NCBI GenBank assembly: GCA_039189765.1
Contig: JBCCYL010000004.1
Span: 1 to 64,000 of the forward strand
DNA from: Cyanobacteria bacterium P01_F01_bin.150
GTDB lineage: Bacteria > Cyanobacteriota > Cyanobacteriia > CAKZMO01
Length of the DNA stretch: 64,000 nucleotides
Direction of reading: 5' to 3'
Made by a program: the position numbers and the translations under genes. This document shows, in pieces, positions 1-64,000 of the stretch; position 1 is the stretch's first letter; the number at the start of each line of letters is the position of its first letter. The notes under the pieces are model-generated. The model had not been told where the DNA came from, did no database searches, and saw only the letters and a list, made by a program, of their open reading frames with translations.

Positions 1-132
1 ACTAATACTTTTATTTTTAATTCTCGGGGACTCTTTTTTTCGGAAAAAAATTTTAATGGTTTGTGGGGGCCAACCCCCCCCACACTACCCGCCTAGAGTT
101 GCTACCCTAAGAATCAAGCTATATGGAGTCTT

Positions 133-1893
133 ATGCTGTCGACGATCGCGCAATTAAAGGCATGTTTTGAACAGGCTCTGGTCAGTGCCTTTGGCGAGAA
201 CTTAGCTGGAACCGATCCGCTACTAGTGCCTGCCAGTAATCCTAAATTTGGCGACTATCAGGCGAATGTGGCAATGTCATTAGCGAAGCGCCTGAAGAAT
301 AAGCCTAGGGCGATTGCAGAACAAATTGTCCAGCATTTAGACGTAAGCAATCTGTGTGAATTACCCGAGATTGCTGGACCAGGCTTTATTAACCTTCGCC
401 TCAGAACCAGCTATTTGGAACACCAACTTCAGGATATTCGCATAGACGAACGGTTGGGAGTGACCCCCGTGGCTCCCGACCAGCGGGTTATCGTGGATTA
501 CCCCAGCCCAAATATTGCTAAAGAAATGCATGTGGGCCATCTTCGTCCGTCTGTCGTTGGTGATTGTTTGTCACGAATTCTTGAATTCTTGGGCTACGAC
601 CTATTGCGCCTCAGCCATGTCGGAGATTGGGGCACCCCCTTTGGCATGCTAATCGCCTATGTCCGCGAAGCCTATCCCGATATCTTAAAAGCTGATAGCA
701 ATATCGATTTGGGAGATCTAGCGTCTTTCTATCGCAAGGCCAAGCAGCGATTTGATGAAGATACGGCATTTCAGGCAAATGCCCGCCAGTCCGTGGTGGA
801 TTTGCAGGCGGGGGATGAAGAGACCTTGAAGGCATGGCGATTGGTGTGTGATTTATCCAATCGCACAAATCAGAAGATTTTTGACTTAATGGGATTGTGC
901 GACCTAACGATTCGAGGTGAATCGTTCTATAATCCTTACCTGCTCGATGTGTTGACAGCATTGGACGAAAAAGGGCTATTAGTCGAGGACCAGGGAGCTA
1001 AATGTGTCTTCCTAGAAGGTTTCATGAATAAGGATGGCAACCCGCTACCGCTAATTGTGCAAAAGTCTGATGGCGGCTTTAACTATGCCACAACCGACCT
1101 AGCCGCCATTCGCTATCGCTTGGATGAGGACAAGGCAAAGCGGGTGATTTATCCAGTGGGGGCTGAGCAGACGAATCACTTTGCGCAAGTGTTCCAAGTT
1201 GGGCGACGGGCTGGATGGTTGACGGATGACGTGACATTTGTCCACACGCCTTTTGGCATGGTGTTGGGAGAGGATGGTTCCAAGCTCAAGAGCCGGTCTG
1301 GGGAAGCGCCAAAGCTCCATGAGCTGCTAGAGGATGCGATCGCCTATGCCCGCAATGATTTTGAAACCCGTCTCAAAGAGGAAGGACGAGAAGAGCCAGA
1401 GGACTTTGTAGAACATGTCTCCAGGGTAATCGGCATTAGCGCCATTAAATATTCCGACCTGAGTCAAAATCGTACCAGCAACTATATCTTTAATCTGGAG
1501 CGGATGCTGGCCCTCCAGGGGAATACGGCTCCCTATATGATGAATGCCTATGTGCGGGTTCGGGGGATTGGCCGTAAAGGTAATATTGATTTTGATGCTT
1601 TAGGTGAGAATCAAACCGTTTCCCTTGGAGAAGAGTTTGAATTCACCTTGGCCAAGCATATTTTGCAACTGGATGAAATTTTAGCGGAGATTGACAAAGA
1701 TCTTCTGCCCAATCGTTTATGCCAATATCTATTTGAACTCAGCCAAAAATTCAATCAGTTTTACGAAAACTGCCCAGTTCTCAAAGCAGAAGAGCCTACC
1801 CGCACGTCTCGGTTGATTCTGTGTGATCTGACCGCACGAACAATTAAATTAGGACTTTCTTTGTTGGGGATTCCAGTGCTCGATCGAATTTGA
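133..1893 (+). CDS. argS: arginine--tRNA ligase
   Basis: FGDYQAN N-terminal motif, [14 protein letters not shown] (HIGH-like), KLKSR (KMSKS-like), GNTAPY and C-terminal DALR domain. Confidence 0.97.
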
Positions 1894-1912
1894 AGGCGAT
1901 CGCTTTAATTAT

Positions 1913-1988
1913 GTCAACGTTTAAACGGGTGGAGGGGGCGTTTCGCGCCCCCTCCACCGCTAATTTTATTTCGCCTTAAAACGAACCC
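1913..1988. repeat. REP-like palindromic dispersed element (also a likely terminator between convergent genes)
   Basis: GGTGGAGGGGGCG-TTTCG-CGCCCCCTCCACC hairpin with flanks (TCAAC-TTTAA..., TTCGCCTTAAAACGAA) shared with other copies in the window. Confidence 0.7.
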
Positions 1989-2009
1989 ATTCTAAAAATG
2001 CATGATGAC

Positions 2010-2735
2010 CTAAGCCTGCTTAGCAGAAGCAATAGAGTCAACCTTACTGACAGAGTCAGCAGGAATACACAACAGGTTGTCACCATAATTACTAATCAAC
2101 CGCCGCTGCCTCAGTTTACCCATAAGGCGTGTGACGGTCACCCGCGTAGAACCAATTGCGCTACCAATTTGGGCATGGGTTAGTAGCCACGGTAAACAAT
2201 AACCTTCATCACAGGGTTCTCCGTACTCTTCAATCAGCAGAGTCAGAAAACCCAGCAATCGATCAATAGTACGGCGCTGCCCTAGAGTACTTAGCCACAG
2301 TAGTTTTCGCTGGTGCTGATACCGAAAAGCATCTAACACTTCTCGGCGAAAATGGGGCCAGTTATCTAGATCGTGCCAATACATCCAAATAATGGCAGTC
2401 TGATCAACATGGGCGAAACTTTGGAGGGTGAACGGCGACTGGGCCACTATTTCGAAGGGCTGTCCTGCCCCTACAAAGCCGAGAAAGGCTTCCTCTGCGT
2501 TCATTTGGGCCATTCCAGACGTAAGTCCCTCGGGTGGAGAAGCGCTCATTTGAGCATCCCCTACTAACCGAATAGCTCCCCGCTCTACTAGATAAAGAAG
2601 CCCAGGCCTTGCAGGAACTCGTTCGTCCTTACTAAATGTTCGAAATCGGTAATGCTCTTGCGCCCAATCACTGATCCGTTGCCAAGTGAGAAATGGACGG
2701 GCATTGTCAGGAGAAGTTGAAGATGCTGAGTACAT
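2010..2735 (-). CDS. devH: Crp/Fnr family transcriptional regulator, DevH-like
   Basis: RPFLTWQRI-DWAQEHYR N-terminus typical of cyanobacterial DevH; C-terminal HTH LTHAQIGSAIGSTRVTVTRLMG. Confidence 0.8.
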   Translation of the reverse strand: MYSASSTSPDNARPFLTWQRISDWAQEHYRFRTFSKDERVPARPGLLYLVERGAIRLVGDAQMSASPPEGLTSGMAQMNAEEAFLGFVGAGQPFEIVAQSPFTLQSFAHVDQTAIIWMYWHDLDNWPHFRREVLDAFRYQHQRKLLWLSTLGQRRTIDRLLGFLTLLIEEYGEPCDEGYCLPWLLTHAQIGSAIGSTRVTVTRLMGKLRQRRLISNYGDNLLCIPADSVSKVDSIASAKQA

Positions 2736-3078
2736 AGTTAGATAGAGGGGCTTCCTGTAAGGAACATAAAAACTTACCTTTACACAAGTGACCTAACTGT
2801 AGGGGCATAGCCAGATCAACACCTAAATTTATAACGAGGCTCATACCGAGAAGGACAAGGCCGATGGAACACATTAGCGACCTATCCTCAACAAAGAACT
2901 ATATCCGAGTTAATTTGAACACATCTTTGCCGGAAAAGCACATAGGTCATTAGTAAAACTTTACAACATTTAGGGGATGCTTAAGTGATATCACGGTCTA
3001 GTCGATTTTGTCCACTTATAGACCTATATTCTGTTAAATAGCTTACAAAGTACGGAATAAATTGCTTATTTTTGGGAT

Positions 3079-4269
3079 GTGGATGAAATGAATGAGGATA
3101 GTTGCCCTAAAATCCCGTATGCTGGGCTGTCTTTTCAATATCTATTACAGGAGGCCATTTTGTGGTCCGTTTGTAAAACAGCCTCAGAATTGGGCATAAA
3201 ACCTGATGGGACCGTACTCCCAGTCAACCTGAAAACTCTACCCCCACATAAAAATCGGCAGAGCACATTTATCACATATCAAACAGCGATCGCTATTAAA
3301 CTATCACATCGGTGGAATAAGCCACTGGATGACGTTGTTGAACTTATAGATAGGTATCTTCAGGAGCTTATCAACGGCAACCTAGATGAGCAGACAGCCA
3401 AGTTCACAAGCGTTACTTTATCTTCCCAGGCAAAAATGATTTATCGAACGTTGACTTTTTGTCGAACTACAGTTGGGTATATTCAGCTTTGTGTAAGGTC
3501 CGATACTTTAATGACTTGGCTACGGGCATTGCAAAGGACGTTAGCCGAAGACCATATCGCCGACGAGTATCGGAGCAATTTGCAGGGTCTTGGAGAAAAG
3601 CCAGAGATAACCTACGGACATTGGTCTGCACGCCCTTTAATCTGTCCACCCTGTCACATCAGCTTGAACAATATTCCTTTTTCTATCTTGCATGCCTATG
3701 CCCGTGCATGTTCCATCCTACGACTGGCCAATAGCATGGGACAGATTCAGTTGCGTTCTCTTCATCCAAACAGCCGTCCTATGTCTGCGGCAATGACCAA
3801 TACAGTGACGCCAAATATCTTGTACCCGCCCTTTGTCATTGATTATCCCAAAGAGCTACCATGGCAGGCCCTATTGTTAGTCCTTCAAAACAGAGAAACA
3901 TCTCAGACCGAAAAGTATTCAGATAAGGCAGGGCAAAGCAGAACAGACCAGAGCAAGATCGCTAATGATTTAATCTTAGAGACACTGCTAAATATCATCA
4001 CAACTTTAGATCTGGCATTTGGGAGCCATATAGCTGAGTACCGTCAGAATCTGGATGCAAAAAAACGGTTGAAGGCAATTGTCGATTTGGGTACTGCGTT
4101 CCATTTATTTGATAATGAATTTAATGTATGCGGGATCCATTCTCGTCACCGATCCCATCTATCGCATTTATATTTAATTTTTATTATTCAGCGAATTTTA
4201 CACGATTTATTACTCCACACATTTGAGGGTGCGAGGTTATGGCTTGAAACGCTTAATCAGTACTATTAG
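3079..4269 (+). CDS. DALR anticodon-binding-domain protein (degenerate ArgRS-like, no catalytic core)
   Basis: YQTAIAIKLSH resembles the ArgRS N-terminal domain; HAYARACSILRLA resembles the start of a DALR domain; no HIGH or KMSKS motif. Confidence 0.65.
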   Translation: MDEMNEDSCPKIPYAGLSFQYLLQEAILWSVCKTASELGIKPDGTVLPVNLKTLPPHKNRQSTFITYQTAIAIKLSHRWNKPLDDVVELIDRYLQELINGNLDEQTAKFTSVTLSSQAKMIYRTLTFCRTTVGYIQLCVRSDTLMTWLRALQRTLAEDHIADEYRSNLQGLGEKPEITYGHWSARPLICPPCHISLNNIPFSILHAYARACSILRLANSMGQIQLRSLHPNSRPMSAAMTNTVTPNILYPPFVIDYPKELPWQALLLVLQNRETSQTEKYSDKAGQSRTDQSKIANDLILETLLNIITTLDLAFGSHIAEYRQNLDAKKRLKAIVDLGTAFHLFDNEFNVCGIHSRHRSHLSHLYLIFIIQRILHDLLLHTFEGARLWLETLNQYY

Positions 4270-4424
4270 TAGGGGTTTCACCCTTAAATAGCAAGAATGA
4301 TCTACTTAGAGGATTGTGTCACACCCCTCCAAATCAAACTTCCAGGTGAATAGTATGCCATGAGTATTTATTCACAAAAAAATAGAAAAAAAGATGACAA
4401 GCTGAGATGGCTATGCTAACCTAT

Positions 4425-4492
4425 GGTTGTGTGAGGAGCGAACCAGCAAGAGTGCCGAGACGAAACACGGTCAGTCGTCGGCACTCTTTCTG
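4425..4492 (+). ncRNA. yfr2: Yfr2-family small RNA
   Basis: 5' GTGTGAGGAG motif, then stem AAGAGTGCCGA/TCGGCACTCTT whose loop contains GAAACA; TATGCT -10-like box at 4412-4417. Confidence 0.75.
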
Positions 4493-4828
4493 ACTTTAAA
4501 GCGATGTATGATTACTACGATTAGGATCTCGAGTATGCAGATGCAAGTCTGTTTCCTGAGGATAACCTCTAATTTAACGGGTTAATCTGACTCCAAAATT
4601 TGGGAAAGAATTAAAACTATATTTCCCCAAAAAACATCTTTTTTAATACTCTTTTTACTATTCAGCTCCGAAACCTGTAAGCTACTGTTTATATGCTCTA
4701 CAGGTTTTTGATGATATCCTGACATTACATAAATAATCTGGATTGGTAATAGAGTTTACAAATGTGGGGATCATGCGATGTTACGGTCTTATAGCTAATA
4801 AAAAAAATTTGAAAGCTCCTCAAAACCT

Positions 4829-5206
4829 ATGGCTCAAGTTATTGATTCCGTTCCATTAAATTGTCCAGAATTATGCTGTTGCTATGTCAACAGATCTAGT
4901 AAGATTCAGATTGTTCGTATTACAAACGTCGAAAACTGGTATTTTGAGCGTGTCGTTTTTCCGGGGCAGCGATTAATGTTCGAGGCTCCTTCAGACGCAT
5001 TGCTTGAGGTGCATTGTGGTATGATAGCTAGCTCCATTTTGTCCGATACGATCCCTTGTACGCGTTTAAGCTTGCAAGATGCTGGCGTAGCGCAGTTTGC
5101 ATCACCATTGCATCAGGCAATGGATGTGCAAGAAGATTCGTTGAATCGGGTAGAAGGCGATGACGGGCATAATATGCTAGCAATTTCTCCATCAGTCGCC
5201 TCCTAG
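4829..5206 (+). CDS. DUF1830-type cyanobacterial protein
   Basis: CCYVN-S-KIQIVRITN---WYFERVVFPGQRLMFEAP motif. Confidence 0.8.
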   Translation: MAQVIDSVPLNCPELCCCYVNRSSKIQIVRITNVENWYFERVVFPGQRLMFEAPSDALLEVHCGMIASSILSDTIPCTRLSLQDAGVAQFASPLHQAMDVQEDSLNRVEGDDGHNMLAISPSVAS

Positions 5207-5319
5207 GGCAGAAGACTAGTTAAAGATCGCTATGTGAGAGTTACATAAACCATATTTTAAAATATTCGGTTTTGAGGCTGTCAGGGAGTACATTCCCTGG
5301 CAGTTTTTTATAGCTCTAT

Positions 5320-6933
5320 CTATGTGGCGTTACTTCCTAAAACAAAAAGACCTAACATCGTTGCACTATTCCATAAACTGTGAACCATCATAGGGGCAAG
5401 TAAGTTTTTAGTGCGTGTATAAACGAAGCCCAATACCATTCCCAAAATCATCAAGGGTAGGATCTCGGACACGCTAAGATGAGCAGCAGCAAAAATAAAG
5501 CTGCTGAGAGCGATCGCGCCCCAAGTGGACATATATCGAGTCATGGAAGGCAGGATAAACCCTCTAAATAGAATTTCTTCAAAAATAGGTGCCGCGATCG
5601 CAGCTGTGAAAAAAAAGATGCCAAGGGCAAAGGGATCCCCCTCTTCCAGTACAGTTTGCAGCAAAGGATTGCTCCCACCTCGGCCTTGCCAAAAAGCCTG
5701 ATTCACCACTGAAACGCCAATGACCAAAGGAATGGCCACCATATAGCCCGAGAATCCCCATAGCCACCATTTTTCCTGAAGATTGATGCGAAACCAATTT
5801 TTCTCAAAGGGCTGATACTTTTTAATCGACACATACAAAACAGCCAGGGTCGCTATTGACATCAAGCTATAGATTGTCAGGGTAGAAATAGCAGTTATCC
5901 GTCCACCGCCTAACCCAGCCATGGCTCCTAGCTGAGCAATTGTGGGCTTAAACGCTTCAAAAAATAGAGGAACGATAACCTGACCCACAATAAAGAAGCC
6001 CACCACCACCACCTGCCAGGTAATTTCCCAATTCCAAGGCGTTTCCCAGGTTTGGGCGTTGCCTTCCGCTAGCATAGCGTCTTGGCCGTTGATAACTCGT
6101 TGAACGACGAGGAAAACGATCAGCCCAATTCCCACAATGCATCCTAAAACAGGTCCCACACTCAGAAGTGCCAACTTTTTGACGGTCTGTTGGGCGATCG
6201 CCTGTTCCTCCTTTTGAAGAGTCGCTAGTGCGTCAGCATCTTGCTGCAGATCGTAGAGGCGGGTGAGGGCGCGATCGCGAAACCAGCCTGTTAACTGACG
6301 TTGGATCTGTGGTTCCATCTCAGCCGAGACTTCAGGAGGATTGGACCATAGCTGAACTAAAAGGGATCCGAGAGTTCGATTATCGATAAAAGACTCCGAC
6401 AGGCTAGACCAACTTGTCCGGGCCGATTCAAGATCCCCCTGATAGGCATGGAGAATACCAATATTAATCTTTAACTGATTAATTAGTCGTTCTTGATCGA
6501 AAAGCTTGGTACGGATACTTTTTATTTGCAGTTCCTGTGGGGTCAATTCAGACGATAAGAGCAAAGAGGAGTCGGTCTTGGCATCCAAATTGTCGGAGGA
6601 AGAAGCAAGGCTTTCTTCTAGCTCTTTTGCTTTCGTCTGTAGTGCTTCTAAATTCTTTTGAGCGGTTTTTCGGGTATCCTGATAGGCCTTGAGGGCCGTT
6701 TCTCCGGGTTTTTTACCGACAAGTGCCATTTGAAGCGGTCCAAACTGTTGTCCAAACTGCCCGTCATCACCTGCTAGTTTGAGTTCACTCGCTTGTAAAA
6801 GCAGGTCCGTTTGATGGAGTTCTAACCGATCGGTAATTTGTTGTTCTTGAATACTGCTAATCAGGGCTGGTCCTGCCAGAAATAGCAGTACAACCACAGT
6901 TAATATCGATAAAATCCCTTGTCTAAGTGTCAT
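5320..6933 (-). CDS. CPBP (CAAX/Abi) family intramembrane glutamic endopeptidase
   Basis: APIFEEILFRG, FAAAH and HSLWN motifs with multiple TM helices. Confidence 0.92.
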   Translation of the reverse strand: MTLRQGILSILTVVVLLFLAGPALISSIQEQQITDRLELHQTDLLLQASELKLAGDDGQFGQQFGPLQMALVGKKPGETALKAYQDTRKTAQKNLEALQTKAKELEESLASSSDNLDAKTDSSLLLSSELTPQELQIKSIRTKLFDQERLINQLKINIGILHAYQGDLESARTSWSSLSESFIDNRTLGSLLVQLWSNPPEVSAEMEPQIQRQLTGWFRDRALTRLYDLQQDADALATLQKEEQAIAQQTVKKLALLSVGPVLGCIVGIGLIVFLVVQRVINGQDAMLAEGNAQTWETPWNWEITWQVVVVGFFIVGQVIVPLFFEAFKPTIAQLGAMAGLGGGRITAISTLTIYSLMSIATLAVLYVSIKKYQPFEKNWFRINLQEKWWLWGFSGYMVAIPLVIGVSVVNQAFWQGRGGSNPLLQTVLEEGDPFALGIFFFTAAIAAPIFEEILFRGFILPSMTRYMSTWGAIALSSFIFAAAHLSVSEILPLMILGMVLGFVYTRTKNLLAPMMVHSLWNSATMLGLFVLGSNAT

Positions 6934-7123
6934 TCCCTCATCCTTGCTAATATCCCTGGCCGATCTTTTAGGAGTGGCTTTTCAGGCATTATCTCACTCC
7001 TGCTCCAGAATCTGCCCATCAAAACGCTAGCGAAATCACGATAGAATTGCACGGGGATTTTCGCTAGATTAGCAGGATTAATCAGGGAAATTACGTAGGG
7101 ATATTAGGATAGCTGGAGCAATT

Positions 7124-8497
7124 ATGACAACTCGAGTAATTTTGGTTCGCCATGGCGAGAGTACCTACAACGTGCAAAAGCGGGTTCAGGGTCTGTGTGA
7201 TGAATCGACATTGACAGAAAAGGGGCGAATTGGAGCTCGTCAAGTAGGGGCATCACTTCACGGCATGCATCTTGATGCCATTTATAGCAGTCCATTGCGC
7301 AGAGCAAAATCCACAGCAGAGCTGATTATGGAAACGTTGCCAGAAGAGGGGCAATCATTACCAGCTTTACAACTAAAAGATACCCTGCGTGAGGTGAACT
7401 TATTTGCCTGGGAAGGAATGAGCTTTAACGCGATCGCCGATCAACATCCCGACGATTTTAAGTGCTGGAAAGAGCGTCCCCACGAATTAATGATGACCAT
7501 TCCTACCCCAGAAGGGGATATTGAAATGTATCCGATCGTGTCTGTTTACGAACAAGCACGAAAATTTTGGGATGAGGTGTTACCCAGCCATGTCGATCAA
7601 ACTATTTTGGTTGTGGGTCATAGCGTGATTAACCGAGCCTTGATTCAAACGGCGATGGGATTAGGTTCCCAGGATTTAATGTCGTTTCATCTAGCTAACT
7701 GTAGCATCAGTATTCTAAATATTGGTCAGGAACTCGGTAAAAGCGTACAGCTAGAGTCCTTAAATCTCACTGCCCATCTAGGGAATCCCATTCCTGCAAC
7801 CCGGCCCAAAAACAAAGGCCCCCGTTTTCTATTAGTCCGTCATGGAGAGACTGACTGGAACCGAGACGGACGATTCCAGGGTCAAATTGATATTCCATTA
7901 AATGAAAATGGCCGGAGTCAAGCTCAAAAATGTTCTGATTTTTTGGCTCCTGTGGCCATCGATAAAGCCTTAACCAGTTCCCTGTCTCGTCCCAAAGAAA
8001 CGGCTGAAATTATCTTGTCACAGCATCCTGGTGTGCAAAAGCTAGAAACCACCGATACGCTAATTGAAATTAGCCACGGTTCTTGGGAAGGCAAGCTAGA
8101 AACGGAAATCCGCGAAGACTATGCCAACGAGCTGGAACAGTGGCAAACGGACCCTCATACGGTCCAAATGCCTGAAGGCGAGAATTTAGATGATGTATGG
8201 CGTCGGGCCAAAGCGGGTTGGGAAGAAGTGATCGCCCTTGCAACTCAAGATACCGACAATGGCGGCAAAGATATGGTGGTGCTGGTGACGGCCCATGATG
8301 CGATCAATAAAGCGATTCTTTGCCAGGTTGTCGGTTGGGGACCGGAGGAATTTTGGAAGTTTAAGCAGGGCAATGGCGCGGTCAGCGTGATCGACTATCC
8401 CCACGGGGTTGAAGGAAAGCCACTGCTCCAGGCGATGAACATTACCACCTTCTTTGGTGCTGGTGTATTGGATAAAACGGCGGCTGGCGCACTGTAG
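7124..8497 (+). CDS. tandem-domain histidine phosphatase (phosphoglycerate mutase family; phosphoserine phosphatase-like)
   Basis: Two RHGE motifs (LVRHGESTYN, LVRHGETDWN). Confidence 0.9.
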   Translation: MTTRVILVRHGESTYNVQKRVQGLCDESTLTEKGRIGARQVGASLHGMHLDAIYSSPLRRAKSTAELIMETLPEEGQSLPALQLKDTLREVNLFAWEGMSFNAIADQHPDDFKCWKERPHELMMTIPTPEGDIEMYPIVSVYEQARKFWDEVLPSHVDQTILVVGHSVINRALIQTAMGLGSQDLMSFHLANCSISILNIGQELGKSVQLESLNLTAHLGNPIPATRPKNKGPRFLLVRHGETDWNRDGRFQGQIDIPLNENGRSQAQKCSDFLAPVAIDKALTSSLSRPKETAEIILSQHPGVQKLETTDTLIEISHGSWEGKLETEIREDYANELEQWQTDPHTVQMPEGENLDDVWRRAKAGWEEVIALATQDTDNGGKDMVVLVTAHDAINKAILCQVVGWGPEEFWKFKQGNGAVSVIDYPHGVEGKPLLQAMNITTFFGAGVLDKTAAGAL

Positions 8498-8523
8498 TGC
8501 TCGACTAATGACCTTTAAAAAAA

Positions 8524-8566
8524 CCGCCGATGGCTTCCTGGGGGCTTTAGGAAAGGCCATCAGCGG
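8524..8566 (+). terminator. GC-rich hairpin downstream of the histidine phosphatase gene
   Basis: CCGCCGATGGCTTCCT...AGGAAAGGCCATCAGCGG imperfect inverted repeat. Confidence 0.5.
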
Positions 8567-9080
8567 CTGTAGGAGCTAGTGAAATCAGAAGAAGGAGGAG
8601 GAGGAGTGGGGGCTCTGAGATAGGAGCTATTTATCTCGATGTCATTACTATCGGCCTATTTCTTTTTGGTCTCAATGGGACCTATGACACTTGTTGATAT
8701 TGGGATATTTTGCTAACGAAATGGGGTTCAGCGGAGATGGCTGAAAAGTAAGGAACTGGTAAGGGTTTGGGTGATGGGAGGGGCGATCGCTTATTTAATA
8801 GTGGTGTTAGCTGTTTAGGGTCAGTTCTGAAAGTGGCGATCTGAAAAGCAAGCGCAGGAGTCAAGGGCGCATTTTGAAGAGGATTTTTGTTGAGGCATAT
8901 TAGCTATCAAGGCGGTGGGGCGCTGTAGGCTAGGGGCGTTTGGTAGCTCGTTATGACGATCAGTGTTGTGCGGGATGGTGATGCTGAATCACCTTGGTTG
9001 AGAGCAACGAGCGTTCAGATCGGGAGCGTTATGAGATGGCGATTAGACAGCTAAGGGAGATTGATAGAGCGTAACTTGAC

Positions 9081-9485
9081 TCACTTTATTTCAATTGAAT
9101 CGGCTATCATGGCATTCTCTTGGCTTGTAGACGCTTGCCCCGTAATCAAAACTTGGACATTTGGTATCAGCCTATCGGCCTCGACATCATTTCCGTCTTG
9201 CGTGATAGTTGTCTCTGATAGAAGTTCAATATGATATTGCCCTGTCGTTGTTTCTACAGACAACTGTAATGGCCAGCTTTCCATTACCTCAGTAATTGTT
9301 CCTTCAATGTTCATAGAGTCACTGCTATTGATGACGTTGGGGGTTTCGGCAGTTGCATCATTAGTTGCATTATCAACTGTTCTCTCGGGTTGTTCTCCTG
9401 AACAGCCAACTAAGAAGGGGATCAGGACAAGCACGAGCGTGCTAACAATCGTGGATTTTAGTTGCGGTAATTGGCCGTTTTTCAT
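9081..9485 (-). CDS. putative lipoprotein
   Basis: Hydrophobic signal sequence ending LVGC (lipobox); small beta-rich C-terminal domain. Confidence 0.7.
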   Translation of the reverse strand: MKNGQLPQLKSTIVSTLVLVLIPFLVGCSGEQPERTVDNATNDATAETPNVINSSDSMNIEGTITEVMESWPLQLSVETTTGQYHIELLSETTITQDGNDVEADRLIPNVQVLITGQASTSQENAMIADSIEIK

Positions 9486-9653
9486 AGCTTACACCTTTGC
9501 TTTAAAGAAAAATTGCGCTGGATAGTGAGTGAAAAATGTTGTGTACCAAGAACACCTAAACGATCAGAATTCAGTCCGGTTTCCTTGGTACACGATGGTG
9601 ATTTAGTTAGAAATAGATCAGGCTATCTTGTGTCTTTACATCAATAAAGAGTG

Positions 9654-10622
9654 TTACGATCCAAGATTTTTCCACTCCAACATTCTGTCAAATACGGGGC
9701 GAGTGATGCGAGAGGCCTTGTTGGGACAGCCTCCATAGTTATGGATACCCACAGCATGGCGATTGCCATTCTGGTAGCGCCAGACTGGACTACCGCTGTG
9801 GCCACCAAATGTGTCAATCATATAGAAAAGACGACGATCTGTGACATTGGTGATGCGACCAGCGTTAAACCATTGGGTTCCGAATGGCTTATCTCCAGCA
9901 TAGCCAGAGTTATTCACTAATAGGTTATTGAGTGAACTATCGGATAGGCTCGTAAAGCCAAACCAACCGACTCGATTGCCCAAAGTGTTGTTTGGTAGAA
10001 TGATTGCGCCATAGTCATACTCGACTCTACGGTTTTGTGTCCACCCAGTGACACTTCTAAAAGAAGTTCCTATTTGTGAGCCATACGGACGGCTGCTAGC
10101 ATCCATTCCTGGGATGACTTCAATACGACGAGCCCAACCACCAGCAGCGTGGCTGAAAACGCAATGTCCAGCGGTCATGACGGTTCGGGGGCCAATAAAC
10201 CATCCGGTGCAACCACTTTGTCTACCATCTGCTCGGGTGATAATAAGCTTACAGATTGCTCGCCACGGATAGCTATTGGCTGGAGAAATGCGAATCCGAT
10301 TATCTGCTCCGCAAACAGATTCAGGTTCATCAAACTCCATTGCACCGGAATCAGCAAGGTTTTTGAGTTCTGCGGTAATAGGAACATCTTCACCGATTGT
10401 GCCTTCGTTGAGTGCATGGGACGGATCAAAACCTACAACGGCTTCAATATCTCCCAATGGTGCGAGGCCATCAAAACTTTCCGAAATAAGGTCCTGATCA
10501 TTGCTCTCAATTGCACTTTCACTAGACACCGATTCGTGTGGGTTCTCTGCGCTAGGAGAGGCTGCGGGTGTTGGTTGATTTAAGCTATCGGTATCGGAGG
10601 AAACGTTATCATGATCTGTCAT
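9654..10622 (-). CDS. V8/glutamyl endopeptidase-like trypsin-family serine protease
   Basis: CTGWFIGPRTVMTAGHC, YDYGAI and GHSGSPV catalytic motifs; acidic N-terminal pro-region. Confidence 0.92.
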   Translation of the reverse strand: MTDHDNVSSDTDSLNQPTPAASPSAENPHESVSSESAIESNDQDLISESFDGLAPLGDIEAVVGFDPSHALNEGTIGEDVPITAELKNLADSGAMEFDEPESVCGADNRIRISPANSYPWRAICKLIITRADGRQSGCTGWFIGPRTVMTAGHCVFSHAAGGWARRIEVIPGMDASSRPYGSQIGTSFRSVTGWTQNRRVEYDYGAIILPNNTLGNRVGWFGFTSLSDSSLNNLLVNNSGYAGDKPFGTQWFNAGRITNVTDRRLFYMIDTFGGHSGSPVWRYQNGNRHAVGIHNYGGCPNKASRITRPVFDRMLEWKNLGS

Positions 10623-10652
10623 TTATTTTGGGCTCCTGAGATATTCGGCTCA

Positions 10653-10763
10653 GAGGGTGGCTGAAAAGGGGCATCGCATCATGAAAAATAGCAGTTTCAG
10701 CCATTGAAGTTCAATGCAAAAATCGCGATTTTAGCCTTCAGCTTTGGCTTTTCAGACACCCTC
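10653..10763. mobile_element. MITE (111 bp), IS5/IS1031-like ends
   Basis: TIRs GAGGGTGGCTGAAAAG / CTTTTCAGACACCCTC (15/16 match) flanked by a 3-bp direct repeat TCA on both sides; no ORF. Confidence 0.75.
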
Positions 10764-11132
10764 TCAAAGTAATTATTGAAAGTGGTTATAGGCAATCGAA
10801 ACCATGATTAACCACACACAATGACCATCATGACAACCGAAGAAAGGTCATGCCAGTACCTCTAGGGGTACTTTCGATGATAATTTTTGTAAAATTCGTT
10901 CAGTTTTGGTTTGAAGAAAGTAACCGAGGGTAAGCGCCTGGAACCATCCCGTCGCTGTCCGAGAGAACAACTTGAGGCAGGCAAACACTCCACCATCGAG
11001 TATGGTCTAGATGTAAACAATGTTCAGCCCAGCGCTTACTGACCTTAATTTCGTTGCATATTAAAACCAATCATCCCCATATCTCCTATAATGCAGTGAA
11101 TTAGTTACGAATGTAATGAATCTTAGCGTGGC

Positions 11133-11633
11133 GTGAAGGAGTGGGTAAGCATGATGATGATCGCCTTTTTCATTGGGGCTTTTATCTTTGCAAGCTTTGT
11201 AGAGTACTGGGTTCATCGCTTGATGCATGACTCATATAAGGTGGGACGACGTCATCGAGATCACCACAAACGCAATGAAGCGCAGGGGGTGGTTTGGGAA
11301 TTTTTAGACTACGTGAAAGGAAGTGCGATCGCGATGATTATTCCTTTCTTCTTTTCTTGGGAAGCAGGTCTAGGCTGGATGATGGGGGCAATCAGCTTTG
11401 CTCTGTTCTCTGCATATGCCCACCAACTACAGCACGAAAATCCGACTAGAGTATTTTGGATGAAAATGCCTGTTCACTACGTTCATCACAAATATAACCA
11501 GTGGGATAAGAATTTTGGGCTTGCAGTAGACTGGTGGGATCATCTTTTCGGGACCTATGAGGAAATTGATTGGATGACAGAGGAAGAAATGCAGTTGCGA
11601 CACAGAGGCTACTTGGAATTACGCTGGTGGTAA
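11133..11633 (+). CDS. sterol desaturase / fatty acid hydroxylase family protein
   Basis: His boxes EYWVHRLMH, HRDHH, HQLQH, HYVHH; NFG and WDHLFGT. Confidence 0.9.
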   Translation: MKEWVSMMMIAFFIGAFIFASFVEYWVHRLMHDSYKVGRRHRDHHKRNEAQGVVWEFLDYVKGSAIAMIIPFFFSWEAGLGWMMGAISFALFSAYAHQLQHENPTRVFWMKMPVHYVHHKYNQWDKNFGLAVDWWDHLFGTYEEIDWMTEEEMQLRHRGYLELRWW

Positions 11634-11661
11634 TTTTTACGGAAGTTTAACGCAGTGAGAA

Positions 11662-11689
11662 AGCGGGTTGTCAGGCAGCCCGCTTTTTT
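11662..11689 (+). terminator. intrinsic terminator
   Basis: AGCGGGTTG-TCAGG-CAGCCCGCT followed by a T run. Confidence 0.75.
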
Positions 11690-11918
11690 GTGTTGATTTT
11701 TTATCCCGAATGATTTTTATGACGGAAAAAACGATTTGTCTTAATCTCTCTTAATTCACTCTGATGAAGTATCACAAGATCCTTTAGATTCAGAATTCTC
11801 TTTCAGGAAGCAGGATAGGATTAGGCCAACGTAGCGACCAATTCGTATCCCCCCCGAATGATCCCTCCACGTGATTGTGCTGACGCAGTATTTTCTCAGC
11901 GATATGTGACTTCCCTTT

Positions 11919-13721
11919 TTGTCTATGTCTAGATCTGAGCCATTTACTCCTTACGCTACGATTTCCCCTGTATCCCTGAGAGCGTTACAGCAAACTTTGC
12001 AGCAGGCTACATATTTTATTCGAACCCAAGATCCAGATACTGAAGTTTATATCGTTCAGGAGTCCTCGTTAGGCGTTGAACATCAACATCACTTAAGTGT
12101 TGAACAGTTTACGTTGGTTATATCACAATGCTTTAGCGCACTACTGCTGGTACATGAGCGATCAGAAGGGGGAGATGATTATCCGATAGAACTTATTTTC
12201 GAATCGGAGGCGATCGCTCATTTTCTCAGACAACTCATGGAGATTATTCCTGCCGAAAATACACTGCAAACATCTCTCAAACAAGGGTTGAACTTATTTC
12301 AGGCAAATCATTCTATCAGCCAGAGTCACTTCACCCTCAAGCTAATGAATGAACTAGCTCAGCTTTATGCTAAGGCCGGATCGAAAAAACAGTCTGCTCA
12401 AACGCGCATGGAGCAAAGAAAACACATCGTCTCCAAGGACACTACTTCTTCATCAATGGCGAACGATTCAATCCTAAATCGATCCCAACAAAAGCAAATC
12501 CATGAACCGATGGATGAACAGCAGCAGCTTTTACAACAGGTGGTTCATCAAGCCCAGTCCGCCGACCGAGTTAAAAGTGAATTTCTGGCTGCTATGAGCC
12601 ATGAATTGCGGACCCCACTGACATATATTCTGGGGATGTCCGCTACTTTACTGCGGTGGTCTGGCACCGGCTCCAACGATACGCTTCCAGAACGACAACG
12701 CCATTATCTTCAGAATATTCACAACCAGGGAGAACATCTACTCGAACTTATTAATGATCTTCTAGATTTATCCCAACTAGAATCAGGCCATTTAGGGTTG
12801 GAGCTGCAAGAGTTCTCCTTAACTCTTCTTATTCAACAATCTTTAAATGTCTATCGCAAAAAGTCTAAGCAGAAGGGAGTCATATTGGAGCTAGATTCCC
12901 ATGTGACGGCTGCCAGCGATCGCATTACAGCTGACCCCCATCGTCTCCAGCAAATCGTGGCCAATTTATTGAGTAACGCCATTAAATTTACCCATGAATT
13001 AGGTAAGGTCACCGTGCGCCTATCGGCCGACAAGCATTTTGTAGAAATTCAAATTCACGATACAGGCATTGGCATCCCTGATCACCATCAAGCTCTTATT
13101 TTCCAGAAATTTAAGCAGTTGGATAGTTCCTATCATCGTCAGTATGAGGGAACTGGCTTGGGGCTTGCTCTTACCAAACAGCTTGTTGATTTACACGGTG
13201 GTTGGATCGAGTGTGACTCTACGGTTGGGGTCGGAACGGTCTTCACCGTAAAGCTTCCCCGTCACCCGTTTTCTAAGTCCTCTAATGTATCGTTTCAAGC
13301 CAAACGTCTGCCGTCAAGTCAATCCTTAGGGAGGATTGTTTTGGTCGACGATAACGATGAAAGTGGCCATTTTGTTTCAGATATGTTGACCTCTGCGGGC
13401 TATCAACTGGTATGGATCTTGGAAGGGCTAACTGCTATTAGTCAGCTAGAAATGTTGCAACCCACAGTGGTCATCATCAATCAGCATCTTGTCAATAATA
13501 CAGCTGGTTCTCCAAATATCATCAAGGTCCTACGCCAAAACCCAATGACCAAGCGCATTAAAATCCTCTTGTTAGCCCATCAAAGTATATCTACTCAAAT
13601 ATCTGTAGAATCCTATACAGATGCTGATATTGTTTTGTCTCAACCTTACAGTCCTGAAGAGCTGCTTCATAAAGTCGGCCTTTTAATGGCTCATATTTCG
13701 GATGAAGTATCAGTCCAATAG
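11919..13721 (+). CDS. CikA-like hybrid histidine kinase with pseudo-receiver
   Basis: MSHELRTPLT-ILGMSATLLRW H-box, N/G boxes, C-terminal receiver with Asn in place of the phospho-acceptor Asp (VVIIN). Confidence 0.8.
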   Translation: MSMSRSEPFTPYATISPVSLRALQQTLQQATYFIRTQDPDTEVYIVQESSLGVEHQHHLSVEQFTLVISQCFSALLLVHERSEGGDDYPIELIFESEAIAHFLRQLMEIIPAENTLQTSLKQGLNLFQANHSISQSHFTLKLMNELAQLYAKAGSKKQSAQTRMEQRKHIVSKDTTSSSMANDSILNRSQQKQIHEPMDEQQQLLQQVVHQAQSADRVKSEFLAAMSHELRTPLTYILGMSATLLRWSGTGSNDTLPERQRHYLQNIHNQGEHLLELINDLLDLSQLESGHLGLELQEFSLTLLIQQSLNVYRKKSKQKGVILELDSHVTAASDRITADPHRLQQIVANLLSNAIKFTHELGKVTVRLSADKHFVEIQIHDTGIGIPDHHQALIFQKFKQLDSSYHRQYEGTGLGLALTKQLVDLHGGWIECDSTVGVGTVFTVKLPRHPFSKSSNVSFQAKRLPSSQSLGRIVLVDDNDESGHFVSDMLTSAGYQLVWILEGLTAISQLEMLQPTVVIINQHLVNNTAGSPNIIKVLRQNPMTKRIKILLLAHQSISTQISVESYTDADIVLSQPYSPEELLHKVGLLMAHISDEVSVQ

Positions 13722-13754
13722 TCAGACACGACTAGTCCCCTGTCAAGAAATAAA

Positions 13755-13787
13755 TGAGTGGAAAATACCGGAGGGATTTTCCACTCA
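13755..13787. terminator. bidirectional hairpin terminator
   Basis: TGAGTGGAAAAT...ATTTTCCACTCA between convergent genes. Confidence 0.65.
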
Positions 13788-13806
13788 AAATAAAGCTGAT
13801 GCGGTA

Positions 13807-14403
13807 CTAGTCAGTTGGCATGTAGGTTACTTGGGCATCAAACCCAAGATATCTTAATTGGGCATTAAGGGCATCTGCTGACCGACGCTCCAAAAAGGAC
13901 GCGGTATAAATATAGCGTCCTCGTCTTGATGACGAGAAGAAGGCTGTAGGAATAATGTCCTGCACTTCAGCTAATACCTCGCGATTGTTCCCTGGAATCA
14001 CAACAACGTAGGGAAAATTTTCAGGTTGCCCTAAGATAATCACATCTGATGAAGAGGAAGGGGACGTGAAGTCTATTAGTTCCTGCTGAACCTGCTGTTC
14101 AATTGCCTGTTGTTCCCGTTGACGATTGAGGTTTTGTTGATCATCCACATCTTGCGCTTCATCGAGATTTGGTGACGGTGGTTCAACATCGATTGTTTGT
14201 GTCACAATCTGTTCCGCGCGGGTGCTTAAACTGAACGTGGGATAGGTAGCAGTCTGAGAGCTATGCTTGTTGCGAGAAGAATGCAGCAGATTATAATCTA
14301 TTGCAAGCGTAGGATTACACAATACTGTGATGCTCATACCCCAGCTAGCACCTAGAATATAAACGGCTATCGTACCGTATGAATGGCGGGAAAAACGGTC
14401 CAT
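13807..14403 (-). CDS. hypothetical secreted protein with SPOR-like C-terminus
   Basis: Signal-like N-terminus; YVVVIPG...AF...RGRYI...LRYLGFDAQV motif seen in cyanobacterial proteins. Confidence 0.6.
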   Translation of the reverse strand: MDRFSRHSYGTIAVYILGASWGMSITVLCNPTLAIDYNLLHSSRNKHSSQTATYPTFSLSTRAEQIVTQTIDVEPPSPNLDEAQDVDDQQNLNRQREQQAIEQQVQQELIDFTSPSSSSDVIILGQPENFPYVVVIPGNNREVLAEVQDIIPTAFFSSSRRGRYIYTASFLERRSADALNAQLRYLGFDAQVTYMPTD

Positions 14404-14627
14404 TGATTATCCTAGTTTCGGCCAAACGTCTTGTTGATGCAAAGAATCTCCTTCAGCATACTCCAGTAGAGTTATTAGACTTTGGTTGAATATTGAAAAC
14501 GTGACACAAATTCTTTATGCCTAAGTATTTTATTGCGGCTAATATGTTAAAAATATCACATTATCTCCTTGTATCTAAGTGTCACACCTAAAATTGTTTG
14601 CTGTTTAATGATACTGCTGTTAAGTAA

Positions 14628-15569
14628 TTGGGATTTCAAGAGATGGGGCTAGGCCAAAGGCATTTAGGATATCGGTTTCAAGCCTCTATAATTTTTCTGT
14701 GGCGCTATTTGAGGCCATATTCCACGACGCTCATTGTTGCCGCGGCAATAATAGGGAGCAAAGGGATGGTGGGGAAAAATATAGCGATCGCCAATCCGCT
14801 GATTCAAGTAGAAGTAGATCGCTGGTTGGAAGTTCGTAGCATTGTAGGTAGCGCTACGATTACGTCGGCTGGGACGGATGCTCAAGCGGCGGAGCAAGGC
14901 GATCGCTTTGGGAATGTGGGCGATCGCTTGATTACTGCTGATGAATCTCGGTCGGTATTATCAGTCGATACCTCAGTTGGATTTATTGATGTATTTGAAA
15001 ATACCGATTTACAGGTTAAGGAGCTGCGTACAGTTAGTGATGGCGGCAAGGTTACGAAGCTGCAAATTAACCAAGGGCAAGCACGTCTGCGGGTCCGGCC
15101 TTTTACCCATGACAGCTCAGACCTAGAAATTGAAACTCCAGCAGGATGGAGTGCTGTGCGAGGAACGGAATTTGGCGTTACAGTTCACCCAGACGGCAAA
15201 ACGGGAGTTGCTACTTTGGAAGGCGAAGTTGGTAGCTATGCTCAAGGCCAAGAAGTGGCAGTGAGTGAAGGCTTTCAGACCCTGATTATTCCCGGTGAAC
15301 CTCCGACTAAACCCACCTTAATTAACGAAGCGCGGGCAACACGCCTGACGCCCTACGTTTTAGAATGGGAAGATGCTCAAACTGTCAGGTTTATCGGCAA
15401 TATTGACCCGGTTAGCCTGCTTATCATCGAAAATGAACCCCAAGTTGTTGAACGCAATGGTGATTTTGATGTGCTCATTCCTGCCTCAAATAATCAGCCT
15501 ATCCGTGCTAGTGTAGTAACTCCTTTGGGACGTCAGCAGTCCTATTCCCTTGCTGTTCCAAGATTATGA
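14628..15569 (+). CDS. FecR-domain protein
   Basis: GDRLIT, LEIETPAGWSAVRGTEFGV FecR motifs; overlaps the start of the downstream CHASE2 kinase. Confidence 0.85.
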   Translation: MGFQEMGLGQRHLGYRFQASIIFLWRYLRPYSTTLIVAAAIIGSKGMVGKNIAIANPLIQVEVDRWLEVRSIVGSATITSAGTDAQAAEQGDRFGNVGDRLITADESRSVLSVDTSVGFIDVFENTDLQVKELRTVSDGGKVTKLQINQGQARLRVRPFTHDSSDLEIETPAGWSAVRGTEFGVTVHPDGKTGVATLEGEVGSYAQGQEVAVSEGFQTLIIPGEPPTKPTLINEARATRLTPYVLEWEDAQTVRFIGNIDPVSLLIIENEPQVVERNGDFDVLIPASNNQPIRASVVTPLGRQQSYSLAVPRL

Positions 15570-18235
15570 GATCACTGCTGTCTTGGCTCTACGTTTTGAT
15601 GCTCCGCACCAGATGGCGATGGATGCCAGGCGGTCTGGCCTTTTTAATAATCCTTGGCTGCCTCAAAGTCGGGGCATTTCAATCTTCTGAGTATTTAGCG
15701 TTCAATACCCTAATTCAGCTTCGGGATTCTCAACCTTGGCACGATGATATTGTCGTTATTGAAATCGATGAGCCAACCCTCAAGGCTGTTGGAGAATTTC
15801 CCCTTTCCCGTCGTTATTATGCCCAAGTTCTGGACTTTTTGAGGCATGCTCAGTCTGGAGTAGTGGTACTCGGTGTGGTTTTTTCCGAGCCGAGTCCAGA
15901 TGATGACCGTCTGGCTCAAGCCATGCTTTATCATGGCCAAGTGGTATTAGCCCAAGCCTGGAGCCAGAATGGAAGACCCACTCTGCCCACTAAGGTACTG
16001 ATTGACAGCGCTATACATTCGGGTCATGTTCTTAACTATCCGGACAGCGATGGAATTACCCGTTCAATTCGCCCCTATATTCAAGGGGTTCCGGCTCTGG
16101 GAATTGCAGCTATTCAAGCCTACTCTTTAACCACGGATGTTGTTCCATTGCCAGAAGGGAAGCATCTTTTTTGGATCAACTGGCCAGATTCAAACAAGGA
16201 GCTGGAAAGATACTCGTTTCTGGATGTATTGCAGCGTAACGTTGAAGGCGATCGCTTTGAAAACAAACTGGTTGTCATCGGCTCCAGCATAGCTGGAGTT
16301 GATCCAATCGCGACTCCCTTTAACCAAGACCCCCCTGCCACCGGTATTGATTTGCAGGCCGCTGTTATTAGCAATCTTCTATATGGCAATCATCTCAGGG
16401 TTCTTTTCCCTCCATGTAAAATGCTGCTGCTGCTGATATGTGGTCCTCTTCTCAGCCTATATTTGAGTCGATGCAGTATTTGGGGGCGTTGGCTCTCAGG
16501 CGCGACTTTAGCCATAGGATGGTGGAGTCTGAGTTTTCTGTTACTAAAAGGACTAAATGTTTGGGTACCTTTGGTTTGGCCTGTTACTTTAATTGTGCTG
16601 AACGTTAGCTTTACAGAAATTAGCAGCCGCCTTAAATTCAGCGCTATTTTACAAGAAGAAGTGGAGCGATTGTGGCAAACGTACCGTCGTGATGTCCTAG
16701 TACAGGCCGCTGGCACAATAGCCCCGCCTGTTTCAAAAGAGCCTGGATTTAGAGATGGGGTATTGCTTGGTGATGCAAAGACATGGTTGCCCCAAAATAG
16801 CACTACTCCTCATTTAATAAAATGGATAGAGGAAAAGTGGATGACATCTCGTCCCAAAAGTTTTGCGGAGGGGACTCGGGTTGAATCCACTGCAATTTAT
16901 CGAACCCATCAGCTTACTGAGTTAGTGGAAATGTTTGGGCGATCACAGGCACTGCATGGAGCGATCGCCCGTAGTCTATCGATTGGCCTAGTGGCAGCCG
17001 ATTGGAATGGCCAGGTTTGGTTTTGTAACCCAGCTGCAACAGATCTGCTGGGGATATCCATTGGCCATTTATTGGCCAACACCCTTATTCCTCACTGGCT
17101 TAATCAAGGTACGTGGGAACAGTACCTGCGACATCTCCAGCAGGGACAGACTATTCGTTGGGAGATTCCTAGGTGCAGCCATTGGTTTGAAATTAGTTTG
17201 GAACCCTTATCTCAAGCATCTGATGTATTAAGTAGTCCCTCTGTGCACCAGAGAAAAAAACAGTTCCCGGCTACCCATACATTTGCTGGTTTATTGGACT
17301 CAGCCCATCAGAAATCACCAAATTATCCTAAACACGAACAGTTAGCCGGGGAATTAATTGGGCTACTGCTCATAGTGGAAAACATTACGACCTACAAACA
17401 GGTTGAAGAAGAAATGAGCAAAGCATTAGCCCAGGAGAAAGAATTTAACGAACTCAAATCCCGTTTTGTGTCGATGGTGTCCCATGAGTTACGAACGCCC
17501 CTAACTATTATTCAAACATCTCTTGAGATGTTGGAACGTCGTTATCGTAAAATCGCATCCCACTCTCCGCCTTCTGTAGAACCATCCGACTCAAATATCA
17601 AAAGCTATCCTGGGCATGCTTCTCAACAGTTAGTCAAATCAACTCATATTGAATTTAATAATGGTCAACAAAAATACTTTCAAAGGATCAACAATGCTGT
17701 GTTTGCCATGACCCAGCTCCTTGAAGATGTGCTCTTACTGGGCAGGGTGGAAGCTAAGAAGCTAGAGTTCAATCCCCAGTATCTTGATTGTGCACAATTG
17801 TGTTACATGATTGTAGAGGAAATGCAGGTCCAGCCCCTGGGATACCCTCGAATTGTCTTTAAGGCTCAAGGAGATATTCGGCGACACTACGTTGATGCTG
17901 ATTTATTAAAAATGATCCTAGGTAATTTATTGTCGAATGCCATCAAATATTCTGCGGATCATACCTTTATCTATGTTGATGTGGACTGTCGTTCTGACTC
18001 AATCGTGCTTCAAGTTGAGGATCGGGGCATTGGGATTCCTTCTGACACTCAACAGCAGCTATTTAAAGAATTTCACCGTGCAACCAATGTTGGCAGTGTT
18101 CCTGGGACAGGACTTGGGCTGTCTATCGTAAAGCAGTGCGTCGATTTGCATCAGGGAAAAATTGTTGTTGAGAGTGCAGTGAATGTGGGATCTACATTTA
18201 TCATCCATTTGCCATCCCATCCCCATGCTCAATAA
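15566..18235 (+). CDS. CHASE2-domain sensor histidine kinase
   Basis: IVVIEIDE...FP, DSDGITR CHASE2 motifs, three TM helices, PAS-like region, SHELRTPL H-box, GTGLGL. Confidence 0.9.
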   Translation: MRSLLSWLYVLMLRTRWRWMPGGLAFLIILGCLKVGAFQSSEYLAFNTLIQLRDSQPWHDDIVVIEIDEPTLKAVGEFPLSRRYYAQVLDFLRHAQSGVVVLGVVFSEPSPDDDRLAQAMLYHGQVVLAQAWSQNGRPTLPTKVLIDSAIHSGHVLNYPDSDGITRSIRPYIQGVPALGIAAIQAYSLTTDVVPLPEGKHLFWINWPDSNKELERYSFLDVLQRNVEGDRFENKLVVIGSSIAGVDPIATPFNQDPPATGIDLQAAVISNLLYGNHLRVLFPPCKMLLLLICGPLLSLYLSRCSIWGRWLSGATLAIGWWSLSFLLLKGLNVWVPLVWPVTLIVLNVSFTEISSRLKFSAILQEEVERLWQTYRRDVLVQAAGTIAPPVSKEPGFRDGVLLGDAKTWLPQNSTTPHLIKWIEEKWMTSRPKSFAEGTRVESTAIYRTHQLTELVEMFGRSQALHGAIARSLSIGLVAADWNGQVWFCNPAATDLLGISIGHLLANTLIPHWLNQGTWEQYLRHLQQGQTIRWEIPRCSHWFEISLEPLSQASDVLSSPSVHQRKKQFPATHTFAGLLDSAHQKSPNYPKHEQLAGELIGLLLIVENITTYKQVEEEMSKALAQEKEFNELKSRFVSMVSHELRTPLTIIQTSLEMLERRYRKIASHSPPSVEPSDSNIKSYPGHASQQLVKSTHIEFNNGQQKYFQRINNAVFAMTQLLEDVLLLGRVEAKKLEFNPQYLDCAQLCYMIVEEMQVQPLGYPRIVFKAQGDIRRHYVDADLLKMILGNLLSNAIKYSADHTFIYVDVDCRSDSIVLQVEDRGIGIPSDTQQQLFKEFHRATNVGSVPGTGLGLSIVKQCVDLHQGKIVVESAVNVGSTFIIHLPSHPHAQ

Positions 18236-18348
18236 TAAAAAGGCTCGCTTTCCTTTCAGAAAAACGAGCCTTCTAGTCATTAGTGTGTTTCAAATAGGGG
18301 AACCAAGCAATGTACAGTTTCCAGAGAAACTAGCCCTTAGGCTAAATC

Positions 18349-19947
18349 CTAGAACTTAAACGTCGTTCTCAAAACGCCCACAAACGCATCATCATTGTCT
18401 GCATCTTGACCAGGAGCGGTGAGCCAAATCAAGCCAGGAGTAATAGAAATATGGTCAGTCATCTGATAACGATACATCGCTTCAATATGCAAAGGCACAT
18501 CATTGGAAAATCCAGGGTCGCCTGGTACATTCAATCCGGTCAAATAAGGTGAAGCACCAACAATAATGGCCCCTAAGCTCCCCTCATCGAATAGATTCGG
18601 AAAGGCTAATGCCCCAGCGTAGGACCAAATGTCTGCTTCTCCCAAGCCAATTAGTTTGGCATCAGTAAACGTTCCCCAAGCTCGCACATCAAACCCATCG
18701 GAGATGCCAACCTTTGCCTCAACACCGTAACTGTTGCTTGAAACCGGAGTAGAATCAACTCCCAGGCTTGCTAAGTTCAAATTACCTAAGCTGGTTCCAG
18801 TCCCGCCGAAAGCAAAAGCAGACTGGCTCACATCGTAACCATGAACATAGGTTAATCCCAAATCAATCCTGTCAGTGGGACTAACAACTAGCTGACCCAT
18901 CGCAGAATAATTACCGTTAAATAGCCCTGAACCAGCCTCTGGATTTTGCGCTCCCTTGGCAATGTATCCAAGAGAGGCTTCAAACGAATCGCTGGGAGTG
19001 TAGGTAAAGCCAACACCTCGGCCACTTAGCCCTAGACGATAGATGGGGTTGCGCTCCGCAAAACGTGATAGCGCTCCGTTTGCTCCACCGCCAGCTTCCA
19101 GACCCGGGTTGAAGGTATTGGCATAGAAGTGGTGTCCACCCAAACTAGCCATAACCGTTGCTTCTAGGTCTTCAAAAACAGGGAAAACATAGTGCAATCG
19201 ATCAAGCGTAAAATCGTTGCCCGTCTGGCCGTCATAAGCCAGACGACCCTCATTGGTGCCAGTTTCATCCACAAAGGAATTGCCTACATTACCGGCTGTT
19301 AGACGGGTCAGCAACCGATCTTCACCAGTGAAACTAGTGACTAGCTGAAGGCGAATTCGATCTGTGAAGCTTACCTCAGAGTCCACATCATCACCGAAAG
19401 CGTTAGCAACGGTGAAAGCAACCTCTCCAACCAGCTTGGTGGTGGTGGAAAACTGGTTGGCTTCTACCTCAGCAACCCGCGCTTCCAGCGCATCTACCCG
19501 ACCACGAAGGGTGGCGAGTTCAGCCGCAAACTCTTCCTGGAGGCGCTGAAGAACTGCTAAATCCTCACGACTTACCTTATCCGCTAGCCCAGCAGCAATT
19601 AGCTCATTGACCCGGTCCAAACAAGCATTCAAACCTGCGGCAAACTCATAACGAGTCAGAGCACGGTTACCGCGATAGGTGCCGTTAGGATAACCTGCAA
19701 TACAGCCGTAGCGTTCAACTAAGGATTGCAGGGCTTGAAATGCCCAGTCCGTTGGTTGTACGTCGGATAGCTGGGACACAGATGTTACCTGAGCCATCGC
19801 TTCCGTCTCTAAGTTAGTACCAGCTTGGTCTAAAGCATCAAAGCCTACAAATTCTTGGGCGATCGCCTCTGAACCCAGAAACAGTGCTCCAGCCACTGCT
19901 GCGGGAGCCACTAACAAGCTCTTCAAAATAGTGTTGGACAACTCCAT
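18349..19947 (-). CDS. SLH-domain outer membrane porin (Som/OprB 'iron uptake porin' family)
   Basis: QVTSVSQLSDVQPTDWAFQALQSLVERYGCIAGYP, QFSTTTKL, C-terminal LRTTFKF; ATG at 19947 follows GAGGAG. Confidence 0.95.
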   Translation of the reverse strand: MELSNTILKSLLVAPAAVAGALFLGSEAIAQEFVGFDALDQAGTNLETEAMAQVTSVSQLSDVQPTDWAFQALQSLVERYGCIAGYPNGTYRGNRALTRYEFAAGLNACLDRVNELIAAGLADKVSREDLAVLQRLQEEFAAELATLRGRVDALEARVAEVEANQFSTTTKLVGEVAFTVANAFGDDVDSEVSFTDRIRLQLVTSFTGEDRLLTRLTAGNVGNSFVDETGTNEGRLAYDGQTGNDFTLDRLHYVFPVFEDLEATVMASLGGHHFYANTFNPGLEAGGGANGALSRFAERNPIYRLGLSGRGVGFTYTPSDSFEASLGYIAKGAQNPEAGSGLFNGNYSAMGQLVVSPTDRIDLGLTYVHGYDVSQSAFAFGGTGTSLGNLNLASLGVDSTPVSSNSYGVEAKVGISDGFDVRAWGTFTDAKLIGLGEADIWSYAGALAFPNLFDEGSLGAIIVGASPYLTGLNVPGDPGFSNDVPLHIEAMYRYQMTDHISITPGLIWLTAPGQDADNDDAFVGVLRTTFKF

Positions 19948-20314
19948 CTTCACTCCTCAAAACTCCACACAAAGATATAGCGAAGCTGCTCGGAACCCCG
20001 CCATGGAAATTAAAGCCTAAGCTGGTTGGTCAAACACTTAAAGAGAGCCAAATCTAAAAGCTCAACCTATGTTGGCATCATCCAGCTCGCAAAATGCTTA
20101 ATCTCTCATTATCTTTCGGTTAAGTTACAAGATAGCGGAGACAAAAAGTGTATTTTCCACTACAAAAAGAGTTTTCTCTGCCTATGCCTTGGGCAAAGAT
20201 TCCGATTATGATAATGAGGCTGTGTACTGACCATACCCCAAACCTTTGAACGGGTCACAATAGGATTGGTATACAAGCGGATGTAATGGTGTTTGCGATC
20301 GCGTAAGGGATGTT

Positions 20315-20890
20315 ATGACTATCAACTCAGTGTTTGTGAAATTCGTTGCTGTATGTATGGCAATGTTGACTTGGTGCGTAGGGATGGTCGCTAGTTATGC
20401 CGCAGTTCCTGAAGATATAGATTACCTGTTGACAACAAAAGACTGCCCTATTTGCATTTTGGTTGATGCAGATTTAAAGGGTGCAGATCTAGCCGGTGCC
20501 AGCATCAGAATTTCAGATTTAAGCAGAGCAGACCTAACAAAGGCAAACTTGGAGGACGCGGACTTGTTTTCTGCAAATATGATTGGCACTATTCTTAAAG
20601 ATGCTAATTTAGCTGGGGCAAGCTTGGCAACTACCGATTTAACAGACGCAGACCTCAGCTACACCGATCTAACAAAAGCTAACTTAGCGAATAGTCTATT
20701 ACTAAATGCCAACTTGACTGGTGCAATTCTTGATGGCGTCTACTGGGCTGGGGCTAATTTAAGAGGAGCTGATTTAACCGATGCAGATCTAACAGGTGTA
20801 AACTTCAAAGGCATTGACTTAACTCAAGCAAAGCTCTGCAATACAACCATGCCCTCTGGTGAAATCGCTAGTCGCAATTGCCCACGATAG
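20315..20890 (+). CDS. pentapeptide repeat protein (secreted)
   Basis: Signal peptide, CPIC, many A(D/N)LxG repeats. Confidence 0.92.
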   Translation: MTINSVFVKFVAVCMAMLTWCVGMVASYAAVPEDIDYLLTTKDCPICILVDADLKGADLAGASIRISDLSRADLTKANLEDADLFSANMIGTILKDANLAGASLATTDLTDADLSYTDLTKANLANSLLLNANLTGAILDGVYWAGANLRGADLTDADLTGVNFKGIDLTQAKLCNTTMPSGEIASRNCPR

Positions 20891-20931
20891 TGCTAAATGT
20901 TTTATGGCATTTAGAAATTTCTGTAAAGTTA

Positions 20932-20960
20932 TGGACAGCTAAGATTACATCGTGTAGTAT
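20932..20960 (+). promoter_or_regulatory. sigma70-type promoter with a TGTAGTAT box over the -10
   Basis: TGGACA-17 nt-TAGTAT; the box matches the repeats at the tRNA array promoter. Confidence 0.6.
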
Positions 20961-21231
20961 GAGAAAAGTCGAGGGTACAAACCTACGATGTTCTGGATTT
21001 TTACAGTTATGAATCAGTCGTTAGGCTTTTGTTCTGAAAGTCTTGCTACAAGTTTTTCATAGCGTCTTGGGTAGCGGCACTTCCACAGGCTGTAATTTTG
21101 AAGATTTAAGTCATGTTTTTCGGAATTTGGCAGTTTTCAGCAGTATCTTGTTCTACAGTGTCTTTACTTGTAAAAGTTTTTCACTAAGTTAAAAGCAGCA
21201 TTCTTCAAATCGTCGTTATTTATTAAGAGTA

Positions 21232-21702
21232 ATGTTTTCTCTATTTTCCTTGAACCCACTCAATGCAATCGGCTCTGCCATCCATATGGCAGATGTTCGT
21301 CGCTGGAGTCAAACTCCAGCAGCGATCGCATTGACGATGGGTTGGACCGGAGATAGAGAAATTTGTGCATTTGGCTCTTTGCAATTCTATGGGTTGGGCC
21401 AAAGCATATTAGGTCAGAGTATGGCGTCTAGATTGTTCAGCCCAGTCGCCCAAGAGTGTCATAGATTTAGCCGGAACATTCAGGCAATTATTGATTCAAG
21501 CATCATCGCAAATGGATTCAATATTCAACCATCCATCGTTCAGAGTAGTGAACATCAGGACGAGGAAGAACTAGGCAACAAGAGCCTAGGTTTAGACTAC
21601 GAATATCTGGGCAATCCAGAATTCAAATCGAATCCAAACGTGGATTCATACTCCAGACAACTAATGAGCGGGAGGCATAGGTTTATGCCTGTACCAGGAT
21701 AA
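21232..21702 (+). CDS. hypothetical ORF, candidate leader ORF of the HNH operon
   Basis: 156-codon ORF with no recognisable domain, ending just before a strong hairpin. Confidence 0.45.
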   Translation: MFSLFSLNPLNAIGSAIHMADVRRWSQTPAAIALTMGWTGDREICAFGSLQFYGLGQSILGQSMASRLFSPVAQECHRFSRNIQAIIDSSIIANGFNIQPSIVQSSEHQDEEELGNKSLGLDYEYLGNPEFKSNPNVDSYSRQLMSGRHRFMPVPG

Positions 21703-21728
21703 GGCAACATAACAGATTGCTCTGTTGC

Positions 21729-21768
21729 ACCCCCCGCTTCTGTCTTAAGGAGCGGGGGGTATTGTTTT
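21729..21768 (+). terminator. intrinsic terminator / attenuator hairpin
   Basis: 12-bp stem ACCCCCCGCTTC/GGAGCGGGGGGT followed by ATTGTTTT, between the leader ORF and the HNH gene. Confidence 0.7.
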
Positions 21769-21860
21769 ATAAATTGCTTTTGGAAGTCAGGTTTTAGTTG
21801 TCTTGTCGGGGCTATCCGACGATTATTTGACCGGCCGCAGAACTTTGGAGGAAATCCACC

Positions 21861-22424
21861 ATGCAATCATCCATATCGTCTCTCAAGCCATTATCATCCC
21901 AGCCAGTTCCTGCTATTTTGCAGAAAAAGGTCGTGGTTTTTTCCTGCACCTATCTGCCCGTGGCACGAATCAACATTAAACGGGCGATCGCCCTGCTCCT
22001 GACTGGTCGAGCCGAATCCCTTGATATGGGCAACGGCAAAGGGTGGAACGTACGGTCTCCAAATTTCGTCCTCCATGTGCCGGAATATATTCGTCTAACC
22101 ACCAGCGATCCAAAACGGAAATGGAAGGTCCCCCCAGTGAACCGACGGGAAGTGTTAAGGCGAGATGCCCACACCTGCCAATACTGCGGCAGTAAGCGAA
22201 AGCTCACCCTTGACCACGTCCTTCCCCGATCTCGGGGTGGTACCCATACCTGGGATAACGTTGTCACTGCTTGTGAGCCGTGTAACTCGTTCAAAAGCGA
22301 TCGCACCCCCAAGGAAGCGGGCATGGTGCTGAAGACAAAAGCGAAAGCTCCCATTCACCCAGCGATCGCCTTTGCTGAGGAATTCTGGAAACACCAAGAC
22401 CAGAGTGCCTTATTTGAAACTTAA
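21861..22424 (+). CDS. HNH endonuclease (McrA-like)
   Basis: RD-HTCQYCG...[27 protein letters not shown]; RBS GGAGG. Confidence 0.95.
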   Translation: [187 protein letters not shown]

Positions 22425-22494
22425 ATCCTGCCTAAGAGATGACCTTGTCGTCTCCTAGGCTCAGAACATTCCCCCATGAGGAGACTGCCAAACC

Positions 22495-22893
22495 ATGTTG
22501 AAGCTCAACTACACCGATCTCGGTTTGCACATGGAACATGTCACTGCGTCTGTAGACGTTATCGTTGCGCAGTATGTACTGGTTGCCATGCGGTTAGGGA
22601 AGTCTATGCACGTAGAGCAGAGTCGTGCCTCGTTTTTGATGCCCGCAGATTCGATCACTCTTACTCAACTACAGGATGTATTACAACACGGTTGTGATAC
22701 ACCATTTGAGGGAGAAGTGGCGATCGCCCCTGTGGACCATGCCTTTGTTGAAATCAGCATGAGCGGCACCTGGATGTCTGAAGCTTTGGATGGAGATGTC
22801 GGTATTTTCCTTACCTCTTTTGATCTTCATACAGAGTATCTTCTCCACCAAATTTGGCAAGAGACTCAGCGTCAAACTAGTCTTTTAAGCTAG
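22495..22893 (+). CDS. alr0857-family cyanobacterial protein
   Basis: MLKLNYT...ASFL-P...GTW...EY-LH-IWQE pattern recalled for this family; directly follows the HNH gene. Confidence 0.7.
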   Translation: MLKLNYTDLGLHMEHVTASVDVIVAQYVLVAMRLGKSMHVEQSRASFLMPADSITLTQLQDVLQHGCDTPFEGEVAIAPVDHAFVEISMSGTWMSEALDGDVGIFLTSFDLHTEYLLHQIWQETQRQTSLLS

Positions 22894-23147
22894 ATAAATC
22901 ATGAGATAGAGAGAAATATAGATTAGCTGGCAGAGCCTATCTCTGCCAGCACTATTGCTGTTGTTTTCAGATGGATGTACAGATAAAAATGTAATTCTTG
23001 TAGGGACACCTCTATATTTATCTAAGGCCAATTGTTTTTCTCTCTCTACTGCTTATATATATTGAGCAGATTCAGGCTAATTTAGAGTGAAATAGAAATA
23101 GGGCAGTTGCCTAAACCCTTTTCAGCAAAGCATTTACGGTACTCTTC

Positions 23148-23220
23148 AAAAAAAAATCAAAAAAAATTGTAGTACCCCCTTGACAACCATGTAATACGAT
23201 ATGTATTATTAATGTAATAC
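23148..23220 (+). promoter_or_regulatory. tRNA-array promoter with four repressor-like boxes
   Basis: A-tract UP element, TTGACA (23180-85), TATTAT (23204-09); TGTAGTAC 23168, TGTAATAC 23190, TGTATTAT 23202, TGTAATAC 23213. Confidence 0.8.
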
Positions 23221-23371
23221 GAAAGCGAGGCAAACAAAACAAGCGACTAAACGCTAAATCGCCCAGCTCGTTCTTTGAAACGCTCGTTATTTAACACTCA
23301 CTTGCTGAAAACTTACTGAAAGCATTTGAGTAAATCCCATAACCGCGTTCAACAGCATTGATGACTCAACT

Positions 23372-23390
23372 GAACCTTGAAAACTGAATA
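23372..23390 (+). promoter_or_regulatory. rrn-type boxA antitermination motif
   Basis: GAACCTTGAAAACTGAATA matches the boxA of cyanobacterial rRNA spacers. Confidence 0.7.
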
Positions 23391-23677
23391 TTTTCCATCC
23401 AATGTTTTGATTGTATTGATGAGAGCCCCTAACGAGTTGTGTTGGCTTCGCCAACTACAACTCCTTCAAAATCAGAGAAACACGAGGTGTCTCCGAGGAG
23501 AGGTGCATGAGTGGGGTGGGCGATCGCGAATTCCTGACGTTGGCGATCGCGCCAGAACACTAGCTATCAACTAGTGTTGCTGCCTACCCATTACCTTTTC
23601 CAAGAAACACCCTGTGTTTCATTCATTCTTGGCGTAGTAGTCGGCACAATCGAATACTACGTCGAGATTTCTTTCCT

Positions 23678-23755
23678 GGGGATGTAGCTCAGCCGGTTTA
23701 GAGCACCTGTCTGTCGAACAGGACGTCGCGGGTTCGAATCCCGTCATCCTCGCCA
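23678..23755 (+). tRNA. trnD: tRNA-Asp(GTC)
   Basis: Canonical cloverleaf, CCTGT-CT GTC GA-ACAGG, encoded CCA. Confidence 0.95.
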
Positions 23756-23816
23756 TTTATGTCCCATAGAAACGTCTGAGATGATGGCATTGCCGTTATC
23801 TCAGGCGAATACTTAT

Positions 23817-23890
23817 AGTCTCGTGGACGAATAGATAAGTCGCTTTGGTTCTCAGCCAGAGAGAAGCGGGTGCAACTCCCGTCGGGACTT
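23817..23890 (+). tRNA. trnE: tRNA-Glu(CTC), atypical
   Basis: Acceptor AGTCTCG/CGGGACT; loop TT CTC AG; T loop TGCAACT; D loop has AG instead of GG. Confidence 0.75.
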
Positions 23891-23893
23891 TAA

Positions 23894-23968
23894 GTCCAGG
23901 TAGCCAAGTGGAAAGGCGTTGGTCTGCAAAACTAAAAATCATGGGTTCGATTCCCATCCTGGACTCCA
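23894..23968 (+). tRNA. trnC: tRNA-Cys(GCA)
   Basis: GTCCAGG/CCTGGAC, U73, CT GCA AA, CCA. Confidence 0.93.
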
Positions 23969-24030
23969 AATTTTCAACTCTCAGATCCCAGGGTTCTCAA
24001 AGAACCCTGGGATCTCAAACCACAATCTGA

Positions 24031-24105
24031 CGGAGTGTAGCTCAACGGTAGAGCACTAGGCTCATAACCTAGCACGTGCGGGTTCGACTCCCGCCACTCC
24101 CACCA
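24031..24105 (+). tRNA. trnM: tRNA-Met(CAT) with C1:C72 mismatch
   Basis: CTAGG-CT CAT AA-CCTAG; CCA; the 1:72 mismatch is initiator-like but the three G-C anticodon-stem pairs are incomplete. Confidence 0.88.
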
Positions 24106-24152
24106 ACTGTGATGACATACGAAGTCTGTACTCATATGTTTGCAGTTTGTTT

Positions 24153-24226
24153 GGGCGGGTAGCTCAACTGGCTAGAGCAGCGGTCTCCAAAACCGCAGGT
24201 TGCAGGTTCGACCCCTGTCCCGCTCG
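24153..24226 (+). tRNA. trnW: tRNA-Trp(CCA)
   Basis: GCGGT-CT CCA AA-ACCGC; G73. Confidence 0.92.
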
Positions 24227-24301
24227 TGAGACACAGCAAGTCTCTCCCTTAAGACAGTGGTGGATGTCCTCCACATCCACCGCTTTACTTCTCAAAACCT
24301 T

Positions 24302-24379
24302 GGTGCCGTAGGCAAATTTGGTAAAGCCACATGACTTTCAATCATGTGTTTGCGGGTTCGAGTCCCGTCGGCACTTCCA
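24302..24379 (+). tRNA. trnE: tRNA-Glu(TTC)
   Basis: CATGA-CT TTC AA-TCATG; CCA. Confidence 0.9.
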
Positions 24380-24423
24380 GTTTTTCACCCCCTCTAACTC
24401 CCCCTTGGCAAGGGGGAGGACCT

Positions 24424-24506
24424 GGGTCGGCCCGCCTATTGGAGTGAGGCAACGGTCTGTAAAGCCGCCGCGTAACGCGTTGCAGGTTCAACCCCTGCCC
24501 GACCCA
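24424..24506 (+). tRNA. trnY: tRNA-Tyr(GTA)
   Basis: GGGTCGG/CCGACCC, CT GTA AA, variable arm CGCG-TAA-CGCG; C at position 8. Confidence 0.85.
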
Positions 24507-24596
24507 TAGCCCCGCGATCGCCACAGGATCCCCGGCTTTTCTCTCTCAATCCGGGGATCTACCGCTCAAGCGATATTTCGATTATTTCAACGACCT

Positions 24597-24687
24597 GGAG
24601 AGGTCGCCATTGGCAAAGCAAGCTGCCTGCTAAGCAGTCGTGGGTCTAAACGGTCCACTGTGGGTTCGACTCCCACCCTCTCCGCCA
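24597..24687 (+). tRNA. trnS: tRNA-Ser(GCT), aberrant D arm
   Basis: GGAGAGG/CCTCTCC G CCA, GCTGC-CT GCT AA-GCAGT, long variable arm, poorly paired D arm. Confidence 0.85.
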
Positions 24688-24732
24688 GAATCTTAGTTTT
24701 TTGGGGCGATCGCATAAGCAGTCCAATAGTCT

Positions 24733-24809
24733 GAGGGCGTGGTGTAAATGGATAACACGCCAGGTTGCGAACCTGGAGAGTAGGGGTTCAAGTCCCTTCG
24801 TCCTCGCCA
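24733..24809 (+). tRNA. trnR: tRNA-Arg(GCG)
   Basis: CCAGG-TT GCG AA-CCTGG; GAGGGCG/CGTCCTC G CCA. Confidence 0.88.
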
Positions 24810-24838
24810 AATACATAACATTTCTGTAAGTCATTCAT

Positions 24839-24923
24839 GGAGGTTGTCCGGCATGGACGAGGAAAGCGTCTTGAAAACGCCTGCGGCTACAAACCGTCAA
24901 GGGTTCGATTCCCTTAGCCTCCG
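24839..24923 (+). tRNA. trnS: tRNA-Ser(TGA)
   Basis: GGAGGTT/AGCCTCC G, CT TGA AA, long variable arm. Confidence 0.85.
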
Positions 24924-24972
24924 CTTTTCCCATGTAGGGTGGGCATCGCCCACCACCACCATATCCAAATCT

Positions 24973-25044
24973 GGGGACGTAGCTGAGATGGATTAGCGTC
25001 AGGTTGAAGCCCTGAAGAGGTAGGTTCAATACCTACCGTTCCCA
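24973..25044 (+). tRNA. trnF: tRNA-Phe(GAA)
   Basis: TCAGG-TT GAA GC-CCTGA; GGGGACG/CGTTCCC A. Confidence 0.88.
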
Positions 25045-25106
25045 TCCTCTGTATTGGTTAAGCATTATTGCTTAAGAACAGAGGGTTAACCAATACGGAG
25101 CATTAA

Positions 25107-25182
25107 TGCCTCATAGCTCAACTGGCAGAGCGAGCGGCTGTTAACCGCGAGGTTGTAGGTTCGAGTCCTACTGGGGCAGCCA
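25107..25182 (+). tRNA. trnN: tRNA-Asn(GTT)
   Basis: CT GTT AA loop, TGCCTCA/TGGGGCA G CCA. Confidence 0.92.
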
Positions 25183-25274
25183 ATTTTACCCCCTCAATCC
25201 TAATCCGATTCCCTCCCCTTGCTTTTGGCATTAGCCTGCCCGGAGGGCATAGGGGAAGGCCAGGGTGGGGTCAT

Positions 25275-25350
25275 TGCCGAGTGGACGAATTAGCAAGTCG
25301 CCTGACTCTGAATCAGGAGGTTGTAGGTGCGAATCCTACCTCGGCATCCA
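25275..25350 (+). tRNA. trnQ: tRNA-Gln(CTG) copy 1
   Basis: CCTGA-CT CTG AA-TCAGG; T loop TGCGAAT; CCA. Confidence 0.88.
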
Positions 25351-25363
25351 ACAATTAAGTTAA

Positions 25364-25436
25364 TCCCCTGTGGTGTAACTGGTAACACGTCCGATTTTGG
25401 CTCGGAAGAGTCTAGGTTCGAGACCTAGCGGGGGAG
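25364..25436 (+). tRNA. trnQ: tRNA-Gln(TTG)
   Basis: TCCGA-TT TTG GC-TCGGA; U1-A72, G73. Confidence 0.88.
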
Positions 25437-25484
25437 TTGGGGAAATTTGATTATGCCTGGGTCAATCACGTTTCTCCTTTTCAT

Positions 25485-25562
25485 GCTCCTGTAGCCCAAC
25501 TGGCAGAGGCGGCTGTCTTAGAAGCAGTCCATGTGTGGGTTCAAATCCCACCAGGAGTACCA
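25485..25562 (+). tRNA. trnL: tRNA-Leu(TAG), short variable region
   Basis: CT TAG AA loop; A73 CCA; no long variable arm. Confidence 0.88.
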
Positions 25563-25615
25563 AATTTGCGTCCGGGTCCCTCCCTTTAGCAAGGAGAGGG
25601 CTAGGATGAGGTCAT

Positions 25616-25691
25616 TGCCGAGTGGACGAATTAGCAAGTCGCCTGACTCTGAATCAGGAGGTTGTAGGTGCAAATCCTACCTCGGCATCCA
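25616..25691 (+). tRNA. trnQ: tRNA-Gln(CTG) copy 2
   Basis: One substitution relative to 25275-25350. Confidence 0.88.
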
Positions 25692-25751
25692 AACATTTCC
25701 TGAGGTTATCCGATCACTTTGCGCTCAGATCTCCTCCAAAAAAGATTTCAT

Positions 25752-25822
25752 TGCCTTCTGGTGTAATGGCAGCATCTTGCACTTTGAATGCGATGGTCCA
25801 GGTTCAAGTCCTGGGAGGGCAG
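25752..25822 (+). tRNA. trnQ: tRNA-Gln(TTG), second and distinct gene
   Basis: TTGCA-CT TTG AA-TGCGA; TGCCTTC/GAGGGCA G. Confidence 0.85.
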
Positions 25823-25880
25823 TCGGGGGGAGCAGGATATAGCCTGGGTCAAATTTATCCTTAACCTCCTGTTTTTTCAT

Positions 25881-25958
25881 ACTCCTGTAGCCCAATTGGC
25901 AGAGGCGGCTGTCTCAGAAGCAGTCCACGTGTGGGTTCAAATCCCACCAGGAGTACCA
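25881..25958 (+). tRNA. trnL: tRNA-Leu(CAG), short variable region
   Basis: CT CAG AA; near-identical to Leu(TAG); CCA. Confidence 0.88.
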
Positions 25959-25967
25959 ATTTTTTAA

Positions 25968-26045
25968 GCTCCTGTAGCCCAACTGGTAGAGGCAACTGTC
26001 TTAAAAACAGTTCATGTGTGGGTTCGAATCCCATCAGGAGTACCA
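25968..26045 (+). tRNA. trnL: tRNA-Leu(TAA), short variable region, intronless
   Basis: ACTGT-CT TAA AA-ACAGT; CCA. Confidence 0.88.
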
Positions 26046-26050
26046 TCTAT

Positions 26051-26125
<75 letters not shown>

Positions 26126-26129
26126 CTTT

Positions 26130-26207
26130 GCTCCTGTAGCCCAATTGGCAGAGGCGGCTGTCTCAAAAACAGTCTATGTGTGGGTTCAAATCCCACCAGG
26201 AGTACCA
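26130..26207 (+). tRNA. trnL: tRNA-Leu(CAA), short variable region
   Basis: CT CAA AA; CCA. Confidence 0.88.
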
Positions 26208-26211
26208 GCAC

Positions 26212-26287
26212 ACTCCCGTGGCGGAACGGCAGACGCACCAGACCGAGGATCTGGGTTTTGTGGGTTCGAATCCCACCGGGAGTACCA
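26212..26287 (+). tRNA. trnL: tRNA-Leu(GAG), short variable region, C33
   Basis: CCAGA-CC GAG GA-TCTGG; ACTCCCG/CGGGAGT A CCA. Confidence 0.85.
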
Positions 26288-26289
26288 AT

Positions 26290-26365
26290 GGGTCGCTAGC
26301 TCAATTGGCAGAGCATCCGGCTTTTAACCGGAGGGTTCAGGGTTCGATGCCCTGGCGACCCACCA
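26290..26365 (+). tRNA. trnK: tRNA-Lys(TTT)
   Basis: Canonical GGGTCGC..., CT TTT AA, CCA. Confidence 0.95.
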
Positions 26366-26369
26366 AATC

Positions 26370-26470
26370 GATTTTAGATTGATGATTTTAGATTTTGGAT
26401 TAGCACGTTCGTGCAACCTCCCAACGGGAATCACCCATCTTCCAAAATCCAAAATCTAAAATCCAAAATT
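26370..26470. repeat. inverted heptamer tandem repeats (STRR-like, GATTTT(A/G) / (T/C)AAAATC)
   Basis: GATTTTAGATT...GATTTTAGATTTTGGATT facing CCAAAATCCAAAATCTAAAATCCAAAAT, forming a long hairpin. Confidence 0.75.
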
Positions 26471-26475
26471 CAATC

Positions 26476-26547
26476 GGGCTGTTAGCTAAGTGGTAAAGCA
26501 GCCGCCTCTTAAGCGGAAGAGCATGGGTTCAACTCCCATACAGCCCA
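26476..26547 (+). tRNA. trnK: tRNA-Lys(CTT)
   Basis: GGGCTGT/ACAGCCC A; CT CTT AA. Confidence 0.9.
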
Positions 26548-26548
26548 T

Positions 26549-26627
26549 TGCGGGGATGGAGCAACAGTTTGGCTCGACGGTCTCATAAGCCGTAAATCGG
26601 TGAGTGCAATTCTCACCCCCGCGTCCA
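26549..26627 (+). tRNA. tRNA-(f)Met(CAT)-like, atypical
   Basis: TGCGGGG/CCCCGCG, ACGGT-CT CAT AA-GCCGT, T loop TGCAATT, extra nucleotide before the D stem, CCA. Confidence 0.7.
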
Positions 26628-26630
26628 ACT

Positions 26631-26704
26631 GCGAATGTGATGTAACGGTAGCATGTGAGGCTTCCAACCTCTTCGTGCAGGTTCAAATCCTGTCATTCGC
26701 TCCA
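26631..26704 (+). tRNA. trnG: tRNA-Gly(TCC)
   Basis: GCGAATG/CATTCGC T CCA; CT TCC AA. Confidence 0.9.
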
Positions 26705-26708
26705 AATT

Positions 26709-26783
<75 letters not shown>

Positions 26784-26785
26784 GC

Positions 26786-26857
26786 GCGGATGTGGTGTAA
26801 GTGGAAACATCAAAGACTGCCAAGCTTTAGTTGCGAGTTCGACCCTCGTCATCCGCT
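26786..26857 (+). tRNA. trnG: tRNA-Gly(GCC)
   Basis: GCGGATG/CATCCGC T; CT GCC AA. Confidence 0.88.
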
Positions 26858-26953
26858 TTGTTAGCTTTAGAAGCTAGTATCCTAGCCAAGACGCCAGATG
26901 CAATGCAAATTCCGCCTTCTGCCTTTTGCTTTCTACCCTCTGCCTTGCTTCAA

Positions 26954-27054
26954 AGTCCCGTAGCTCAACGGTGGAGCACTTGTCTTACAAACAAGGGGTT
27001 GTGGGTATTCCCTATCGGGAACGCTTGCGCGAACAAATCCCACCGGGACCACCA
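26954..27054 (+). tRNA. trnV: tRNA-Val(TAC) interrupted by a 26-nt T-loop insertion (27008-27033)
   Basis: CTTGT-CT TAC AA-ACAAG; T stem GTGGG/CCCAC encloses the insert; A1:C72 mismatch; CCA. Confidence 0.8.
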
Positions 27055-27057
27055 TTT

Positions 27058-27134
27058 GGGAGTGTAGCTCAATGGACTAGAGCACCGATCTTCTAAATCG
27101 GCTGTTGTAGGTTCGAATCCTACCACTCCTGCCA
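27058..27134 (+). tRNA. trnR: tRNA-Arg(TCT)
   Basis: CCGAT-CT TCT AA-ATCGG; CCA. Confidence 0.93.
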
Positions 27135-27160
27135 TCTCGCACAAAACATATAGCCAACAT

Positions 27161-27234
27161 GGGCCTGTAGCTTAACTGGGAAAGCGTCTGTCTTGCAAAC
27201 AGAAAGATGTCGGTTCGATTCCGACCAGTGTCCA
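27161..27234 (+). tRNA. trnA: tRNA-Ala(TGC), bulged acceptor stem
   Basis: TCTGT-CT TGC AA-ACAGA; G3-U70; one extra nucleotide in the 3' acceptor strand. Confidence 0.78.
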
Positions 27235-27293
27235 CTTGCCGGAGGGGCGATCGCACCCCACCCAATCGCCCTCTGGCTCTTCATCATACTTGT

Positions 27294-27392
27294 GGGAGTG
27301 TCGCCTAATGGATTGGGCACCAGTCTTCGAAACTGGTCTGTGTGGGTAACTCCTAACGGAGACGCTTGCGCGAACGATTCCTACCACTCCTG
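27294..27392 (+). tRNA. trnR: tRNA-Arg(TCG) interrupted by a 26-nt T-loop insertion (27349-27374)
   Basis: CCAGT-CT TCG AA-ACTGG; T stem GTGGG/CCTAC encloses the insert. Confidence 0.8.
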
Positions 27393-27400
27393 TCAAATTC

Positions 27401-27472
27401 GGGACCATAGCTCAACTGGAAGAGCACCTGCCTTGCAAGCGGGAGGTAGGGGTTCGATTCCCCTTGGCTCCA
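27401..27472 (+). tRNA. trnA: tRNA-Ala(TGC), second gene
   Basis: CT TGC AA; G3-U70, A73; A4:C69 mismatch. Confidence 0.87.
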
Positions 27473-27474
27473 CT

Positions 27475-27551
27475 GTGACGGAAACCGAAGTGTTCGAGGT
27501 GCTGGTCTGTGAAACCAGTTTTAGCGAGTTAGAGTCTCGTCCGTCACCCCA
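27475..27551 (+). tRNA. trnH: tRNA-His(GTG), atypical, no encoded G-1
   Basis: GTGACGG/CCGTCAC C CCA; CTGGT-CT GTG AA-ACCAG; T loop TTAGAGT. Confidence 0.72.
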
Positions 27552-27571
27552 AGTTCTCTCACTCCATATAT

Positions 27572-27680
27572 GGAAGGTGCCGCCAATGGTTGGCAATCGG
27601 TCTCGAAATCCGAGGGATAGCATCGCTATCGGGGTTTCTCCTATCAGAGACGCTTACGCGAACAATTCCTCCACCTTCCG
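27572..27680 (+). tRNA. trnS: tRNA-Ser(CGA) interrupted by a 26-nt T-loop insertion (27637-27662)
   Basis: GGAAGGT/ACCTTCC G; CT CGA AA; long variable arm GATAGC-ATC-GCTATC. Confidence 0.78.
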
Positions 27681-27692
27681 CTCCAAAAACAT

Positions 27693-27770
27693 GTTGGCCG
27701 AATCCAAAGTGGACGCGGAACTGGTTTGTGACACCAGTTGTAGCGGGTTCAAGTCCCGTCGGTCAACCCA
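27693..27770 (+). tRNA. trnH: tRNA-His(GTG) with G-1:C73
   Basis: G-TTGGCCG/CGGTCAA-C CCA; CTGGT-TT GTG AC-ACCAG. Confidence 0.82.
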
Positions 27771-27775
27771 TTTCT

Positions 27776-27889
27776 GGAAGGTGCCGCTAATGGTTGGCAA
27801 TCGGTTTGGAACACCGAGGGATGGCATGCTGCTATCGAGGTTTCTCCTATCGGAGACGCTGACGCGAACGATTCCTCCTCCTTCCGCCA
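27776..27889 (+). tRNA. trnS: tRNA-Ser(GGA) interrupted by a 26-nt T-loop insertion (27843-27868)
   Basis: TCGGT-TT GGA AC-ACCGA; long variable arm; G73 CCA. Confidence 0.78.
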
Positions 27890-28184
27890 GTATTAATTGC
27901 ATTACCAACATTCTTCCAAAACTATGAATACCTCAGCCCCAGGCACGAAGCAAGACAATGCCACTCGACTAAACCAACCGATGTTTAGCAAGCAAGCTGC
28001 CCGAAATTATAGAGTGCTATTGCCAGCACTACCTCGATATTTTGGTCGTCTTCTTCAAAATGATGATCCCATTAACCCAGTTTCTGAAAAAGACTATTAC
28101 ATGGTTCGTCGATTCATGTAATACCCGTACATTGGCTAGCTTTGTTTAGCGATCGCCCCATCATAAATAAAGCTAGTCATTCAT

Positions 28185-28256
28185 CCACCAGAGGCCGAAA
28201 AGCGAGGCACCGTGCTGATAACGCGGCGATAGCAGGGGCAGTACCTGCCTGGTGGA
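28185..28256 (+). tRNA. trnI: tRNA-Ile(GAT), highly divergent
   Basis: CCACCAG/CTGGTGG A; GCC..GGC D stem; CCGTG-CT GAT AA-CGCGG; T arm GCAGG-GGCAGTA-CCTGC. Confidence 0.68.
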
Positions 28257-28329
28257 CTTTGGAGATTTGGTCGTGTTGAAACTATAACGGACAAATAACG
28301 ATCGCCCATTAGTTTATTGGAGGACACCC

Positions 28330-28782
28330 ATGACCATTTACTTTTATAGCAACCGTGAAAAGCCCTATGGATGCTTTTCAAACTTTTCAAGTCATGGATT
28401 TGAATTAGATGGTCAGTGGTGGCCAACAAGTGAGCACTATTTTCAAGCCCAGAAGTTTATTGAAACGGCACCGTATTGGGCCAAGAAAATCCAAGAGGCT
28501 AAAGCTCCTAAAATTGCTGCCACGATGGGGCGCGATCGCCGCTACCCTCTCCGCACTGATTGGGAAGACGTAAAGGACGACATTATGAGTAATGCCGTTC
28601 TTCAAAAATTCACTACCCATGAGGATATTCGCTCCATCCTCTTATCCACCAGAGATAAGCACATAGTCGAAAATGCGCCCGGAGACTACTACTGGGGCTG
28701 TGGTAAAGACGGCAGCGGCAAAAACAAGCTGGGCCAGATTTTAGTGGCCGTTCGTGCCCAGCTTAGAGAACAATCACCGTAA
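28330..28782 (+). CDS. NADAR (YbiA-like) family protein
   Basis: YGCFSNFS, WPTSEHYFQAQKF, R-DWE-VKDDIM, DYYWGCG-DGSGKNKLG; RBS GGAGG. Confidence 0.95.
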   Translation: MTIYFYSNREKPYGCFSNFSSHGFELDGQWWPTSEHYFQAQKFIETAPYWAKKIQEAKAPKIAATMGRDRRYPLRTDWEDVKDDIMSNAVLQKFTTHEDIRSILLSTRDKHIVENAPGDYYWGCGKDGSGKNKLGQILVAVRAQLREQSP

Positions 28783-28795
28783 TTCTAAATACGCC

Positions 28796-29551
28796 ATGAG
28801 TGAACATCGGCTCGACGAAATATTAATTGAGCGCCCCCGCAGCGGGTGGCGCAAGAAAACGTCTCGCAATACAAAATTCTGGAGACAGCTTACGGAGGAA
28901 GCTAGCACCGATGGGTTATTAAGACCGTATCGAATTAAGACTCGCGATCGCACCAAGTATCTCTCTGATAATCTAGGACCGCTACGAGGTTTTTTACAAT
29001 CCAGGGTGGGCCAGCAGTGGGATGAGGTGTACAGCGAACTATCTCAGCGGCTCGATCGCAATACCGTATCGGGGCAACATGTGATTCAACACCTTTGGCT
29101 GGAGGTCTATCGTTATGTCGAAATTATCGATGGCGTAGTCTACTCCAAAGCTGGGGCAGATGGCTGGTATGGTAGCCGGGAATTGGGGCGATGGCGTAGA
29201 GATTTTTATGTTCATCCTCAAACGGGAGTGCTGTGTGTTGTCAATCGCAAGCCCCGCCGAGCCAAACCTAAGCCTGACAAGGATGTGATTAAAATCAACG
29301 ATCGCTACCACTATCGCAAAATTAATGGGATTTGGTACGAAATTGAACTCCAGGATATTCCCCGCTTTCGATCGGTGCGGGATGTGGTGCTGAAGGTAAC
29401 GGTGAGTCCTACTATGAGCGATCGCACCCGACATCTTATTTGCCACACTTATTGGCAATTTGGAAAAGACCAATATGCAGCCCGTAAGCGTCAATGTAAT
29501 AAAAAGGAGTTGAAGCATATCTCCAAACAAATCAACACTCAACAATCTTAA
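28796..29551 (+). CDS. basic (Arg/Lys-rich) hypothetical protein
   Basis: Long ORF from ATG 28796; IERPR, TKYLSDNLGPL...VGQQWD-VYSEL, FYVHP-TG, KINGIWYE motifs; function not recognised. Confidence 0.8.
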   Translation: MSEHRLDEILIERPRSGWRKKTSRNTKFWRQLTEEASTDGLLRPYRIKTRDRTKYLSDNLGPLRGFLQSRVGQQWDEVYSELSQRLDRNTVSGQHVIQHLWLEVYRYVEIIDGVVYSKAGADGWYGSRELGRWRRDFYVHPQTGVLCVVNRKPRRAKPKPDKDVIKINDRYHYRKINGIWYEIELQDIPRFRSVRDVVLKVTVSPTMSDRTRHLICHTYWQFGKDQYAARKRQCNKKELKHISKQINTQQS

Positions 29552-29582
29552 TGATATGTACTTGTACTCGCTAAAAATTCAA

Positions 29583-29843
29583 GGGGAGGTGGCCGAAAAT
29601 GGAAAGGCACCGTAAAAACGTTGGAAAACGGTTCCCAAAAGGACAGCCGGGTTTGTCAAAGTAGGGTTTATAGCTGCATTGTGGCGTTCCCCGAAAACCG
29701 CAAACGAGCAGCGGGTTGCAGAGGCACTGAACGGAATCACCATCCAAGATGGGGGCAGTTCCCATTTGCCTACGGGTAGTAAGGAAGCGCGTTTCCTGAA
29801 AGCTGCTGACGGCTGCATGCGAGTTCGCTTCCCGTCCTCTCCA
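29583..29843 (+). ncRNA. tRNA-framed ~260-nt structured RNA (tRNA ends enclosing a group-I-intron-like insert)
   Basis: GGGGAGG/CCTCTCC-A acceptor, GCC-GAAAATGGAAA-GGC D arm, CCGT/ACGG stem, GCGAG-TTCGCTT-CCCGT T arm. Confidence 0.65.
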
Positions 29844-29908
29844 TTTATCTAAACGTTATGGTGTGTGCATCGCGCACACCATAGCCCCAACACTCTTGGG
29901 AGAGTTAT

Positions 29909-30006
29909 GGCGTTGGGGCGTTGGGGCGTTGGAAGGTTTCGAGTTTTGAATTAGGTTTTCTGCCTTCTGCTTTTATTTCTGCCTTCTGTCTTCTGCCTTC
30001 TGCCTT
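29909..30006. repeat. short tandem repeats (GGCGTTGG x3; TTCTGCC-type heptamers)
   Basis: Directly visible; the same TTCTGCC heptamers occur at 26910-26946. Confidence 0.75.
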
Positions 30007-30147
30007 TCTTATCATTTGACACGTGCTATCCAGATGATTGCTATGGATACGGTGTGATTGTGCTTTCCTTTGACAAGATTTAACAGCTATTGGTGTGCTC
30101 CGCATCTCAATGGTCTGCCTTAAAATTTGGGCCATACTCCAAAAATA

Positions 30148-31332
30148 TTAGCCGAAAACATCAGCCGGATCAGCGATCAGGACTTTGCGAACGGCGATCG
30201 CCCCCGACACCAGGCACATAATCACCGTGGCAATAAAAATATTGAGCGCCCGTTCGGTGGTCATTTGCAGCAGTAGTCCAGTAGCCTCCGCTGCTGAATC
30301 ATACAATAGATAGCTAACGATAACGCTGGGAATAAAACCAATTAGGGCCAGAACCATCGCCTCTTGGATCACAATCATTAGCAAATGGCCGTTAGTATAG
30401 CCGATGGCCTTAAGCGTGGCGTATTCGGCCCAGTGATCCGCCACATCGGTGTAGAGAATTTGATAGACCAGAATAATCCCCACCACAAAACTCATGGAGG
30501 TAAGCAGGCTAAAGACAAAGCCAATATTGGTGTTCTCTTCCCAATAGATTCGCTCTCGCAGGGCAAATTCATCCTTGGAGAAAATGGCCACATCGTCGGG
30601 GAGGCGATCGCGCAGTACGTCCACCAGGCCACTGACATCACTTCCCGGTGCCACCGTCAATAATCCAATATCCACCGTACTCAGCGTACGACTATCTTTT
30701 TCAGGCCCCAAGCGAGCAAAATAGCGAATAAAATTCTGATCGCTCATTACGATATTGCCGTTACCAGCTGCAAAATCAGTGCCCAGGCTGAAGTTGCCAA
30801 CGACATTAATTTGTTGCTCCATTAGCTCGGTGGTAATCCCTGCCTCGGTGGGACCGACTTCGGAACGCGATCGCCCATCGATCACCGTGGTCCAAGGCAG
30901 TTTAAGCGTATCCGTCTGGTTTACAATACCTGGCAGTGGCAGGACCGGATCATCTGGATTAAAGGCAATTACCCGTAGAGGAATCACCTTTTTACTATCA
31001 GGATTTTTCCAGTTGCCCACTGCAATATAGATGGGATAGGCATCCTCTACCCCATCAAATGCCTGGGCTTGATAAAGGCGACGCCGGGCGAATTGCTCCG
31101 GCACAAACATATTTTCCTTGATTTTATTAATCACCACAATATCGCCATTTAGCCGCTGGAGCAGTTGAATTTGGCTATCGTATAGGGCATTTTTAAACCC
31201 CAGGAAAATAAACATCAGCAATGCGGCAAAGGCAACTCCTCCAATCGCTGTCAGCAGGTGACGCTTGTCGTGGGTCAGGTTAAACCACGGCAGTACTGTG
31301 TAACGAGGCGGCAGTCGTAAAGGCAAGGGCAT
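30148..31332 (-). CDS. devC: DevC-type ABC exporter permease (FtsX/MacB-like)
   Basis: W-NLTHDK, VYQILYTDV, EYATLKAIGY, ADPADVF; ATG at 31332 is coupled to the upstream TAA. Confidence 0.9.
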   Translation of the reverse strand: MPLPLRLPPRYTVLPWFNLTHDKRHLLTAIGGVAFAALLMFIFLGFKNALYDSQIQLLQRLNGDIVVINKIKENMFVPEQFARRRLYQAQAFDGVEDAYPIYIAVGNWKNPDSKKVIPLRVIAFNPDDPVLPLPGIVNQTDTLKLPWTTVIDGRSRSEVGPTEAGITTELMEQQINVVGNFSLGTDFAAGNGNIVMSDQNFIRYFARLGPEKDSRTLSTVDIGLLTVAPGSDVSGLVDVLRDRLPDDVAIFSKDEFALRERIYWEENTNIGFVFSLLTSMSFVVGIILVYQILYTDVADHWAEYATLKAIGYTNGHLLMIVIQEAMVLALIGFIPSVIVSYLLYDSAAEATGLLLQMTTERALNIFIATVIMCLVSGAIAVRKVLIADPADVFG

Positions 31333-32552
31333 TAGGAAAACACCTCCGCTGGATCTGCATTCACCGCTTTTTGCACCGACACTAACCCGGAAAGACAACA
31401 CATCATTACCGTTAAAATAAGCACAAAGACAGCTCGCTGCAAAGTCATCCCCACGGGCAAGGTGCCAGCAGTGGCTTTTATGGTCAAGTCATATAGTCCC
31501 ATGGCCAGGGCAAACCCTGGAATATAGCCCAATATCGCCAGAATCAGGGCCTCTTGTAATACGATGCCAAATAGAAACCAGCGGCCATACCCCATGGCTT
31601 TGAGGGTGGAGTATTCGATCATATGGTTAGAAATATCAGTGTAGAGCACCTGATAGACAATCACTACCCCCACAATCACGGCGACACCGACCCCTAAACT
31701 AAAAATAAATCCGATGGAGGTGTTGGTCAGCCAATAGACACGTTCCCGTTCCGTAAGCTGTGCTTGGGTCATGACCGCCACATCTTCTGGCAGAATTTTG
31801 TCTAGCATATCTACCATTTGCTGCGGGTCTACTCCCTCTTCGATTTGAATTAGGCCAAAATCAATGGTACTCAGCGGTCGGGGATCAAAATAGCGACGGT
31901 AGTTCTGGTCACTCATAATTACGGTTCCGTCTGCCGCAAATCCTCCCCCCAAGCTGTATTGACCGACAATCTCCACACTGCGTCGATCCAGCTCTGTTTG
32001 GATACCGATATCCTGGGGGCCAAATTCGGGACGAGACTGGCGATCAAACGCCACCGTATCAGGTTGCTGGAGGCGTCTGAGAGTCTCTGGGTCACTTAAT
32101 TCTGGTAGTTTAAAGACCGGGTCATTCAGATTAAAGCCATAGCTAAACATCGCTCGGTTAACGCGAGTTTCAGGGTTTTTCCACTGAACGTAGCCCACAT
32201 ATAAGGGCATGACCCGTTTGACCCCTTTAATGCCAGCGGCTTGATAGATGCGTTCAATGGGGAACGGTTCGGAAGTGGTGATTTCTAAGGTCTTAGGGGA
32301 GTATAAAAAAATATCCGCGTTCATCTGCTCATAAATCTGACTAGCAGTGAGGGATAACGCACCCATAAATCCCAAATTCATAAAAACCAGCAGAACCGCA
32401 AACACCACCCCTGCGATCGCTGCCACCAGCCGAGTTTTCTCGTGTACTAAATTTAACCACGCCAATGGTGTTTTCATTGGCCCAGTGAGTCCCCATGAGA
32501 CCTTTTGTCGTCCCATCAAAGGAACCTTTAGACGCCCTAGCTTAATGTTCAC
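31332..32552 (-). CDS. devC: DevC-type ABC exporter permease
   Basis: TPLAWLNLVHEKTRL, YQVLYTDIS, EYSTLKAMGY, ADPAEVF. Confidence 0.9.
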   Translation of the reverse strand: MNIKLGRLKVPLMGRQKVSWGLTGPMKTPLAWLNLVHEKTRLVAAIAGVVFAVLLVFMNLGFMGALSLTASQIYEQMNADIFLYSPKTLEITTSEPFPIERIYQAAGIKGVKRVMPLYVGYVQWKNPETRVNRAMFSYGFNLNDPVFKLPELSDPETLRRLQQPDTVAFDRQSRPEFGPQDIGIQTELDRRSVEIVGQYSLGGGFAADGTVIMSDQNYRRYFDPRPLSTIDFGLIQIEEGVDPQQMVDMLDKILPEDVAVMTQAQLTERERVYWLTNTSIGFIFSLGVGVAVIVGVVIVYQVLYTDISNHMIEYSTLKAMGYGRWFLFGIVLQEALILAILGYIPGFALAMGLYDLTIKATAGTLPVGMTLQRAVFVLILTVMMCCLSGLVSVQKAVNADPAEVFS

Positions 32553-32553
32553 G

Positions 32554-33753
32554 TCAGTCCCCTGCTACATCAATGCGCACGTCCACCTGCAAATTGGTTA
32601 GGGCTTCCACTTTCTCACTGTCATCTAGCTGAACCCCTACCTCTACGACTCGCGCATCCGCATTTGCCGCAGGGTCATCATCCAACACATCATTTTTAAA
32701 TATCTGCCAGCCAATTTCGGTAACCTTGCCCGTCAGGGTTTCTTCAAAGGCTCCGTTGCGGCTATTAATTTCCGCCGCTTGACCGATTTCCACCAGATTC
32801 ACGTCGGTTTCATACACTTCAGCGATAACCACCATTTGCCGAGTGTTACCCAAATCCAGAATGCCATCGTTAGCGATCGCCTCCCCCGCCTCGGTCAGAA
32901 CGTTTAGAACTCGGCCATTTTTTGGAGCACGAATCACCGTCCGCTCCAATCGAGCTTCAGCCAGCTCTAAATTACGCTCAGCCGAATCCACCGCCACTTG
33001 AACTTGAGCACGACTCAAGTCCGCTTGGGCCGATCGCAACTGATTATTGGCCAGCGCCAAATCCGTGGCGCGGGCTTCTTCTAGCTGAATCAGAGTTGCT
33101 TTTGCGTTGTTTAACTCTTCTTCAATCCGACGGGTGGTGGTCGCCTGTGAGTCAAACTGCTGTTCAGCGATCGCTCCCTCTGCAAACAAACCCTCAAATC
33201 GGTCCAAGTCCTCCTGGGCCAGCTCTAGTTCCGCTTCCAATCGACGAATGGTCGCCCTCTGGGCATCCATTTCTGAAGCTTTGGGTCGATCGGCCTGCTG
33301 AATGCGCGCCTCGGCTTCCTGAATTTGCGATTGGCCATAAGCTGTTTCCGCGCTCAGACTTTGTCGGGCCTCCGCTAACTGAGACACTGCATAATTCCGC
33401 TCCGCTTTACGCTCTCCGTGACTTTCAAGATAGGCAAGAACTTCATTTTCAATAACCTCCTGCCCCTCTTTAACCTCCAAGCGACTAATCCGTTCACCCA
33501 CAGGACCGCTGATACGCACCACTTCACCTTGGGGTTCAATTCGCCCCAGAGCGACTACAGACGTCCGCTGGAGTCGGGAAGGAGGATCGCTATCCCCCGC
33601 TTGAATCTCAGAGGAACTGTCGGAGCGGGCGAGGGTAGCAGAGCGGGTCTGATGATACTGAAACGCTCCCATTGCCAGCAACGCCAACGCGATGGCACCA
33701 CCAATCCACACCGTGGCACCCATTCGTCGTTGTGTTACTTCAGGTTTGACCAT
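32554..33753 (-). CDS. devB: DevB/HlyD-type membrane fusion protein
   Basis: VVALGRIEPQGEV, coiled coil, AEVYETDV, DARVVEV, LTNLQV. Confidence 0.9.
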   Translation of the reverse strand: MVKPEVTQRRMGATVWIGGAIALALLAMGAFQYHQTRSATLARSDSSSEIQAGDSDPPSRLQRTSVVALGRIEPQGEVVRISGPVGERISRLEVKEGQEVIENEVLAYLESHGERKAERNYAVSQLAEARQSLSAETAYGQSQIQEAEARIQQADRPKASEMDAQRATIRRLEAELELAQEDLDRFEGLFAEGAIAEQQFDSQATTTRRIEEELNNAKATLIQLEEARATDLALANNQLRSAQADLSRAQVQVAVDSAERNLELAEARLERTVIRAPKNGRVLNVLTEAGEAIANDGILDLGNTRQMVVIAEVYETDVNLVEIGQAAEINSRNGAFEETLTGKVTEIGWQIFKNDVLDDDPAANADARVVEVGVQLDDSEKVEALTNLQVDVRIDVAGD

Positions 33754-34311
33754 TAGTTTATGCCTATTGCTTTGTCAGTGCGGAGATCTACGTCAAGTAG
33801 AGCAGCCAACATCTTTAGGATAAAGCGACTATCGACTTCAAGCTGGATTATCCACACAACAGATTGCAATGATAATTATTTGACAGGACTCGCTCCCTTA
33901 CCTCCCCCATTCAGGTGATATGGCCGTAGACACTTTTATTGGGAGGGAGAGTTTTTTGGGGGATGCGAACGTGTCCACACACAGACTCCTACACCAATTG
34001 TGAGCATGGTTACAATTGCTCTACTCAATCATGCTCTACGACTTTAGGGGGATGGGTCGTATGGCATTGCTGATATACTCTAAGGTGAGGTGGTGAAAAA
34101 CAACAGTACTGCTGTTTTGCCAAAGCCATATACGCCTTACACAGTTGTCGGCATGTGTTGGCACATGTTGGTATAGGACTTTCTCTCAAAAACTAAGCTG
34201 CTAAGGCTAAGTGCTCATCGTTTACTTAAGCTCATAGCGACTAGGGTCGTAAGTTCCATTGCATTGAAATGTCACCATTAAGATAGATTATGCTGCGGGG
34301 AGGCATACGCG

Positions 34312-35427
34312 TTGACCCAATCATCGAACCAAAGAATTGCCATTTCTTTAACAACCTTAATATTGATTCCACTTGTCGTTTTACTGCTAGTGGTGCTGTG
34401 GCAACTGCGCAGTCTTATTGTGCTTTTAATGATATCGGTTGTCCTTGCTGCGGCGATCGCTCCCATTGTCGAATGGGCCGAAAAATGGCGAATTCCACGA
34501 TGGCTTAGCGTGATTATCATATACCTGAGCATTATTGGTGGCGTGATTGGGATAGCTGTACTGATTGGTCCTACAGTGTTTGAACAATTGCAGCTATTGT
34601 TCCGTCAGATTCCCCTTGCGCTAAAAACATTAGTGACCGCCATTGAAGAGTGGATGGTGATGCAAAACGATGACCAGTCAGATCTCATTAACCAGGCGTT
34701 TAATCAATTTCTGGATGTTCAGGGATTAGTGAGCTGGGGAATTCGCTCAACTCAAAAGGTTGTGGTTCAGTCCGTTGGGGTGACAACCGATATTGTTGGA
34801 GGCGTCCTCAGCCTAATCTTGGCGCTATTTATATCGGGCTACATGCTGTCTGACAGTCGGACCCTGATTCGCAGTCTAACCTGTCTGTTTCCACAGCCTT
34901 GGGACGATCGGCTAATGGCTCAGGTCACGCCCATCAGCAATCGCATCGGTAGCTATGTTCGAGGCCGCATTTTAGTTTCGGCTATCCTAAGTATGGCAAT
35001 TGCCACCAGCCTTAGCATTCTTGGCCTTTCGGATTTTGCTTTGGGACTGGGTGCGATCGCTGGAGTAACGAATCTTATTCCGTTTATTGGTCCGTTTTTA
35101 GGAGCCATCCCTGCCCTGGTGGTCGCTCTATCTCAAGGCTGGTGGATGGTGCTATGGGTTTTGCTGTTGTTTATTGTTGTTCAGAACATCGAGACCTATA
35201 TCTTAGATCCGCTACTTGTTGGATCGTCCGTGGGAGTCCATCCCCTTTATCAGCTATTGGCAGTAATCGGAGGGACTCAGCTCTTGGGGATACTTGGAGC
35301 AGTCATTGTTCCCCCTTGGATTGCAGGAGCTGCGGTCCTGTTGGATAATCTCTATCTACAGCCCAAACTAATTGCGGATAAACGATTAGTCCTAAAGAAT
35401 CTTGAACCATTTCCGCCCATACAGTAG
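34312..35427 (+). CDS. AI-2E family transporter
   Basis: Multi-TM; NLIPFIGP, QNIE-YILDP, VHPL motifs. Confidence 0.9.
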   Translation: MTQSSNQRIAISLTTLILIPLVVLLLVVLWQLRSLIVLLMISVVLAAAIAPIVEWAEKWRIPRWLSVIIIYLSIIGGVIGIAVLIGPTVFEQLQLLFRQIPLALKTLVTAIEEWMVMQNDDQSDLINQAFNQFLDVQGLVSWGIRSTQKVVVQSVGVTTDIVGGVLSLILALFISGYMLSDSRTLIRSLTCLFPQPWDDRLMAQVTPISNRIGSYVRGRILVSAILSMAIATSLSILGLSDFALGLGAIAGVTNLIPFIGPFLGAIPALVVALSQGWWMVLWVLLLFIVVQNIETYILDPLLVGSSVGVHPLYQLLAVIGGTQLLGILGAVIVPPWIAGAAVLLDNLYLQPKLIADKRLVLKNLEPFPPIQ

Positions 35428-35441
35428 TAATAGTGCAGTAG

Positions 35442-35756
35442 CTAAATGCGCCCCATCATCATGGTTAAGAGGCCCTGCTGACCCAGTAGTAGCTCTCGCA
35501 GTAGAGTAACAATGCCGACGCATAGGATGGGCGTAATATCAATCCCCCCCATGGAAGGCACCACTTTACGCAGCGGCATCAAAAAAGGTTCCGTTGGCCA
35601 TGCCACCAAGTTAAATGGCAATTTATTTAAGTCCACTTGAGGATACCAAGTCAACACAATTCTTAAAATAAAGAGCAGAGTCATTAACGCTAGGAATAAT
35701 CCAATGCTCCAAGAGGCAGCAGTATAGATCGACATGGCATTCTTAATTAACAGCAT
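35442..35756 (-). CDS. YggT (Ycf19) family membrane protein
   Basis: RIVLTWYP...PTEPFL-PLRKVVP--GG-DITPI. Confidence 0.9.
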   Translation of the reverse strand: MLLIKNAMSIYTAASWSIGLFLALMTLLFILRIVLTWYPQVDLNKLPFNLVAWPTEPFLMPLRKVVPSMGGIDITPILCVGIVTLLRELLLGQQGLLTMMMGRI

Positions 35757-35867
35757 TTAAGTGCCTTTTATAATATCGTTTTGTTTTCGGGCTTCTCAAG
35801 GGTAAGGTGGAACGATAAGATATATTGATGAAGATTTAACATTGTCAATCTTAGGGTTCAGATAGTT

Positions 35868-35984
35868 ATGACGCCATCGTTAGCGAATTTTTTCTATAGC
35901 CTACTTGCAGGTGCACTTATTGTTGTAATTCCAGTTACCATCGCTCTAATCTTCATTAGCCAAGCTGATAAAATCCGTCGTTAG
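35868..35984 (+). CDS. psbX: photosystem II protein X (not in ORF track)
   Basis: Translates to MTPSLANFFYSLLAGALIVVIPVTIALIFISQADKIRR; yggT-psbX-ycf66 synteny. Confidence 0.95.
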   Translation: MTPSLANFFYSLLAGALIVVIPVTIALIFISQADKIRR

Positions 35985-36179
35985 GCTTCTAGCTGCTAAA
36001 GATTTAATCTGCCCATGCAGTTCAGTAAACAGCATTTGTTTAGAGCCGCAATCTAAGCGTGCAGGGTATAGATAAAATATGATCTATGCCCTGTTTCTAT
36101 TGGTGCAACGCCATCGAATTATCCTTAAGCAGGAATGTGACGCTACCATAGTTAAGAGACAGCCAAAAGAGGATAAGAC

Positions 36180-37067
36180 ATGATTAATTTTGGGGGCGGA
36201 ATTCCGTTTTTCCTGGGTATATTTTTGGTGTTGTGCGGTGTAGCGCTGTATGCACTGCGTTCATATCGTCCCCAGCTTGCTCGGGATCACGATATTTTCT
36301 TTGCTGCAATCTCTTCGATTAGCGGTTTTATCCTTATGTTTCAAGGATGGCAGCTAAACCCTATTCTACAGTTGGGGCAGGTGGCAATCGCTGGCTCTGC
36401 TGTTTTCTTTGCCATCGAAAACATTCGGCTTCGTGGTATCACCACAGAGCAAGCCAAACGAAATACACCCATCGTCGATGATGATCGGCCTGTTAGCCGA
36501 GATTATGACTATGAAGACGATTATGGAGCAAGGGATTCCCGTTCCCGAGGGGACTATGCTGAGTTTTATTCACGGGATGATCGAGATCGGTCCCGTCGAA
36601 TCGCATCTGGACGTTCTAGGCGGATAGAACGGGATGAGTGGAGAGGCGATTATGAGGACGCGCCTCGCCGCATGGCTCCCCGTCGTGATTGGCGTGAAGA
36701 TGAACGAAGATATGATTATGAAGATCGGCCCCGTAGACGGTTGCCACGTTCCCCCCGTCGGGAGTCGGAGCCTGCTATTGTTGATGCAACTTGGGACGAA
36801 GCACCTCGTTCCCCCAACGGTCCACGGCAGGATTCATATCGAGCCATTCCGCCTAGTCGAGAGTCTGGCCCAAATCTTAGAAGAGCAGATGGTTACGGCG
36901 ATCGCTATCCTAGCCAAAATTCCGCTTCGTCATCTCCTACCAACAAGTCCTATGACGATGAACCGCCAGTCATTAATGTGAGCTACGCTAATTATCGGCC
37001 CACTGATTCCAATTCGGATGCGGACGATGGCGAAGAAGATAACAGCGGCTACCAAGATTTCTACTAA
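36180..37067 (+). CDS. ycf66: Ycf66 family protein
   Basis: RPQLARDHDIFFA, QGWQLNPILQ, ENIRLR; disordered R/D-rich tail. Confidence 0.9.
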   Translation: MINFGGGIPFFLGIFLVLCGVALYALRSYRPQLARDHDIFFAAISSISGFILMFQGWQLNPILQLGQVAIAGSAVFFAIENIRLRGITTEQAKRNTPIVDDDRPVSRDYDYEDDYGARDSRSRGDYAEFYSRDDRDRSRRIASGRSRRIERDEWRGDYEDAPRRMAPRRDWREDERRYDYEDRPRRRLPRSPRRESEPAIVDATWDEAPRSPNGPRQDSYRAIPPSRESGPNLRRADGYGDRYPSQNSASSSPTNKSYDDEPPVINVSYANYRPTDSNSDADDGEEDNSGYQDFY

Positions 37068-37085
37068 CGTCATTTATTGCAACCT

Positions 37086-37439
37086 ATGCCTTTAATTCGA
37101 GTTCAAGCCTCCTCATCTGCGGTTGAGAAAGAAGATATTACGACATTACTACAGTCTTTATCGTCAACCTTAGCTCAACAACTGGGAAAGCCGGAATCCT
37201 ATGTCATGACCTCGTTCCAATCCGACGTGGCGATGACGTTTGCAGGAACACCAGATCCATCATGCTTAATCGAGATTAAGAGCGTTGGCACCATGGGAGG
37301 CAGCAAAACAAAAGCAATGAGCCAGACGTTTTGCCAAATGGTTGAAGAGTCCTTGGGCATTCCTAAAAATAGGACCTATATTGATTTTGTTGATTCGCCA
37401 GGGGCGATGTGGGGCTGGAATGGGGCAACCTTTGGCTAA
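37086..37439 (+). CDS. MIF/phenylpyruvate tautomerase family protein
   Basis: N-terminal MPLI (catalytic Pro), GKPESYVM, WGWNG-TF. Confidence 0.92.
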   Translation: MPLIRVQASSSAVEKEDITTLLQSLSSTLAQQLGKPESYVMTSFQSDVAMTFAGTPDPSCLIEIKSVGTMGGSKTKAMSQTFCQMVEESLGIPKNRTYIDFVDSPGAMWGWNGATFG

Positions 37440-37539
37440 GGCGGGCCATTAGGCGCAACAAAATTAGCAGCAGTTTGAACACGAGACTTCAACACTGCCC
37501 GTCTAAAGTTAATACCCGCTGAGGCAGACATAACAGACG

Positions 37540-38208
37540 ATGAAAGAGGCCATTCTTTTTGACTTAGACGGTACGTTAACAAATACGGATACCGTCCATT
37601 ATGAGACGTGGCAGGATCTTTTGCGGGACTACAGTCTTGAGATTGATCCGATCTACTACGATAAGCATTTTAGCGGTCGGATGAATAAAGATATTCTCCG
37701 AGACATATTGCCTCAATTATCTGAGGCGGAGGCGGTTGCATTGGGCGATCGCAAAGAAGCTGAATTTCGCCGACGGGCCGAAACCTCCCTTGTTCCTCTC
37801 GCTGGCCTGCTCTTCTTACTTGATTGGTGCGATCGCAACCACATCGGGAAAGCCGTCGTGACCAACGCTCCCGTGGCAAATGCAGAGTTTATGCTGCGGG
37901 TCCTGAAGCTTCACGATCGCTTTCCAATATTGATTATTGGGGAACAGGTAGAGTTTGGCAAGCCGCACCCCATGCCCTATCAAGTGGGATTAGAAAAATT
38001 AGGGGTAGATGCTTCAAGGGCGATCGCGTTTGAAGATTCACCTACAGGTATCAAATCCTCCGTAGGAGCAGGGTTGTATACGGTTGGACTTGATTCAACC
38101 CATCCAGCTCAAAAGCTCTATGCGATGGGAGCAAGCATGGTCGTTTCCGACTTTACCGATGCTGAGCTGATGAGCTTTCTGCAAACAGAATTCGGCCATC
38201 AACTTTAA
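37540..38208 (+). CDS. HAD-superfamily phosphatase
   Basis: FDLDGTL, KPHP, FEDS. Confidence 0.92.
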   Translation: MKEAILFDLDGTLTNTDTVHYETWQDLLRDYSLEIDPIYYDKHFSGRMNKDILRDILPQLSEAEAVALGDRKEAEFRRRAETSLVPLAGLLFLLDWCDRNHIGKAVVTNAPVANAEFMLRVLKLHDRFPILIIGEQVEFGKPHPMPYQVGLEKLGVDASRAIAFEDSPTGIKSSVGAGLYTVGLDSTHPAQKLYAMGASMVVSDFTDAELMSFLQTEFGHQL

Positions 38209-38268
38209 CGGTAGTGTAGGCACTCCGCGCCACACTACCGTTTTTGGGTTCGTCTTAAAACGAAACCT
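38198..38268. repeat. REP-like palindromic dispersed element
   Basis: CGGTAGTGTAGGC...GCCACACTACCG with the TTCGTCTTAAAACGAAACC flank. Confidence 0.7.
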
Positions 38269-38296
38269 TGCTATTCAATATTTTGGGAAGGTTAGT

Positions 38297-39706
38297 CTAA
38301 GCGTTAGCAACAGTTGGGCGATCGCTCTGCATTCGCTCATCTTCCATATCTTTTTGAACCTGTTCCGATAATGAAGGAATGCCATCATCCCCTGTAATTA
38401 ATCTCACTCCACGCTTGCGAGTGAAATAATTCCAAGCCCATTGAGTCATGACTAATAGCTTATTATCGAACTCAATTAAGTAATAGATATGGATAAAAAT
38501 CCAGATAAACCATGCGGGAAAGCCAGAGAACTTGGCAAATCCTAAGTTTGCAACAGCCGCGTTGCGACCAATCACTGCCATGCTGCCATAGTCCTTAAAC
38601 CGAAAAGGCACAACAGTTTGGCTTCTCAATCGCTTATTAATAACGCCACCAATATACTCACCCTGCTGCATCGCCACAGATGCAGTTCCAGGTAAGGGGC
38701 TATCATCTTGGTGAGCGTAGTGCGCCAAATCGCCAAGGACATAGATGTTTGAATATCCTGGAACACTCATATCTTCCTCTACCATGACTCGACCAGCCCT
38801 ATCAAGCTCTGCACCAGTCTTATCAGCAATGACCTTGCCCAATGGAGACGCCTGCATACCCGCAGCCCACAGCACGGTACCAGAAAGGATTTGCTCCATC
38901 TGATCACCAGACTTGAGGGTTACAACATCACCATCAATGCCCGTGACCAATGTTTTAGTCCGCACTGTAACCCCTAATTTCTCAAGAGAGTCTTGGGCCT
39001 TCACAGATAGTTCCGAAGGATAAGGCGGCAGCACCCGCTCCATGCCTTCGAGCAGTAAAACTGCTGTTTGGGTTGTATCAATATTGCGAAAATCTTCTTT
39101 CAAAGTGCCATAGGCCAACTCTGCCAAGGCACCCGCTAACTCCACTCCAGTTGGCCCACCGCCGACGACAACAAACGTTTGAAGCGCTTTGCGGCGAGCT
39201 GGATCAGATTCCTTCTCTGCGGCTTCAAACGCCAGAAAAATCCGACGCCGAACTTCAAGCGCATCCTCGATCGTCTTGATTCCGGGCGCAATATCAGCCC
39301 ACTCATCCTTGCCAAAATAGTGATGTTTCACCCCTGTGGCAATAATAAGGCTGTCGTAGTCAACAACTTCACCGTTTTTAAGGGCAACCTGCTGATTGTC
39401 AGGATCGAAAGCAATAACTTCACCCATAAGAACCTGAACATTCTTTTGGCCCCTTAGAACAGCCCTTAAGGGAGAGGAAATATCTCCAGCGGAGAGACCG
39501 CCTGTCGCTACCTGATAAAGCAAAGGCTGAAAAAGATGAAAGTTTCGCTTATCAATTAATGTGACCTTAATATTGTCATACCCAAGAGACTTTGCTGCAT
39601 AGAGACCACCAAAGCCGCCACCAACGATGACAACATGGTGAGCTTGCTTCGCTTTTTCATTCTGACCGTTAGATGATGATTGCTTTGGCGATAAGACAGC
39701 TGTCAT
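38297..39706 (-). CDS. type-2 NAD(P)H dehydrogenase
   Basis: GGGFGG, FQPLLYQVATG, GGGPTGVELAG, WAAG motifs. Confidence 0.93.
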   Translation of the reverse strand: MTAVLSPKQSSSNGQNEKAKQAHHVVIVGGGFGGLYAAKSLGYDNIKVTLIDKRNFHLFQPLLYQVATGGLSAGDISSPLRAVLRGQKNVQVLMGEVIAFDPDNQQVALKNGEVVDYDSLIIATGVKHHYFGKDEWADIAPGIKTIEDALEVRRRIFLAFEAAEKESDPARRKALQTFVVVGGGPTGVELAGALAELAYGTLKEDFRNIDTTQTAVLLLEGMERVLPPYPSELSVKAQDSLEKLGVTVRTKTLVTGIDGDVVTLKSGDQMEQILSGTVLWAAGMQASPLGKVIADKTGAELDRAGRVMVEEDMSVPGYSNIYVLGDLAHYAHQDDSPLPGTASVAMQQGEYIGGVINKRLRSQTVVPFRFKDYGSMAVIGRNAAVANLGFAKFSGFPAWFIWIFIHIYYLIEFDNKLLVMTQWAWNYFTRKRGVRLITGDDGIPSLSEQVQKDMEDERMQSDRPTVANA

Positions 39707-40326
39707 AAGTCTTAATTTATATTTATAAGAATTACAATTTATACTATTTGATAATGCAAAAATACACTACCCTAATCTGGGGTCTTCACAGAACTTTTTT
39801 GCCCAAGTGTCTTCTTTGTACTGTGGTTTCACATAGACAGCTTGTTTAACATCTTTCACTCTATAGATGTACGGCTTTACCCACAATCGCCCATAAACCG
39901 TAAACTATTCTAGTTTTTTCCGGATTCGTCATTTATTGTTTTTGCAAACAACCTGTAAGCATAGGTGGGGCTATCCATGTGCCATTTGAGCCACTATTGT
40001 CATGGTTTGCAGAAATTAGAGACGCTCATCATTCCTATTTGACAATCCATCCCCATTTAGATCTTCAGAAGCAACATTTCCAAATCAGTGATTCCGCCCC
40101 AAAGCTGAAGTGCCTCCGATTTGGGGGAATACACAGCATATACCCTACCACAAGCTAATTCCTTTAAATCGGTTGAGATGTATTTTAGGTGAACTTACGA
40201 TAAGCCGATATGAAGGAAATGTAGAGTCTAGTATGCAATCCTGACTTGTTTTGTCCACAAGCGTAAAACACCTTAATTGTGAATGTGATTTGGTCTTTTA
40301 TTCTATCCCTTGTGGATATTGTGGTG

Positions 40327-40845
40327 ATGAATCAGAGTATTGCTCCGCACATCGTTTTTCTAAGTTGGCTGTTTAAAGGAAAAGCCAATACGGTGGAACG
40401 CGGATTCACCCTAATTGAGTTACTGGTCGTAATTGTTATTGGCGGGATTTTATCGGCGATCGCCTTACCTACATTTTTAAGTCAGGCCAATAAAGCCAAA
40501 GAATCTGAAGCGCGAGTATATGTCGGTAGCGTCAACAGAGCCCAACAGACCTACTTTATGGAACAAACGGCATTTTCAAACGATATTGACAAGTTAGGTT
40601 TGGGAATATCAAAGACAACAGAAAACTATACCTATGCAACTGTATTAGATACGGATAGTGGCGATGACGTTGCCTACACCACAGCGACGCAGCAACCGAC
40701 CACCAAACAGGCACTGCGGGCCTTTTCTGGTCAAGCCTGGAATGGAGTCAGTGGCAGTGGCCTTCTGTCTTTTGCCATTGTCTGTGAGAGCAAACCTGGT
40801 GGGAGTCCACCAACCATCGCAAGTCATCAGTGCCCTAGCCCCTAA
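40327..40845 (+). CDS. type IV pilin-like protein
   Basis: GFTLIELLVVIVI prepilin cleavage motif; KAKESEA...NRAQQ. Confidence 0.9.
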   Translation: MNQSIAPHIVFLSWLFKGKANTVERGFTLIELLVVIVIGGILSAIALPTFLSQANKAKESEARVYVGSVNRAQQTYFMEQTAFSNDIDKLGLGISKTTENYTYATVLDTDSGDDVAYTTATQQPTTKQALRAFSGQAWNGVSGSGLLSFAIVCESKPGGSPPTIASHQCPSP

Positions 40846-40918
40846 AGAACTCAAAATATAGGCGAAAAGGGGATCAACTTTAAGCGGGTAGTGGGGGCGA
40901 TCCGCACCCACACTACAG

Positions 40919-43273
40919 CTATCCTTTAGCTACCGACTCAAGGGCTTGTTCCATCAAAATAATTTGGGAGCTTTGAATTTCCTCCCCTTCAGCAGGCTGG
41001 CGCTGTTGATATTGGCCATCCGCTTGCAGTTCCCAAGCCTGGCGGTTATCCTTAAGCATCAGGTCCATCACTTCGTATAACTTCTGAGCGATCGCCGTTT
41101 CTTCAATCGGAGTTACGGCTTCAACCCGTCGATCCAAGTTACGGGGCATCCAGTCCGCACTGCCAATAAAGCATTCAGGCTGATCATTATTTTGGAACCA
41201 AAAAATCCGAGAGTGCTCTAAATAGCGCCCAATAATACTGACCACACGAATATTTTCACTGACATTGGGTAGACCAGGTCGCAAGCAACAAATCCCTCGG
41301 ATAATCAAATCAATTTGGACCCCTGCTTGAGATGCTTCGTAAAGCTTGGCAATCAATTTTTGATCGACAAGAGAGTTCATCTTGGCGACAATCCGGCCCG
41401 GCTGGCCTGCTTTTGTCGCATCAATTTCCCTCTGAATTAAACGATTCATACGATGCCGTAGGCTAACTGGAGCAACCAAAAGCCTGCGATATTCTCGCTG
41501 TTTGGAATACCCAGTCAAAGTATTAAACAGATCCGTTAGATCTGCACCCAGTTCTTTGCGACAGCTTAATAGAGCAACATCAGTGTAAAGTTTTGCTGTT
41601 TTGGGATTATAGTTTCCAGTGCCAATATGGACATAGCGACGGATGCCATCCTCTTCCCGACGAACGACTAGAACAACCTTTGTGTGGGTTTTTAGACCCA
41701 CTAATCCGTAAACCACATGAACCCCAGCCTTTTCTAATTTTCTAGCCCAAATAATATTATTTTCTTCATCAAATCGGGCTTTCAATTCAACCAAGGCGAC
41801 CACTTGTTTGCCATTTTCCGCTGCGGCAATCAGAGCTTTAATAATAGGAGAATCACCTGAGGTTCGATACAACGTCATTTTAATGGCCAGGACTTTGGAA
41901 TCATGAGCCGCTTGGGTAATAAATCGCTGGACAGTGGCCGAAAACGAATGATATGGATGATGCACCATCAAATCCCGCTGCCGAATAAGGGAGAATATAT
42001 CCTCCCTCTCTTCCCCATCCCGTAAGGCACCTGGTAAGTCGCTGATATCAAGCATTTGAAATCTGGGGGGAACAATGGGCGTCCAGGGAGTATCCTTTAG
42101 CTTTGCCAAGGGGATTCTTAAAAAAGACATCATGTCTTTGAGATTAAGCAGACCTGGTAGTTCGTAAACATCACTATTTCGGAGACCCAATTCTTTCATT
42201 AACGTTGAACGAACCAAGGCAGGGGCAGAAGTTTGAATTTCCATGCGAACAACAGAGCCTCCCAAGCGTCTTTTACGTAGCTCCTGCTCAATCGCCAACA
42301 TCAGGTCATCGGCTTCATCTTCCTCCACTTCTAAATCGGAATTGCGAGTGATGCGAAAAACACAATATTCTAAAATTCTCATTCCAGGAAAGAGAAATTC
42401 TAAGTGGTGGGCAATTACTTCTTCTACCGGTACGCCCACCCATAGGGGATTAACCACATCATTACCGTCTTTAGAGACCAGATTAGACACTGGCTCAGAG
42501 ACTGGCTCAGAGACCGGCTCAGAGACTGGCTCGGAGGGCTGTTCAATCGATTGAATAGACTGAAGATGCTCTGGTAGCTGAATAAAACGAGGAGATGGAA
42601 TTTTGACCCGCGCAAAACGTTCGATATCGTTCGCTGGGTCACGCATAACCACTGCCAGATTAAAGCTGAGATTAGAAATGTAGGGGAAAGGATGACCTGG
42701 ATCAACGGCCAAGGGGGTCAAGACAGGAAATACTTCATCTTCAAAATACGTCTGCAGATATTGCTTTTGTTCTGGCCTAAGATCCGCGTAGTTAAGAATA
42801 TGAACACCATGCTTCTTGAGTTCTGCTCTCAACACATCTTCGCAGTGTTGGTGCTGATGAGTAACCATTGGACGCAGCTGTTTACTAATAGCGTCCAATT
42901 GGGCTTGGGGGGTGCGTCCGTCAGGTGTGAGTTTTGAGACAGCAGCCTCGACTTGCTGCTTAAGACCAGCAACGCGAACCATAAAGAATTCATCGAGATT
43001 GGAACTAAAAATCCCCATAAATTTGAGGCGTTCCAGCAAAGGGGTTCTAGAATCAATTGCTTCCGCTAACACTCGACGATTGAATTCCAGCCAACTTAAC
43101 TCTCGATTGAAATAGTAATTGGACTGAAGTAGTTGCTCTGGGGGACTGGGGATGGCCTTATCGCTTAAATTAGATGTTTTTGGGGCTGCTCGTTTTGCTG
43201 TGCGCTTAGCTGGGTTAGATTTGGTTGAACGTCGAGGCATGGGACAATCCGTAGTAACTAGCAACTCGGTCAT
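40919..43273 (-). CDS. ppk1: polyphosphate kinase 1
   Basis: NRELSWL-FN-RVL, HHPY-SF, IKMTLYRT, HIGTGNYN, SADWMPRNLDRRVE. Confidence 0.97.
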   Translation of the reverse strand: MTELLVTTDCPMPRRSTKSNPAKRTAKRAAPKTSNLSDKAIPSPPEQLLQSNYYFNRELSWLEFNRRVLAEAIDSRTPLLERLKFMGIFSSNLDEFFMVRVAGLKQQVEAAVSKLTPDGRTPQAQLDAISKQLRPMVTHQHQHCEDVLRAELKKHGVHILNYADLRPEQKQYLQTYFEDEVFPVLTPLAVDPGHPFPYISNLSFNLAVVMRDPANDIERFARVKIPSPRFIQLPEHLQSIQSIEQPSEPVSEPVSEPVSEPVSNLVSKDGNDVVNPLWVGVPVEEVIAHHLEFLFPGMRILEYCVFRITRNSDLEVEEDEADDLMLAIEQELRKRRLGGSVVRMEIQTSAPALVRSTLMKELGLRNSDVYELPGLLNLKDMMSFLRIPLAKLKDTPWTPIVPPRFQMLDISDLPGALRDGEEREDIFSLIRQRDLMVHHPYHSFSATVQRFITQAAHDSKVLAIKMTLYRTSGDSPIIKALIAAAENGKQVVALVELKARFDEENNIIWARKLEKAGVHVVYGLVGLKTHTKVVLVVRREEDGIRRYVHIGTGNYNPKTAKLYTDVALLSCRKELGADLTDLFNTLTGYSKQREYRRLLVAPVSLRHRMNRLIQREIDATKAGQPGRIVAKMNSLVDQKLIAKLYEASQAGVQIDLIIRGICCLRPGLPNVSENIRVVSIIGRYLEHSRIFWFQNNDQPECFIGSADWMPRNLDRRVEAVTPIEETAIAQKLYEVMDLMLKDNRQAWELQADGQYQQRQPAEGEEIQSSQIILMEQALESVAKG

Positions 43274-43361
43274 TTATGGCAGAGTGCAACGTCATTATAG
43301 AGGCAGTATTTCTTTTGCCCCACAATATGCCTCATACACACCACAGAATTATCATAATTTT

Positions 43362-43439
43362 GGAGTTTCGTTTCAAGACGAAACAAAATTAACGATAGAG
43401 GGAGCGCGACGCGCTTCTACTCCCCGCCTAAAGTTGATA
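43362..43439. repeat. REP-like palindromic dispersed element
   Basis: GTTTCGTTTCAAGACGAAAC...GAGGGAGCGCGACGCGCTTC...CCGCCTAAAGTTGATA. Confidence 0.65.
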
Positions 43440-43460
43440 CTCTAATTTTGCAAGGCATCA

Positions 43461-43877
43461 ATGGCATTTTTATATCGACGAAAAATTTACTTTAAAGATA
43501 CGGATGCCGCAGGGGTGGTTTACTTTGCCAATGTTTTGTCCATGTGTCATGAAGCATATGAGGCTTCTTTACAAGCATCAGGGATTAATTTGCGGACCTT
43601 TTTTGGCGATCGCCATCGAGCTATTCCGATTGTGCATGGAAGTGTAGATTTTTTCCAGCCGATGTTTTGTGGCGAGACATACACTATCGATATGGTCCCC
43701 ACATTGGTCAAGCCCAGCGAGTTTTCAATTACGTATCAGGTCTATTCTCACCTTGAACTAAACGAGCAAGCAAGTGCCAAAGCTTGTAGTCGCCACGTAT
43801 GTATCGATCCTTCGACACGAAGGCGACTGCCGTTAGATAACGACATGATGTCTTGGTTGACCCAATATAACTCATAG
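43461..43877 (+). CDS. hotdog-fold thioesterase, probable 1,4-dihydroxy-2-naphthoyl-CoA hydrolase
   Basis: DTDAAGVVYFAN-L--CHEAYE, PIVH motifs of the cyanobacterial enzyme. Confidence 0.82.
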   Translation: MAFLYRRKIYFKDTDAAGVVYFANVLSMCHEAYEASLQASGINLRTFFGDRHRAIPIVHGSVDFFQPMFCGETYTIDMVPTLVKPSEFSITYQVYSHLELNEQASAKACSRHVCIDPSTRRRLPLDNDMMSWLTQYNS

Positions 43878-44349
43878 CCCACAGGGAATAGCCCACAGTC
43901 CACATTCATAGGCCAGGGTTCCAACGTAAGGCAAAACAATTTTGTGGGAAATGGGAACACGATGCGTCCCCATTTCCCACCTTAAGTGCCCACAGCTCAC
44001 AGGGATAGAAAATACGGAAAAACCCTGGCACGATGGCCAGGGTTAGAATGCTGTCAAGATACAAGGATTAAACAGACAAAGTAGACATAAGAAGGTCCGA
44101 AATAAGGTGGACCGATAAATATAAGTTGTTCCGTATAACGCTTAGCGATGTGCTAACCATCAACCTATAAATAATCTACCGTTCCGCTAGTGAAGGGCGA
44201 ATAAATTGGTCGTAAAGCTTTTGCAAAGAAACTTTTTAATAGCCAAAAGCATTGATGTGAGTGAGTTTAAGGGATCTGAGTTTTCACCGAGAGCGCCTTA
44301 TTGCATCCCAGAATTTACGGACTGGAGCATTGTTTACACATCTTTATCC

Positions 44350-45210
44350 TTAACTTGATAGTTCCGCGACAATCGTACGATAGGCATCATTATCCAAGCC
44401 TTTGCCCTGATCTGCAGTGGCTGGATCGATTTGCTCATTGAGATCTTCGATACGGCTACGGGTAGAGGGATGAGTACTCAAAAATTGAGGCGGAGCACCA
44501 GAACTTAATAGTTTTTCCATAAAGGCGGGCATGGCCGAGGGGGCATAGCCTGCTTTGGTGATGTTGTCGAGTCCGTATGTGTCGGCTTCCCTTTCATCGG
44601 AACGACTGTGGGGACGGGCAACACCAAGTTCCACCGCAATATTAACCAATACGCTATCTTCTACCCCTGCTGCCGACATGAGACCTTGAGCGATCGCAGC
44701 CTCTCTCAACTGCTTCACTGAATGGCGACCCACAACATGACCAATTTCATGACCAATGACGCTTGCTAATTGGGCTTCATTATCCGCTGCTTTCATCAGT
44801 CCAGTGGTTACATAAATATACCCACCCATCGCAGCAAAGGCATTAATCGCATCGTCTTCAACCACCTGGAAGACATAGTCGATATTGGGACGCTGGCTGT
44901 GGGGCACTAGGCCATTTCCAATATCTTCCACATATTCAATAATCTCGTCATTATCGTCATACAGCGTAAATTGTCCACCGGGTCCAACCAACTCATCATT
45001 AATTTGAGACCCGAGAGACATTTCCTGACGGTCAGACATATTCGAAAGCTGAATAATTTGCGCCCCTCGAAACAACAGTTCAATCAAGGAAATCGCTGGG
45101 GTTGATTGGGCGGTGCCGACGACTAACCCCAAAGCCACTAAGCTTGAGATAAGGCCGTATACCCAACGGCGATGGCGCTGCCGAAAGAATGTAAAGAGCT
45201 GATTAACCAT
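44350..45210 (-). CDS. M48 family metalloprotease
   Basis: INAFA--GG-IYV--GL, HEIGH, EREAD, LSTHP; ATG chosen at 45210. Confidence 0.92.
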   Translation of the reverse strand: MVNQLFTFFRQRHRRWVYGLISSLVALGLVVGTAQSTPAISLIELLFRGAQIIQLSNMSDRQEMSLGSQINDELVGPGGQFTLYDDNDEIIEYVEDIGNGLVPHSQRPNIDYVFQVVEDDAINAFAAMGGYIYVTTGLMKAADNEAQLASVIGHEIGHVVGRHSVKQLREAAIAQGLMSAAGVEDSVLVNIAVELGVARPHSRSDEREADTYGLDNITKAGYAPSAMPAFMEKLLSSGAPPQFLSTHPSTRSRIEDLNEQIDPATADQGKGLDNDAYRTIVAELSS

Positions 45211-45631
45211 TGTTCTACTAATGAGTAAGCGTCTATAAATGACATTTGTTATTAGCCAAAAGTCTGATGGTATGGCAGTCGTCACTTTAATGGAGACATT
45301 AGTGGTGATTGCTTCACTAAGCTAAGCAACCATAATAAATATTTATGTCTTAACCAGAGCGTCTACGACTTAAATGTGGGGGAGGTAGGCCCATTGTAAA
45401 ACCTTCTTTGGAGGAGATGATCGGAGGGATAGCCAATGCAATGAGCTGGCACAGGGGTATAGATGGTATGTCTAATGTTGGCTGATTTATGCTGGTCTTA
45501 ACCTATTCTTATTATTTTTCTGTAACTATCTAAACAGCTTGGGTTTCGCCCTAATACGAAATAAAAGCAACGGTAGTGGGGGCACAAAGCGCCTCCACTA
45601 CCCAATATCAACTTGAAAGCTCAGATCCGAA

Positions 45632-47608
45632 ATGAAACAGGAGAAGATGCCAAAACCATCACCAGAGGCCGCAGCCTGGTCGAACGGCAAACTAATCGCT
45701 GTAGTATTAGCATGCTTAAGTGTAGGAGTTATGGGTGTGGCAGCCATTCGAGAGGTGACGACGTTTATGGAGAACGCTCCAGTGCTGTTAACCGATCCAT
45801 TTTTGCAACGCCCGACAGAAACCTCTGTAAACATTGTCTGGTTTACCGAATTTCCTGGCGTTGAGCATCGAGTGGACTATGGAGAAACTTTATCCTTTAG
45901 TGTAGAAGCGACAACAACTCAACTAAGCCGCACCCGTGAAGATGAGCAGTCTTATATTGGGACGCAACTCGGCGATGGCAGTATCTACAGTCAACCGACA
46001 TTACGGCCGATTTGGCGGCATGAAGTAGTTATCCCCAATCTCCAAGACCATGTTCAGGGTAATAAACAAGATAATGTGCAAGGCGGTGAGCTTAGCCAGG
46101 GGCAAAACATTCCTTATCGGGTCACAAGCCTCACCAGAGCCGGACGTAGGGCAAGCAGTGATATTTTTGCACTTCAGGCGTTGCCACAGATAGGCCAACC
46201 GCTCAACATTTTATTAACGTCAGATCATCAGTTAAAGGCAATGACCCCTGCAAATACACAGGCCGTTGTCGAAACAGTCGGGCGGGTTGATGCAGTACTC
46301 ATGGCAGGGGATTTAGTAAACATATCCGATCGCGCCTCGGAATGGTTTGATGACAGTCGGGGAAAAGCTTTTTTCCCCGCACTACAGGGGAGAGCAGGCC
46401 CAAAGATTGAGCAAGACGAAGACTCAGCTACTTTTGCCGGTGGAGCATTGATCCAGTCTGCTCCAATTTTTACCGCGATTGGCAACCATGAGGTGATGGG
46501 GCGGTGGTCAATGACTGATGATTTAAACACTCAGTTTAACGATCCGGTGCCGAGGGCGATCGCCCAGCAAAATTATCAATCCCAAGCAGATCGCCTTAAT
46601 CCGGCGAACGATAGTGCTGTTGCCAATAATTGGATGACCAACCAGTCATTTAATACGATTACCTACGATGAAATCTTTTCGTTACCTAAAAACGACCAGG
46701 GGCATTCCAAATACTACGCCGTTACCTTAGGGAATGTGCGTCTGGTAGTGCTTTACATCACCAATATTTGGCGTCCCCCAAGCTTACATGCCAGCACCAA
46801 AGGTCGCTATCGTGAGGCAGATAACGTTCTCCACGATCAGAGTCGTTGGGGCTACGGCCAGCATATTTTCGAGCCGATTGGCCCTGGTAGCAAGCAATAT
46901 GAGTGGCTAGTGCGGGAGGTGCGATCGCCTTCGTTTACAAATGCTAAATACAAACTGGTGATGTTTCATCATCCGCCACACTCCCTTGGTGACAACATCG
47001 TTCCTGCTTACACAGACCCGGTCCAAATGATTGACCGTTTTGAAGATGGCACCATCAAAGCAGTACGCTACGAATATCCTAAACATCAGGATTATTTGAT
47101 GCAACATGTGGTGCCATTACTCGAATCCGCTGGCGTAGATTTGACGTTTTTTGGTCATTCCCACGTGTGGAACCGTTTTGTTGGACCGACCGGCATACAT
47201 TTTCTGGAAAGTTCCAATGTGGGCAATACCTACGGAGCGTTTTGGCGTAATCGAGCGAACGTGGAACTAGATGGCAGTGAGAAAACGGGCAGTGAGAAAA
47301 CGGGCAGTGAGAAAACGGGCAGTGAAAAAAACGCCAATGCACTCAGTGGCCAAGAACGCCGTCATCTTCCCATTGGTTACAGTGAGGACTATGTTCCTTG
47401 GGACGATCCCAACGGATTAGAACCTGTGATGCCTAATATTGCCCCACTGGTAGATGACTTGGGGCAACCCCAACCTTTTATTGCCAGCAATGACATCACG
47501 GTATTCAGTATCTTAAACACTGGTACAGGCTTGGTGAGTAGCTATAGATTTGACACTCGAACACCGGAGCAACCTGCAATTAAGTTTGACGAGTTTTCTC
47601 TGGATTAA
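45632..47608 (+). CDS. secreted metallophosphoesterase (purple acid phosphatase-like)
   Basis: SDHQ, AGDLV, GNHE, FHHP and GHSH motifs; N-terminal TM. Confidence 0.88.
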   Translation: MKQEKMPKPSPEAAAWSNGKLIAVVLACLSVGVMGVAAIREVTTFMENAPVLLTDPFLQRPTETSVNIVWFTEFPGVEHRVDYGETLSFSVEATTTQLSRTREDEQSYIGTQLGDGSIYSQPTLRPIWRHEVVIPNLQDHVQGNKQDNVQGGELSQGQNIPYRVTSLTRAGRRASSDIFALQALPQIGQPLNILLTSDHQLKAMTPANTQAVVETVGRVDAVLMAGDLVNISDRASEWFDDSRGKAFFPALQGRAGPKIEQDEDSATFAGGALIQSAPIFTAIGNHEVMGRWSMTDDLNTQFNDPVPRAIAQQNYQSQADRLNPANDSAVANNWMTNQSFNTITYDEIFSLPKNDQGHSKYYAVTLGNVRLVVLYITNIWRPPSLHASTKGRYREADNVLHDQSRWGYGQHIFEPIGPGSKQYEWLVREVRSPSFTNAKYKLVMFHHPPHSLGDNIVPAYTDPVQMIDRFEDGTIKAVRYEYPKHQDYLMQHVVPLLESAGVDLTFFGHSHVWNRFVGPTGIHFLESSNVGNTYGAFWRNRANVELDGSEKTGSEKTGSEKTGSEKNANALSGQERRHLPIGYSEDYVPWDDPNGLEPVMPNIAPLVDDLGQPQPFIASNDITVFSILNTGTGLVSSYRFDTRTPEQPAIKFDEFSLD

Positions 47609-47623
47609 GATGTATTCGCGATG

Positions 47624-48568
47624 CTACGGAGCAGCCTCACGCAGCGCATCAATGTCCTCTCGCTCCAGCGACCAGCCCAAAGCTCCAGCATTTTGCTTCG
47701 CTTGTTCAGCATTTTTTGCCCCTGGAATGGGAACAACGTTGCCCTGGGACATCAGCCAGTTTAGGGCAACCTGGGCCGGGGTGCGGCTATGGGCTTGGGC
47801 GATCACGTCCAACCTATCCAGTAATGGGGCCAGCCGCTCTAACCCACTACTGCTAAAGCGCGGGTCAATACTACGAGCGCCTTTGGGTTTTACGGCAGAA
47901 TCCGGAGAATACTTCCCCGTCAGCAGACCTTGAGCTAAAGGACTATAGGCCAAAATAACAATGCCCAACTCTTTGGCTGCGGCCAACACACCATTTTGCT
48001 CAATCTTCCGCTCCAGCAGTGAATACTGCACCTGATTAACTGCCAGGGGCACGCCTCGTTTGGCCAATAGCTCATGGGCCTTTTTCATTTGGCCTGTGGA
48101 ATAGTTACTGACCCCAACGGCTTGAATCCGGCCTTGCGCCACTTCATCAGCCAGCGCGTTCATCAGAGTGGTTTGACCCATAAAAAAATCGAAGGGCCAG
48201 TGGATCTGATACAGCGCCACGCTGGGCACCTGAAGACGCTTTAGGCTGTCACTCAATGCACTGCTGACTGCATCCGCAGTAAAGCGCCAGGGGAGGGGAA
48301 AATATTTGGTGGCAATCATTACCGGCTGCGACGTCTGTTTCAAAAAGCGACCAATAAGCCGCTCAGATTGTCCAAATCCATAAATTTCTGCCGTGTCAAA
48401 CAGGGTTACGCCTGCCTCCAAAGCAGTATTAAACGCCTGCTGGAGCTGCTCGTCGTTATAGTCTTTGCCATAGCTCCAGAAGAAGCTGTCTCCCCAAGCC
48501 CAAGTACCGATGCCAAGCGCAGGCACCATCGGCCCATCATTGATCAGTTGAACCGTTTGTCCTGCCAT
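47624..48568 (-). CDS. aldo/keto reductase
   Basis: GIGTWAWG, FDTAEIYG, YQIHWP, GVSNY, AYSPL, IPGAK. Confidence 0.95.
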   Translation of the reverse strand: MAGQTVQLINDGPMVPALGIGTWAWGDSFFWSYGKDYNDEQLQQAFNTALEAGVTLFDTAEIYGFGQSERLIGRFLKQTSQPVMIATKYFPLPWRFTADAVSSALSDSLKRLQVPSVALYQIHWPFDFFMGQTTLMNALADEVAQGRIQAVGVSNYSTGQMKKAHELLAKRGVPLAVNQVQYSLLERKIEQNGVLAAAKELGIVILAYSPLAQGLLTGKYSPDSAVKPKGARSIDPRFSSSGLERLAPLLDRLDVIAQAHSRTPAQVALNWLMSQGNVVPIPGAKNAEQAKQNAGALGWSLEREDIDALREAAP

Positions 48569-48867
48569 ATTGAATCCCCTAGGTTTCTACTGCTTCTTTT
48601 AAGGGGGTGTTGTGGGGTGCTCCGCGCCCCACAACACCATCAAATCCTTCCCAGCTTAGATAATAGGCTATTAGTCTAACGAATTATGGCTGGGCCAACT
48701 GAAGCGATCGCCTCCCTTTTATCCCCGCAACACCGCTATCGGCCTAAGTAAGACTGAAAAAATAACGATAAAAATGCCCCTGCTTTAACAGCAAGAGCAT
48801 TACTAATTATGCCACTCTAAATGAAAACTACTCTACGAAAATCATCCTAGTAAAAGGCTTTAGTTAG

Positions 48868-49308
48868 TTAGCCAAGATTGACTTTTACAACCTTATTCTT
48901 TTCTTCTTCTGCTTTTGGAAGCGTTAAAGTTAGGATGCCGTTTTGATAATCAGCAGTAACATTTTGGTGGTTAATTCGACCCGGCGTTGCCAGTACTCGC
49001 TGGAACGTTCCGTAGCGAAATTCACTGCGGAGGCTGTCATTTCCTTCGCTGTTGTGCGTTATCTTTCGCTCACCACTAATGGCTACTGAGTCAGCAGTAA
49101 CTTGGATATCCAATTCATCCTTATTGATACCAGGAAGTTCTAGCCTCAATTGATAGCCCTCTTCCATTTCTTCAATCTCTGCTGCGGGGGTATAGCCGGA
49201 AAAAGTTTTCCAGGCTTGAGACGGAGAAAAAACATCATCAAATAAACGATTCATTTCTCGATGTAGGACATCAATTTCACGAGCAGGATTCCAACGAACA
49301 ATTGTCAT
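48868..49308 (-). CDS. hspA: small heat shock protein (Hsp20)
   Basis: WNPAREI...MNRLFD, ELPG, SEFRYG-F-R, Y-NGIL-LTLPK. Confidence 0.92.
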   Translation of the reverse strand: MTIVRWNPAREIDVLHREMNRLFDDVFSPSQAWKTFSGYTPAAEIEEMEEGYQLRLELPGINKDELDIQVTADSVAISGERKITHNSEGNDSLRSEFRYGTFQRVLATPGRINHQNVTADYQNGILTLTLPKAEEEKNKVVKVNLG

Positions 49309-49811
49309 AATGTTTATCTCCTTAAATAGATCAATCAACAAATGTTGTTAACTGTTCAAGGACTGTTTATGTCCTCTGTGTGCTTACAGTATTTATAATA
49401 GGATAAGCTCTCTAATTGCTATGTTCGGTTCTCTGGAAAGCTTAATAGGTGATTCCTTTACAAGCTAATTACAAGTTCATCAAACTAGCTTATAACTTAA
49501 GCCGGGAAAGATTGAACGAGTTTCTGGGACGCGGAGCGCCCCAGAAACTCGCCTTAAAATACAAGCCATCAAACCGTCTATTGGAAATCTCTTTTACCCT
49601 GATTTGGCATTGAACGGGGATGGTTATTAAGCAGGCTCACGTCATGATTGAGGTATAGAAGCAAAATAGCTGGTTGACTGACAAAACTATCTAGAATCCT
49701 CATCCTGCCTTGGGTCAGGAAAGCTTGCCCCTACCTTGCCCAAATCCCCTGTAGTGGCGCAGTTTCTGCGCCTAATATTCAAAATTGAGCATTTATTTAA
49801 ATTCCCATTCC

Positions 49812-50831
49812 TTAGCGTTGGGAATCCTTGACAGGCCTTTCCTTCATAAGCTTTCCAAGGGTTTTCTTGCCCTGGACCACCTGATTAATTTGCTCCAATG
49901 AATATCCATCCATAATCAACTCCCGCACATCACATCCGATGCGACTACTAATCGCACCAATCGATGCACCCTTCATTGATTCCGACGAAGAGGGGGATGG
50001 AACAGAGGCATTCACGGACTGTATCGCCTTTTGATAGAGGGCTTGCAATAATCCAATATTGGCAACCCGCCACGGCAGGAGATTCACTACAGCACGTTGA
50101 CTGTCTTTGGCGAACACCACAAACTTGCCTTTGGCATCACAAGCTAATGTGTGGATAGATTGTAAGGGAATTTGAGTTTTATCAAAGGTGAGGCCCGCTT
50201 GACTAAACGCGACATCTCCAAACATTAAAGGCTCTCCAGATTGAAACTGTTGCCAAGTTTTGTCCCACAGCTCTTGGGTGACGATGGTTTCTAAGTCAGA
50301 ACCGAGCTGTCGAATCCGCTTCAACCCAGTTAGATGGACCTTCTGTCCCGACTGTAGAATCAAGTTATAGCGCCAGGAGAGAGGCGGACGGTGTCGCCGA
50401 CCATAGTGGGGCACCTGCCGAATTTCTGCGATCAGACTGAAGGGAATGATATCTCTCTTAATACCTCGATGATAGATTAATCCACTGTCATATACCTCGA
50501 CTTTGAGACTCGCTTCCCACCAGGCATAAATGCCGCTGAAGCATGCGATCGCCCCTAATAATGCAGCAATCGTAACGCCTATGGCACTGGGATTGACCGC
50601 TATGGAAAATCCTGCCAAACAGAAGAGTCCGATCGCCATCCCTCGCATAAGTCCCACACTAGCTGCTGCCGCCGGAAACGTGGAGCGGTAGTCCCCTAAG
50701 ACAGAGTGGTTGATTTGATTCGCTGTTTCCATCTTCAGTTCAATACTTATAGATAAAAAAGGCCAAACATCATAGACGGTCACGGTGGCTCCGCCTATTT
50801 TCCTGAGTATGTCACACCATGTTTGCGGCAT
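49812..50831 (-). CDS. hypothetical membrane protein (PH-like domains)
   Basis: Long ORF with two TM helices followed by soluble domains; start uncertain. Confidence 0.65.
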   Translation of the reverse strand: MPQTWCDILRKIGGATVTVYDVWPFLSISIELKMETANQINHSVLGDYRSTFPAAAASVGLMRGMAIGLFCLAGFSIAVNPSAIGVTIAALLGAIACFSGIYAWWEASLKVEVYDSGLIYHRGIKRDIIPFSLIAEIRQVPHYGRRHRPPLSWRYNLILQSGQKVHLTGLKRIRQLGSDLETIVTQELWDKTWQQFQSGEPLMFGDVAFSQAGLTFDKTQIPLQSIHTLACDAKGKFVVFAKDSQRAVVNLLPWRVANIGLLQALYQKAIQSVNASVPSPSSSESMKGASIGAISSRIGCDVRELIMDGYSLEQINQVVQGKKTLGKLMKERPVKDSQR

Positions 50832-50877
50832 TTTAAGTGAGGACTAATTTTTAATAAAATCCAGCATCAATCGGTCA

Positions 50878-52209
50878 GTGACCTGCAAAAATCAGTCACA
50901 AGACACTGAACAATGGTCTATGGCCAAAACACTCAAAATGGGACTGATCATTTGGGCTGCTTTGATAGGGGGGCTGCTGCTTTTGGCTGGCCTTGCCGTC
51001 TCCGCTTACTTTCTGGCGGACCCCAATCGGACGTTCTATCAGAAACGATTCTATGCCATTGTCAGCCAACCCCAGTTACCGGATACTGGCGACTCAATTA
51101 TTTTAGAAGGCTGGCATGAAACCAAGCGCGATCGCCGTAATCCTGTTTATTCCAAAGGTAGCGAAGCGGTCAATGGATTGTTTTTTATTAACTTGAACCA
51201 GCCCCAACTGACCCATTGGGTCGAATCTGTTCCATCTAGGCCCTTTGACCAGAACAATACCTCTCAAATTATTGGGCAAGGACACCGTCCTAAGCAGATG
51301 ACTCTTTTGCCAGACGGCACCTACACCCTGCAATCCTATCCCGATGCCCTACAGCAACGATTGAACCAAGGCGATATCATCACCATTGCGTTAGCTGCGG
51401 ACGGTCAGGCGTTGGCCTATACGAAGAGCGATCGCCATGCTCCCATTGTGATTGACCCACTGGATGGGTCCCCTGGGCAGGAAATTTTGGCCGATTTTCC
51501 AGACATGATCCAGACCCTGATCTGGAGCCATGACGGTCAGTCTTTAATTCTATCCAGTTGTGACGTGACCACCCATGGGGGACAGGAGCCAGGAACGCTA
51601 GCCTCTTTATATCGCGTCAATGCTGACGGTACCGGACTACAGCAATTGACGCTGGAATCTGAGCCAGCCACTTGTCATCAGCACAGCGGTATCGTCAATG
51701 ACCTGATCAGCCTCCCAGACGGTAACCTAATCTATGTTTATGGCGATACGGGCAGCCATCACCATTGGCAACCGCAAGCGATCGTTCTCCTGAACCCTAA
51801 AACGGGCGAACGCCAGCAGCTAGAGTCCATTCAAACGGGCTTTGCCCATCTCAAACTGCTGCAGGATCAGCATACTATTGCCTATTTGCATCAAGGGGCA
51901 CTCTATCGTCGTCCTCTCACCGACTCTGGAACGACCGACTCTGGGACTGCTGAACTGATTTTTGCCCATCCAGATGGAAGGATTATCGACTTTGTTGAAT
52001 CGCCAGACGCGCAACAATTTGCCTATAAAGTGGTCTTTGATCATGAGTCAATTTTTGTACATCCCAGTGATACCTGGAGTCCCGGTATGGGTGGAGTTTC
52101 CTTTTTCAATGCTGAAGTATGGGTTGTGAATGCCAATGGAACCGCTTCACGACCACTGATCGATCAACATATCAACCCTAAGTTGATCGACTGGTATGGC
52201 GGTATCTAA
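50878..52209 (+). CDS. membrane-anchored TolB-like beta-propeller protein
   Basis: N-terminal TM; WS-DGQ, LYRVNADGTG-QQLT, SPD repeats. Confidence 0.72.
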   Translation: MTCKNQSQDTEQWSMAKTLKMGLIIWAALIGGLLLLAGLAVSAYFLADPNRTFYQKRFYAIVSQPQLPDTGDSIILEGWHETKRDRRNPVYSKGSEAVNGLFFINLNQPQLTHWVESVPSRPFDQNNTSQIIGQGHRPKQMTLLPDGTYTLQSYPDALQQRLNQGDIITIALAADGQALAYTKSDRHAPIVIDPLDGSPGQEILADFPDMIQTLIWSHDGQSLILSSCDVTTHGGQEPGTLASLYRVNADGTGLQQLTLESEPATCHQHSGIVNDLISLPDGNLIYVYGDTGSHHHWQPQAIVLLNPKTGERQQLESIQTGFAHLKLLQDQHTIAYLHQGALYRRPLTDSGTTDSGTAELIFAHPDGRIIDFVESPDAQQFAYKVVFDHESIFVHPSDTWSPGMGGVSFFNAEVWVVNANGTASRPLIDQHINPKLIDWYGGI

Positions 52210-52306
52210 TCGCGTTAAGTACAGTTGTTGTGTGGGGTGCGAACACACAACAACAAAACATCACACAACTAATGCTGCCTACCGGACATCCCCATCGCAA
52301 GGGTCT

Positions 52307-53806
52307 TTAAACAAAATCAGCCCGATTGATTTGATTGGCCCTGACGCCTTTAAGGACCGCCAGATCATCATTACCGTCACTGATCATCAGATTTTTCCCT
52401 TTTTGGGTGAACGTCACATCTTGGAAACCCAATCGTTTGGGCAGGGATAATTTATCTTGGCCATTCTTGAAATCCTGAACCAGGTCAAATCCCGGCCCTT
52501 TACTTAGAACGAACACATCGTTGCCTTTCCCCCCCTTGACCTTGTCTTTGTTTTTGCCACCTATTAAGCGATCGTTGCCGTTGCCGCCGACCAGATTATC
52601 GTTACCCGTGCCCGCCTTGAGCAGATCATCGCCATTGCCACCTTTAAGTCGATCGTTATCTCCACCTCCAATGAGAACGTCATCGTTATCCAGACCAAAA
52701 AGCTTATCTTTTCCCTTTTTGCCAATGATCCGGTTTTTGCCTGCATCTCCAATTAGGCGATCGCCCTTCTTCGTTCCCACAATTTTGGCTTGAAAAGAGG
52801 GTGGCACAACAGGCTCCTGGTTATTGCCAGGATTGGTAGGAGGCGGGGAAACAGGTGTCTCGGTATTGTTGCCAGGATTGTTAGAGGGCGGTGGGTTGCT
52901 CGTACTGCCATAGCCGAAGGTACTGGTTGTTCGTTCATCAACACGACCACTTGCAGAGTTATCTTTATCGACGCTGGAGGTGGCCAGTTGACCGCTACTG
53001 TTGTAGGTCAGGAGGGTGGTGGTGCGTTCATCTGTAGTGTCATCACCATTATTGTCTCGATTGTTGATGACGGACGTCACTCGGCCATCTGTATAGCTGA
53101 ATGTAAGACTGTTACGAAAAATCGCGTTCGTGCCCTGACTAATCGTGTTGACAACAGAGGTGAGTTGACCACTGGTGTTGTAGCTAAATGCGATATTTGC
53201 AGTAGATTCAACAAAGCCATCATTATTATTATCAAATTCTCGCTCAATGCTGGTTAATTGGTTGCCGTTAAAAACAGAGGTTTCTACCAACCTAGAGGTT
53301 GAGTCGATCACGCCATCTGCATTGGAATCAGTCTCAGTAACCATTGTCACCGTGTTGCCGCCATTGGTGTAGGTCAAAATAGAGGTGTTTTGACAGTCAA
53401 TTTGGCCATCAAAATTGGTATCCAAGGTGGTAATAACTGAAGTGGGGGCATTCCCGCCATTGCCGTAGATGGAGCTGGATATAGAGCGAACGTTCGTTTG
53501 GCCATCCCCAGTCGTGTCAATATCCAGGGTGAAACCATCTAATTCATCGCTGCTGTTGTAGGAATTACTAATCTCGATATTGTTTTCGACCGTGCCATTG
53601 GCTCCGTTATCAATCTCTAAAGATTGAGAGAGGTTGTTGCCCCCAGCATCATAGGCATAGGTGCCGCTCGTTCGTCGCTCAATAGATCCATCTGCACCCA
53701 AATCTTCATCTATTGTTGCAGTCGTGTAGCTTGTCTGAATGGCAGAAACTTGACCCGGCAAATTAAACGGATCAAGCGTCCTGTAATCAATTTCAGGAAT
53801 GGCCAT
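52307..53806 (-). CDS. RTX-type calcium-binding secreted protein
   Basis: D-N-DG-.D repeats in the N-terminal half, Pro/Asn linker, GGxGxDxL nonamers and C-terminal D-V-DF-G-D. Confidence 0.88.
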   Translation of the reverse strand: MAIPEIDYRTLDPFNLPGQVSAIQTSYTTATIDEDLGADGSIERRTSGTYAYDAGGNNLSQSLEIDNGANGTVENNIEISNSYNSSDELDGFTLDIDTTGDGQTNVRSISSSIYGNGGNAPTSVITTLDTNFDGQIDCQNTSILTYTNGGNTVTMVTETDSNADGVIDSTSRLVETSVFNGNQLTSIEREFDNNNDGFVESTANIAFSYNTSGQLTSVVNTISQGTNAIFRNSLTFSYTDGRVTSVINNRDNNGDDTTDERTTTLLTYNSSGQLATSSVDKDNSASGRVDERTTSTFGYGSTSNPPPSNNPGNNTETPVSPPPTNPGNNQEPVVPPSFQAKIVGTKKGDRLIGDAGKNRIIGKKGKDKLFGLDNDDVLIGGGDNDRLKGGNGDDLLKAGTGNDNLVGGNGNDRLIGGKNKDKVKGGKGNDVFVLSKGPGFDLVQDFKNGQDKLSLPKRLGFQDVTFTQKGKNLMISDGNDDLAVLKGVRANQINRADFV

Positions 53807-54036
53807 GGGGATTCTCCTTCAGTACGTGATGATTGAAATAATGGGGTATCCAATTTGAGGATCGATACCCGTAATCACACGAAAGAGTATAAGGAGTGAC
53901 AGAATAGCACCCGAAGAATTAACCTAAAGTATTAATTTTCTATGGAGGAATTTTGTTACAATCCCTTTGTAACGCAAATTGCATTACGACTTTTAAAGTA
54001 GCAGCGAACAATGATCTTTGAGACAAAGGAACTACG

Positions 54037-55536
54037 CTACGTCGCTCCTGAAAACGCAGCCCCAATCGCATCGACTACTCGTTTAACGTGAATGATATCC
54101 ATCTCAATTTCTATTTCTGGTGATGCGGCAGGAATGATAGCCCTCGTAAATCCTAGCTTGAGTGCTTCTCTGAGTCGCCGCTCCATTTGGGATACAGCCC
54201 GGACTTGACCTCCCAAACCCACCTCTCCAATTAGGACGGTGCCCGAGTCGACAACGCGATCGCGAAAACTTGCCGCTACCGCCACTGCAACGCCCAAATC
54301 AGCAGCAGGTTCTCCCACATTTAGCCCTCCAGATGAGGCAACATAGGCATCTAACTTAGACAGGGGAATCCCCACCCGCTTTTCCAACACGGCTAAAATT
54401 TGCAGCAATCGATTATATTCAATACCTGTGGTTGAGCGACGTGGGGACGCATAGCTGGTGGGACTGACTAAGGCCTGTAGCTCTACCAGCAGAGGACGGG
54501 TTCCTTCACAGGCCACAATAGTAGCAATCCCAGGCACCTGTTCGTCTTGATTGCCCATAAACAGCTCGGAAGGATTTAACACCTCGGTCAGCCCCTGGTC
54601 TGCCATCTCGAACACTCCCAATTCTTGGGTTGCCCCAAAGCGATTTTTCACCGAGCGCAACAGGCGATGGCTGGCAAAGCGATCGCCTTCAAAATACAGC
54701 ACCGTATCCACCAAGTGTTCCAAAACTTTGGGGCCTGCGATCGCGCCCTCTTTTGTGACATGGCCCACAATCAACAGAGTAATATTGTCCCGTTTAGCAA
54801 TATGCATTAAAGCCGAGGTGCATTCTCGAACTTGGGACACTGAACCAGGGGCAGAATTTAAAGCTGAAAAGTAAAGGGCTTGGATGCTATCAATAATAGC
54901 AACTTCAGGATGTAACGAATTGAGTTCCGCAAGCACTGTCTCCAAATTTGTTTCCGGCAACACGTAAAAGTCCTGTTCAGCTACAGCAGCGTTTTTTTTA
55001 GGTTTAGGTTTAGCTTCATTTTTAGGGTTAGCTAATGTTGAGCTAGATTGGGTTACCCCTAGCCGCTGGGCACGGAGCTTAACCTGCTGCCCCGATTCTT
55101 CGGCACAGACGTAAAGAACAGTGTGCGATCGCCCTAGCTGATTAGCCACTTGTAGCAACAGCGTTGATTTCCCAATGCCCGGATCGCCACCGACTAAGAC
55201 TAACGAGCCTGGAACCATCCCTCCGCCAAGGACCCGATCTAGCTCTCCATAGCCAGAAGAGAGGCGTGTAAAGGTGTGGTCAGTAATTTGGGGCAATGTT
55301 AATGACACCAGCGGCTTGGGTTTCGCAGAAGAAGAGGCTGTCCGCCCAGACTGCACCAATGCGGTTCTTGCTTCCCCGATTGCCCCGGCAGATCGCAAGG
55401 ATGACTTAGATGGGGTTTCTGGAATGGCTTCCTCCACCATCGAATTCCAGCTACCGCAAGCAGGACATTTGCCAAAATATTGGTGAGAATCGGCACCACA
55501 TTCCTGACATACATACCGAGAACGAGCTTTAGGCAT
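54037..55536 (-). CDS. radA: DNA repair protein RadA/Sms
   Basis: C4 zinc finger, GDPGIGKSTLL, KNRFG. Confidence 0.97.
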   Translation of the reverse strand: MPKARSRYVCQECGADSHQYFGKCPACGSWNSMVEEAIPETPSKSSLRSAGAIGEARTALVQSGRTASSSAKPKPLVSLTLPQITDHTFTRLSSGYGELDRVLGGGMVPGSLVLVGGDPGIGKSTLLLQVANQLGRSHTVLYVCAEESGQQVKLRAQRLGVTQSSSTLANPKNEAKPKPKKNAAVAEQDFYVLPETNLETVLAELNSLHPEVAIIDSIQALYFSALNSAPGSVSQVRECTSALMHIAKRDNITLLIVGHVTKEGAIAGPKVLEHLVDTVLYFEGDRFASHRLLRSVKNRFGATQELGVFEMADQGLTEVLNPSELFMGNQDEQVPGIATIVACEGTRPLLVELQALVSPTSYASPRRSTTGIEYNRLLQILAVLEKRVGIPLSKLDAYVASSGGLNVGEPAADLGVAVAVAASFRDRVVDSGTVLIGEVGLGGQVRAVSQMERRLREALKLGFTRAIIPAASPEIEIEMDIIHVKRVVDAIGAAFSGAT

Positions 55537-55582
55537 GATTAATTTAAACCTAACCTTTTACGCAGGGATATCAACGTAAGGA

Positions 55583-55710
55583 GGGAAATAGGGGCGCGAC
55601 GCGCCCCCATTTCCCACAAACTTGTTCCGCCTTAAGTTGGAACCCATACTAGAGTACCAACTTAAGGTGGGAAATGGACGCGACGCGCCCATTTCCCACA
55701 AACTTGTTCC
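55583..55710. repeat. tandem pair of REP-like palindromes
   Basis: GGGAAAT..GCGCGACGCGC..ATTTCCCACAAACTTGTTCC present twice (55583-55628, 55667-55710); third copy at 43944-43980. Confidence 0.75.
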
Positions 55711-55732
55711 ACAACTCAATCAGGCTGCTGGC

Positions 55733-56290
55733 TTAATCCTTATAGTCAATGGTGAATGATATCTCTGGTTTAGCAACAGGGGAATTAATAAATGTAGGTA
55801 GTTGAGGGTCTGAGGACTTAGCCTCCTCATGCTGCTCAGAACATCTATTTTTAGGCGATAGAACCTGTGTGGATGCATGCTTCCTCGAGGGTGAAGCCGC
55901 GACCTTTCTTTGTCCCGGAGTCCTATGGGAAGCCGTGGGAGAAATCTTAGGGGAAGCCGTAGGAGAAATCTTAGGGGAAATCGAGCGATCGCGCTTTCCA
56001 ATTAGGTTGGGCAGGGATGGTGAAACGGCTCTTTGGGGTTTAGAGCATTTCTCTCGGCTGTCATCTATTGTTCTGCCACGCGTTGTCGTTTGAGCCTCAG
56101 GCATAGAAGGCAATAGATTATTAGCCATCTTTTCATCCGCATCAATCACCTGCACCTGGGGCAAATCAAGGCCCTTGGACAATGCCCTGGGTTTCTGGCG
56201 ATTAGATGCGAACGCCAAGATAGCACCGCCCAGAGCGACGATAGGAAAGGGTAAATCAACCAAAGGAAGCCAGCTAATCACCATTATCAT
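55733..56290 (-). CDS. hypothetical protein (N-terminal TM, disordered tail)
   Basis: LP-PI--LGGA-LA-ASN TM motif; SPKISPTA repeats; start uncertain. Confidence 0.55.
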   Translation of the reverse strand: MIMVISWLPLVDLPFPIVALGGAILAFASNRQKPRALSKGLDLPQVQVIDADEKMANNLLPSMPEAQTTTRGRTIDDSREKCSKPQRAVSPSLPNLIGKRDRSISPKISPTASPKISPTASHRTPGQRKVAASPSRKHASTQVLSPKNRCSEQHEEAKSSDPQLPTFINSPVAKPEISFTIDYKD

Positions 56291-56495
56291 GCATGGGTTA
56301 TCGACAAAGCACAGCCATCATCATGTTAGTTAAGATATGATTTCCCTTCACTGGGCGAAGGGAAATCATATTTATGTTCAAATAGTGTCCACTGGCTATA
56401 TGACCGGATCGTATCATTCTTAACACAAAAAAACACATAGATTTGGGCGTAAAATAAGTTGCCGTATGAGCCCAACTTAAACCGAGGAGTTACCC

Positions 56496-57218
56496 GTGTC
56501 CTTTCGTGCAATCGCCTTTCCTGATCTGTCTAAAGCAACTGCCACCAATACATCTGCTACCAATGCATCTGACCGCCTTCAGCTAGTGTTACTCCATGGG
56601 TGGGGGGCAAACGCCCAAGATGTGGCGGCAATGGCTCCCTATCTCCTGAAAGAAGTAGATTCCTCTCGGCTGCAAATGCTGTTTCCAGACGGGACCTATC
56701 CCCATATGGTTCAAGGGAGCATGGGGATGCCAGGGGGCCGTATGTGGTACGACCTCCCGGCTGACTACACCTTTGGATCCTCGATTGATGCATCTCAAGA
56801 TAAAGCGCCACCAGAAGACTTACTAAAAAGCCGCAATCTATTGCTAGAGTGGCTGCAAAGCCTTGAGAGCCAAACCGGTATTCCCCTATCTCGTACGATC
56901 CTTGCCGGGTTTTCCCAAGGGGGAGCCATGACCTTAGATGTTGGTACGCGGTTACCTTTGGCAGGGTTAATGGTTCTAAGCGGCTATCTTCATGAAAATT
57001 TAAGCAATCGTCCATCCTCCCTGCCTCCCATACTGATGGTTCATGGTCGTCAGGATCCAGTTGTGCCAGTCACTGCGGCTCATCAATCTCGGGATCGGCT
57101 TATTCAGCTACAAGCAGCGCTTGAGTATCATGAACTAGATATGGGACATGACATTCCGTTAACAGTTCTCGAACTTATGCAAACTTTTGTAGGCCGTATC
57201 CTTGTTTCCTTGGGATAG
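56496..57218 (+). CDS. phospholipase/carboxylesterase (alpha/beta hydrolase)
   Basis: LHGWGAN, GFSQGG, HG-QDPVV, MGH; RBS GAGGAG. Confidence 0.92.
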   Translation: MSFRAIAFPDLSKATATNTSATNASDRLQLVLLHGWGANAQDVAAMAPYLLKEVDSSRLQMLFPDGTYPHMVQGSMGMPGGRMWYDLPADYTFGSSIDASQDKAPPEDLLKSRNLLLEWLQSLESQTGIPLSRTILAGFSQGGAMTLDVGTRLPLAGLMVLSGYLHENLSNRPSSLPPILMVHGRQDPVVPVTAAHQSRDRLIQLQAALEYHELDMGHDIPLTVLELMQTFVGRILVSLG

Positions 57219-57385
57219 ATAGAAAGGAAATGTTCTAATAGATGTAGGACATCAGTGGCATCAGTAATAACAACGAGGCTATCATATGCCTAGTAGCATT
57301 TTTTACTTCATCTTGTGGAGTATTTAATTCTTGACATAAGCGTTATTCGACCTGAATACACCCTGAGCGGAAATGGGAGGCTGAT

Positions 57386-57598
57386 ATGACGACACTGACA
57401 TTTTCTAACAAAGATGTAGCAACAGTAACTGAGAACGACATCGCCGATCTGGCGAAGCGCCTGGAACAGGATGATTATGCGAATCCGTTTGATGGGCTTA
57501 GTGATTGGCACTTTCTTCGGGCGATCGCATTTCAACGGCCAGATATGGTTGAACCTTATATCTATTTGCTTGAAATGGAAAACTATGATGAGTCTTAA
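57386..57598 (+). CDS. DUF2555-type small cyanobacterial protein
   Basis: LAKRLEQDDY-NPF-GL-DWH-LRAIAFQRP; conserved upstream of coaBC. Confidence 0.85.
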   Translation: MTTLTFSNKDVATVTENDIADLAKRLEQDDYANPFDGLSDWHFLRAIAFQRPDMVEPYIYLLEMENYDES

Positions 57599-57718
57599 TG
57601 CACTCTCTGGCTACTGTTGAAAAATTATATTCGCTGTGATGGATAGCGATCGCGTAACTCATTTTACGAACTAGAGTCGTCGTAGAATATGAGATGCTCT
57701 AATCGGGTTAGATAACTC

Positions 57719-58972
57719 ATGGTTCTAGGCGACTCTGTTCACGGCAAGCACATCCTCATTGGCATTAGCGGCGGTGTAGCCGCGTATAAGGTCTGTGAAG
57801 TGGTTTCCACCCTGGCAAAGGCCGGTGCAGACGTTCAGGTTATTGTTACAAATGAAGCCCAGCGGTTTGTTTCTCCTCTAACCTTTGCTGCCTTGTCTCG
57901 TCACCCTGTCTATACCGATCAGGACTTTTGGTCTGCCCAACACCCTCGTCCCCTTCATATTTCCTTGGGAGAGTGGGCCGATGTTTTTCTTCTCGCTCCC
58001 CTCACGGCCCATTCCTTGGCTCAGCTTGCCTATGGACTAGCAGACAACTTAATGATGAATACGGTGTTGGCTTCCACTTGTCCGTTGCTACTGGCTCCGG
58101 CAATGAATACGGATATGTGGCAGCAAGAGACAGTACAACATAATTGGCAACAGGTCCAATCCCTGCGGCGTTGTCACACAGTGGGACCAAGACAGGGGCG
58201 TTTGGCATGCGATCGCGTTGGGACGGGTCGGATGGCTGAACCGTCTCAACTTATTACCCATCTCCAATCGCTACTGCAAACCCACGGAAACTCTGATTTG
58301 ATCGGACAGACAATCTTGGTTAGCGGTGGTAGTACCCGTGAACATCTGGACACGGTAAGATTTATCGGCAATCCTTCCACTGGAAAAATGGGTATCGCCC
58401 TCGCGCTAGCAGCTCATCATCGGGGAGCTGAAGTGATTTTTGTTCATGGCCCAATCGATAAAGCACTATTGGCTGATTTATCAGGCTTAGAAAAGTTACG
58501 TTCCATCTCTGTCCTTAGCGCCTCAGAAATGCATAAAGCCATGCTCCAGGAATTTTCGGATGCGAGCTGGACACTTATGGCAGCGGCTGTTGCGGATGTA
58601 AAACCGACTGATTATCATCCTAAAAAACTGCCGAAAGCTAAACTTCCTGATGCTATTGCGTTGAGTCTAGTTCCCGATATTATTGCGGACCTGGGGAAAC
58701 AAAAGCAGCCCCATCAAAAGCTGGTGGGATTTGCCGCCCAAACCGATGATATCGTTCCGCCTGCTCGGAGCAAGTTAACGCGGAAAAAATTAGATGCAAT
58801 TGTTGCTAATCCCATTGATCATGCTGGCAGCGGTTTTGGTAGCGATCAAAACCAAGGTGTTTTTCTGGATTGCCACGATCGACAGCGGCCTATTCCCCTC
58901 TGTACAAAGCTAGAGTTAGCTCATTATCTGCTCGATTTTATTAAAGAAATGGACGCAACTGTTAATGATTAA
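57719..58972 (+). CDS. coaBC: phosphopantothenoylcysteine decarboxylase / phosphopantothenate--cysteine ligase
   Basis: GG-AAYK, PAMN-DMW, LACD--G-GRM, VRFIGNPSTGKMG, GFAA. Confidence 0.96.
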   Translation: MVLGDSVHGKHILIGISGGVAAYKVCEVVSTLAKAGADVQVIVTNEAQRFVSPLTFAALSRHPVYTDQDFWSAQHPRPLHISLGEWADVFLLAPLTAHSLAQLAYGLADNLMMNTVLASTCPLLLAPAMNTDMWQQETVQHNWQQVQSLRRCHTVGPRQGRLACDRVGTGRMAEPSQLITHLQSLLQTHGNSDLIGQTILVSGGSTREHLDTVRFIGNPSTGKMGIALALAAHHRGAEVIFVHGPIDKALLADLSGLEKLRSISVLSASEMHKAMLQEFSDASWTLMAAAVADVKPTDYHPKKLPKAKLPDAIALSLVPDIIADLGKQKQPHQKLVGFAAQTDDIVPPARSKLTRKKLDAIVANPIDHAGSGFGSDQNQGVFLDCHDRQRPIPLCTKLELAHYLLDFIKEMDATVND

Positions 58973-58983
58973 GAGTGTAATGA

Positions 58984-59349
58984 TTAATGGTGTTTCGTCT
59001 TAAATATAGCCGCTTCTAAAAGCTCTGACCGCCAGAGATTTGCCCGACACAGTTCTACACAATACTGATTGATCAAAGCTTGCTGTTGGTGGTTTCTCAG
59101 ATGGCCAAAGGTGTCGTAGTAGGCGATCGCATTGGCAATATCAGAAGAATCGCGTGGATTAATACCATGCTTTTCTAAGTGTAAGCGGTATAGTTTTTTC
59201 AACTGATATAGAGCAAGGCTCTTAACTAAGACCTTGGCTTCAGACTCTGATAGCCCTAACGCCATTACCGTACGCCACTCTAAGCAGCTTAACCCATCAC
59301 AGAATGGAAAATTAGATGATGGTATCGGACCTTCAGAAGCAGAGTACAT
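58984..59349 (-). CDS. hypothetical protein
   Basis: ORF filling the gap between coaBC and ycf23; no motif recognised. Confidence 0.5.
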   Translation of the reverse strand: MYSASEGPIPSSNFPFCDGLSCLEWRTVMALGLSESEAKVLVKSLALYQLKKLYRLHLEKHGINPRDSSDIANAIAYYDTFGHLRNHQQQALINQYCVELCRANLWRSELLEAAIFKTKHH

Positions 59350-59552
59350 ATCTAGAAAATGGGTAAGGCAACCCTGACCCTATATTGTGCCCATATACAA
59401 ACCAGCCTTTGATGTTGATTCAAGCAATATTAGACCTATTGCGGAAAAAACGACTTGATACAGCCATTGTTATACCAGCTAAGAGATTGTTTTCCCCGCG
59501 TACGGGGAAAAACAGAATTCATGGCTTAACCAGGAGTGTCTATGGTTGGGCG

Positions 59553-60323
59553 TTAGCTCTGGATGTATGAGTTCATCGCCGACTGGACGGAAGACAGGGC
59601 CTCCGTCAATTGACGAACCGCAGCCGCCATGGCAACTTGGCTATTGAGTTTGTTAATCGCAGAACCCACTCCTATACCGGATGCGCCAGACGCGATCGCC
59701 ATCGGAGCAGTCACGCTGGACAGTCCAGACGCGCAGAGAACAGGGACATCTACTACCCGTGAGATTTCATACGCTGCCGCCAACGTTGGTGCAGCTTTTT
59801 CAATCAACCCCAACGTCCCTCCATGGCTAGGTTTGCTACTAGTACCGCCCTCTGTTTGAATAATGTCAGCTCCAGCCTGTACCAACTGCTCTGCCAAATG
59901 GGCCTGCTGATCCAGCTCTAAAATATGAGGAACAGTGACAGAAAGAGTAACCTGAGGAAGAAGTCTACGTGTTCTCTGAGTTAACTCTAGAACCTCCGCT
60001 GCCTCAAAGCGACGCCCTTGAGCATAAAAAACGTCAAAGTTTCCAATTTCAATCAAGTCAGCTCCTGCTTGTACCGAAGCAACAAATGCTTCAGGGTCTA
60101 CCGCAGAGACGCAAATCGGCAATTCAGTTAAAGGACGTACCGCGCGAACCAGCTCGGCAGAAGCCGCAATATCCACGAACGTTGCCCCCCCTTGGTCTGC
60201 GGCTTTAACAACCGCGATTACATGGTCAACGTCAAAATTGCTTAGACCACTGATAATTTTCAAGGCACGCTTCTGAGAAAACGCGGTCTGGAGCGTTGAA
60301 GGAATAGTCATAGATTTTCTCAC
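59553..60323 (-). CDS. ycf23: DUF561 / Ycf23 family protein
   Basis: LKIISGL-NFD, GGATFVDIA, EIGNFD-FY, LSVTVPH, IQTEGG. Confidence 0.92.
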   Translation of the reverse strand: MRKSMTIPSTLQTAFSQKRALKIISGLSNFDVDHVIAVVKAADQGGATFVDIAASAELVRAVRPLTELPICVSAVDPEAFVASVQAGADLIEIGNFDVFYAQGRRFEAAEVLELTQRTRRLLPQVTLSVTVPHILELDQQAHLAEQLVQAGADIIQTEGGTSSKPSHGGTLGLIEKAAPTLAAAYEISRVVDVPVLCASGLSSVTAPMAIASGASGIGVGSAINKLNSQVAMAAAVRQLTEALSSVQSAMNSYIQS

Positions 60324-60873
60324 ATGAAAAAGTAACGTTATGCATCATTGGGGCTCAACGTCATGTACGAAGCGTCCCCGCTTGCCGTCAATCTAAGCGG
60401 AACCATACGTCATGAGCAGAGTATGAGTAAAAATACCGCAATCCCCAAAATGCCTAGCAGTGAAGAGTTTAAGTTGTCTTGGCCATTCTGCCATGAAGCA
60501 GAACGCAATGACCATGATTGTAAGGAATATCTGCTTTGAACGGAAAATATCACGGACTATTACGACAATCTAGGCACCACATACCTCACCCCTTACAATA
60601 TCAGCGCAACCAACAGGATGCCGTCTTGACAATAATCTTAAGACTTACCAAAGTTGTCAATTTGCATTAGGAGCGGAGTTTCCAAATCTCCGCGCTTTGT
60701 AATTTCATCAAATCTTTACTTTGATTAAGATTTAAACTAAATTGTTCCTCCATGATAGATTCCTTAGGATTTGTGAGTAATTAAAGATGATTGTTGAATA
60801 GTTAATCGCCTATTGTTGTCACCATTTGTTATGTCGAACACTAGATTATTTTGTTAAGAACTGTTCTTTGAAG

Positions 60874-60930
60874 GGTTTCGTTTTAAGGCGAAACAAAAAT
60901 GACGGTGGTGTGAGCGCAACGCGCCCACAC
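60874..60930. repeat. REP-like palindromic dispersed element (truncated)
   Basis: GGTTTCGTTTTAAGGCGAAACAAAAATGACGGTGGTGTGAGCGCAACGCGCCCACAC. Confidence 0.65.
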
Positions 60931-61388
60931 GATTTGTTTAGAGTTTATCCCCTCATTGAAATAGGAAGATCGAAATTTAATGTCTCTTTCACCCTGTTTA
61001 CATGATCAGGGTTCCCTACGTTCACCTTTGATTTTGATAAAGTTCGTTTAATACCGAAAAGGGTTAGTAGCAGTGTAGAGTGTTGTGTTTCCACTCTTTA
61101 CGTCGATAGCTATTGTTATCGACGTAAAGAGCAATCAGCTTTTGCTGTAAATGTGGCCGTGAAAAATAGGGTAAAGCGAGGGAGCTTAAGCAAATCTGCC
61201 TTGTTTTCAGATGATAAAGGCTAATATTGTCTCATTTTTATAAAATTTGTGTGAGAAATATTTCCGGACTTTGTAACGTTCTAAATGATGCTGGGTACTC
61301 TATGTTCTGGGTCATTGGCTCTCCCTATTCTTTCAATGTTGGGATTACCCATTTATATTTATCCATTTGGTAACTACGAGGTAAGTTC

Positions 61389-64000
61389 ATGCGATCGCCA
61401 CTTTTGATAAAACTCATGCTAATGCCATTAGGGATATTGCCCGTTCTTCTGTTAGGCACGGGAGTCGCTAATGCATTGCCTGCGCTAGAAACATCTACGG
61501 TCGTTCCTCCAGCAGAAAATCAGGGACAAGCATCAACTCTCTCATCAGATGCTGTGCATCCATCGGGCAATCATGTGGCACAGTCAGATGGTTCGGGCGC
61601 TGCGGACTCGGTGGTAGAAGAGCATGAGGTGACTGATGCCCATGGCCCTGAGTTTGCAGATGCTCACGCAACAGCGGCGGACCTGCGGATTGAGCCTCGG
61701 TTTAATGTCGGGCACACGACCAGTGGTGGTTGGATGAATGGGTTAAGCCGCATTAGTGGCTGGATTCCTTTGCGACAGCAGGTGGGAGAAGATGTAACGT
61801 TTATTGAGCCTCGTATAGTCCTAGATAATGAAGGCCACTGGGGCGGGAATTTCCTTCTCGGTCATCGGGAATATGATGAAGATGGCAATCGCCTCTGGGC
61901 TGGCTATGCCTCAATTGACATCCGGGAAGCGGAAGAAGGGACCTGTGATCAGCTTGGGCTGGGCATGGAAACCCTCGGTGATAAATGGGACGTTCACCTC
62001 AACGGCTACATACCGATTGGCTCTTGCCGTCGGAATTTGGAGGAAAGCTTTTTCACCACCGGAGACGGCATTAGCTCGTCAGCGACTTTTGAAGGTAACC
62101 AGTTAATTCTTTCAGAAACTCAGGGGTCCATTCGTTCTTTTACCGACCAAATTGCGGTCGGTGGTTTCGATTTAGGGACCACCGTTGAACTCGCGGAGTG
62201 GGATGATGGCGATGGTGATTTACGGGCACTCGCCGGAATTTATCATTTGGGGGCCGAAGGCATTGATGACGCCTTTGGTTGGAGGCTTGGCTTAGAAGCC
62301 CGCCCCACTGAACAAATTGTCCTGGGCGTGGTTTACCAGGAAGATGAGATGTTTGGCACTAACGTGATGGCGTCCATCACTTTTAGTTTCCCCCGTGTTC
62401 GTCCTAAGGGTGATGTTTTGGATGAATTTGAAGAAGATTATGAAGTGGTAGAGCGATTGGGAGAACCCATCCGTCGAAACCACACTATTGTTATGAACAC
62501 CATCAGCGGTCAAGAGTCCGATCTGACCGTGGTTAGCGAACCGCTATTTAATCCTCAAAATGGTACGGATGAGAATCCCAGTGCCTACCGCTTCATTCAC
62601 GTTGATTTAGGCGCAGCCAGCAATGGCGATGGGACAGCGGAAAGCCCCTACAACAATATTGATGACGCCTTGGCCAATGCGAGCCGTAACTCGGGAACCG
62701 CGAACGGGAATCCAGAAACGGCTGAAAACCAAATCGTTTATGTTGATGCAAGCAGCAACACCGACATAGACGCGTTTGAAATTCCAGCAGGGGTCCGCGT
62801 ATTATCTCAAGCACCCACCCAACTGCTAAACGGAAGTAATGATTCTTTCTCGACCTTCCCTGTTGTGGAAGGTCGCTTACCTTTCTCTCCAGAAAATAAT
62901 TTCAATACGGGAACAGATATAGAAACAGGCATTGTTGTCACTCTTCCAGGATCTGGAGATGGTGATTTTCCCATTTTGGATTCAGGGGCCGATGATCTGA
63001 TTGTGATGAATAGCAATACCGTATTGTCCGGTTTCATCATTAACAATGCTGCCAGCGATGCTATTTTTGCTGATGGAGCTGAAAATATAGAAATTCGCGA
63101 TTCCTTTATCAACAATGTAGGTGAGCGAGGAATTTCGCTCAATAATGTGGTCGGCAGCGTGATTCTGTTTGACAACAGTCTGACGAACATTGGCGATGAA
63201 GGGATTGCCATCTTCAATGACACCCCCCCCAGCACAGTAGAGGTGACAGCCCGTCGCCAAACCATTGATAATGCTCGAGTTGGTATTGCTCTGGGGACGA
63301 GCGGAGGATCAGCTATAACTGGAAATTCCACTCAAATTGTTGATATTGAAGACAGCGAAATTACCAATAGTATCGAGCAAGGATTGCTGATGACGACCAG
63401 CGAGGTGGGGAATCAGGAAGTCAACTTTAGGGCAGTGGATGGTCAGGCGACGATTACCGGTAGTGGCCAAGAAGGTATCCGAATTGAAGCAATTACTTCA
63501 GGTTCACAAGAAGTCACCATTGAAGGGGCCACGATTGCGAACAACGGTAGTGACGGCACCCACGCCGGTATTGAGGTCATTGGGGGCATTCTCGACGACA
63601 TCGAAACTGATAATAATACCGCCGCTCAAGAAGTGTTTATCTTTGACAGTGCGATTGCCAATAATACGGGAGCGGGTATTAGCATCGAAGGAAATGGTGA
63701 AGCCGCTCAGGAATTTGGCATTAGTCGTAATACTATTACTAACAACTTAGGCGGGGGCATTGTCTCTACAACTAACAACTCGGTATTCCAAGAGTTTGTG
63801 AGGGATGATGATAATTTAACAAATGGTATATTCAGTAACACGATTACGGGGAATACTGGGCAAGGTATTGATTTGAATGCGAATGACTCCAGTACATTAC
63901 TAGCCGATATTTCCGCAAATACACTTTCGAATACGGCCACTACAGATGGAAATCCAGAGCTGGACTTTACTGCCAATAGCAATTCAGTTGACGCCTGTGC
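61389..64000 (+). CDS. large surface protein: signal peptide, inverse-autotransporter-like beta-barrel, right-handed beta-helix repeats (runs off window)
   Basis: Frame opens MRSPLLIKLMLMPLGILPVLLLGTGVANA; IEPRFNVGHTTSGG...GGNFLLGHR barrel-like region; GDGTAESPYNNI and I-NN-G-GI repeats; absent from the ORF track because there is no stop inside the window. Confidence 0.82.
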   Translation, partial: MRSPLLIKLMLMPLGILPVLLLGTGVANALPALETSTVVPPAENQGQASTLSSDAVHPSGNHVAQSDGSGAADSVVEEHEVTDAHGPEFADAHATAADLRIEPRFNVGHTTSGGWMNGLSRISGWIPLRQQVGEDVTFIEPRIVLDNEGHWGGNFLLGHREYDEDGNRLWAGYASIDIREAEEGTCDQLGLGMETLGDKWDVHLNGYIPIGSCRRNLEESFFTTGDGISSSATFEGNQLILSETQGSIRSFTDQIAVGGFDLGTTVELAEWDDGDGDLRALAGIYHLGAEGIDDAFGWRLGLEARPTEQIVLGVVYQEDEMFGTNVMASITFSFPRVRPKGDVLDEFEEDYEVVERLGEPIRRNHTIVMNTISGQESDLTVVSEPLFNPQNGTDENPSAYRFIHVDLGAASNGDGTAESPYNNIDDALANASRNSGTANGNPETAENQIVYVDASSNTDIDAFEIPAGVRVLSQAPTQLLNGSNDSFSTFPVVEGRLPFSPENNFNTGTDIETGIVVTLPGSGDGDFPILDSGADDLIVMNSNTVLSGFIINNAASDAIFADGAENIEIRDSFINNVGERGISLNNVVGSVILFDNSLTNIGDEGIAIFNDTPPSTVEVTARRQTIDNARVGIALGTSGGSAITGNSTQIVDIEDSEITNSIEQGLLMTTSEVGNQEVNFRAVDGQATITGSGQEGIRIEAITSGSQEVTIEGATIANNGSDGTHAGIEVIGGILDDIETDNNTAAQEVFIFDSAIANNTGAGISIEGNGEAAQEFGISRNTITNNLGGGIVSTTNNSVFQEFVRDDDNLTNGIFSNTITGNTGQGIDLNANDSSTLLADISANTLSNTATTDGNPELDFTANSNSVDAC

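Follow-up and report, generated by a model that had tools for sequence, protein, structure and literature searches.

Four tRNA genes in the window, by which we mean the whole 64,000-nucleotide stretch of contig JBCCYL010000004.1 of Cyanobacteria bacterium P01_F01_bin.150 analysed here, are interrupted in the T loop by a two-hairpin element of 26 nt that also overwrites base 55. Such insertions into tRNA genes reach dozens of other cyanobacteria, at the same position of the loop. The reading that we regard as probable, with a likelihood of roughly 70%, is that the inserts are copies of a non-autonomous miniature mobile element of the small dispersed repeat (SDR) type, and that they were written into the DNA and not removed afterwards. 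The element is not specific to tRNA genes and behaves like SDR4, SDR5 and SDR6, a likeness drawn from the described features of these repeats and not from their consensus sequences.

The tRNA array and its surroundings

The window belongs to a HIP1-rich genome of 10.6 Mb that is 99% complete. The host locus consists of a long, dense array of tRNA genes with an HNH gene upstream, the two characters by which L-arrays are recognised.

21861..22424, + strand: HNH endonuclease gene upstream of the array (Pfam HNH_5, E = 4.6e-15)
23678..28257, + strand: long tRNA array (L-array, trn-operon type); 31 genes called by ARAGORN, 33 intact T arms and 4 interrupted

The HNH gene upstream is a reported feature of L-arrays, which are described as normally silent, induced by translational stress and co-regulated with rtcB, and of whose tRNAs 23 of 26 were charged (PMC8421152). 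The best plasmid match of the array was the trn operon of pCC7120delta. The four interrupted genes are located near the 3' end of the array.

Several other observations were made at this locus. Upstream of the array, direct repeats at 23190-23225 resemble the trn-operon promoter repeats of PMC8421152. A Gln(CTG)-Gln(TTG)-Leu block occurs twice in the array (25275-25562 and 25616-25958) with different Leu anticodons (TAG, CAG). At 28184-28257 there is a cloverleaf RNA with the anticodon GAT and a non-canonical T loop, called neither by ARAGORN nor by Rfam, and a cloverleaf with this anticodon is kept at the 3' end of many L-arrays, including that of PCC 7120. From the gene count it is probably the operonic tRNA-Ile(GAU) that was reported as charged (PMC8421152). 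Directly behind the array follow a NADAR-domain gene (28330-28782) and a gene without a Pfam family (28796-29551), which by eye resembles the gene behind the array of locus L001. A candidate structured RNA of about 250 nt with tRNA-like 5' and 3' ends was seen at 29583-29830; it is found with 87% identity in G497, a genome of the same genus, and partially in locus L097, and has neither an Rfam match nor an ARAGORN call. Elsewhere in the window's genome, ARAGORN with introns allowed reported two Ser(CGA)-labelled tRNA-like genes with long inserts in the anticodon loop (G000:C198:11181 and 11331).

Four interrupted tRNA genes

26954..27054, + strand: interrupted tRNA-Val(TAC) gene (Rfam RF00005, 49 bits; no ARAGORN call)
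27007..27033, + strand: element in tRNA-Val(TAC), the replaced base 55 (A at 27007) plus 26 nt
27294..27395, + strand: interrupted tRNA-Arg(TCG) gene (Rfam, 37 bits; cloverleaf after in-silico removal of the insert)
27348..27374, + strand: element in tRNA-Arg(TCG), position 55 = A (27348) plus 26 nt
27572..27682, + strand: interrupted tRNA-Ser(CGA) gene (cloverleaf after in-silico removal)
27636..27662, + strand: element in tRNA-Ser(CGA), position 55 = T plus 26 nt; hairpin 1 with one C.A mismatch
27776..27889, + strand: interrupted tRNA-Ser(GGA) gene (cloverleaf after in-silico removal)
27842..27868, + strand: element in tRNA-Ser(GGA), position 55 = T plus 26 nt

None of the four genes was called by ARAGORN, and Rfam recognised three of them with low scores. 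A preliminary description of this DNA had placed the same 26-nt element in the four genes; all four are at the positions it gave, and the element pattern had four matches with no mismatch in the window and none in 100 shuffles. Its statement that the window holds no other copy was also correct, and the genome has 12 more outside tRNA genes. In the Val gene the element is made up of hairpin 1 (5 bp), hairpin 2 (3 bp) and AA, followed by C56. Hairpin 1 had been described as covarying, which it does, but it is imperfect in two of the window copies, with the C.A mismatch in Ser(CGA) and an A.A at the base in Arg. The four copies are 2 to 6 edits apart and not clearly closer to one another than to other copies.

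The Val(TAC) gene is the only Val gene in the array, as had been noted before. Intact housekeeping genes for Val(TAC), Ser(CGA) and Ser(GGA), together with four for Arg, are present elsewhere in the same genome. The A1.C72 mismatch of the interrupted Val gene is not a sign of decay, since the intact ortholog in G497 has it too. The Arg(TCG) ortholog in G497 carries a similar element at the same site.

The junctions and the overwriting of base 55

Removal of the inserts in silico gave cloverleaves with T loops of 7 nt in all four genes; positions 54-55 then read TT in the two Ser genes and TA in the other two. The earlier claim that removal restores the T loop therefore stands as to loop length but not as to the loops of Val and Arg. 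The empty Val(TAC) allele of G497 has T55 (TT) and one other base different, and not one of 796 intact array tRNAs had TA at these positions (728 TT, 58 TG). Base 55 was A in 123 of 161 sense copies in T loops, and in 39 of the 74 where the search seed did not fix it. TA is thus not ancestral, base 55 having been overwritten, and excision cannot restore the ancestral loop of Val or Arg. A more fitting description of the event is that an element of 27 nt has taken the place of base 55. Inspection by eye found the same T-to-A change in nested copies and where a copy lies antisense in Glu(CTC). That no intact loop has TA suggests either that the element seldom leaves the DNA cleanly or that selection removes the product of such excision.

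In every case the element has entered immediately 5' of a C, in a context resembling G-W-W^C-R, and it does so on both strands. Its 3' join is an exact A^C throughout, a constancy that the searches required, and at the 5' junction the element's own first base takes the place of the target base. Comparison of the window copies with the empty G497 allele showed no target duplication, in agreement with the preliminary description. Any proposal for the enzyme that moves SDRs must reproduce this rule, that is, the exact A^C join on the 3' side and the base replacement 5' of the site. In the tRNA T loops many insertions can be compared with a known empty allele, and the overwritten target base hints at the way in which elements of this small size move.

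A T-loop hotspot in many cyanobacteria

No other site is used nearly as much as the T arms of L-array tRNA genes, which several sequence families have entered repeatedly and independently. Among 186 distinct tRNA-embedded copies, a count biased by the search seeds, 161 were found in the sense orientation at 55/56 and 8 in antisense at 57/58 of Phe-type genes; the remaining 15 antisense and 2 sense copies are located elsewhere, including within anticodons. Anticodons of Val, Tyr, Phe and Arg genes contain copies, as do stems. The antisense copies recur in the array Phe gene, the bottom strand of which offers GGAT^CG. The 161 sense copies are 19-28 nt long, carry 38 anticodon labels and are all in L-array tRNAs. 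They stem from 40 GTDB genomes in 11 families and from 26 metagenome loci that partly overlap with those genomes. Interrupted genes occur in cultured strains, namely Calothrix sp. NIES-4101 (five on plasmid 2), C. brevissima NIES-22 and Tolypothrix PCC 7910, and Kovacikia (Leptolyngbyales) also carries T-loop copies.

A search with the element's tail plus the 3' half of the T loop had given 192 matches in 72 of 401 genomes of the class, from which the 30 loci listed and 60 fetched regions were examined, joined by further loci from other searches. Dropping alternative parses and non-hairpin inserts reduced 166 raw candidates to 111. The final 186, out of 207, are de-duplicated and score at least 97, with the window's own Ser(CGA) copy left out. 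As a seed-free check, 10 plasmid arrays were fetched from 17 cyanobacterial matches, chosen by likeness to the window; four carried inserts, namely 10 sense copies in T loops and 1 antisense copy. A sequence-blind search for T-loop insertions revealed at least three sequence families sharing one anatomy: a hairpin, 0-2 A, a second hairpin and W-A, then C56, with loops usually T-N-C. The pair types CG, TA and GC occurred at four positions of hairpin 1 in the 207 copies, a result that is partly circular, as detection needed three of the four pairs. Among 9 sequences, 3 of 7 pairs had changes on both sides.

The element occupies 4 of the 37 T arms of the array in the window's own genome, compared with at most 12 of about 5,200 non-ORF G-W-W-C-R-A sites (crude ORF mask). 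Outside long ORFs there are about 385 exact GGTT^CRA sites, but not one of the 12 other copies occupies such a site. Since T arms are filled far above motif sites, being in a T arm or an array counts for much in addition to the motif. Across arrays that were sampled for carrying the element, 10.5% of the T arms were filled. An SDR-type element aimed at tRNA T loops, as proposed earlier, is thus right in so far as the preference is strong, but copies also occur in heptamer repeats, HIP1-like GAT^CG sites, other repeats, the element's own hairpin loops and, in antisense, tRNA genes.

In locus L135 (G497:C617), near 17000, a duplicated and decayed 3' half of a tRNA-Gly(TCC) gene with the element was seen right behind the intact copy.

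In another scenario, homing from T loop to T loop, the G-T and C-R-A flanks that T arms have in common would let filled arms convert empty ones; the hotspot and an imported base 55 would both follow from it. Base 55 tracks the element type and not the tRNA, being A in 28 of 28 copies of the 21-nt CCGCT type and mixed in the TCTCC type (in part a seed bias), many arrays have several copies of one type, and in genome G421 all four exact motif matches (4/4) are in the array. Families are, however, mixed within single arrays, base replacement is found at sites other than T loops, and the distances among the window copies do not support recent copying in this genome, which makes homing a highly improbable explanation.

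Copies outside tRNA genes

With variation in loop length allowed, the window's own genome contained 16 strict copies, 12 of them outside tRNA genes and mostly 24-25 nt long, in heptamer repeats, GAT^CG sites and other repeats. A 26-nt Hamming search had returned the four copies plus one chance-like match; this count was misleading, because most other copies, at 24-25 nt, escaped it. A stricter grammar gave 20 matches in this genome against 1 and 1 in the reversed and complemented controls. A broader grammar, run without a control of its own, gave 44 matches, 17 of them sibling elements at GCGAT^CG, the SDR5 position in HIP1, where the window's sequence family occurs now and then. Empty paralogous sites were found for 2 of the 44 non-tRNA copies. 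A loose structure grammar (57 matches, against 69 in the reversed control) was kept out of the counts.

The exact 14-base tail motif was present in 87 of 201 genomes of the class, with up to 80 copies in one genome. Copies are also nested in the element's own hairpin loops (e.g. L005, L081, L115 and L360). The 48 motif matches in viral contigs did not restore a tRNA on removal. In loci L367-L378 the element was often seen inside another repeat with a T-loop-like loop (TT^CGACTCC), sometimes with the same T-to-A change.

Together with the target, the ends of the element make up a short inverted repeat (G-T-W ... W-A-C), which could point to inserts made de novo by local template switching and never mobile. 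Many genomes contain identical 21- to 26-mers, which occupy sites unrelated to one another and occur on either strand; nor are the hairpins duplicates of the sequence beside them. This explanation is therefore barely conceivable.

Intron, tolerated insert or disabling insertion

The preliminary description had also considered a tiny intron. The version weighed here, a T-loop intron removed at the RNA level by a stress nuclease and RtcB to leave a mature tRNA with A55 in many cases, appears very unlikely. It would account for the same position in 161 genes and for the strong sense bias there, but not for 23 antisense copies or for the copies in anticodons, stems and non-tRNA DNA, and its product would be the A55 loop that occurs in none of the 796 intact genes. 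When compared with housekeeping tRNAs, none of the 186 interrupted genes scored above 0.81 (control median 0.97, minimum 0.81), and no case was seen in housekeeping-like tRNAs. EndA (PF01974) had no match in the 99% complete genome while four archaeal controls were positive, a group I core had no match in 23000-32000 at E up to 1, and the 26-nt insert ends in A. The predicted folds give a multibranch loop and are devoid of a bulge-helix-bulge. A hammerhead ribozyme was considered on account of the G-U-H before the site and the GAA after hairpin 2, and was ruled out by the absence of the hammerhead core, CUGANGA. Mismatches in hairpin 1 were nearly even (10 G.T and 11 C.A), a symmetry that gives no support for an RNA intermediate or for a folding strand.

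The interrupted genes also show more decay. Anchored on T arms, 33 of 137 interrupted genes scored below 100 against 129 of 1165 intact ones, about a twofold difference, and 76% of the interrupted genes still scored 100 or more. Of the substitutions, 52 of 454 (11.5%) were disruptive in interrupted genes against 269 of 3245 (8.3%) in intact ones, among kin that are not independent, and the interrupted Gly(GCC) gene of G497 has lost one anticodon base. Plain SDR-inactivated pseudogenes, the other outcome envisaged at first, would agree with the copies at unrelated sites, here and elsewhere, but the decay is not wholesale. Of 169 interrupted genes, 147 had an intact gene as nearest relative, which is what recent and repeated events should produce. 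Of the 17 nearest-neighbour pairs in which both genes were interrupted, 6 had clearly different elements, 1 had identical ones and 10 shared the same stem. Two ortholog pairs with the same or a similar element, Arg-TCG (G000/G497) and Thr-TGT (L246/L234), had compensatory stem changes, which fit selection after insertion if the insertion was inherited.

A mobile origin could also be combined with an insert that is tolerated. The tRNA would then be processed and charged with an enlarged T loop, or would still act as processing punctuation or a nuclease decoy, and the hotspot would partly reflect survival, T-loop insertions being purged less. The mildness of the decay and the compensatory changes speak for this, as does the predicted local fold, in which the T stem is kept with both hairpins on top. 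The GAT array tRNA with its odd T loop is a probable precedent; as it is probably charged, A55 alone is no proof of lost function. On the other side stand the doubled decay rate, the lack of cases in housekeeping-like tRNAs and the predicted full-length folds of Val and Arg, in which the insert pairs with the variable region and the T stem. The elbow of T loop and D loop is, moreover, needed by RNase P and the ribosome. We hold a tolerated insert to be unlikely. Taken together, the sequence evidence indicates that the element most likely disables the tRNA rather than acts as an intron.

Proposed course of events

The movement of the SDR-type element may be pictured as follows. A host enzyme acting in trans would nick next to C56, at a G-W-W^C-R site exposed in a single-stranded hairpin. 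The element would enter by copying that proceeds from the 3' side, and closure of the 5' join on the upstream G-T would cost base 55. The enlarged T loop would then disable or impair the tRNA, which may be tolerated because the array tRNAs duplicate housekeeping tRNAs.

The genome contains two RtcB genes, five reverse-transcriptase matches and nine Y1 matches, and no link of the element to any of these genes was found. A copy is near one of the nine Y1 loci, 460 nt upstream, inside a heptamer hairpin that is also present at a locus without a Y1 match. Ahead of a RAYT-like Y1 gene at G000:C3:127750-128620 stands a palindrome of which an array spacer (window 23985-24016) has another copy.

A more speculative course, which we consider quite unlikely, would lead through RNA: array tRNAs would be cut at U55^C56 under translational stress and trimmed by one base, whereupon RtcB, induced along with the array, would join a small two-hairpin RNA into the cut, and this RNA would then be copied back to DNA. 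The same chemistry could remove the element, and interrupted genes would yield charged A55 tRNA. If true, these would be the smallest bacterial tRNA introns, and the movement of SDRs would be explained.

The hotspot is a route by which stress-induced tRNA arrays erode. The insertions also hide tRNA genes from annotation, ARAGORN having missed all four here. As cultured strains carry interrupted genes, a direct distinction between intron, tolerated insert and pseudogene is possible.

Comparison with known systems

Non-canonical bulge-helix-bulge introns of archaeal tRNAs are likewise short inserts at a fixed T-loop position. The inserts described here differ from them by the lack of such a fold in the predictions, the lack of EndA, the antisense and non-tRNA copies and the altered base 55. 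Group I introns of bacterial tRNA and tmRNA genes also interrupt tRNA-like genes, those of tmRNA in the T stem-loop (bioRxiv 10.1101/2020.01.27.920355), whereas the present element has 26 nt, no catalytic core and an A, not a G, at its end.

Nor does the element have the terminal inverted repeats of 15-30 bp and the target duplication of MITEs, being 26 nt long in all and showing no duplication against the empty allele. Insertion of IS200/IS605 elements is precise. The REP/RAYT and IS200/IS605 systems resemble the element as small hairpin elements with no target duplication and a plausible single-strand route (PMC6006769, PMC3733652), but the element has no GTAG or CGTC tag, is near a Y1 gene at one of nine loci only, and replaces a target base.

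The host array is like the L-arrays or trn operons in that an HNH gene is followed by more than 30 tRNA genes, which are in similar order and redundant with housekeeping genes (PMC8421152, PMC10272220). The word 'insertion' appears once in the main text of PMC8421152, on array rearrangements, and the portion covered of one supplement makes no mention of insertion, SDR or interrupt. The PCC 7120 array differs in carrying no such insert, by which inserts were dismissed as the cause of its three unexpressed operon genes.

The SDR4, SDR5 and SDR6 repeats of Nostoc were reportedly described by Elhai et al. in 2008 as small and dispersed, with a covarying two-hairpin fold, and as located in heptamer repeats and nested in themselves. 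SDRs are 21-27 nt in size. The element is like them in size (26 nt here, 19-28 nt overall), dispersal, covarying two-hairpin fold and insertion into heptamer repeats and into itself. SDR5 inserts between the third and fourth base of HIP1 (PMC4390886), and its function was still called unknown in 2026 (PMC13756078). Sibling elements share this HIP1 position (17 of 44), whereas the four window copies are in T loops. The parts of the literature reached by our search contained no account of SDR insertions in L-array T loops or of base replacement, and Elhai et al. 2008, the 2012 Anabaena tRNA cluster paper or supplementary figures could mention them; the hotspot at 55/56 in L-array tRNAs and the replacement of base 55 look new. 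A passage of PMC5861425 states that no SDR was found outside Nostocaceae. The T-loop copies are distributed over 11 families and extend beyond the Nostocales, as in Kovacikia of the Leptolyngbyales, and this spread widens the range of SDRs and is no argument against kinship with them.

Follow-up and report, generated by a model that had tools for sequence, protein, structure and literature searches.

The window examined here is a 64-kb stretch (64,000 nucleotides) of a cyanobacterial genome. It carries an L-type tRNA gene array at 23678..27889, identified with ARAGORN and Rfam, in which all genes lie on the + strand and four short inserted elements are found at the 3' end. ARAGORN reported 31 tRNA genes at 23678-27770, all of which, together with the four interrupted genes described below, fit into 4.2 kb; the Rfam tRNA matches include a His-like gene at 27475-27548, and a Tyr gene appears when ARAGORN is run with -ps90. 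The gene order Met-Thr-Gly-Val-Arg(tct)-Ala-His-Ser is common to other cyanobacterial arrays, including the one on the delta-plasmid of Anabaena 7120. According to the available text of Santamaria-Gomez et al. (2021, PMC8421152), L-type arrays have more than 20 co-oriented, densely packed tRNA genes whose order is conserved, with an upstream gene for an HNH endonuclease as a hallmark of the cyanobacterial ones. The window array has the gene number, the density and the order, and an HNH endonuclease gene (Pfam HNH_5 and HNH) lies upstream of it at 21861..22424 on the + strand. HNH genes are also annotated upstream in seven of the 11 plasmid arrays examined (L099, L100, L102, L104, L105, L106 and L108).

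At the 3' end of the array, four tRNA genes on the + strand have their T loops interrupted by a 26-nt element. These are tRNA-Val(TAC) at 26954..27054 and tRNA-Ser(GGA) at 27776..27889, both with an encoded CCA, tRNA-Arg(TCG) at 27294..27392, and a tRNA-Ser(CGA)-like gene at 27572..27681, which has the weakest cloverleaf of the four. A sequence-only reading of this DNA had placed the 26-nt strings at 27008, 27349, 27637 and 27843, and they are found exactly there on the + strand, sense to the host gene in every case (27008..27033 in Val, 27349..27374 in Arg, 27637..27662 in Ser(CGA) and 27843..27868 in Ser(GGA)). It had put the insertion between T-loop positions 55 and 56, and in-silico excision bears this out, leaving T loops of 7 nt in all four genes (TA/CAAAT, TA/CGATT, TT/CAATT and TT/CGATT, with the slash at the point of excision). 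Removal of exactly 26 nt restores the loop and no direct repeat is present in the flanks, so the claimed absence of a target duplication holds as well. Each copy folds on its own into two hairpins, as had been described. The arms of hairpin 1 are TTCCC/GGGAA in the Val copy and TCTCC/GGAGA in the Ser(GGA) copy; the Arg copy (ACTCC/GGAGA) has an A.A mismatch, and the Ser(CGA) copy (TCTCC/AGAGA) has one mismatch and a hairpin 1 of 4 bp. Base 55, immediately before the element, is A in both Val and Arg.

None of the four interrupted genes is called by ARAGORN on the unaltered window. After excision of the 26 nt, Val(tac), Arg(tcg) and Ser(gga) are called at the default threshold and Ser(cga) at -ps90 only, and 8 stem positions are unpaired in the excised Ser(CGA) gene. 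The Rfam tRNA model (gathering score 29) matches Val at 26954-27051 with 49.2 bits and Arg at 27294-27392 with 37.4 bits, aligning 32 nt against 6 T-loop model positions in both; Ser(CGA) gives only a sub-threshold tRNA-Sec match of 23.7 bits, and Ser(GGA) has no Rfam match. We could assign no known RNA family to the insert, as the Rfam matches there are to tRNA only, and weak matches to YrlA, Plastid-ycf2 and mir-737 fall short of the respective gathering scores and reflect a resemblance to tRNAs or repeats. ARAGORN makes no other Val call, so Val(TAC) is indeed the sole Val tRNA of the array.

A degenerate pattern allowing up to 3 mismatches found only the 4 element sites in the 64-kb window, where 0.08 matches are expected, and none of 100 shuffled window sequences reached 4 matches. 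Given this excess, and the presence of the same feature in independent assemblies, we rejected chance or an assembly artefact as the source of the inserts. A covariance model, R1, was built from 17 of 19 aligned sequences, two 24-nt variants being left out, and the window was scanned with filters off. The four copies score between 40.1 and 43.1 bits (Val 41.4, Arg 43.0, Ser(CGA) 40.1, Ser(GGA) 43.1), and the next match scores 13.4 bits with a rough E-value of 0.04. This match, at 25225..25249 on the - strand, is a candidate fifth, diverged member of uncertain standing in the family. It folds into two perfect small hairpins with a terminal AA, and in the spacer between the Asn and Gln genes it occupies, reversed relative to the array, the loop of an outer hairpin of 9 bp. 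The earlier statement that the window holds no further copy is thus correct for close copies, but a diverged one is plausible. None of the 68 HIP1 sites of the window contains a copy of the element.

A search of other cyanobacterial arrays, which had been proposed earlier, brought to light another 21 tRNA genes whose T loop the element interrupts between positions 55 and 56, along with one chimeric T-arm fragment in L042, in which the element joins the 5' half of an Arg(TCG) T arm to the 3' end of Gly(TCC). Inserts are present in nine of the 15 other arrays (L032, L042, L062, L069, L099, L103, L104, L107 and L108), with 8 T-loop inserts in the Nodosilinea array L062 and no insert in the experimentally studied array of Anabaena 7120. 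Insert-carrying strains available from culture collections are Nostoc sp. PCC 7524, with Val and Tyr interrupted, and Nodosilinea sp. LEGE 07088, with 8 interrupted genes. With the window included, all 25 T-loop inserts are in the sense orientation and directly 5' of C56. Of 22 interrupted genes, 12 have an A at position 55 (12 of 20 when only genes called by ARAGORN after excision are counted), compared with 0 of 83 intact array tRNAs.

Orthologues that are nearly identical apart from the insert were found twice for Val and once for Ser(GGA), by the alignment of genes with and without it that had likewise been suggested. Window Val has 2 differences from the intact Val of L042 outside the insert, and the interrupted Val of Nostoc PCC 7524 differs from the intact Val of Calothrix NIES-22 at base 55 and one other position; as the two Val lineages are distinct, Val was hit twice. 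The T arms of window Ser(GGA) and the intact gene of Kovacikia minuta (L101) match, with a clean 26 nt between TT and CG. These orthologue pairs show recent, independent insertions without target duplication, and the previous estimate of at least three insertion events is correct for the window.

The family also extends beyond tRNA genes. A pattern scan of genome contigs returned 98 loci, 25 of them cyanobacterial. The inner 4 bp of hairpin 1 are fully paired in 19 of these 25, as against 3 of the 73 non-cyanobacterial loci, which thus lack hairpin 1. Non-tRNA sites make up 21 of the 25 cyanobacterial loci and are spread across 11 mostly heterocystous genomes, the exact-pattern scan giving 3 loci in Fischerella, 5 in Calothrix MO_167.B12 and 3 in each of two MAGs. 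Several non-tRNA copies lie within heptamer tandem repeats (GGGGATC, AATGTTC-like and CCTCCTG-like runs), nested or composite copies occur in L107, L099 and L062, the variable region of Arg(ACG) holds two copies in reversed orientation, and the family is also represented in an anticodon loop. The L062 array has 9 copies in about 3 kb, and the 184 kb surrounding the seed copies of the Nostocales yielded 6 extra ones. Unit length across the family is 22-29 nt, and the hosts outside the Nostocales are Nodosilinea, a Leptolyngbyaceae MAG, a 'Cyanothece' MAG and the HIP1-rich window. The 12-kb loci of the non-Nostocales genomes and the window itself contain no close non-tRNA copy, a result that we count against the mobile-element reading given below.

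Hairpin 1 had been said to covary, and the observed covariation score was reached by none of 500 shuffles; pair 2-13 is CG 8 times, GC 4 times and UA 3 times, and pair 3-12 is UA 12 times, GC 3 times and CG twice. The bases of hairpin 2 were fixed by the search pattern, which makes its covariation uninformative, and only two GGC/GCC variants (in L103 and in the candidate fifth copy of the window) hint at any. Outside T loops, the 3' flank is CG in 9 of 12 contexts, among them the two reversed Arg(ACG) copies (T^CGG on the bottom strand). Hairpin loops were also considered as targets: once the element is removed, the flanks of the non-tRNA copies form at least 3 junction-spanning pairs in 9 of 12 cases, most of them no better than shuffles. 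With respect to MITE features, the ends of the 26-nt form are not mutual inverted repeats and no target-site duplication is present.

We think it probable, though well short of certain, that the element is a miniature mobile hairpin element, of the type called small dispersed repeats (SDRs) by description, which strongly prefers the step directly 5' of C56 in the T loop, survives in redundant array tRNA genes only and most likely disables them for translation. This reading builds directly on a family with members inside and outside tRNA genes, a fixed position and orientation, presence or absence of the insert among orthologues, a lack of target duplication and the covariation of hairpin 1; from these features we infer that the element is actively mobile. 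The 26-nt unit would belong to the two-hairpin dispersed repeats of about 22-29 nt in cyanobacteria, of the SDR kind, and integration of a copy would take place at the DNA level, with a fixed orientation and no target duplication, directly 5' of a C that is usually part of CG or CA. In tRNA genes the target step would be T55^C56 within the T-loop coding sequence GGTT^CRA, and the C flank together with the T-loop context presumably serves as the recognition feature. Many tRNA genes of the horizontally mobile L-type arrays are envisaged to have received insertions in repeated, independent events, and we propose that an insertion is tolerated in array tRNA genes only, because housekeeping copies exist elsewhere.

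Features of SDRs found here are multi-copy dispersed units of 22-29 nt, embedding in repeats and nesting, and presence or absence at orthologous sites. The sequence-only reading had suggested an SDR-type element specifically targeting T loops. The SDR type is backed by the non-tRNA copies, the 21 additional T loops and the insert-free orthologues, but "specifically" is too strong, since members are also found in a variable region, an anticodon loop, heptamer repeats and probably the spacer hairpin of the window. Two further observations count against the mobile-element reading. The TTCGAA core is palindromic, yet the orientation is sense in 25 of 25 T loops, and A55 fits a copying of the insert along with its neighbouring base better than a simple cut-and-insert event.

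Copying from one T arm to another is an alternative that we hold to be unlikely. One or a few primary insertions would have been followed by spread through short-patch gene conversion or template switching, guided by GGT... and ...CRAATCC, and this would account jointly for the identical position, the invariant sense orientation, the restriction to arrays (where the donor is near the recipient) and the co-transfer of A55, which would have occurred twice independently in Val and in 12 of 20 genes overall. Window Val and L062 Ala have the whole T arm in common (stem GTGGG/CCCAC) together with the same hairpin-1 variant, and the Arg(TCG)-element-Gly(TCC) chimera of L042 is of the form that such copying might leave. 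Most hosts differ in the T stem, however, so that only a few bases of common homology would be available; copies within one array are not near-identical, differing at several positions and in loop length; and the process cannot yield the copies at non-tRNA sites or the reversed ones.

On the SDR-type reading that we prefer, the insert would, in the RNA, part U54/N55 from C56-A58 and block the normal T-loop/D-loop elbow. With the elbow unable to form normally, the interrupted tRNAs are most likely non-functional in translation, the four genes of the window yielding tRNA-like transcripts that are not used there; they would be young pseudogenes in effect and not intron-containing genes. The mean number of unpaired stem positions is 1.6 in the excised interrupted genes versus 1.25 in uninterrupted array genes, and this similarity is consistent with recent insertion and equally with retained function. 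A loss of tRNA function is suggested by the frequent A at base 55, by the 8 unpaired stem positions of window Ser(CGA), by the 6-nt anticodon loop of L042 Gly and by L062 Ala, in which the half of the T loop 3' of the insert is CGCCC, with no A at position 58.

The other possibility raised from the sequence, a tiny T-loop intron or switch, drew no positive support. Whether folded by minimum free energy or as centroids, the four precursors form neither a bulge-helix-bulge nor any other conserved structure at the junctions; 12 of 22 genes have A as base 55, as noted, and some interrupted genes elsewhere are decayed. In the minimum-free-energy folds of Val and Arg, the 5' strand of the T stem pairs with the hairpin-2 region to form an alternative helix, and that of Ser(GGA) retains the cloverleaf with the two hairpins added. 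The folds, with two hairpins or the alternative helix, speak against a protein-spliced bulge-helix-bulge intron, and 26 nt in the T loop do not fit a group I intron, whose catalytic core takes up hundreds of nucleotides in the anticodon loop. No intron family was significant in Rfam at E-values up to 1, the one match being a group II fragment at chance level in another part of the array. By these comparisons the element is probably not a new kind of intron.

A more general proposal, which strikes us as improbable, is that the insert is kept as a functional RNA module, which might be removed from the transcript by an endonuclease and the RtcB ligase to leave a normal tRNA, might act as a fold switch that keeps the tRNA inactive, or might make the transcript, whose anticodon arm is intact, a tRNA-like decoy or sponge for stress-induced tRNA nucleases. 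The intact cloverleaf of 20 of 22 genes after excision, the interruption of the array's only Val and the strictly sense orientation (25 of 25) speak for such a module, and the alternative helix of Val and Arg might compete with the T stem; this helix is rich in G.U pairs, however, and is weakened in the L042 orthologue. The available text of PMC8421152 describes an rtcB gene regulated together with the array and operonic tRNAs that undergo cleavage during stress, and it suggests a sponge role for them. The Arg(TCG) gene of L042 carries the same kind of insert as window Arg(TCG), and the two tRNA bodies differ by 5 substitutions and 1 indel and the two elements by 2 substitutions. The stems have one compensatory pair and two swaps between wobble and Watson-Crick pairs, and both differences in the element lie in hairpin loops (chance about 0.09), which weakly suggests constraint after insertion and counts against the mobile-element reading. 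A seemingly compensatory T-stem change between the Arg(ACG) genes of L062 and L069 was discarded as a sign of purifying selection; the variant is also present among intact orthologues, making the difference older than the inserts. Against a functional module are also the lack of a conserved junction structure, the occurrence of the same unit outside tRNA genes, within heptamer repeats and antisense to tRNA genes, the replacement by A in 12 of 20 genes of U55, which is essential to the normal elbow, and the absence of the insert from the Anabaena 7120 array. The near identity of the insert-free orthologues, moreover, implies that the insert is dispensable and young.

It is quite improbable that the insert is a protein-dependent intervening sequence or maturation switch, by which array tRNAs would be kept inactive until stress, when an endonuclease would cut at both junctions and the co-regulated RtcB ligase would rejoin the T loop, or that the unspliced tRNA-like RNAs are decoys for anticodon nucleases, with the dispersed SDRs of the Nostocales as escaped relatives of the module. 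Very improbable is a role for the array-linked HNH endonuclease, by which it would cut T-loop DNA and leave the inserts as repair scars or as protective disruptions of its recognition site: an HNH gene does lie upstream of the window array and of seven of 11 plasmid arrays, and the available text of PMC8421152 recounts that SegB of phage T4 makes cuts inside tRNA genes, with the suggestion that the array HNH protein may have a comparable role, but L100, L105 and L106 have the gene and no insert, most tRNA genes of every array are uninterrupted, and the module also occurs far from arrays.

In the literature searched, where the SDRs are represented by citing passages, no published description of T-loop inserts of this kind was found, and they are not mentioned in the tables of array composition and counts in the portion of the PMC8421152 supplement available. 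ARAGORN misses every interrupted gene (4 in the window and 8 in one Nodosilinea array), so that tRNAs of cyanobacterial arrays are under-counted, and this affects tables of array composition and conclusions about isoacceptor supply, as with the window, where the only Val is interrupted. At 22-29 nt, the element would rank among the smallest DNA elements that insert at one defined nucleotide step. Dozens of independent events with insert-free orthologues make a clean natural data set on the movement of SDR-type repeats. The horizontally mobile array carries the elements into lineages reported to lack SDRs. Should removal at the RNA level or a decoy function prove true, this would represent a new type of tRNA processing in bacteria.

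Bacterial tRNA introns are normally group I introns in anticodon loops, and archaeal and red-algal ones are protein-spliced and can occupy non-canonical positions, including the T arm. Like these introns, the element intervenes in an otherwise intact tRNA gene, and its removal restores a canonical cloverleaf; unlike them, it is 26 nt long, has no catalytic core, resides in a bacterial host, has copies outside tRNA genes and comes with an altered base 55. Integrases of phages and genomic islands use attachment sites in T loops, and the symmetric T-arm DNA is a favoured insertion target in both cases, but integrases insert kilobases and rebuild the 3' end of the tRNA by duplication, whereas the element is 26 nt and makes none. 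In heterocystous cyanobacteria, STRR heptamer repeats are reportedly found within the gene for RNase P RNA, an essential RNA that is said to stay active. The element resembles them as a cyanobacterial repeat in a loop of a structural RNA that leaves the remaining fold undestroyed, and differs in that its hosts are redundant tRNA genes and its site is the functionally critical elbow.

SDR1-8 of Nostoc punctiforme and its relatives are reportedly 21-27 nt long. In the passages available, PMC3116915 names SDRs as possibly related to REP/REPIN elements, which are mobilised by RAYT transposases and which the element resembles as a very short, hairpin-forming, non-coding repeat that spreads within genomes; REPINs, however, are doublets that lie outside genes and depend on RAYT (PMC3116915), and the element has its target inside genes. 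SDR5 inserts in HIP1 in Nostocaceae (Elhai 2008 as cited by PMC5861425), and no SDRs were found outside the Nostocaceae according to the passage citing Elhai 2008 (PMC5861425/PMC3116915). Judged by such partial descriptions, the element is like the SDRs, especially SDR4/5/6, in its small size, its hairpins and its dispersed multi-copy distribution in heterocystous cyanobacteria, in being embedded in heptamer tandem repeats and nested, and in having no identified transposase, no target duplication and presence or absence between relatives. It is unlike them in that its T-loop copies interrupt genes for structural RNAs, invariably at the same nucleotide step and in the same direction, and in that it is carried by arrays outside the Nostocales, when the SDRs are cited as restricted to the Nostocaceae.

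The four 26-nt units previously placed between T-loop positions 55 and 56 of the Val(TAC), Arg(TCG), Ser(CGA) and Ser(GGA) genes are borne out by direct inspection of the window at 27008-27033, 27349-27374, 27637-27662 and 27843-27868 (+), within the final 900 bp of a co-oriented run of tRNA genes. A degenerate pattern allowing up to three mismatches matches these four sites only in the 64 kb (0.08 expected; none of 100 shuffles reached four), and a covariance model scores them at 40.1-43.1 bits with the next match at 13.4 bits, so that the sequence-only reading of no copy elsewhere in the window holds for close copies. The 31 genes that ARAGORN calls from 23678 to 27770 include none of the four hosts. 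The Rfam tRNA model matches the Val host (26954-27051, 49.2 bits) and the Arg host (27294-27392, 37.4 bits), each with 32 nt where the model has six T-loop positions; Ser(CGA) gives nothing better than a sub-threshold tRNA-Sec score, and the Rfam search returned no match for Ser(GGA). Scripted removal of exactly 26 nt restores a 7-nt T loop in all four, as had been claimed. The default ARAGORN threshold then suffices for Val(tac), Arg(tcg) and Ser(gga), and Ser(cga) is called when the threshold is relaxed. No direct repeat flanks any of the four inserts, so the reported absence of target duplication holds, and the interrupted Val is the only Val call in the array.

The covariance-model runner-up (25225-25249, minus strand) lies in the Asn-Gln spacer (25195-25275, minus), where a 9-bp outer hairpin, CCTTCCCCT / AGGGGAGGG, surrounds a 25-nt module of two hairpins with AA at its end. 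This arrangement matches that of an interrupted T arm; the module, which runs opposite to the array, is possibly a diverged fifth family member.

To describe other arrays, the model was built from 17 distinct 26-nt copies, leaving out two 24-nt variants, and run with filters off on four array loci from our genome scan and eleven plasmid-borne arrays obtained by blastn in PLSDB. Together with Rfam tRNA matches of abnormal length it exposed many shorter variants (22-25 nt, with 3-nt loops), and the search of other arrays proposed earlier yielded 21 T-loop inserts in 9 of 15 arrays: eight in the Nodosilinea array L062 (one a head-to-head composite), three in L069, two in L042, one in L032, two in Nostoc PCC 7524 (L099, one composite), two in Nostoc TCL26-01 (L104), and one each in L103, L107 (composite) and L108. 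The L103 insert is weak (9.8 bits); it has a T-arm context and leaves a tRNA after excision. No T-loop insert was found in the arrays of Anabaena 7120 (L100), Kovacikia minuta (L101), Tolypothrix PCC 7601 (L102), L105, L106 and L109. All 25 T-loop inserts, including those of the window, are in sense orientation immediately 5' of C56. The density is uneven: L062 has nine copies in ~3 kb, and the 184 kb surrounding the Nostocales seed copies add only six.

Some array copies lie elsewhere in the tRNA. The Arg(ACG) variable region of L099 and L101 carries a reversed 22-nt family copy, and in L102 (5550-5586) a 37-nt perfect palindrome with family-like TTCGCG...CGCGAA ends, a long variant of the family, takes the place of the anticodon loop in an Arg(TCG)-type gene. 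The L102 array is also interrupted by an annotated IS701 transposase gene. In L042, a chimeric T-arm fragment (6340-6417, minus) consists of the 5' T-arm half of the interrupted Arg(TCG) gene, a copy of the element and the 3' end of Gly(TCC), which suggests a rearrangement with its breakpoint at the element's 3' junction. About 4 kb from that array, a 119-nt tRNA-model match (1709-1827, minus, 48.3 bits) contains, in the region of its anticodon arm, a ~45-nt insertion that does not belong to the family. L069 (6781-6863) and L062 (8208-8290) hold 83-nt stretches between Glu(ctc)/Arg(ccg) and Cys, a place at which the window has no gap. These stretches align with the Rfam tmRNA model from one end to the other but lack its middle (52.2 and 46.8 bits; gathering score 47), and are tRNA-like genes that resemble the tRNA domain of tmRNA.

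Near-identical insert-free partners exist for Val and Ser(GGA). The window Val differs from the intact L042 Val(TAC) outside the insert at one D-loop base and base 55. In Nostoc PCC 7524 the interrupted Val differs from its intact Calothrix NIES-22 counterpart at base 55 and one acceptor base; since the two Val lineages are clearly distinct, Val was hit twice. The Ser(GGA) T arm is identical in the window and the intact Kovacikia gene, with the 26 nt exactly between TT and CG. The reverse pattern is seen for Gly, Arg(ACG/GCG), Arg(TCT), Ala, Trp, Thr and Gln-like genes, intact in the window and interrupted in other arrays. These alignments show that the 26-nt units are insertions, and recent ones.

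The accelerated decay once considered for interrupted genes is not general, as expected for young insertions: ARAGORN recognises 20 of 22 simple cases after excision, and unpaired stem positions average 1.6, versus 1.25 in 83 uninterrupted array tRNAs. Individual genes are damaged, including the L042 Gly (a 6-nt anticodon loop plus mismatches), the L062 Ala (a post-insert T-loop half of CGCCC, lacking A at position 58) and the window Ser(CGA) and Ser(GGA), with eight unpaired stem positions each. At base 55 the recognised genes have A in 12 cases, T in 7 and G in 1 (12, 9 and 1 in all 22, the two unrecognised genes both having T), and none of the 83 intact genes has A there. Because both independent Val events show A55 with almost no other change, A55 seems to arrive together with the insert. 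Uninterrupted window genes for Glu-ctc, two Gln-ctg and one Met-cat (23817-23890, 25275-25350, 25616-25691, 26549-26627) have G for T at base 55 (TGC...), as do uninterrupted tRNAs in L042, L062 and L069, so array tRNAs have already departed from the universal U55. ARAGORN also reports a CTA-anticodon tRNA (amber-reading, labelled Pyl) in L099 at 2991 and, after excision of a T-loop insert, another in L104 (3600-3720). Glu-like interrupted genes in L103 (3900-4010) and L104 (3790-3900) have apparently oversized anticodon loops of about 9 nt and become Glu(ttc) by ARAGORN once excised.

Both described hairpins form when each of the four window elements is folded alone, and the covariation noted for hairpin 1 stands: its score was reached by none of 500 shuffles and collapses in slid registers. 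Pair 2-13 is CG in 8, GC in 4 and UA in 3 copies, pair 3-12 is UA in 12, GC in 3 and CG in 2, and 93.4% of hairpin 1 cells are paired versus 82.8% in shuffles; hairpin 2 lacks variation because the search pattern fixed its bases. The Ser(GGA) RNA fold keeps the cloverleaf with both hairpins within the T loop, and in the Val and Arg minimum-free-energy folds the 5' T-stem strand pairs with the hairpin-2 region in a G.U-rich helix.

The module is also dispersed. A single scan of genome contigs with an exact 17-base degenerate pattern gave 98 loci, 25 cyanobacterial and 73 non-cyanobacterial. The latter, mostly in apparent coding regions, have the inner four pairs of hairpin 1 complete in 3 of 73 and, lacking that hairpin, were counted as chance matches; the pairs are complete in 19 of the 25 cyanobacterial loci. 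Four of the 25 are array T loops (Arg(TCG) in L042, Ala(TGC) in L062, Arg(ACG) in L069, Ile(GAT) in L032) and 21 are non-tRNA sites in 11 mostly heterocystous genomes, with three copies in Fischerella, five in one Calothrix MAG and three in each of two MAGs by this pattern. Heptamer tandem repeats enclose several non-tRNA copies, and long flanks common to copies of one genome indicate that the module is there part of larger repeats. None of the 25 lies in an isolated tRNA gene, and on this count the module is probably absent from housekeeping tRNAs.

The base after a T-loop insert is always C56, followed by G or A, and CG follows in 9 of 12 non-T-loop contexts, with reversed copies read on the bottom strand. 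Given this consistent 3' flank, we propose that the element integrates as DNA immediately 5' of C(G/A), strongly preferring the T-loop context, and that inserts survive only in redundant array genes. In a serious rival account, short-patch conversion or template switching copies the insert from one T arm to another, which accounts for the shared position, the strict orientation, the restriction to arrays and the travelling A55, but leaves the non-tRNA and reversed copies unaccounted for. A link with the HNH endonuclease gene upstream of the window array (21861-22424) is possible but unlikely. The tRNA elbow depends on contacts that are broken when an insert separates 55 from 56, and we therefore expect no role in translation for the interrupted tRNAs unless the insert is removed. 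They might instead be decoys, a type of role suggested for operonic tRNAs in a passage of PMC8421152. Removal at the RNA level, raised by the sequence-only reading, may still occur, though no sequence feature points to it.

Other neighbours of the array are an alr0857-family gene (22495-22893) that separates the HNH gene from the array and, directly downstream of the array, a NADAR-domain gene (28330-28782) with ribofla_fusion / NADAR anti-phage family matches; family searches gave no match for the ORFs at 21232-21702 and 28796-29551. Inside the array, between Lys(ttt) and Lys(ctt), lies an AT-rich heptamer-like block with a long inverted repeat (26366-26470) and weak mir-737 look-alike matches on both strands, and similar ctgcctt-type repeats occur at ~26905-26950 and 29950-30010.

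The literature searched yielded no account of array tRNA genes with inserts in their T loops, although Elhai 2008 and Puerto-Galan and Vioque 2012 may bear on them; the portions of PMC8421152, one of its supplement files and PMC4758250 covered by term searches do not mention them. The window array has the cyanobacterial L-type gene order (...Met-Thr-Gly-Val-Arg(tct)-Ala-His-Ser), and both this order and an upstream HNH gene are described for L-arrays in a section of PMC8421152. HIP1 octamers number 68 in the window versus 0.76 expected, which marks it as cyanobacterial. According to Elhai 2008, as cited in PMC5861425, the small dispersed repeat (SDR) SDR5 inserts in HIP1 in Nostocaceae and no SDR was found outside that family. 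The dispersed, repeat-embedded behaviour described for SDRs is that of the present module, as its 21 non-tRNA sites in 11 genomes attest.
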